Shown piece after piece: positions 1-64,000 of a DNA stretch of 64,000 nucleotides. Both the position numbers and the translations under genes were made by a program. The stretch comes from Podarcis liolepis (taxonomy: Eukaryota), in NCBI GenBank assembly GCA_965112155.1, contig OZ218098.1; one strand, 5' to 3'. The notes below the pieces were generated by a model. The model was not told the DNA's origin, made no database searches, and saw nothing but the letters and a program-made list of their open reading frames with translations. How positions within the stretch are numbered: position 1 is the first letter of the stretch; every line of letters starts with the position of its first letter.

Positions 1-3000
1 CAAATTCTCATGGAAATATTTCAGAACACTGTGATGCAAATTTTGATGGAAGCATATGTGATGATAAATGTATGCCAGTTAACTGCATACCTAAGGAAAA
101 AGAATCAATACATCCAGCAACCCCCCTGCCATTGGCAACAGCTGTGAAACTGGACCAAAGTACTATTATACCAAATGTGTATATTTTAAAAACACAAAAA
201 GTTGGGGGAAATTTGGAAGAAAACAGAGAAAGCCTAGAAGTGGATGTTTCACGAAATCAAGCTGAATTTCTATTGGAGAACAAATGTAGTCATTGGTTTT
301 CAAACAATGACACCGTGTTAAGTGATTTATCAGAAGAAAAGGAAAGGCTGCCTCTCATTTTTTCAAGGAATGAAATTTTTGATGATTCAATGTCCATTAA
401 CCAAACAGGTCCGCTAGAACACAGAAATCAAAACTATGGGTTAACTTCTGCGACTGCTGAAGACCTTTGTAATCAATCTGCATATAGTTCTTTGCTGCCT
501 GGAATAAGGACAGATGAAGAAAATATGAAGGGTGACTGTACTATAATAAGCAATCCTGAAATGCTATTAAGTAATAGTATCAACAACGAAGTAGTTCTCC
601 AGTACTATGAAACACAAATGGATAGTGACTTGCAATCTAAAATGTCACGTACCTTTAACAAAGTGGGGGGGAATGACTCACTTTCTGACATTGTCATGAA
701 TAATAAACGTATTGCATTTCCTCCTGATCAGCTAGAACAGAATGGACATGGGAAGGAAGACTTCATATCCAATAAAATGTCTAATTACACTGCAGCTGAG
801 CAGAATCCTAGTAAGGATGACACATTTTCAAAACCATATATTGCAGAGAGCCGTGTATCACTAGTATCAGCTACTACTGATGACCCACAAAACAAAGCTA
901 GTCCTCTCAAGACATTGTTTCCTTCTGAAAGTACAAGTGATGATACGGACAGGTTTCGAGGAGAATACAGCACAAAAGAAGAAGAAAAGTGTCTAAATTC
1001 ATTAAACACATCGCAAAAAGAAACTGCCACATCAGACTCATTAACCTCAGATAAAACAACTAGTTATCCCTCTTCAGGTTTCAGAGAAAATGTAGAAGAA
1101 GCAACACCATTGTTACCAGAGCTTTCTTCTCATGAGTGTTTTAACAGTATTGTCAGTCAGAAAGATTCATTAGTCCCATATGAACAGACAAATAAATCCC
1201 TAGGCACTGATTGCATCAAGACAGAATACAGAATAAATAGTATTGGAGAAATGGAGTGCCAACCAGAAACTAAGATTCGCATGTTCAGAACTTCTAATGA
1301 TCTTTGTATGGGGTGCTTAAATGACTCTATAGCAGTATCTGAGGATGGAGCAAAACTTTCAGGGTGTTCTGACCAAGCCCTATGGGGAAATGCTCATTTT
1401 GGTGAAGACAAAGCTGCAGGATGCAGGATGAGTTCTTATTTGTCTGAATACTCTGCTAGTCACTTGAACAGCTCAACAGTGCTTCCCACGCATTTGCTAG
1501 AATGCCCTACGGGCAACTACAAAGATGATGCTTTGTATTTTGGGGAAAGCAAATATTTGGACTCTGGCCTTTTTAATGTCCCTGCCTCAACTGTTGGTGA
1601 TTACTCTGTACACCACCAGCAAGACAGCAAAATCACTAATCCTAGTTATAGTAAAAATACTCAGCGAGTGGCGGAAATGTATCAGAAGGAAAACCAAGGT
1701 CAAGATTATTTCCCTGAATGTCTACATAAACAAGAAAATACTAAGTCTTCACAGCCTGGGGATTATGTGGATAGGACAGAAATAAAATTGCAAGTGGAAA
1801 GCTTGCTTCCTTATCAAAGTTTAGAGCAGATAGTTCTAAGTGACAAAGCATTGCCACCTGCTTTATTTTCAGTTGAAGATATCTCCACTAGTACTGTGCT
1901 TAAAAATGTGGACATTCTAGAGCCCCCAAGATCACCGGAAGGCTTCACATCTTCTCTCTATCCACCATATACTGACTCACTGCAGAATACGTTTTTGTCA
2001 ACTTCATTTCAAGTACAAGAAAGTCGAGCATTTTGTCATCAGGATTTTCCAAATGTTGCTTGCTTTTCTTCAGATACCTCTTCTAGCCTCAATACTAGTC
2101 ACAGTGATGCCAAGACACATGGTCCTCTGAATGCTGCTGCATCAAACTGTCCTGCACTTGACAGCAGTCTGATGCAGGAAAGCCAGTGTGACAATTCTGT
2201 GATAGTAGACCCACAGCCATGTGCTTCTGAAACTACTTCTTTTTCTCTTATGAAAGAACGTGGTTGTCTCCCACTTTCTGATACTAACTCTAGCTCTCAA
2301 GGAAACTCAGCTTTAGATTGCAGCGAAATACACGAATTTAAAACTGAAAAATTCCATTATGAAAGTGATGTTTGTGAAGAACCAAGGGATACAACTTCAG
2401 TGCAAAAGGGCTATTTGGAAAACATTGGCAAAACTTTACATCACACATCGCATTCAAGTCTTGATATGCAAGAAGATCAGAGTACACCACAGTTAAATAG
2501 CAGGGTTGATATAGACAACTTCCCTAATACAAATGCAAATAATCATATAATTGCACATAAGGTGATGAAGAGTAAGAGAGAATCTTTAATGTCGGAACAG
2601 CTAAATATTTCAATAGTAAATGACAGCATGGCCTCAAAGTATTTATCAGGAAGCAGCTGTTTGACTTTGCAGGAAGAACCTGCACCAGAGACAATTAAAA
2701 TTGAAAATGCAGTTTTTACTTCACAGAATTCAAACAGAAGCAAAGAAGATGGACAACGGCCATGTTTGCAGAGTCATAGCTTATCAGCACCATCTATTAC
2801 TGTTATATCTAATTTTGAGTGTGCTTCAGAAACTTCTAAAGTTGACCTTTCTGTACATTCTACCTCTAAGTCGTTACAAGAGTTAAATATGAGTGTAGAA
2901 CCACCATCTCCAACTGAGGATGACCTGCAAAGAGCTGAAAGCATACCCAAATTAAAGACAGACAATGTTGTGCCAGTTAAATATAAACCCAGATTTCAAA

Positions 3001-5722
3001 AGAAATCCATTCAAGCCCAGAGGTCTAATTACTGTGATAAAAGAAACCGTAGAGAGAGCACTCAGGAAAGTCACTCTTCAGATCCTTCCACTGCTCACTA
3101 TCCAGTGGCTGTTGCCCACACAACTGGCAATCCCATGGATACAGAAACAGAGAAATACTCAAATAATGTTTCTTTGGCACACCAACACAGTTTGAGTACA
3201 CATGAAGATCTAAGACATCAAATGGAGGCAAGAGACAATAAAGATGCAATGCACTTCAGTTCAAGCGATATCAACCCATATATCCACCCATGGCAGCAAG
3301 ATGAATGCTGCAAGATTGGTTGGAAACAATATGTTTTTGGAAGTGCAAGTGATGTCTCTAGTAACCCACCTCCATTGAGTTTGGATAATCAAGCAGTTAT
3401 GAGGTGCTCCAGTGTGGATAATGGTTTGAATTCTCAAATCTCCCCTTTCCGTTCTCATCTCAGTTCATATGCTAATGCAAGAATGTTATCCAGCACCATA
3501 AGTAGTACAGAAGATCTCCAGGGGTGGGATGTTGCAAGAGAAGGCTTTGACTCGACCCATTCAGATGAGAGTGGCAAGCCTTGTACCAACGTTTCTCATG
3601 ATGAACTTGAGGCTACACCAGAAAACTGCATTTCCAGATGTGAAAATGGTTCTCAGCAGTCTGGAAATGCTTCCATGCAAGTTGACGAAATTGTTCTTCT
3701 CTACCCTTCTGAGTCGGAGAAATCCTCCAATAAACCACAAGAACTACTCACTTGTGACCGGGAAACACAGACAGAGGCACCAACAAGGCATAGAAGGCAG
3801 AAGAGACACCGGAGAAGCAACACAGATATATCTGCAAGAAATCCTGAGCCAAGCAAGGATACATTCCAGCAGCCTTCTTCTTGGTCAAGCGTGCAGAATC
3901 TTTCCCTGCATCTTTCACAGCTGCTTCACAACACTTCTGAGCTGCTAGGAAATTTGTCGCTACAGAATGTTAAAGATAGTGAACCAAGTGACCATAAAGC
4001 GATTGGTGAAGAAAGCTCCAGAACCACTGTAACTGACAGCTGTACCCAAACAACAGAAGACATAGGCATTCAGACAGATATTTTAGGACATCTTCAGAAC
4101 AAAGACAAGGAAAGGACAATCAACACTAATGTAGAAAGTGAGACAATGAAGTCTCAGGAGGTAAATGTTATTGTGAAGTTAGTACATACAGATACTGTCG
4201 CTCTGACTAAGGAGAGAATGTCAGAAGGCATGGGACACAAATTGCAGGGCATGCTTGACCAGGGAAGCCATGATGATATCCCAGAAGATTCTTTTATGCC
4301 TCAGCCTTCCTTAAGTAGAGATTCCAGTTCTTCATCAAAGGTGCCAATAGTACCATTACATGCCCCAGCAGTACTTTTCCCTGTTGCATCTTCACTTGGT
4401 TCTAGACCTGAGTCTTCAGATGTTGTGGTTGGTAACCCTGCCTCTAGCATTTCTCTTTCTCCAGCATGCTACTCTCAGGACAGGAAGCCTGTTGGAAAAA
4501 CTGACATTCCAAGAATAAGGGATAATAGCTTGCTAGTTGACCGAGCCTCTTCCCCAATTTTGACTCTTAGTGCCACTCCAGTCAGCCAGAAACTTACATC
4601 AGGCAAGTCTGCTTGTTCTTTCAAAGGATCTGTTGGACAACGGAAACGTACTGCACGCTCAGAAACAAGTTTTAGGGAAAATGGTTCAGATCCACAATAT
4701 GACTTTGGAACTTGGGAGCCATGTGTAGACTCTTCTTCACAAACTGAGGTGGACAGTGAGTCTACCATGTCTAGAGAGAGCAAGGAAATGTACAAAATGC
4801 CTGAAGAGGGCTTTGATAACAATGCAGCTAGAGAATTTTCAGGTGCTTCAAAACAAAAGCACAGGTTTACTATTGACACGCATACTGCAGTTCACACCAA
4901 AAGGCTTTATCATTCAAGTAGCACTTTAGAACTTTCTAGCCATGGGGAATACTTAGTTGATGATCACAGAGAGGCTGTTCCAGTGGAACGTTCATTTCGT
5001 CAGATACGAGCCACGAGGAGGGCGAGAAACTTCTCTGGAGGAATCAAATATGAAAGTCCCATTAGAAAATCAGAATGCTCACCCACCAAAAAGTCATTTC
5101 AGAGATCGTTAAGTGAGACACCAGAATGTGTGCCTGATTCTTTTTCTCTGCAACACCAACAGACATGGAGAAACCAAAAGCACTGCCCTTTTCCAATGTC
5201 TGAAAGGAGCAGTGTGCAAGATGATGATGAAGATGATGATACAGGATCTGATACTGAAAGTGAGTGTAACACTGAAATTCTACTAAGTGAGAATACCTCC
5301 TTGGTAAAGACCCACAGATTTCGAAGCTACAGTCTTCGTGACCTGCCTCTGCACAATAAATTCAGCAACTGGTGTGGTGTGCAGGGAGGTTCCCGTTCTT
5401 CTTTAACTAGCCTGACTAGAAGTGCTGGTGATATCCACAGCCAGGCAGAAAGGAAGACCATTAACACAAGAGCATCTGAAGCAGAAGAGAGATCCCAGCT
5501 TAGTGAAAGGAGAGCCAGGGAGATTGAGGGGCTCCGAAGAGAGCGTGCCCAGATTATGTCTAGCATACACTTAGAAATGAACCAGCATCCTCTTACTGTG
5601 GAACTTACTGAAGCAAAGCTGAATTATGGCATTGGAGAAACAGATGCCCAGCTGAGGATTCTTCAGAGTGGAGTAGTCGAGGACTTGACATCAGTACCCA
5701 TAAAACAGCGACTCTATGAAAG
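1..5722 (+). CDS. STARD9: STARD9 giant internal exon (5'-truncated by the window)
   Basis: Frame open from position 3 (NSHGNISEH...) through the 1884-aa ORF; donor GAAAG|GTGAAT at 5722/5723, phase 2. Confidence 0.93.
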
Positions 5723-8700
5723 GTGAATTGCTTTACATTTAAAATAATAGAAAATTGGCTAGAAGTGGTGCTTTTCAGTCTTGAATATTTCTTCTTAATA
5801 AACTACATAATCTGTTGGGTGTATTTGTTTAGAACGGGGGGGGGGGAGGTTATTGGTTTGTTTTTGTTCTTATTTTTGTTTTGTATTTTATTATGTATTT
5901 TGTGTCTCTTATAATGTAATTCCATGTTGTGAACCACCCTGAGATCTATGGCTATAGGGCAGTGTACAAATTTAATAACAACAGAACCAGGTCTTCTGAA
6001 GACACAAAGCAGCTGCTGACAATAGCCTCCATGTGTCACATTCCCCCTTTCTGTAATAATACAGCCTCAGTTACCCAGTAAATTTTATATGAAGTATTAA
6101 CCTTTCTCTCCCCCCTCCCCATCCCCACTATAGGCACAGGAAGTCAATTGAAATACTGAGAAAGCAGCGGGAGGAGAAGCTTCAGTGTTTCAGAAGGAGC
6201 CGTAGCCTCAGCCCACAAAAGCACCTCAGCCTTTTGCAGACAGTGGAAACGAACCAGAGGGATTTAGATCTCCCTAGCCGCCGCCGCGAATACCTACAAC
6301 AACTGAGACGGGATGTTGTGGAAAATACAAGGTAGAGATGGCCAAGGGCCTTTACTGGTGTCAAAACACTCATATTGTATGACAGCACTGATGAGACATT
6401 TGAGGAGACTAGAAGATAGCTCATGTTCATGTTCCAGCCAGCTGAAGGCCTTATTTGATCCGTCTGAACTCTCTTCTCAGCCATTAAAACAAAATCACAT
6501 CTCAAGAAGGGTGGTCTTGGAAGTAGATAGAAGTATTTCTTTTCCTTCTTAGGTTGATGCCTCTCTTGGCTTCATTTCCTGGGTTGTTGTCAAACTGAAT
6601 TCTCCCCATAATCCTAAAGGATTTTTCAGTAGGGAAGAAGCACAATCCATACCACATCCCATGATTTCTGCTTGACAAAGATATTCTAGAATTGGAAAAG
6701 CTAAAGGAGAAAGCAATATTGTTATTATTTTGTAAAGTGCATTCTCATTCTAGTGTCATAAAGCAGTGCTTGCTCTAATATTTACCACTATTAATAAAAG
6801 ACAATGAGTGTAATGATTTTTTCATCCCCCCCCCCAAGAATTCAAGAACCAAAAAAGATCCAGCATCCTACAGAGATTGAGTTGCTGCTCCGAGATTACC
6901 AGAGGGCGCGAGAGGAGACCAAAATGGAAATTGCACGAGCCAGGGACAAGCTTCGAGAAAGAGCTGAGCAGGAAAAGAGGCGCATTCGAGAGCAGATGCA
7001 CTCTCAGCTACAGAAGGCAAGTTCTAAACCACTGAAGGTTGTGTCTATTTAGAGGCATGCGATGCAATAACCTTTCTAAAGCAAAGCCAGTACAGTATCA
7101 TCAGGGCTTGGATGAGAGACGGCATGGGGACCCCATGTATACCACCTTGGTTTCCCCAGAAGGAAAGTGGGGTATAAACACATTAAATAGGTAAAACACA
7201 GTTTATCACTCATGGAAATGGCACCCCACCCCAGTGTCTGAAGGTTTTGAGCTGCATCCACATTTTTGTCCTAAAAATGCTAAACAGTGTATAAACAAAC
7301 ATAATACCCTGCCCATCTGGCTGGGTTTCCCCAGCCACACTGGGTAGCTCCCAACGGAATATTAATGTTAATAATAAAAAAGTGATACACATCAAACATT
7401 TCTCTAGTAGTACAGGAGCAACTGACTAAAATTAACCAACAAAAATAATGATAATCACTTATTTCCATTTTTCAGAATTTAACTATTTAAGCTATTTGTC
7501 TATTATATACCCCCAAAATATGCATCCCACAAACAGGAAAAAAAATCCCAACTACAGATTCAGAAAGAGCCCCAGTAAGCCTGTGTACACACACATCCTG
7601 TAGATCCTCACACCTTTATTTGGCCAGATGCCCAATATTCCTCAGAGAAGTGAACTGAGGAGTAACTAATTTCCCCCATTTTTTGCAGAAACCACCTATG
7701 CAGAGTGCAAATTGATTGGTCCTTGTAACAGCTATCAGTTATGCTACCTCCTTCCTAGCTGGCTGTACAGTCTGTTAATTAGCAAACCCTTGTGGCGATC
7801 ATGAAGACACCCCCCCCTTGCCTGGAATAATGTTTCAAGGCTGTTGTTGTGTGTGTGTTGGTTTTAAAACCCTACATTTAAATTTTTATTTTTTAAAGAG
7901 GACTCTGGATAAAGATGCCAAGTGTCTGGAAGGGGTGGAAATCAGTGCTAGATTCAGAGTCAGGTGTGCATATCAGAGGAGAGAAAGTGGGAAGAAGAAA
8001 ATGCACTGGTTCCCATAGGTAGCTTAAATTTCTCATAAAGTTGTCAGTTGCTTATGTTTTCAGGAAATCTATTACTTGTATGTTAAGCAAAAGTGCAGAC
8101 AGGACCAGTCACTCACTTTAGCATTATTAGGTAAATTGCAAGCTGGAAAAAACGAAAAACTAAATCGAAATGAGATATTAAAAAAGAACTAGATGGAAAA
8201 TAAGCATCTTAAGTGGTTGTGTGAACAAACTCCAAAACTATTTGCTTTTCTAGAATTAATAACATTGGTCTATTAATTACAGGAAGAAACCAAACTGAAG
8301 ACCCTTGTAAGCACAAGCACTTTATGCACAGATTCCACCCTCAGTCTGTCTTCAGGACCAACATCTGGATACAACAGTAGTAACACAGCCACTTATCCTA
8401 CTAGCATCCTTGGCAAACAAGAATGCCAGGTAAAACAAAAACTTATGTGTCAAAGAAGCATAAGGGTAGTACAAATTGATGCTTGGCTTGTTGTTGTTGT
8501 TTAGTCGTTTAGTCGTGTCTGACTCTTCATGAACCCATGGACCAGAGCACGCTGTCTTCCATTGCCTCCCGCAGTTTGGTCAGACTCATGTTTGTAGCTT
8601 CGAGAACACTGTCCAACCATCTCATCCTCTGTCGTCCCCTTCTCCTTGTGCCCTCAATCTTTCTGAACATCAGGGTCTTTTCCAGGGAGTCTTCTCTTCT

Positions 8701-11700
8701 CATGATGTGGCCAAAGTATTGGAGCCTCAGCTTCAGAATCTGTCCTTCCAGTGAGCACTCAGGGCTGATTTCCTTAAGAATAGATAGGTTTGATCTTGCA
8801 GTCCATGGGACTCTCAAGAGTCTCCTCCAGCACCATAATTCAAAAGCATCAATTCTTTGGCGATCAGCCTTCTTTATGGCCCAGCTCTCACTTCCATACA
8901 TCACTACTGGGAAAACAATGTGTGTCAGTGAAGGAAGTACAGTGGGTGGAATTCAACATTGTGATGCCAAAAGTTCTGATGCCCTTGAAATCTCCCCTCC
9001 AAAGTGGCCTTTTGCAGGGAAATTGCCACACCCACTTTATCACGAGACCCTGGAGAGTTGGTCATGGGTCAATATGGTCTTTGGCTTGAAAAGTGTTAGA
9101 CGCACCTAATTTAGGGCATAAAAAAGTGAAGCAATCATGTGATGGCTTTGGAAGTTTGCTGCAGAAGCCACTAAGGGTAAAGGAGGCAAGGAAAGGGGAC
9201 TGTCTAATATTGAGCTGATAGATTTGAGTGTGGCTATTGGTTTTCACCTGTGAATGCACATTGCCTTTTTTTCTATCTAGCAGACTTCTCCCAAAGATCC
9301 AGAACACACAAGAGACGATGCAAGAGGCCGCTCATCTATCAGAAACCGTCAGCTTTATGTACTTGAACAGCTTCAAAAGGGTTCTGCAAGTGGTGAGGGT
9401 TAAATAAATCTGCTTATCATGAATTCCATGGGATGGGTCATTTGTTTTAAAAAAGGAGAGAAGTAAAAAAGCCATGGCGTTATAAACATGTATTTCATGC
9501 ACCAGCAGTTTGATAAAGAAAGTAGCAGTTAGCAGATATAGTTGTTGAGCAGTAGCTATTTCACACGTTCCAAGAAAATGCAGGTTCCCCAAATTTCACA
9601 GCAAGTTAGCAACATCTTATGGCACACTTCAATGGGAAACATATATTGCCTTCATAGAATTATAGAGTTGAACAAGACCACGAGGGTCATCTACTTAATT
9701 ATCCTTTACATATTATAGAAAAGCTGGTGGTGAGACATTGTAAAATTCATGGGGGAGAAGAATATCAATATTAAATCAATTGGATGTATGTCTGCTGATA
9801 GGAATGCACTGGAACCTTTGTTATCATACACTTCCTTGGTAAATACCTGACTCAACCAATGGGCTAAATCAGGGGTAGGCAACCTAAGGCCCGGGGGCCG
9901 GATGCAGCCCAATCGCCTTCTCAATCTAACCCATTGTGTTTTTACATGAGTAGAATGTGTGCTTTTATTTAAAATGCATCTCTGGGTTATTTGTGGGGCA
10001 TAGGAATTCGTTCATTTCTCTCCCCCCCCCAAAAAAAAATAGTCTGGCCCACCACATGGTCTGAGGGACAGTGGACTGGCCCACAGCTGAAAAAGGTTGC
10101 TGACCGCTGGGCTAACTCCTTTCAGCTCAGCAATGAGATGACGATGATGAGCATCATTGGAGACTCTCCCATCCAGTCCTCCGTTTTCAGTTCTTTATTG
10201 GCTCATAATTATTTGTGCATGTATTGCTTTCCAAATTGCATATATGTTCACACATGCTGCTTGAGAAATGTAGTGTGGGAGTAAGGGAAGGCAGCTGTGA
10301 GCAAAGATCATCCATTGAGCACAAAATCCTCCGATGCATGAAACTCCTTCACTCCAACCCACCCCAACAAGTGAAAAAAGCAAGCAAGCAACCAGTCAGG
10401 AAACAAATGCAACCAACCAATCAGGAAACAAATTCACAACTTTGACCTTATGGAGCAAGTGGAGTTTTGCTTTGGTGCAATACTTACCTGTTGTAGAGCT
10501 CTTGCTTAGTTAAGATCCAAATGGACAGTCTCCACGAGGATTGGGCTGCAAATGTGTAAGTACAACAGACTTCAACCTTGGAAATTCCCAACCCAACTGA
10601 TTTCTCTGGAGCGAAGATATTCTGTGTATATTTTTTAAACCTCTAGTTGACCACGGGTCCATAGGGGTGGCCATGTTAGACTTGTTACACCATAGACTAG
10701 CAAATTTGGTCAATAGAGGGTGGAGTTCAAGGAATCAGCTTCTGACATAAAGCCAGCAGCAATGGTCACACTGAGTGCCTAGCATGATGAGTGCAGACCA
10801 TGCGTGAATTTGTAACTCTTGATTTATATTATGAGGAAGAATTTCAGGGTTGGGGAGCTCACCTCAGAATACATCTGGGCATCACAGCTGGGAATATCTC
10901 CACTCTTGTTTTTGAACCTAGGTAGTATCACTACCTGTTTGCTAAATAGACTGTCGAACCGATCCACTAAAGATCATCATGCATGTGCAAAAGAATCATC
11001 CAAATCAAATCCAGCTCTCTGCAGCATCTGGTGGGGCATCGATTCCTTATTTGTCTCATCTGTTTCAGAGACTTTTCCTATGACCTCTTCATCTATGGGA
11101 AGGAGCAGTATCCCGTCACCACTTGCTTCCAGCCATAGGTATTCTCATAGCCTAGTTGTTTCACCTAGCGCCTTCCCATCCTCTCCTACGAAAGGATATG
11201 AAGATCTGTCCAAACACGTCTTGGCCAATGCTACTGCAGAGGTGAGTGGGTGAATGCGATGGTGGCTCTTTTTTTATCTGGCCTAGAGGAGGCTGTGGAA
11301 AAGCTTTATACATTTGCAGCTTAATGTTCCCTTTACAAGGGCCTCCTCACATCTGATATTTTTCTTATAGGGGGGCAACATCTACATAAGGAAGAATTTG
11401 TAGGGCCCTGACACTAGCGGGATAATTTCTTTGGTTGTGTGTATATCTGAAAGATGCTGAGAATGTAGGTCCTATACACACATAATGGCAACAAAAAAAG
11501 CACTGACGTGATTTTTTTCATAATTGTCTACACCTGTTTTTCTTATATGGAGGTTGGGTCATGAATGCAAGCTGTCCTTTGTGAGATGGCCCTAAGTAAT
11601 CTGAGGGAATACAAATGGTACAAAATTCACTGCTTTAAAGCTGCAAGAAAATACCAATGTACTCTGCTGAATGTAAAATATTGCTTTAATGAGAGAGGGA

Positions 11701-14342
11701 ATCAGAAGATTCTCAGAGAGAACAATAGGTATCCTTTTATCTGTCCAAGTGTACTTTCCCACCGTTGGCTAAGAAAACCAAGACCCTAAAGTGTGGTAGT
11801 ACGTCGAGCCACAATGTTCCATAATAATCTCACTGGCTGTTTTTAATCTGAAGTGAAAATGTTTTGTATGATTGCAGCTTATGCATCTGAAAGGACCTTA
11901 ACATAGTTTGAACGTATTTGCCAAGGTCTGGTTTAGAAAAAAACACTGAAACTGTTTTTATATACAGTGGTACCTCGGGGTTAAGTACTTAATTTGTTCT
12001 GGAGGTCCGTTCTTAACCTGAAACTGTTCTTAACCTGAAGCACCACTTCAGCTAATGGGGCCTCCTGCTGCTGCTGCGCCGCCGGAGACCAATTTCTGTT
12101 CTTATCCTGAAGCAAAGTTCTTAACCTGAAGCACTATTTCTGGGTTAGCGGAGTGTGTAACCTGAAGCGTATGTAACCTGAAGCGTATGTAACCCGAGGT
12201 ACCACTGTATCTGAAACAGCAACTTGTGATTTTGACCAGCTGATTCATTTTTTATCCAGCATGGTGGATGTTTTTATAATGACAGCAAATGGGAGTGTGA
12301 ATTACGATCCAAGGAAAGCAGCAGTTTATGCTTCCCAGTTAGCCTGCTTGTTTACTATGAAAGTTCTTCAAAGAATAGCAAAACATAGTTCCCAGTCTCT
12401 ATATTTTAATTGATAATTTCATTAATGAATAGTTACATGGCATTCACAAGAGGTTACTGAATTCCATTCTCAAGCTGAGCTCAGTCACGGAATTGAAACA
12501 AAGCTGAATTAAATGTAAGGGATTTGTAACGTCCATGACTATAACAAGGAATTTTAATTGCTTTCAAAGGTTATGGCAGTATGCTCAAATGACCTGAGGA
12601 ATCTTTACAATGGCCAGGCAACAGCTGGTTGGAAGTAAGTTTATAGCAACTGTTCCTTCAAGTGTTCTCAAGACTCTTTTTATTATATTCTTAATGAAAA
12701 TGCGCTTTCATGTTGCCTTTCCAATCAGATACCAATGTGTGGAGAAGGATGTATTAGTTTATTATAAAGCCTTCTCATCTTCAGCAACCAAACATGGGTT
12801 CCTGGGAGCAGGCATGATCAACAAACCCCTTTCCACCGTGTTGTGCATGTTGAAGGATCCTAGTAAGAGACATCTGTATGACAAAACCATTACCACGGCT
12901 CAAGTGCATAAGAAAATCACCAGCAACATTGAGCTGGGTGAGTATGAAAAGGAGCAGGTGGTGGGGGATCATAACCCTTCCCTCCACCCGCTGCTTTCCC
13001 CCCTAAAACCCCTCCTCCCAGATTTCCTGAGACATGTTTGCAGCATCATGGGAACAAGCAGCTGGGAGAACAGCTAGGTTAATCCTCCGAGTGTTGTATT
13101 TTTTAATGTGAAGTCTGACTGAATTCTGCCTAAATGAATGGGGAAATGGTTCTCATTTCTACTCTATGGATTTAATTTCAGTGTACGTTGTGAGTGACGT
13201 TTCTTTGTGCTACCAGAAGCAACCAAGAGACTTCTGCTGCATCTCTGTAGAAGCCAAAGAGGTAACTATATCAATGTTCAATAATCCTCATCCAACACAG
13301 TGTAAGAAAAATAATCAAAACTAGCTTTGTGGTGAAAGTTGGGACACCTCCCATACAATATCACTGCAACGATATTTTATTGAATAGGTTTTTACTTACC
13401 ATAGCATTTTAATTGTGTGTTATATCCGAGCTTTTTTATGCTCTCTGTTGCAATTAACTCTCTTGTTTGGGGACTTATTATTTTTTGCTATGTTATGGGT
13501 TTTGGTTTATCTGTTGATAGGTGATTCCATAAATTTAACCAATAATTACAATTTTGGATCCCATGCTACACATGGATGGTTGGACACAAATCCAGTGACT
13601 CAAATCAGACTGATTGTGATGAACCGTTCTATCCTGTTAACAAAAGCAGCTGAACTATGTGAAGTCTAGCACCCTAACTAACAGGAGAAAGGAACTAACA
13701 GCCAGGAAGAGAAACTCCACACTTGCGCCTACTGGTTTTTCTCAGGGTAGCTTTTTATTCTGATTTCTTTGTATCCAGGAGAATGTGTGCATCCTCGCCA
13801 TTCAATCTGTGTATGAAGAGTCGATGCCTCGTCCCTGTAAAGATATGGTACGAGGGGAGATTTTGCCCAGTGCTTGGATATTAGAGCCTGATATGGTGAA
13901 TGGAAAAGATATCACTAAAGTTATCTACATGGTACAGGTAAGTGTCTGTGCAGATCTAGAAACTAGAAGTCTAGCAGGCTTGGGAACCTAATGCAGGATG
14001 ATTGTGTTCTGGAAGCGGGAATCTCATGCATGTAGCAGCTGTTTATCATTTAACACATTTGTTGGAACATGTGAAGGGGGCTTTTACTGATCCAGTTTCT
14101 ACCTGCCTGACAAATGCAACCTCCTTCAGCTAGCCTCCCCCATCTCACTGCAGAGGATACAATTTGGCATGTTTCTACAGAAGCGCTTGAAATGGACTCT
14201 CAACGCTTACTGACAAAGCTTTCTTTTATTGCTGCTCCAGGTTGACCTTGGTGCCCCAGCCATCCCTGCAAGGCTTCTGAGCTCCATTGCCAAGCGACAG
14301 CCTTTGGTGATTGCTAGGCTTGGCCACTTTCTGGCTGGTTAG
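1..14342 (+). CDS. STARD9: STARD9 (StAR-related lipid transfer protein 9, kinesin-3 family), 3' part, 11 coding exons in window; 5' end upstream
   Basis: Exons 1-5722, 6134-6331, 6839-7016, 8283-8429, 9281/9284-9392, 11069-11241, 12570-12634, 12729-12937, 13182-13261, 13779-13937 and 14241-14342 join in consistent phase. Recognisable STARD9 motifs (HFSSSDINPYIHPWQ, DLPLHNKFSNWCGVQ, LTEAKLNYGIGETDA, DLDLPSRRREYLQQLR), C-terminal START domain, adjacent to CDAN1 as in other vertebrates. Confidence 0.95.
6134..6331 (+). CDS. STARD9: STARD9 exon (HRKSIEILRKQREE...DVVENTR)
   Basis: TAG acceptor after a pyrimidine tract; AAG|GTAGAG donor; 198 bp, phase 2-2. Confidence 0.93.
6839..7016 (+). CDS. STARD9: STARD9 coiled-coil exon (IQEPKK...SQLQK)
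   Basis: AAG acceptor after poly-C; probable GC donor AAG|GCAAGT (alternative in-frame GT donor after 7037). Confidence 0.85.
8283..8429 (+). CDS. STARD9: STARD9 exon (EETKLKTLVSTSTLCT...SGYNSS...)
   Basis: CAG acceptor, CAG|GTAAAA donor, 147 bp, phase 0-0. Confidence 0.9.
8488..8917 (-). mobile_element. BovB/RTE-clade LINE, 5'-truncated 3' end
   Basis: Minus ORF reads as the RTE reverse-transcriptase C-terminus (YGSESWAIKKADRQRIDAFELWCWRRLLRVPW...LQYFGHIMRREDSLEKTLM...RGRQRMRWLD); (CAA)n tail. Confidence 0.92.
9281..9392 (+). CDS. STARD9: STARD9 exon (QTSPKD...RGRSSIRNRQLY...)
   Basis: TAGCAG tandem acceptor; G|GTGAGG donor, phase 1. Confidence 0.85.
9870..10109. mobile_element. hAT-type MITE
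   Basis: Termini CAGGGGTAGGCAACCT...AGGTTGCTGACCGCTG; 8-bp TSD ggctaaat/ggctaact. Confidence 0.8.
11069..11241 (+). CDS. STARD9: STARD9 exon (...GYEDLSKHVLANATAE)
   Basis: CAG acceptor, GAG|GTGAGT donor, phase 1-0. Confidence 0.9.
11965..12207. mobile_element. Tc1/mariner (pogo/Tigger-like) MITE
   Basis: TIRs CAGTGGTACCTCGGG...CCCGAGGTACCACTG, TA TSD, internal TAACCTGAAG subrepeats. Confidence 0.88.
12570..12634 (+). CDS. STARD9: STARD9 START-domain exon (VMAVCSNDLRNLYNGQATAGW)
   Basis: AAG acceptor, AA|GTAAGT donor. Confidence 0.9.
12729..12937 (+). CDS. STARD9: STARD9 START-domain exon (YQCVEKDVLVYYK...HGFLGAG...SNIEL)
   Basis: CAG acceptor, G|GTGAGT donor. Confidence 0.93.
13182..13261 (+). 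CDS. STARD9: STARD9 START-domain exon (VYVVSDVSLCYQKQPRDFCCISVEAKE)
   Basis: START PRDF motif; GAG|GTAACT donor. Confidence 0.93.
13779..13937 (+). CDS. STARD9: STARD9 START-domain exon (...VRGEILPSAWILEP...VIYMVQ)
   Basis: CAG acceptor, CAG|GTAAGT donor. Confidence 0.93.
14241..14342 (+). CDS. STARD9: STARD9 last coding exon (VDLGAPAIPARLLSSIAKRQPLVIARLGHFLAG*)
   Basis: CAG acceptor; TAG stop 14340-14342. Confidence 0.93.
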   Translation, partial: VDLGAPAIPARLLSSIAKRQPLVIARLGHFLAG

Positions 14343-17222
14343 GTATGTGTGGTATACATGGTCCACAAACTCAAAATGTAAGATACCAGCAATGCCAGAA
14401 CTTGTTTTCTAGATAACTCAAAAATGGGAGGACAAAAGAACTCCTAGGAAAGCTCACTGCACAACACAAAACCACTAAGGAGCACCTGCTTTCGATATGG
14501 CAATCGGAGACTGAACCTTAATGAAGCATCTGTCGTTCGGCTGAGTTTTCCTGTTCAGCCTTTTAGAGAAATGCAACTTCAACAGAAACAATGGCCAAGC
14601 GAAAAGTGTTCCTTTTGCAAACTACCAACATTGGTAGGCGAAAGCCTGATTGTAACCACTAGCAGTTTTCAGTTGAAAACTTTCTTCATTCAGACTATTG
14701 GACGACTGCTGATGCTGTAAGCCATGTAAAAAAAACTTGAAACTTAGTGATACGTTTATTTTAAAGGAGCACTTCACCACTGAAGCAAAACTACTGTAAT
14801 GTCCTTTGCAGAGTGCCTGAACAAAAGGGTACTTGTGAATGAAGAATGCATTGTATTAATCACTGAACAATGTCAGCTTACTGATTGGATAACTTTCCAG
14901 TCCTGTCCAGGGGAAGTGAGGGTATACCAAGTTCCAGGCGTTAAACAAGAGTGGGTGGTTTGATAGGTCTTGTGGTCACCATTTGCCCTCAGTCAGAACC
15001 ATAACTCAGGAAGAGACACACTGTTCTACTACAGAATCACTGCGCCGCAAGCCTAAGGGGTTGAGCCACACCAAACCGACAGCTCAACGCAAGAACAGGG
15101 ACTAGTCTACTGTAGAGCAGCAACTGCTCTATACTTATGAATTGAAGCTTCTTACACATTATCTAGTGAAGCCATTAGATTAAAAACTCATCAAATCTCT
15201 GTATCAGCAGCAGGTTAAATTATTGTGAAGATAAGCTCACAGCAGGGTAATTCACTAAGATGCTTACCCTACCAAGATGAATTTGATTTTAGGGGTCAGT
15301 GGAAGCAAGCCCATGCAGAGCTTGTCTGAGGCCTGCGGGTGGGAAAGCATAAAGTGATAAACTCAAACAAAAACCAGCAGTCCCTGGTGGGGCTCCCTGG
15401 CTGACTTAGCCCTCCGAGGACCAGGGCGAGTGTACCTACCTGCCTGCCCCCTCTGTAAAGGCCTGAGGGAGAGTTTCTCTTGCTCTGCTCCCAGCTCCAC
15501 CATGCTTGTTGGTATTCCCCATGACTCCTTCCTCTTTATTACGTAACTGCACTTTCTGCTGCTCAACGTCTCGTCTGCAGTAACCCATCAAACCCAATTA
15601 TATCACATAAATCACGTTATGATTTGTTCCACTCCAATTGTTCGTAGTGAAGGAATAGCATTAGCATTCTCTTTCCCAACTCCCTACTTACTCTATAGTG
15701 TCCAAAAGCATGTTTTCTTCATGTGAAGGTGTAGACAACTTGATTCAAGTTGTTTCTTAAAATAAGACTCCTAGCAAGCAAGTAGTACAATGGCATCGTA
15801 TTATAGCTACTGCATCATTTTCTGCCAGCCTGCTTCTTGTCCATTAGGAACTCGCTTCTGGAGCAGTTTTCTTAGAACTTTCCACTGCTCGGAACTTGTT
15901 TGCAGCATTCCATGTGAGTAACAGGAGATATAACCTGACCATGAGCTTTCTTTCCTTTGCTGCAATACTTCTCTAGCTAATGAAGTGAACCTCTTGTTTC
16001 TCACAACGGAAACGAGGCAAAGACTAAGGCTGTTTGCATACATTGTTGGTATGTGAGCTTAATAAGTAAGCTTGATAACTGCTATATATAGTAATCCCAA
16101 GTAGTTGTGTACCAGCGCCATAGTGTTTAACTCCTTCCTGTTGTGGCAGAAGTGTGGGGAAGAGGGACACTCCCCTTCCTGCCCTGATTTGTAGGCGTGC
16201 CTTGTGCTCTGGGATGGTGCTGCCTGGAGCCTAGAGCCTAGCACTCGTGTGTTTTCTAAAAATGGGGGCGGTACTCTGCTTCAAATTTCAGTAATTTCAC
16301 AAGTCTCATTTAGCTGCTGGTTGTGCAGAAGAGCTCTTAGCGCCACAACTGAAGCTGTAATCCAATGCAGTTACTTCAAGACACTTATGTTGACTCTAAT
16401 AGGGTTTGCTTCAGAATAAACAGGGATAGGATCGTTAACCCTTCTGTCAGCATCAGTGATGCTATTACAGTTATCAAGAAATCAAAGCACAGAAATTCTA
16501 TTTGGTAAAAAAAAAGTTTGGTGAAATATGCCAAATACAGTATTAACGGAAATCCTGTGAGGCAATTGAAACTGGAAATGATTTGCAGAATCAAGAACAC
16601 CAGCGTAGTCTTGCCTATAATTATTATTTGGGGGGGGAGGTATTCTGTAAATTGCCCACAGTACCAGCAATCACATATTTTAGGAGATATTTCCAATCAC
16701 TGGCCAAGTATTTGCTACATTAGTTTGTTTCTTTTTAATTTTTTTTGGACATGGCACTCTGTTAACGAACCAAACAGCTTTAGCAGGAACAACATCTAAG
16801 ATGGACTCTACTCTCAACACAGATGGTGCCTATTGAAGGATAATGTCTTATTGTACAGTGCATCAGATGTTTATTTTTATAATTGCACACAGTTGTTTTT
16901 CTATGTTTACAAATTAAGTTATTTATATATGGTTTTATATGCTGAAGCTAATTATTATTTTTCCAGGTATTCGATTAATGTATGCTTTTTAGAAATACTT
17001 GATACTTCAACAGTACTATTTATATAATAACTGGTTTCTTTTGCAACTATAACACTATGGTACCTGTGAATGCCTAGAATGAGAAGAATAGTCTTAAAGT
17101 GAGGCAAAACTATTTTCTGTGAAATCTTCTATTGAATGTGGGGGGGAAATATACTCAGTTACTGTACCATATCTTTAGCCCATATCTGCTTTTAACCAAG
17201 ATTGCTATTTTCATAGCCTCAC

Positions 17223-17228
17223 AATAAA
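17223..17228 (+). terminator. Candidate STARD9 polyadenylation signal (AATAAA), implying a ~2.9 kb 3'UTR
   Basis: AATAAA following an AU-rich tract at ~16850-17050; usage inferred. Confidence 0.45.
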
Positions 17229-17694
17229 AATAATTTTCTATATATGGAAATTACAGAAAAGCTCAATTATTTCCTGGCCTATTTTGAATATTTTGAATAG
17301 GCTATGCAGCAAGAGATGTTGCTAAGCTTGCCCCCCCCCCCCCGCCCAAATCTCTTTCATCAGTTTTCCTTTTTGCCTTGTTCCAGACTTTGTTAATATA
17401 TTAGGAGCAGCAAAAAAGAGGTAATGTAGAAGATACATGCTGCGAGTCTTGTCTGTCCACTACTACATAAAATGGCAGTTATGGAACTATTACAACAGCA
17501 TAATGTTAATGGTTTAGCTACAGGCACCCTTAATTTATGTTTTCCACAAATCTCTTCCTTGGATCAAAATCAGTAACATTCAAGTAGCCTAAATTGAAGA
17601 TTTTGTTATATAGTGACTGATACCCTCATCTAGAGAATTTGTGAAATGGTTATACAAAGGATAAAGAACGAATAAGTGGGGCATATACAATCCT

Positions 17695-17700
17695 TTTATT
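17695..17700 (-). terminator. Candidate CDAN1 polyadenylation signal (AATAAA on minus strand)
   Basis: TTTATT on plus; U-rich upstream and U/GU-rich downstream sequence on minus; ~940 nt after the CDAN1 stop. Confidence 0.5.
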
Positions 17701-18638
17701 AATTACTTTTTAATAAAGTAAAAGACAAGCAGGACTCCTGAAGAAAAAGTATGTGGTGCAAGAATAAAGGAAGGGGAGAAGAGGGACTACAGCTCACAGG
17801 AAATGTCCGTTTTTATAGGTAGGTCTACAGAGTTATAGAGCACAGCCAAGAAAGGATTGTCTTTTAAAACATGCTGGAATGCCAGAGTTTCCAACTCTGC
17901 AGTTCTTCAAAGCATTCTATCAAAAAGGGGAAATATTTCATTAAATGCTGCCACTTAAAGCTGTTTCTCTAATAAAAGAAAACCTTCCTTCATTATTTTT
18001 TAAAAAAAACATATACTGTACTAAAATCTACTTTATGAGCAAACACTCATAAAAAACCCACAATCCAATGCTTGGGAAATTGTTGTATTTTAAGACATGA
18101 TTTGACCTTTTAAAAGGAGTAAAGGATTTAAAAATTTTCAAACTTGAGTTCTTGATAAATATTACGAGTTCTGCCCCAAAGGCCACACATGAACATTACT
18201 AGAACTGAGAATTTCCTAAGTAAGAATCCTCAGACACCTAGGAGTCTATTATACATCTGTTCAGATTCCAGGCTCTTCCAACACTCCGGAACAGGAATGA
18301 GCCTCTGGTCTCCAGCTGCTGCTGGACTCCCACCATCCCTGACAACTGACCATGCTGGCTGGGCCTAATGGAAGCTGAAGTCCAACAACATCTGGAGGCC
18401 CACAGGATCCCCATTGCTGCTCTAGGCCTAAACCCTATACGCTGTCACACGCAGAAACATTGACTTGTTCCTGCAATTCCGATTAAGGTGCTTAAAATGG
18501 CTCCTCTTGCAACACTGTGTTCCCCTTGAAACATCTGGGCATTATTTGCAGAAGACCAAGGAGGTCCACAGTAATGCCCAAGTGCAACCAGAGCCAGGAA
18601 GTGATGAACGATTTCAGCAGCTTTTAAGCATCTCTCTG

Positions 18639-46258
<27,620 letters not shown>

Positions 46259-47054
46259 GCCCACCTCTCTCCTCCTCTAGCACTACCGCGCGGGCGAGCC
46301 TCCGGGGCGGGCGCGCAAGGAGCGTGGGCGCCACCCCTCGACGCCGTCCCAAAAGCCGCCAAAAAGCCCTAAAAAAAAGGAACAGCAAAAAAACACACCA
46401 CACACGGGGGGCGTGTTCTAATTCGCTTCTAACTCCGGGTTAGAGCGCAGCACGTGGAGGATGGGTGGGGAAAGAGAGAGGAGGCGCACTGATAGAACGC
46501 CAGGCGCGGGGGCCGCCAGGGAGAGCCAGCGCGCGCCCCACCCCGGACGCTCGCGGCCACCGCCGTCCCTCCCTCCCAGGGAAGGCGGGATTAGAGCAAG
46601 CGCCCGGGCAGCAAGAAGCGCGCGCGCGCGCCGGCCCTGCCCTGGATCCCTCAGAACCGCCAGTCTCTGGGAAAGTGGGCGTGGCCTCAGAACTCTCAGG
46701 CAGCAGCGCCCGCCGCCCGGCAAGGCTTCCCATTGGGAGGCGCGAATGCTTTAGTGGGCGGGGATTGGCGCAAATGTTGGCAGGGCGGGCTGAGAGGAGG
46801 AGCCGCCGCCGAGGAGCAGCGGCACCAGCAGCGTTTCCTCTCCCCCCCTCCCCTCCCGTGTCAACAAGCGGGGCGCCTGCGCCGGGGGTTTGCGCGTCTT
46901 TTCCTCTCATGCGCGGTATTTGCTTCCCGAGTCGGGCCCGGGGTTTGGCCTAGAGCCGGCGGCGGGCAGAGGGCGCAGCGCGATCGGGCGCAGCGCTCCG
47001 GCCGCAGCGGCTCCCGCCGGGCGGGCGATCGATCGGTCGGTCCGCTGGCTCAGG

Positions 47055-47508
47055 ATGGCGGACGACTCCCCGAAGCGGCGCAAGGCCAACTTCAACGAGG
47101 CGGAGACGGAGGTGCTGATCGAGCAGGTGCTGAAGCACGAGCAGGTGCTGTTCGCGGCGGGGCCCGGCCGGGCCTCCCCGGGGCAGAAGCGCAAAGTGTG
47201 GGAGCTGATCCGGCACAAGGTGAACCCGGTGGCCGCCTGCCCGCGCGAGGTGGAGGACCTGAAGAAGCGCTGGCGGGACCTCAAGCGCCGCGACCGGAGC
47301 AAGCTCTGCCGCGTCACCCAGGGGCCCGTCCCGCACCCGGCCTCGCTCGGCCTCCTCATGGCCGCCGAGGACATCTCGCCCCCCGACCACCTCCGATCCT
47401 ATGCCCCGGGGATGGCCGCCGCCGCCGCCAGCGAGGCGCTGCCCATCGTCGGCGGCATCGACACGCTCGACTTGCCCGGAGCTGCCGCCGCTTCGGTGGC
47501 GGAGATCG
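47055..47508 (+). CDS. Myb/SANT-like gene exon 1 (NLS-like PKRRK + Myb-like domain + GGIDT motif)
   Basis: 454 bp; strong GC3 codon bias; conserved F/W/W pattern of the domain. Confidence 0.88.
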
Positions 47509-50181
47509 GTGAGTAGGGAAAAGAGGGAGGCGGGCAGCAGGGAGCCCCTTTCTCTGGTGCGATCCTGCCTTTCCCGCCGGCGCAGGTCGGGGCTCCTTCT
47601 CTCACAGCTGGTGCCTTGTGTATGGGCTGCCCTTCTCACCCCACAAAACCTGGAAGCGGGGCGAGGGACCGCTTCCGTCCTCTACCCGCTACAGAGCTTT
47701 CCCTGCTGTGCCTTTTCTCTGTCCTCACAGCTTTTGGAACAGTTGCAGATGCTCAGGATCGCTCGCCATATCCCATCCCCGCTTTCCCCATTGACTGGGA
47801 TTGCGCCATAAAAAGTAAAAGTATCAGAAAGCTTGCCTCGAGGATAGGTTTTTAGGGTCCAAGAGTCGACAAGTGGACCTTTCTGTTGTGAAGGATGCTT
47901 TCACAAGGGGACAAGCGAATTATATGCTAAAGTTAGTGAGTCACTTGTGAACATAAGTTATCTAACTCAGTCTCCTCTACGCTTAAAGGCAAGGGTGCTC
48001 TGTCTCGGATGTTTCACACTGGAGTCTTTTGTAGTACTACTCCAGAGATGCTGGGGACTGAACCTTATCTATTTTTTGGCATATACTATATATTGCCCTT
48101 TTTACCTTTTGCATGCATGCCATGTTCTCTGCAGTCACCCTTGTGTTTTAATGTTAATCTGGAGGAGAAGGTGGAAGCAAGTCCATTTTAATTCAGTCTC
48201 CACTCTAGCTGAAATAAACATTGCATTGTTTCAAAGGCCAGGAAACTAAAAAAGCAATTTGCATATTACTTGTGAAAAATAGACCTTCGGCCTATTAAGG
48301 TGCTTGCCTATTTGTTTTTCCAACTTTTCATTCCAAGCACAGTCATCTAATACTCTTCACTTTTTTGCAAATGTTATTTGCTGTTAGGTACTCAGAACTT
48401 CAGTCTATGGGTATGTCTACATGCAACATGTCTAGTTTGCAGCTTCAGTTCAGAATTTGAAATGCCTGCAGCAGTATACAAAACGAGGCAGCATTTTTCG
48501 CCACCTTCCCTGTTATAGATTATCAGTCATTTGTACTTAACCAATGTGATGACCAGCAAGGGGTATTGGATAGGTGCTGAGCATCTTTTGTCCGTCCGTC
48601 CCCCCCACCCACATTTGTATCCCACCTCTCCCCCCAACTGCTCAGGATAGCACACATAGGGTGGTCAGATTTGAAATGATCTCACCAATTGTTGTCCTAC
48701 TCTTTGTTTTCTACATGATGCTAGCAAGGCATTCCGCTCAAAAAGCTTCTTCATCCCATTGAGAGTTTTGTTTCTCTGACACAATTGTGCATATGTTTCT
48801 TTTTAAAAGATGAGGAACTGTCTAATAATAACTGGGTGCAATCTTAATCACAGACCAAGGCATGATACATAATTTAGCTCAGGGATGGGGAACCTTTTTG
48901 ACCCTATGGGCCAACTTTGACAGGTGGGTTGAACAATCTGTCAGTCACCTGACATAATTATGGCAGTTATTGACAGGTGGGTTGTCCCACCCACCTGCAA
49001 AAATCTCTTGCATAAGGGTTCCAGAGTGCCCAGCAGCCTGCTGGTTGTCAGGTTCTTGGGAACGGCACCACAAACAGCTTAGCAAGTACCAAACACAGAG
49101 CTGGCAAAGCTGCTTTCTGCAGGAATTGGCTATGAGATCAAGTGCCACATGGGAAAACATAGCTAGTGGTACCATTGAATATCACTGTCTCTTTAAAAAT
49201 TATTAGAAGTGGTTTTTAAGTCCTTGAGCAGAACAGATGTCTTGTGCAACTTTTCTTCCTCACTGCTGTTGAAAATTGGGGAGGGGGCTCCAGCACAGAT
49301 GGGGGCGCAAGGGGCAAGAGCTATCGCAATGGCAGGTGTCACCTAATTAGCAGACACGTTTCATGTATATCTTAATCACCAGGTGAAGCTAAAAACTCAA
49401 TAAAAACTCTGTTGTCTAGAGATAAATGTAGGCAACATTTTATGTGGTTATGATAGGCTGGTAGCCAGAAGCTGAATCCCCAAAGAGAGTGAAGCCTAAC
49501 CTCTTTTCTCCCCCTCCTCTGTTTTTAGGTTTTACAGATGATCCAGGTCCGTCCCACCAGCCGTGTGTGGAGAAGATGAATCTAAAAGAAGAAATAGTAG
49601 TCAAAGTCGTGGAGCCAGAAGAAAGTTCAGAGGACATGTCTGTAGTTCCTCCTAGCCAGGAGCCACTCCCTTTTTTGGGGTTGCCAAATGGAGGCCCCTG
49701 TGGAAAAGTAAAAGCCAAAACAAAAACTCAGCCCCAGATAGACCCCAGTGAAATTACAGAAGAGGATCTCCTGCAGATCCAACAGAACCAGCTCCACATC
49801 ATCCAGTCTGGCTTTGATACAATCAACCACAATCTCCGGCTGCTGCAGCAAGGCATGCAAGATCTCAACAACAGCCTCAGCATGGCAGCACATACTTTAG
49901 TGGCGATTAAAAATGTCTACGTGAAAAACAATGCTGGCCCAACCACCTTTGCTACGGTGGCTACTCAGACCACCTCGGGGTACTTGAGCCCTGGGTCCCC
50001 ACTGGTGGAGGACAGAATCAGAGCACCAATGGCTGGAAGCAGTAGCAGAAGCAGCAGCAGCTGCAGCTCCAGCTCCATGTCGCAAGAGCCAGGCCCGTCA
50101 GAATTCCCCAGGCCCCCCCACAGAACCATTAAGAAGGAGCATCCCAATGGCTGTTACTATTTCTGTTTTGCAGATGTGTAA
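47055..50181 (+). CDS. Myb/SANT-like DNA-binding domain protein (Myb_DNA-bind_5 type; NAIF1/MYPOP/tSNARE1-like, Harbinger-related), 2 coding exons, ~368 aa
   Basis: Exon 1 47055-47508 (ATG in AGGATGG context; RKANFNEAETEVLIEQV...KRKVWELI...VN...REVEDLKKRWRDLK; G|GTGAGT donor) splices in phase 1 to exon 2 49529-50181 (pyrimidine tract + TAG; coiled coil; TAA). No frameshifts or stops. Confidence 0.88.
49529..50181 (+). CDS. Myb/SANT-like gene exon 2 (acidic region, coiled coil, Ser-rich tail)
   Basis: 653 bp open frame matching the exon 1 phase; alternative acceptor gives a start at 49538. Confidence 0.85.
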
Positions 50182-51011
50182 GACTTGAATACGATGTTCC
50201 TTGAGAAGGGCTGTTTTGTACCCCACTCAAGAATGCGTCGTCATCACAGAGCGGGCTTGCCTTGCCGCCGTCTACACTGCTATATCTGTAAGAGCTCCAC
50301 CACCGCCAGTTGGGGAAACCTTACATTGTAGGAGGCATAATGCTAACTGTTTTTACATTGATTTATTATGGGCTTGTATTTGAATTGTTGTCAGCAACTC
50401 TGGGCAATGTGAGTGCATTGGAAGGGTGGGGTATAATTTTTTTAAACTACAGCTCTTCGAGCCCAGTCCTATCTAGGCCTACTCAGGACTAGTGCCCAGT
50501 GCGTAGGATTGCAACATTAGTAGTTATCCAGTAGGTTCTGCAGCTGGTTGATACGTCTTACATTGCATCTCCTCTGCTTTCTTTGCCAGTGGAGGAAGAG
50601 GAAATCTTGACTCATCTAGATCTTCCTGGTATTAATTTGACCTTTTGAAGTATGAAAAGGGAGCAGCAAATTTATCTAGTATCTGGGACAGAATTGATCA
50701 TACATTCTGTTTTTATTTTTTAGCCAACCTAACTGCAGATTAGTGAGAATTTAGTACTTGATTGTACTTTGTTAAAAAACAAAGAAAAGCTGCCTAATAG
50801 TACTACTACTGTAAGGAGCACATGGAGTTTATCTGTTGTGGGATTGGGAATGAATGTGGGTGCTGAGCCACAAGCAAAGTGCTTTAAATTTTCCTTGCTC
50901 GTCATTCTTCGTTGCTCATGTCCAGCTCCTCAAAATGCATCTTCCCTGCGGACAACATGCAGTCGTGGGGAGGCTGCCTTACGTTGCATAATTAAAGAAA
51001 ATTTTCCAAAA

Positions 51012-51017
51012 AATAAA
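51012..51017 (+). terminator. Candidate polyadenylation signal of the Myb/SANT-like gene
   Basis: AATAAA ~830 nt after the stop, preceded by ATTAAA at 50991 and followed by TG-rich sequence. Confidence 0.5.
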
Positions 51018-51394
51018 GAATCTGAGTGCTGAATGTGCTTGATACTCATCAGCAGAGTGAATCTGCTCCCTGTGAGGGTATGTGTGGTACTTAGATGCTG
51101 CAAAACACATTATTGGACCCCTGTTTTGGATGTAGTTTGAAATAATGATTTAGCAGTGCCTGATTGATCAGCAGCAAGCCTCCATCTCACACCCTCCACT
51201 GGATTATTTTATTCTGATCTGGGATTACTGGTTAGTTTAACGTATGCCTGGGATCATAAAGCATGGTTTGAGCCTGTAAATAAAACATTCGCATTCCCCG
51301 TTCAGATACTTCCCCTCCAGGCTGTGCCAGAGGTAGTGCTGAGCTGTGGCCCACAGCTTCTTCTGTTTTACTTTGGAGATATTTGAAATTGTAA

Positions 51395-51535
51395 GTGGAG
51401 GAAGACCCTGTACATGGCATTTCCATGTAGGCTGGGAAAGATTCCTACCTGAAACCTTGGTGAGAGAGCTGCTGTCACTCAGCAAGCTTGATGGACCAAT
51501 CATCTGACACAATATAAGATAGCTTCCTGTGTGCA
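51395..51535 (+). mobile_element. Degenerate squamate SINE 3' part (Squam2-like)
   Basis: ggctgggaaagattcctacctgaaaccttgg...gatggaccaatcatctgac...ataagatagcttcct. Confidence 0.6.
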
Positions 51536-51672
51536 TTTGTTCTACAATATTTCCCTTAAGATACTGGAATAGTGATTGCTGGGAGGAGCAGAGGTCCATG
51601 AATGCACAGAGTAGTTTTATCTGCTATTGTAATAATAATAATATTTGTAATAATACATTTTATCTGCCATTG

Positions 51673-51830
51673 TAATAATAATAATAAGAAGAAGAAGAAG
51701 AAGAAGAAGAAGAATTTATTATTTATACCCCACCTATTTGGCTGGGTTTCCCCAGCCACTCTGGGCAGACTCCAACAAAATATTAAAATACAATAGTCCT
51801 TCAGATATTAAAAACTTCCCTAAACAGAGC
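51673..51830 (-). mobile_element. L2-type 3' end with (AAT)n(AAG)n tail
   Basis: ttatttatacccc...ggctgggtttccccagccactctggg; the same motif occurs at ~7305-7355. Confidence 0.65.
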
Positions 51831-52682
51831 TGTAGATATATGGGACTGTTTTCCTTGGATGTATAGCTATATCACTAGATCTCAAAGCGGACAGCCTACC
51901 AATTGGGTGCAGATTGGAAAGGAAAAGGTATTGCATTCTGAAGCCTTTGCTCCATGGAAGACTGAAGGAGACAGGAGCAACTTTATCAACACCAGATTTA
52001 GAAAATAATGTATATTTCAAATTTAATATACAAATAAAAATAAATATGGCATAACATAATCTATGGAGAAATTGAGGCAGAGGGTAAGCCACTTTAAGAG
52101 GGATTCTTTATAAATTTTGGTTGAAGAAATATTGTTAGAACAGAACATCTGTGCATTGCCAATGGTAATAGTGTGGTCCCCAAGTGTTTCAAACACATTA
52201 CACATAATCATTTCCTCCTTTTATTTATGGGCTGGCTCTAGAGATTCAACCACAGTTTGTTTCTCAGTATCAATATTAATAAATGTTTTTGATGTAATTA
52301 GGCTTCTGATAACATAAGCTAATCTCATTTTTTAAAAATGTAATACCTTTTGTCTCAAATCATAATTAAGTTACATATTGGGAAATATGCAAACACCCCT
52401 CCCCAAAGAAGAACAAGTCAGTTTAGAGCCGAGTGGGGGAAGCAATGTTTTGTGCAACCTCATCCTTACAATGTTGTATGGGAACAATTATTTGCAGCAG
52501 AGGGGCTATACATTGCAGCAGGCTACACATTCCTTCTGAGGCAGATTTAGAGGAGCATGACCAGATTGGGCACAACAGAACTTGAGAGGCAGAGGAGTGC
52601 TGAATTTTGGCATCGCACAGGGTGCCGCTCAAATTTGAGACCCCAAGATCCACCAACAATTCCTTAAACCAAAGCCTTAAGC

Positions 52683-52787
52683 CAGCAGTTCTCAACCTGT
52701 GGGTCCCCATATGTTGTTGGAGCTGGCTAGGAATGATAGGAGTTGTAGTCCAACAACATCTGGGGACCCACAGGTTGAGAAACACTG
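52683..52787. mobile_element. 105-bp palindromic hAT MITE with perfect TSD
   Basis: Long inverted arms; 8-bp TSD CCTTAAGC at 52675 and 52788. Degenerate relatives at ~18290-18420, 19442-19578, 28627-28755, 32064-32190 and 63457-63587. Confidence 0.88.
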
Positions 52788-52964
52788 CCTTAAGCCTTCA
52801 GGTAGCTTTTACCTGTCCCCTGCCTTGTTGCTATGAAACACACAAATAATCTGAGACAGATGTTGATGATGGAACAAAATCAGCATGGATGTTTAGCCTC
52901 TCTTGCAATTACAGATTGAGCAAGACTTTTTGGGACAAGACAGCTTACTCTCTTGTGATAATGA

Positions 52965-53565
52965 AATGACCCTGTGGACTGGAGGCAGCCAAATGTCCCA
53001 TCTTCAAAAAGAGGATCAGGCAACCACCAACCAGTCAGTTTGATGTCAGTACCAATAAGGGTCCTAGAACACATAATGAAGCAGTTGGTCTGCAAGCACT
53101 TAGGATTTGCAGGTCTTTGTAGAATAGATCACAAGCTTAGCATGAGTCAACAGTGTGATGCAGCAGTGAAAATAGCTAAACCAATTCTAGGCTGCATCCA
53201 TAGTAGTGGTGCCCAGATCAAGGATAGTAATAGTACCTCTCTATTCTGCCTTATAATCAGGCCCCAAATGGAGCACTGTGGCCACATTTGGACACCACAT
53301 TTTGAGAAGGATATTGACAAAGGGTCTGGAAACCAAGCCTTACGAGGAATGCTTCAGGGAGTTGGGTATGTTTGACCTGAAGAAGGCTGAGAGGTTATAC
53401 AACAGTCATCTTTAAATAAGGGACGGGCTGTCATGAGTGATGGAGCAAGCTTGTTTTGGGAGCTTTGGTTTTTTTGCTGCTGCAGAGAGTAGGGCTTGAG
53501 CCAATTTATTCAAATTACAAGCAAGGATATTCCAGCTAAACATAAGGAAGAACTTTCTGACAAGA
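52965..53565 (+). mobile_element. CR1 LINE ORF2 remnant, heavily internally deleted
   Basis: DWRQPNV...GNHQPVSLMSVPIRVLEHIMK, DHKLSMSQQCDAAVK.A..ILGCI, RPQMEHCGHIWTPHFEKDID, then ctaaacataaggaagaactttctgac. Confidence 0.8.
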
Positions 53566-56124
53566 GCATTTCTGTAAGATTCAATTTCAGTAAGCTATGA
53601 AGGAGCCAATATTCTCTTTGATTTAAATGGCATTCTGTTCAGTTAGGGAACACGTCATCACTGCTGGTGCCGATATTGGATGGATGAGAAAGATGGGTGA
53701 CCTCAGGATGTTAAAAGTGATATATAGGGGGGATAAGTATAGAAGGCATGAGTCTGGAAATGCTCTTCTGCATGATGTAACACCACTCATGAGACTCACA
53801 ACACAATCCTATACATAAATACCGGTAAGTACTCAAAAAGAAGTCTCATTGAGTTCAATGGGGCTTTTAAAAGACATGATTATAGCATTAAGAAATTAAA
53901 TAGGGGGAAAAGTTAATTCCTTTTACTATCACACATAGCAATACAGAGTGTTGAGTGCAGACATTATTTGTTCTGCTTGCCCTTGTTTTTGGTGTTTGAA
54001 TTTTGCCATAACTCATCCTTAGAACCTTCTGTAGCTGTTTAATTTATATTTGCCTAATAGTGGCAATCAGCAGTTCAAGACAACAGTGGTTTACATTTTC
54101 TTAAATGATGCCAGACACTGCAGGCTTCCAGGGAGGAACCATGGCACACTAGAAGTCTCCTGGCCATAAATCTTGGTTATCACATTATCTATGGGGGAAC
54201 GGGATACAGGGGAACAGGGATAACAGGGTTTAACTTCCAATGCTCTGAAAGGCATGCTTTCTATGCCAAGGAACCAGTAAATTTTATTTTAAATTATCCA
54301 CCTCACTGATGAATGTGCTAATTGTGAAGTGAAGCTACATTACGTCACTGTGAAAAGGGAATGCAAGGAATATACTGTTGATAAGTAAAGACTAATATAT
54401 TAAAAGCACTCAGCATAGCAAAACTACCCCACTGACTGATGGCATTGTGCAGCAACTACTGGATGAGCAACTGAAAGAGCTCAAAGCTGAGATGTATAAA
54501 ATGGTGAATGAAAGTGAACTAGACAAAGCTGAGGCTAAAGAAGACACAGAGCCTTCGGAAAATAATATTTATGGAGGACTGCCAGAACGGGAAAGTGGAA
54601 TGGTGAAGCTGGAGACAGTGGAATGGCAGATTCTGGAGCTATGATGCTGGAGGAATGGAATGAAACCATGTATGGAGAGATTAAGAAATATAATACTTTT
54701 ATTATTTGTACCCCACCCATCTGTCAGGGTTGCCTGAGTTGGCAGAGATAGAGCTGGGAAAGAAAGGATTCCGCATACAATTTGCAGTGAATTCAGAGGG
54801 GAAAGCTTTCAAGCCTCTGGGAACACCCCTGGAAAAAGAATGGAAGAGGAAATGAAAGGACTATTTTTTTATTTAAAAAAGGATGGAAAACTAAGGAAAA
54901 GAGGAAATGGGATTGGAATATACGGAACTGAGTGTGGATTAATGAATATACAATAAGCAAATAATTATGGATTACTGTTTTAATATATGACCACAGCAAA
55001 GAGACTCCTGTGGGAATAAAGATCAAGGATTTTTTTTTTCCAACATTGGAGGTAAAGCTGTTATGTTGGACAGGAAGAAAACTACTGTTGACATATATTG
55101 ATAAGAACAATAATTCGAGAACCTCTTTTGGATGTTTTGTGCAGAAGGAAAATTAACTTGATACCCGGATCTGAAAACTGGAAAAACATCACCTAGCAGA
55201 ACAGCTGGATACCACTCTGGAATGAATATTTGAATAAATTTTATATATACAACTGACAGATGGATAATTGGAAGCTCTTTTCATTTATTTCTCTTTCCTT
55301 ATATTTTTCCTCTTTTTTATTTTTCTATTATTTTTATTTTTCTGTAGCTTTTTTCTTTCCTTTTTTCCCCTTTGCTCTTGCTGCTGCTTCTTATGTCCTC
55401 TACTCTGGGTCAATGAGGGGATTCTATGCAGATGAAGGTGATGGCTAGCTGCTGAAGGGCCCTGTGTGACAGGCAGGGAAAGGAAGATCTCTCTGGGCGG
55501 GAGGCTGGGGGAAGAAAGGGGATCTCCCAGGTGAGAGTTGGGAGGTTCCGATCCACCTCTTTCTTGGTGAGACAAGGGTTAAGACGAGAGAAGATTTTGC
55601 ATTCTTCCTATTTTTGTTTAAACTTGTTTGTACTGTATTATGAAAAACTTAATAAAATCCTTTTAAAAAAAAGCCAAACACTGAATTAACACAACTACAG
55701 AGATAACTTTATGAGTAATTGTACATTTAAACTAATGGGAAGCAAATCTGTGTTACAGAACTTAAGCAGCTTGCTTTAGAGTTACTGGTAGTACAGACCA
55801 GGGCTAGCCAACCCATAAGGCAAGATGAGGTGACCAGATTCAGAAGGACAGCAATCCTGCTGGACTCAGTCACTTCTTCCCTAGCAGGTGTCAAAATGTC
55901 TTTGGTCAGCCCTGGTATAGATAAAGACAGTATTCTAAATACATGGTTGTGTCATGGATAAAGGGTCTACTGCAACTTCCGCTGCAGTATTCTCTTCTGC
56001 CTCCCAAAGGTATTGAACCATATAAATAACGTAGCTGGAGGGTGTTCCATGCTTTGCAGAATTTGCACACTTTTGGCACAGTACAAATCTTTCAAGTTGG
56101 AAGTACACTCACCTCTTAACTTCT

Positions 56125-56216
56125 ATTGTTGTTGTTTAGTCGTGTCCAAGTCTTCGTGACCCCATGGGCCAGAGCGCGACAGGCACTCCTGTCTTCCACT
56201 GCCTCCCGCAGTTTGG
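56125..56216 (-). mobile_element. Short BovB 3' terminal fragment
   Basis: Similar to 8490-8580 (ttgttgtttagtcgtgtc...tgtcttccactgcctcccgcagtttgg). Confidence 0.75.
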
Positions 56217-57527
56217 ATCACTTTTCCCCTGCAATGACTTTAAGATACATTCTTCTCCTACCATCTAAGAGTACTACTATTGGGGTCTGGGTGATAGAAT
56301 TGAATATAGGAGTTTAATGCACAACATCTACGCGGTCCGAAATTTCCCACGTTGTCTTTGAGCAAGATAATAAACCAGACGACCACTGGATCCTTTTCAG
56401 ACCCATGAATCAAGCTTCTTTTTTCACAGCCCTGTGAAAAAAAGAGCCAACCCACACAGATTCTATAGAGCCAATCCACACATATTAGTTGCAGCTAATC
56501 CCAATATAAATGTACTACTTTTACTGTCTTGTTGAATTGTATTATTGAAAGAAGTGTTTTGTGGAGAACTGCGTCAAGTCACATAAAGGTGGGGTGGAAA
56601 CTGAACAGTAGTAGCAAACCTCCCGTTGCACTAATGTCCTGTAAAGGAACTGGGCTTAGTTGTTGCTTGAAGCGCAAAAGTCACCAAAAAGGTTGAACCA
56701 GGATGAAACCTGGTACCAAATTTACTATAACAGCATCCAGAAATTACCTTTTCTTAATCCAGTCATTGAAGTAAAAAGATTTCCCTTGATTTGGAGAAGG
56801 GGTGGGGATTCACGGGCAGCTTTCCCATTGCTCGAGGTTCCGAGCCGTAAGTTCCCAGCTTCCAGCTCCTCTCCCAGCAGTTTCAGATTTCATGAAGTCC
56901 CCTTTTGCTAGGTTGCCAACACCCCTTACTGTTCACCCCAGTTAACAGAGGTTCCTAATGTAGAACAAAGGCAGCTGTGGACATTTTCTTTGGTTACTCC
57001 ACAGTCTAAGCTGATTCCAGAAAACACATCTACCTGCTTGAACAATCAATGTGAGGGACAGGGAATAAGCAGAAAGCTGAAGAGACAACCAATGCTACTG
57101 TATTTTATTAATAAAATTTATATATTGCTTGATAGTTTTTAAAAAATGTGGGATTATTTATTTTTTAAAGACCCAAACGCCATAGAGCTTATTTGAACAA
57201 CACTTTGTCATGGATTCTACCAAAAAGCCTTTCGCACTCTCTCCTCACACGATGGTGAGAAGTGTATCAAAGAAATCCCCCCCCCCAAAAAAAAGAAGAA
57301 AAAAGAAATCCCAATTTACTTTTAATGTGGGATCTCTCCAACCAAGAGTTTGTGTCAGTATATGAAACAGTACTGGGTCATTCCCAACAGTTCACAGCTT
57401 TAATCTAACCCACTTAGCACTTGAAATATAGCTGACCAAAAGGAAGTTTACAAGTTGTTCCAGAGATGTAACAGTTAACTACCTATGGGTTGTTAAAGCA
57501 GTCTGTAATTCTCAACAAGCCAATGTG

Positions 57528-57674
57528 TCTGGCACAGCTCAGTCAGTAGACTATAAAACTCTTAATCTCAGGGTTGTGGCAAAAGATTGGGCACCCTGGG
57601 CAAAAAATTATTGCATTACAGGGGGTTGGACTAGACAACTCTTGTGGTCCCTTCCAACTCTACAGTTCTATGAA
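57528..57674 (+). mobile_element. tRNA-Lys-derived SINE with CR1-type 3' tail
   Basis: 5' agctcagtcagtagactataaaactcttaatctcagggttgtgg resembles tRNA-Lys; 3' ggggttggactaga...ggtcccttccaactctacagttctatga is a CR1-type tail. Confidence 0.75.
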
Positions 57675-58189
57675 TACCTAATTGTAGGTGTTTGTGATTA
57701 TGCTTCTTTTTGAATACTTAAGATTTACAATTCACTTTGTTTGATGGAGACTTCACTATAGATCTTAATCTTTGCACACTCCTTTATGTAAATAAGCTAT
57801 CCCTATAACATCCCTGCCTGTTTTGTATTTATTATTTTCTGGACAAAACTCAGCATTCACTGATGTTTAAACACTATCATATTTACTCCCATTGAAAGGA
57901 ACTTGGTGTATATTTCCCAATTGCAATTTGCACCTGGCTGTGATTCATGGAATGCAATGGTGAGAAATCAAGCAACAAGAAAAACGTCCATTTTCATTTC
58001 ACTACTGTAGCGGGGAAAGATGTTTAATATGTCATCAACATTGCAAAACTGATAATTCACAGATCAGCACCACACTTCCATTTCATAGGAAATAAACTTC
58101 ATTGCTTTTCAAAGGAAGGCATTTCCAGAACTATTTTTGGTCAAGTTCCATATAGAATAAATTGAACAAATGTAGGCAAAATAATTGTT

Positions 58190-61100
58190 TGCATGCTGAA
58201 TGATTTTTTTTTTATTTAGAACCAGTTTATAAAAATAAAATACAAAATAATTTGAAAAACAGAACTTAAAACATTTACAAAGCCTTGATATGATACAAAT
58301 GGGGGAAGGGAAATAAATAACTACACCTTTATGTACAAATGACCATTACAAAGACACTATGTCAGTACCTTATGTTCTTAAACAACTGAGCAAAAATTAT
58401 AAATAAAAAGACATCCAATTTGAATTTTGGAAACAAGAAGTGGGGAAAGACTGGAATACTTGACGATACTAAGTTACCTCTCCAGAACAACTTTCTACCT
58501 AAATTCATCATCATAACTGTTATTCTTGAGATGCTAAATGTTTTCTAGTAAATAACAAGTGCATTTTTTTCTAATTTTGAAATAATTCATTTTTAAAATA
58601 TTGTTAAGCAATTTCAGATTAGTTAGAAGTTCAGTGCTTCAGAGGTCACTCCTGGTTTCAAAGCCTTCATTTCCTTCATTTTTGGATTCTGTTGTAAAGT
58701 AGTTAGGGGGGAAACCCAAATATAAAACATGATCAGGCATGAATAGTTCAGTAAGAAAGCAGATGTTTAGGGAGAGAGTTACAGAAACGTACTTTCTGGC
58801 CACCAAGGAACAGTATGCAGGAGAGGTTGGAGGACCACCTAGATGCATAATACTGCTCTTCTGAAGGATCTGAAGACCTGTGTAAAAAGCCTTTTTAAAA
58901 GGCAGCCTTTTATGTATCAAGACAGTGAGTTGTATCTAACATTATTCATACTCAGACGCAGTGAAATTAACAGACCTACTGACCTGTTACTCATGACCAT
59001 TAATTTCTTTGAGTCTCCTCCAGGTCTGACTAACATTGGATAGAACCTTGTATTAATTTGACTCTGCTATATGTGAGCCAGAGCAGCTGAAACATTTCCT
59101 GGTGCAATCCACAATCTATACACTTTTGCACAAAATGTATATTTTGTATATCTAAGGGGGGAAATCATGGCAAACACAACTATCGTCTGCGGCTCATTCT
59201 TTTAGTTCCTTTAAAGGCAATAATTTGGCTAATGCCATGGGGAATTATGCCTGCATAAAAATGGACAAAAGTACAACATAGTATGTCCGGCAGAAAACTG
59301 AGATAGCAAGATCCAAATGCAGAACAGCAAAAGTCAACGCTTACCAAAGCAAAGATTTTGTGAAAGACCCAAGGAATTAAATTTCTAAATCTATATACAC
59401 TCAGATGTCAGAAAATCTCTTTCGTTGAATGAACACTCAAGGTAAAGCCTACTTAGATGTTGCACTGCTCTCTCTAGTACGAATGACAGATGAACTCTGA
59501 ACTTTAACCCAAATTCCTAAGCCTATAGAACTATATGAAAGTTTTAGATATAATGGAGTGCACCACTGCTCAGAAGTCCCTCTCTGTGTGATGTCCTTGT
59601 GACCACTTATTGCAGAAGGAAATAAGTTGTATTCCTTTAAGTTACCTACAAGCAAGCTGAGTTGAGCTCATAAAAGCAAGTTGCTAGTCTAAAGCTGCAG
59701 AAGTTCAATTTAAAGATTTTCTAGCACTAGGGGTTTTTGGCCATTATTAACTGTTAATAGACACTGTTACTAGAGACCAAAGCCATTTAAAAGTAATAAA
59801 ATTATGGAGCTACCACCAAGTTAAAAAACAAGACCAACATACAATACGCTTCTATATATATATATATATATATACATATACGCACACAGCCTGCTGTGAT
59901 AATAATTACATAAATGTAGATGATATAGGCAACACACTCGCCTAAGATCCTATGACTAGAATTGTTAATATTCCATCTTACTCAATTTGTTTGTTTTCAG
60001 AAAACTATTCTTGTAGGGTTGTGAGGAGAAAAAAAGTTCCTCTGAAATGGAAGGCCAAAATTTGGAGAAAGCTATGTTATATACAAATCCTTGTTCATAA
60101 GTACAGGTATCAATCAATTTATCACTAAAAGACATGCACAACAATAAGCATACTACATATCTGGTTTAAGGCCTGTGCCCACTCATTCCACTAACCTGTT
60201 TTACTAACAACAGATTTAGTTGGTGGAAAAGCAGACTACACAAGAACAAAAGCAAAAAAGTTGCCTTTCTTATTTCCCTGCTTTTTGTTTTGAGACAAAG
60301 GAAGGGGTTAGGCACTACCCTAAAATGTCAGAGTGCTCTGGGCAATCCTCAAACAGTTAAGGGGATCAGTTGGGTAAGTCAGCTATTACAGCCATTACAG
60401 CCCAATCCTCAAAGGCAGCAGGGTCAACATACTGCGGGATGGGGGTCTTCATTCATTCAGTGAGCCCCCATGTGTTGTCAGAGCTCCCAGAATCTTCAGG
60501 TGCATAGGAGGAGTCAGTGCTCTGCAGAGATTTCCTCTATGCAACCACGTATGTTTTATAGTAATACAGAGAGGAGCAAGCATTGTAGTGAGTTCTCTGA
60601 CCACTTTCCCCTCTTAAATAAATGTTACTTATGAGGAGTCACTACAATAACAAACCTGATCTTAGGACAAAAGGAAGCCGTCAGAGGATTCTTCCTCGGT
60701 GCAAGGCTGGGCAAAGGAGATCTGTGCCCGCTATCCTGGCGGGTTGGGCTGTCCTTAACTCAAAATGCAGGAAGACCAAGACTACAGGAGACAGTATAGC
60801 AGCATAGTGATTTGGGAATCACAGCATATAATTTGGGAGCTCAATGCAACAAGATACGCACTATCTTAATTTCCTATTAGCATTAACTGGGAAAATAACA
60901 CTGTCCTGTATCTTGCAGCATTGAACCTATAAAAGCAGCAAGGTTATGTTTTCTCTCGGCTATGCCAATAAACCAGTTGGCCTTTTACATTTTTACCATT
61001 TTTAATTGGTTTGTTTTGAGGAAATAAAAGAAAACGTGCAAATAATATTTTAGATAAATTGAAGGAATAGATTTTAAAATGCAGGCACAGTTACGCTTTC

Positions 61101-64000
61101 ATATTTAAGTACATTATTGGCATATATTCATTGTCTTCCTTATGTTATTAGAATTATTGTCCTTTGTTTTCTGCAAAGGGGAGGTGATACAAAAGCATTT
61201 CATAGATTTACTACTGTAGACAAATCAATGCATTACTTATGTTTACCTCAGGGAGGAATTGCATCTGGTGGCATCAGAGAACATTAAATTTGTAAATTAT
61301 AAAAATAAGCCATAGGTAAAATTAGAGCAGGGTTTTGAATATTGGTAATTTCTTTTAATTAGACTTGATGGGGATGATGTTCAGCAAGGTGTAGCAGACA
61401 GAACGTTATCAAGAGCAAGAGACTATATCCAAAACATTTCCCACAAATACACGTGTTGTACTGTAGAATTAAAATAAAAGGAAACCTGAATCAAAAAGAC
61501 AACTCTATTTTTTTGTTACTATTAAAGAAAAGCATTAGGGACAGATAATCTCAAAGGCAGGTGTTAAAACCTCTAAATGACCCTTACCACAGGCAGTACA
61601 TGAGTATCACAGGAATGCTATGCTTATTGTTACCCTACAAAGGTGCTATGCATAAGTTTCAAACTGCATTCCCTTCCCATCTAGCAAGGCTATATTGTAG
61701 CCACAACATGTGTCAGGGATGTGACAAGTGTCCCTCCAACTATTATAGAAGAGTTTGTTGAACAAGGTAAAAATGGAGTTTGCCAGCAATAAACCTCTAA
61801 TTCTGAGATGTTTCCCATCAATACCATTTAGAAGTGTGATCTACATACCATAATATAGCAGCCTAAAAATGATAATACTAAAAACTGTGCAAAAGATGCT
61901 GTGATGTTCCCGGAAGCAGTGACATAAAGTGTATTCAGCACAAAGTGGCAACAGTTTAGAGAATCTGTAGAGTAGGTACTGTATCTATTATACCTGTCAC
62001 GGCTTTGGAGTAGTATTCTCAACTTAAGTTGAGCAGTGCTGCTCAGCTGACAGTAAGGCTTTTGTCATCAGAACAGGAAAGGAAACAATTTGTGGTGATT
62101 CCCCCAATCTGCTGCTGCAGTCCCTTTGCCCTTCCTAAACCTGCTCCAGAGAGTTGGGAAACCCTCCTTATCATCAGCTGATTGACACTGCTGGATACAA
62201 CCAATGGAGTTTCACTGGCAAAATGATGCTGTTTGTGGGTAAATGTCTGCAGCCTATTCAGAAAATTGTGCAACTATTCCTTACTCTGGCTCAAGCCAAT
62301 GAGGAAACTAGTTTTATTTGTTCTGATTCAATCCCAGCCATGCTTATTAATTCTTTGCTGCCCTTGATTTACATATTCAAATTTGAAATTTATTATCCAA
62401 CACAAACTAGATTAAGCAATTCAAATTAACCCCATGACAGCAATCACTTCATTCCTGTGTGGCTAGAGTTGTTGTAATCAAAATTCATTCACAATATCTA
62501 TTTGGTTCACTTCCAGAAGTGGTAACGGTTATGCAGATCTCTGTGTAAGACATGACATGGAGAAACTAAACCACGGATTAAGACAAAGAAAATGAGTTGG
62601 TTAATAGTAAGCCAACATGCTAATTTAAAGCTTCATTAGTAAACTAAAGGATTTCTAATCACTATTGGATCAGATGTTTGGCAAAGTGACAACTCCAGAA
62701 AATAGTTTTTTCAGTCACTGCACTAAAAAAACCACATAGGCAACCTCCTGTGCTTTCCACAATTACCTTCTAGTCTGACCTATATCTCGACTGCATTTGT
62801 ACAACATGGAAAGAAATACAAATGCATTTCAACACAAAATAGTTTGAACATTAGCATACATATGCCATAAGTAAGAGGAATGTATAACAGCATTTTGACA
62901 ACATTCTTTTTAAGTAAATGCATAGGATAGGAATTATTTTGTCCCTGACAGCAAAGCATGAAAATACATCTTTGGGATATGCCTCTCCCTACATGCAAGG
63001 GGAACTGTTTTTCTAATACTGATGCTCTGGGCATGTTTATAAAGGTTTTCCTCCAGGGCTCTTCTAGAAGCATCATGACCGTGGATTTAGCACAAAATAT
63101 AAAAACTGAATATTGCAAGCAGTTTAAACAAGTCATAAATAAAGGAATGCCTTTTTAAGCTGAACTTTAGAAATCAAATGGTTATATGACATTAAATGCC
63201 TCACAAAAATGTAAGAATGAGCATGAAGAATTCATAACTTTGTTGTTTCAAGGCAGTTATCACAAAGTGATGTACCTCTGTATCAACAAGAATTATTTAC
63301 CTTCACGATAAATTATTCCCTGGAAGCACTTATGCACCATCTCAAAAGGGTATACCAAGAACTCTGGCCAGAGTTCTTGATATATCCTTTTCAGTGCAGT
63401 TTCAACAAGAACTCCAGTTTCTTTAACCATCTCAAAAGGGGGCATGTCATGTAACCCAGTTTTCCTAAACTGGTGTCCTCCAGAAGTTTGGGACAATTTC
63501 CAACAGTCCCAGGCAGCATAACTCGCCATCATGGATGAAGGGAGCCATAGTCCAGAAATCTGATGGACACCAGGTTGGGGAAGACTGATGTAGAATGTTT
63601 CAACCACACTCTATGAGGACAATTTGTTAGATGAAAGTAACTCTATAAAATTTGGTAACATGTGAAGACCAGAACACAGACACTTGGATTGCAGCCTCAG
63701 GGAAGCGTTGAGAGTCCCAGCAGCTTTTCATAGACATGGGAGAGGGCAAGAGAAAAGAGCTGACAAGGCAAGGGCAAAGAGAAAATTAATTTTCTTTGCT
63801 TGTATCATATTGATCTATTATCATCACTCACTGCCCAGTGTCACAAGGAACAATTTCAACACGAAAGCCTGCTGATGGAAAGATGAAAAGTCAAAATCAT
63901 GAATACACATCTCACTTGGCCATCGGATACTTAGCTCCCCTGATTCATTCCATTTCATTCTGAAATTTAAAAGTGAAGCGACAAAGCTGATATTGAACAC
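58190..64000 (-). other. Probable long 3'UTR of the next minus-strand gene (TTBK2 by conserved STARD9-CDAN1-TTBK2 synteny)
   Basis: AT-rich, repeat-poor, no credible ORF; minus-strand AATAAA at 58211-58216 and Pumilio-type TGTACATA at 58330-58337. Gene identity is inference only; no TTBK2 coding sequence seen. Confidence 0.45.
59853..59880. repeat. (TA)n microsatellite
   Basis: Directly visible. Confidence 0.9.

Follow-up and report, generated by a model that had tools for sequence, protein, structure and literature searches.

A conserved Myb/SANT gene beside CDAN1 in Podarcis liolepis: a single-copy host gene of probable Harbinger descent

Introduction

Is the Myb/SANT gene that lies next to CDAN1 in the lizard Podarcis liolepis part of a transposon copy, the orthologue of a characterised vertebrate gene, or a host gene of its own kind? 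Myb-like proteins encoded by Harbinger elements bind DNA, and they import the transposase and recruit it; NAIF1 retains these abilities with HARBI1 (PMC9392472). MSANTD3 and MSANTD4 have been grouped with NAIF1 as Harbinger-derived Myb genes, and TSNARE1 and MYPOP are putative Harbinger-derived genes (PMC9392472). Catalogues of transposon-derived vertebrate genes, however, started from human proteins (PMC9392472), so that a gene not found in mammals, such as the one described here, was missed. This Myb gene appears unstudied so far. Our literature search found no paper on the gene, its LOC identifiers or the name 'partner of profilin-like', and among papers on MSANTD5/MSANTD7, judged by title, none was about a sauropsid or amphibian gene. 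An initial annotation of the locus had put forward a fixed host gene of the Harbinger-Myb class whose C terminus appeared to match no named member. Here we follow up this proposal.

Results

The window that we analysed is a stretch of 64,000 nt from Podarcis liolepis (contig OZ218098.1, assembly GCA_965112155.1) without runs of N, and all coordinates refer to it. On its + strand, coding exon 1 of the Myb gene (47055..47508, ATG at 47055) comprises 151 codons plus one base, and coding exon 2 (49529..50181, +) two bases, 216 codons and the TAA stop at 50179-50181. They are separated by a GT..AG intron of 2020 nt in phase 1 (47509..49528, +). Joined in frame, the 454 and 653 nt of the exons give 1107 nt, i.e., 368 codons and a stop, in agreement with the two-exon reading frame of about 368 amino acids annotated initially. 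The splice donor at 47508/47509 reads atcg/gtgagt, and at the acceptor (49528/49529) a long pyrimidine tract is followed by tttttag/gt; the split codon, g/gt, encodes Gly. Orthologous database proteins have the resulting reading ...VAEIGFTDD... and use the same junction. Together with the good splice sites and the CpG island described below, this suggests that the gene may be transcribed and spliced as modelled. Within the intron we found neither a conserved ORF nor an Rfam match, and an Rfam search of the whole window gave zero matches.

The gene call is based on homology and not on ORF length. We searched the exon products separately, and the full-length protein was represented by P0069 and P0001, which are 98-99% identical to it but not exact. 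With residues 1-152 of P0069, a Podarcis raffonei protein, the exon 1 product shares 98% identity, and the exon 2 product matched a Podarcis muralis protein with E 4e-139. The Myb gene is a real and intact two-exon lizard gene for a Myb/SANT protein with a predicted coiled coil. The annotated polyA signal fares less well. The first + strand AATAAA past the stop (51012..51017, +) is a possible polyA signal and would, if used, give a possible 3' UTR of about 0.83 kb, but this hexamer is frequent in the window (123 occurrences), and the candidate alone therefore carries little weight.

The Myb gene stands head-to-head with CDAN1, which regulates the histone chaperone ASF1. We placed the start of CDAN1 (Codanin-1) exon 1 at 46181..46258 (-), with its ATG at 46258-46256, and exon 2 at 43382..43486 (-), with an acceptor near 43525 and the ORF continuing to 42845. 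Matches to Codanin-1 from both exons bear out the neighbour that had been named: residues 3-28 of ORF 46088..46264 (-) aligned with residues 1-26 of Codanin-1 in PDB entry 9imz (E 0.02-0.04), and, more strongly, residues 2-36 of ORF 42845-43489 (-) aligned with residues 45-79 (E 1.3e-11). The two start codons lie within the same CpG island (46000..47510, defined by base composition), at a distance of about 0.8 kb; the island takes in CDAN1 exon 1 on the - strand and the leader and first exon of the Myb gene on the + strand. Here, the GC content is 0.62-0.73 and CpG observed/expected reaches 0.91-1.02, compared with an observed/expected ratio of 0.55-0.67 in the flanks, as expected from the annotated CpG-island first exon. 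The island is probably a bidirectional promoter of CDAN1 and the Myb gene. Within it, a conserved stretch of 5' leader or promoter (46893..46930, +) contains an upstream ATG (46909) from which a uORF of 14 codons starts, in a frame other than that of the main ORF. This stretch recurs in N-terminally over-extended database models, translated in three different frames (pigeon P0047, caecilian P0062, another bird P0059 and Logan contig P0039).

At the protein level, residues 9-85 (47079..47309, +) form a Myb_DNA-bind_5 domain of the trihelix-type Myb/SANT family. The exon 1 product matched positions 1-77 of the 78 positions of PF13873 with 76.1 bits (E 2e-21), far above the gathering cut-off of 21.7 bits; orthologues exceed this cut-off as well, and the domain assignment made initially thus stands. 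AlphaFold places helices over residues 15-88, with block-mean pLDDT values of 72-91 across residues 11-80, and the domain adopts the three-helix Myb/SANT/trihelix fold in the model. The best Foldseek matches to the model were the Zeste DNA-binding domain in its DNA-bound form (5cqq, TM 0.68) and the GT-1 trihelix domain. The Myb block is nearly unchanged across roughly 400 million years; its AACPR.VEDLKKRWRDLKRRDR stretch is invariant from lungfish to birds, save one D/E position. A basic patch, PKRRKA (47070..47087, +), resembles a nuclear localisation signal and may act as one; SPKRRKANF is invariant in 18 of the 18 aligned orthologues. Past the Myb domain, the motif noticed in the initial reading could be located in the orthologue alignment as the conserved linear motif LPIVGGIDTLDLPG (47439..47480, +), which aligns weakly with the same position of coelacanth P0114.

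Exon 2 encodes several further conserved elements. The LKEEIVVKVVEPEESSED motif (49582..49635, +) has an invariant LKEE and is otherwise nearly invariant from lungfish to birds. Here, LKEE would be a sumoylation-type consensus, joined to a hydrophobic core and acidic/Ser tail like those of a SUMO-interaction motif. Exon-2 residues 77-134 (49759..49932, +) correspond to a long amphipathic helix with a heptad pattern. In the 98-99% identical Podarcis raffonei protein, AlphaFold models residues 230-287 as a single helix of 58 residues with pLDDT 90-97. The helix accommodates about eight heptads, with L,L,F,L,M,L,L,Y at a positions and Q,I,I,L,L,A,I at d positions, and the best register has L/I/V/M/F at 12 of the 19 a/d positions that were scored. 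From this model, a coiled coil is probable, in keeping with the one proposed initially. Towards the C terminus, a serine-rich tract, SSSRSSSSCSSSS (50038..50076, +), is kept from salamanders to birds, and IKKEHPNGCYYFCFADV (50128..50178, +) combines IKKE, predicted to be a second sumoylation-type consensus, with a Cys/aromatic tail. This tail, NGCYYFCFADV, shows no variation from caecilians to birds and lacks relatives beyond the orthologues. Outside the Myb three-helix bundle and the 58-residue helix the AlphaFold model is disordered, and pLDDT is below 50 in about 57% of the whole model. A sequence profile search of the PDB found no relative.

Full-length database orthologues of 350-378 amino acids that cover both exons occur in squamates, turtles, birds, caecilians, salamanders and one lungfish; for alligator, a partial model spans exon 2. 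In total, more than 60 species, from lungfish to birds, have intact orthologues. The exon-2 part of lizards shows 75-89% identity to that of birds or turtles, and all indels among the aligned orthologues are in frame. Together with the nearly invariant Myb domain, these intact frames would fit purifying selection. The gene tree agrees with the species tree. Squamates form one well-supported group, as do birds, salamanders and caecilians, and amniotes form a single group (support 94/97) with very short terminal branches, mostly of 0.003-0.1 and a few up to 0.18. One contig per assembly carries each orthologue and the window holds no second copy, both consistent with a single-copy gene. In predicted protein sets, as opposed to genomes, of mammals, frogs and ray-finned fish we found no orthologue, and a scan of metagenome contigs yielded no host-derived copies.

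Around the gene we found no features of a Harbinger copy, as had been noted initially. There is no inverted-repeat pair in the window that brackets the gene, and Pfam detected zero domains, and thus no transposase, in 20 other ORFs of at least 90 amino acids, including an 1884-aa ORF at 72-5726. The scanned ORFs were eight of the ten in 50.2-64 kb, one in the intron and 11 upstream; ORFs 42265-42741 and 42819-43112 (+) were among those outside the scan. With no Pfam match in these 20 ORFs, STARD9 and TTBK2 stay putative in the window.

The C-terminal 60% of the protein was represented by an exon-2 profile of 239 positions, which we scored against 1.84 billion proteins. It matched five representatives only, all of them orthologues and none from a mammal; hence, the Myb gene is in all likelihood not NAIF1, MYPOP, TSNARE1 or an MSANTD gene. 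Word-indexed searches likewise returned zero mammalian proteins and only orthologues together with two further proteins, coelacanth P0114 and lungfish P0115, the latter called 'tSNARE1-like'. These have the closest Myb domains found. In hhalign, P0114 was 34% identical over 143 aligned columns and P0115 47% over 76 columns, and a VEDLKKRWRD block is common to all three proteins. The similarity does not extend past the Myb domain, and the Myb gene alone has the C-terminal motifs. A SNARE/syntaxin domain, which would be expected of TSNARE1, is absent from the Myb gene product as well as from P0114 and P0115. Together, these searches agree with the initial impression that no named member matches.

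Discussion

Our analyses support the view that the Myb gene belongs to the host, has one copy and became fixed no later than in the lungfish-tetrapod common ancestor. The fixed host gene proposed at the outset thus gains weight from its sequence record, i.e., from intact orthologues, a species-like tree, the lack in the window of bracketing terminal inverted repeats (TIRs), of a transposase among the scanned ORFs and of a second copy, and the probable CpG-island promoter in common with CDAN1. Overall, we consider it likely that this host gene derives from a Harbinger Myb gene and that its product acts as a DNA-targeting adaptor or transcription/chromatin regulator. Most likely, it descends from a PIF/Harbinger Myb-like gene, either directly or via a duplicated domesticated copy, as suggested by its domain family, its architecture and its nearest non-orthologues, coelacanth P0114 and lungfish P0115.

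A less probable but still credible course of events is that no separate Harbinger domestication took place and that a host Myb_DNA-bind_5 gene, already domesticated or never mobile, was duplicated and gained a new C-terminal half. P0114 and P0115 would fit such a history, being annotated proteins of about 540 amino acids encoded at single loci, with the same layout of Myb domain, long linker and C-terminal helix and with the VEDLKKRWRD block in common. Moreover, MSANTD3, MSANTD4 and NAIF1 could not be separated into distinct domestication events by maximum likelihood (PMC9392472). However, the likeness to P0114 and P0115 ends after the Myb domain, and Harbinger elements are abundant in coelacanth and newt genomes (PMC5741667), so that P0114 could be encoded by a transposon itself. 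As the source of a duplication of this kind, one candidate is the ancestor of the 'tSNARE1-like' genes of coelacanth or lungfish.

Regarding the function of this putatively Harbinger-derived host gene, we propose that transcription starts in the CpG island, divergently with CDAN1, and that the protein enters the nucleus via its N-terminal PKRRKA patch. The trihelix Myb domain would then provide specific DNA binding, while the eight-heptad coiled coil might mediate pairing with itself or with a partner. Linear motifs in the disordered regions could recruit cofactors; those in question are the two sumoylation-type sites, the SUMO-interaction-like core, the Ser-rich tract and the Cys/aromatic tail. 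In sum, the protein would serve as a DNA-targeting adaptor or as a regulator of transcription or chromatin, in parallel to proposals for NAIF1, MSANTD3 and plant ALP2 and HDP2. From motifs and structural model we infer DNA binding, nuclear location, oligomerisation and a SUMO link.

A more far-reaching version, which we put forward tentatively and regard as unlikely in its entirety, combines these elements: a coelacanth-type Harbinger Myb-like gene would have been domesticated separately in the lungfish-tetrapod ancestor about 400 million years ago, locked into a bidirectional promoter pair with CDAN1 to serve as a SUMO-linked, DNA-binding chromatin regulator, and lost independently by mammals and frogs. 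If true, a vertebrate regulator has been invisible to every human-centred screen.

Alternatively, the main job of the protein might be that of NAIF1, i.e., it would be a nuclear-import and DNA-targeting partner of HARBI1 or a HARBI1-like nuclease instead of a stand-alone transcription factor. NAIF1 and the Harbinger Myb-like proteins bind and import HARBI1 or the transposase (PMC9392472), and the NLS-like patch, Myb domain and long helix are all retained here. The layout indeed resembles that of NAIF1, with the same N-terminal basic patch, Myb_DNA-bind_5-type domain, disordered linker and C-terminal helical region, and both are single-copy host genes without TIRs (NAIF1 as described in PMC9392472). 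In its C-terminal half, however, the Myb gene product has no detectable similarity to NAIF1, and its exon-2 profile returned no NAIF1-named or mammalian protein. Furthermore, HARBI1 survives in mammals, where the Myb gene was not found, and the gene thus is no obligate HARBI1 partner there. We therefore judge a NAIF1-like main role distinctly improbable and keep to the adaptor or regulator.

That this lizard gene corresponds by orthology to one already characterised, namely MYPOP, NAIF1 or TSNARE1, is very improbable. Database names such as 'MYPOP-like', 'NAIF1-like' and 'tSNARE1-like' (NCBI, UniRef) suggest this, and PF13873 as well as the layout of Myb domain plus helix are common to all three. 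Yet these names conflict between species within one orthologue group and are, as expected, automatic labels. Full-length one-to-one orthology to NAIF1 or MYPOP was not found, since the C-terminal profile reached only the orthologue group and, like the word-indexed searches, no mammal. No SNARE family was detected in the exon-2 product or the full-length orthologues, which speaks against identity with TSNARE1, and lungfish has an orthologue, P0064, in addition to the separate 'tSNARE1-like' P0115, of which only the Myb domain aligned (47% identity). MYPOP (p42POP) is the commonest automatic name among the orthologues. Its N-terminal Myb-like domain precedes a leucine-zipper-like helix, generally as in the Myb gene, but apart from the '-like' orthologues our searches returned no protein named MYPOP, and we set MYPOP apart on the basis of these search results. 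The distributions differ as well: NAIF1, a domesticated gene of jawed vertebrates, occurs in mammals and fishes, whereas we saw the Myb gene only in lungfish, caecilians, salamanders and sauropsids. MSANTD3 has likewise been dated to the base of sarcopterygians (PMC9392472); however, MSANTD3 and MSANTD4 are present in mammals and are set apart from the Myb gene by this distribution and by the profile search.

The chance that we are looking at the Myb-like ORF of an active or recently dead Harbinger copy and not at a host gene is negligible, since the fitting domain family and a small MITE-like palindrome (52672-52798) 2.5 kb downstream are set against the lack of a bracketing TIR pair and of transposase domains among the scanned ORFs, the presence of one copy per assembly and no second one in the window, intact orthologues from lungfish to birds with a tree like the species tree, and the probable promoter common to the gene and CDAN1. 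An autonomous PIF/Harbinger transposon was rejected on the same grounds: we found neither TIRs nor multiple copies, and the scanned ORFs gave no transposase domain. With the Myb-like ORF2 protein of PIF/Harbinger transposons, the Myb gene product has in common the domain family and presumably the activities, i.e., DNA binding, nuclear import and partner binding via the helical region. In contrast to ORF2 genes, the Myb gene is single copy, has an intron and a probable CpG-island promoter, shows no transposase gene among the scanned ORFs and no TIRs or target site duplications, and has descended vertically for about 400 million years.

As a host gene, it would add to the Harbinger-Myb class an old, apparently strongly constrained member with a C-terminal half found nowhere else. 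Its patchy distribution, with presence in lungfish, caecilians, salamanders and sauropsids and no sighting in mammals, frogs and ray-finned fish, makes it a natural case for studying what such adaptors do and what replaces those that are lost. Chicken, axolotl and Anolis are species in which a knock-out can be made.

Results and discussion

The plus-strand Myb gene, which adjoins CDAN1, is an unstudied addition to the domesticated Myb_DNA-bind_5 genes, and our literature search found no paper mentioning it. Both exons (47055–47508 and 49529–50181) were read in the window, which contains no N runs. The ATG at 47055 is followed by a donor (atcg/gtgagt after 47508), an intron of 2020 nt with a long pyrimidine tract and tttttag/gt at its 3' end, and a TAA stop at 50179–50181. 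Coding lengths of 454 and 653 nt give 368 codons. The intron splits a Gly codon (g/gt), and orthologous database proteins read ...VAEIGFTDD... across the junction. The two-exon model of the initial annotation is thus right as read, in splice sites, frame, codon number and orthologue junction. Exons were searched separately, with the database orthologues of Podarcis raffonei (P0069) and P. muralis (P0001), 98–99% identical to the window with no exact match, as full-length stand-ins. Of the polyadenylation signal proposed initially, an AATAAA is present at 51012, but the hexamer is too frequent to be evidence. Also in the presumed 3' flank, AAG is repeated perfectly about 10 times as a microsatellite (51686–51714).

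As initially claimed, the exon-1 product carries a Myb_DNA-bind_5 domain (PF13873, 76 bits, residues 9–85), while the exon-2 product matched no Pfam family. An AlphaFold model made from an 18-species alignment predicts a Myb three-helix bundle with helices within residues 15–88, a single 58-residue helix at residues 230–287 with pLDDT above 90, and disorder elsewhere. This helix has a hydrophobic a/d pattern that spans about eight heptads, so the predicted C-terminal coiled coil holds in the model. In Foldseek, the Myb part came closest to the Zeste domain in its DNA-bound form (5cqq, TM 0.68) and to the trihelix domain of plant GT-1. Short motifs in the disordered parts are sharply conserved, namely PKRRKA, LPIVGGIDTLDLPG, LKEEIVVKVVEPEESSED, GKVKAKTK, TQTT.GYLSPGSP, a Ser-rich tract and IKKEHPNGCYYFCFADV. 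By their consensus, LKEE and IKKE may be sumoylation-type sites, and IVVKVV with its acidic/Ser tail could be SUMO-interaction-like.

The C-terminal NGCYYFCFADV (50146–50178, plus strand) is invariant from caecilians to birds, with V or M as last residue; it has no predicted structure, no relative of it was found anywhere, and a CaaX box was rejected. The linker that joins the Myb domain to the GGIDT motif varies only by in-frame changes of repeat length (47415–47432 and 47481–47495; columns 180–245 of orthologue alignment A2), and no frameshift was seen in any species. Ala runs differ by 1–2 Ala among lacertids (window, P0001 and P0069), and His runs in birds reach seven or more.

Word-indexed searches with exon 2, the Myb region and the full alignment recovered orthologues of 350–378 aa from lacertids, geckos, a skink, agamids, iguanians, a snake, turtles, many birds, two caecilians, three salamanders and the lungfish Protopterus; the alligator orthologue is a partial model covering exon 2. 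Over the exon-2 part, identity to the lizard was 83–89% in other squamates, 82% in a turtle, mostly 75–80% in birds (67–81% overall), 67% in a caecilian and 49–53% in salamanders. In the 18-species alignment, the Myb block AACPR.VEDLKKRWRDLKRRDR shows no change down to lungfish save at one D/E position. A scan of metagenome contigs yielded no host-derived copies. Each orthologue cluster lies on one contig per assembly, and tblastn found no second copy in the window, in agreement with a single-copy gene. A maximum-likelihood tree grouped squamates, birds, salamanders and caecilians each together, with amniotes at 94/97 and very short amniote branches. Distribution, contig counts and tree hence fit vertical descent as a constrained single-copy gene.

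An exon-2 profile of 239 positions, scored against all 1.84 billion representative proteins at E up to 0.001, matched only orthologues, five in number: two from Anolis and one each from axolotl, alligator and lungfish. Mammals, frogs, ray-finned fish and cartilaginous fish were absent among the matches of the three word-indexed searches. By these comparisons, no other gene shares the C-terminal 60% of the predicted protein. The gene is missing from the predicted proteins of mammals and frogs, which may reflect genomic loss. Its interest lies in its age, tight constraint, unique C-terminal half, pairing with CDAN1 and apparent loss in mammals.

Only two non-orthologous relatives were found: P0114 (coelacanth LOC102353983, 541 aa) and P0115 (543 aa), a lungfish protein labelled 'tSNARE1-like'. 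Like the Myb gene product, both carry PF13873, their sole Pfam family, and no SNARE domain was detected by Pfam. Their hhalign matches centre on the Myb domain, with identities of 34% (P0114) and 47% (P0115); the former extends weakly to a GGIDT-like motif, and the latter ends with the Myb domain. TSNARE1 and MYPOP are putative Harbinger-derived genes, and NAIF1 and MSANTD1–4 were handled as domesticated Harbinger Myb-like genes, in a screen that took human proteins as its starting set and to which the Myb gene was therefore invisible (PMC9392472). The initial interpretation as a fixed host gene of this domesticated class is supported; its Harbinger origin we infer from domain family and architecture. 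A real alternative is that the gene arose when an older host copy was duplicated. Identity with NAIF1, MYPOP, TSNARE1 or an MSANTD gene was rejected, as the C-terminal profile finds orthologues only, bearing out the initial remark that the C-terminus matches no named member, and automatic names vary by species for one and the same orthologue. The gene was also rejected as a transposon: no inverted-repeat pair brackets it in the window, no second copy accompanies it, and 20 scanned ORFs of at least 90 aa, comprising 8 of the 10 in 50.2–64 kb, one in the intron and 11 upstream, had no Pfam domain, so that a DDE transposase was not seen among them, as initially noted.

A palindromic MITE-like element (52672–52798; 50-nt arms, 88% complementary, 27-nt spacer) lies 2.5 kb downstream, not bracketing the gene. 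Rfam gave no match in the window. At this locus, other species show apparent annotation artefacts. The Anolis model P0013, named 'ONECUT3 isoform X2', has an N-terminus resembling a +1-frame reading of window exon 1, the bald eagle (Haliaeetus) model P0061 puts a Runt-domain N-terminus in front of the gene, and the ptarmigan (Lagopus muta) isoform P0088 is longer by about 85 residues where the exons meet, an insertion that looks like a retained intron.

The protein is most likely a nuclear, sequence-specific DNA-binding adaptor. Its basic patch and trihelix domain would direct it to DNA, the coiled coil would join it to itself or to a partner, and the linear motifs would bring in cofactors, possibly in a SUMO-dependent manner. 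This role matches what Harbinger Myb-like proteins and NAIF1 reportedly do, which is to bind DNA and to import transposase or HARBI1 into the nucleus and recruit it, and also the recruitment of chromatin complexes proposed for MSANTD3 and plant ALP2 and HDP2 (PMC9392472). The protein might also partner HARBI1 in the manner of NAIF1.

The proposed CDAN1 neighbour was borne out by two minus-strand ORFs matching Codanin-1. A short first-exon ORF (46088–46264) covers residues 1–26, a match that begins MAAVLE, and an ORF at 42845–43489 in the next exon region (42845–43525) covers residues 45–79 (E 1e-11). In this lizard, the first CDAN1 codons (about 40 at most) occupy a separate exon within a CpG island, and an intron of about 2.6 kb separates this exon from the large next one. 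The divergent ATGs of CDAN1 (46258) and the Myb gene (47055) are about 0.8 kb apart, both in this island (46000–47510; GC 0.62–0.73, CpG observed/expected 0.91–1.02), which confirms the CpG-island first exon described initially. A bidirectional promoter driving both genes is the natural reading.

About 35 nt of 5' leader (46893–46930, plus strand), 125–160 nt upstream of the Myb gene ATG, are common to lizard, birds and caecilian, and are translated in three frames within over-extended models from pigeon (P0047), a caecilian (P0062), another bird (P0059) and a Logan contig (P0039). In the window, an upstream ATG at 46909 opens an out-of-frame uORF of 14 codons. The stretch probably serves as a control element, whether in the promoter, at the transcription start or in the 5' UTR. 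Near the start of the window, a single ORF of 1884 aa without Pfam domain (72–5726, plus strand) may correspond to STARD9's giant disordered exon, given a gene order that we take to be STARD9–CDAN1–TTBK2.
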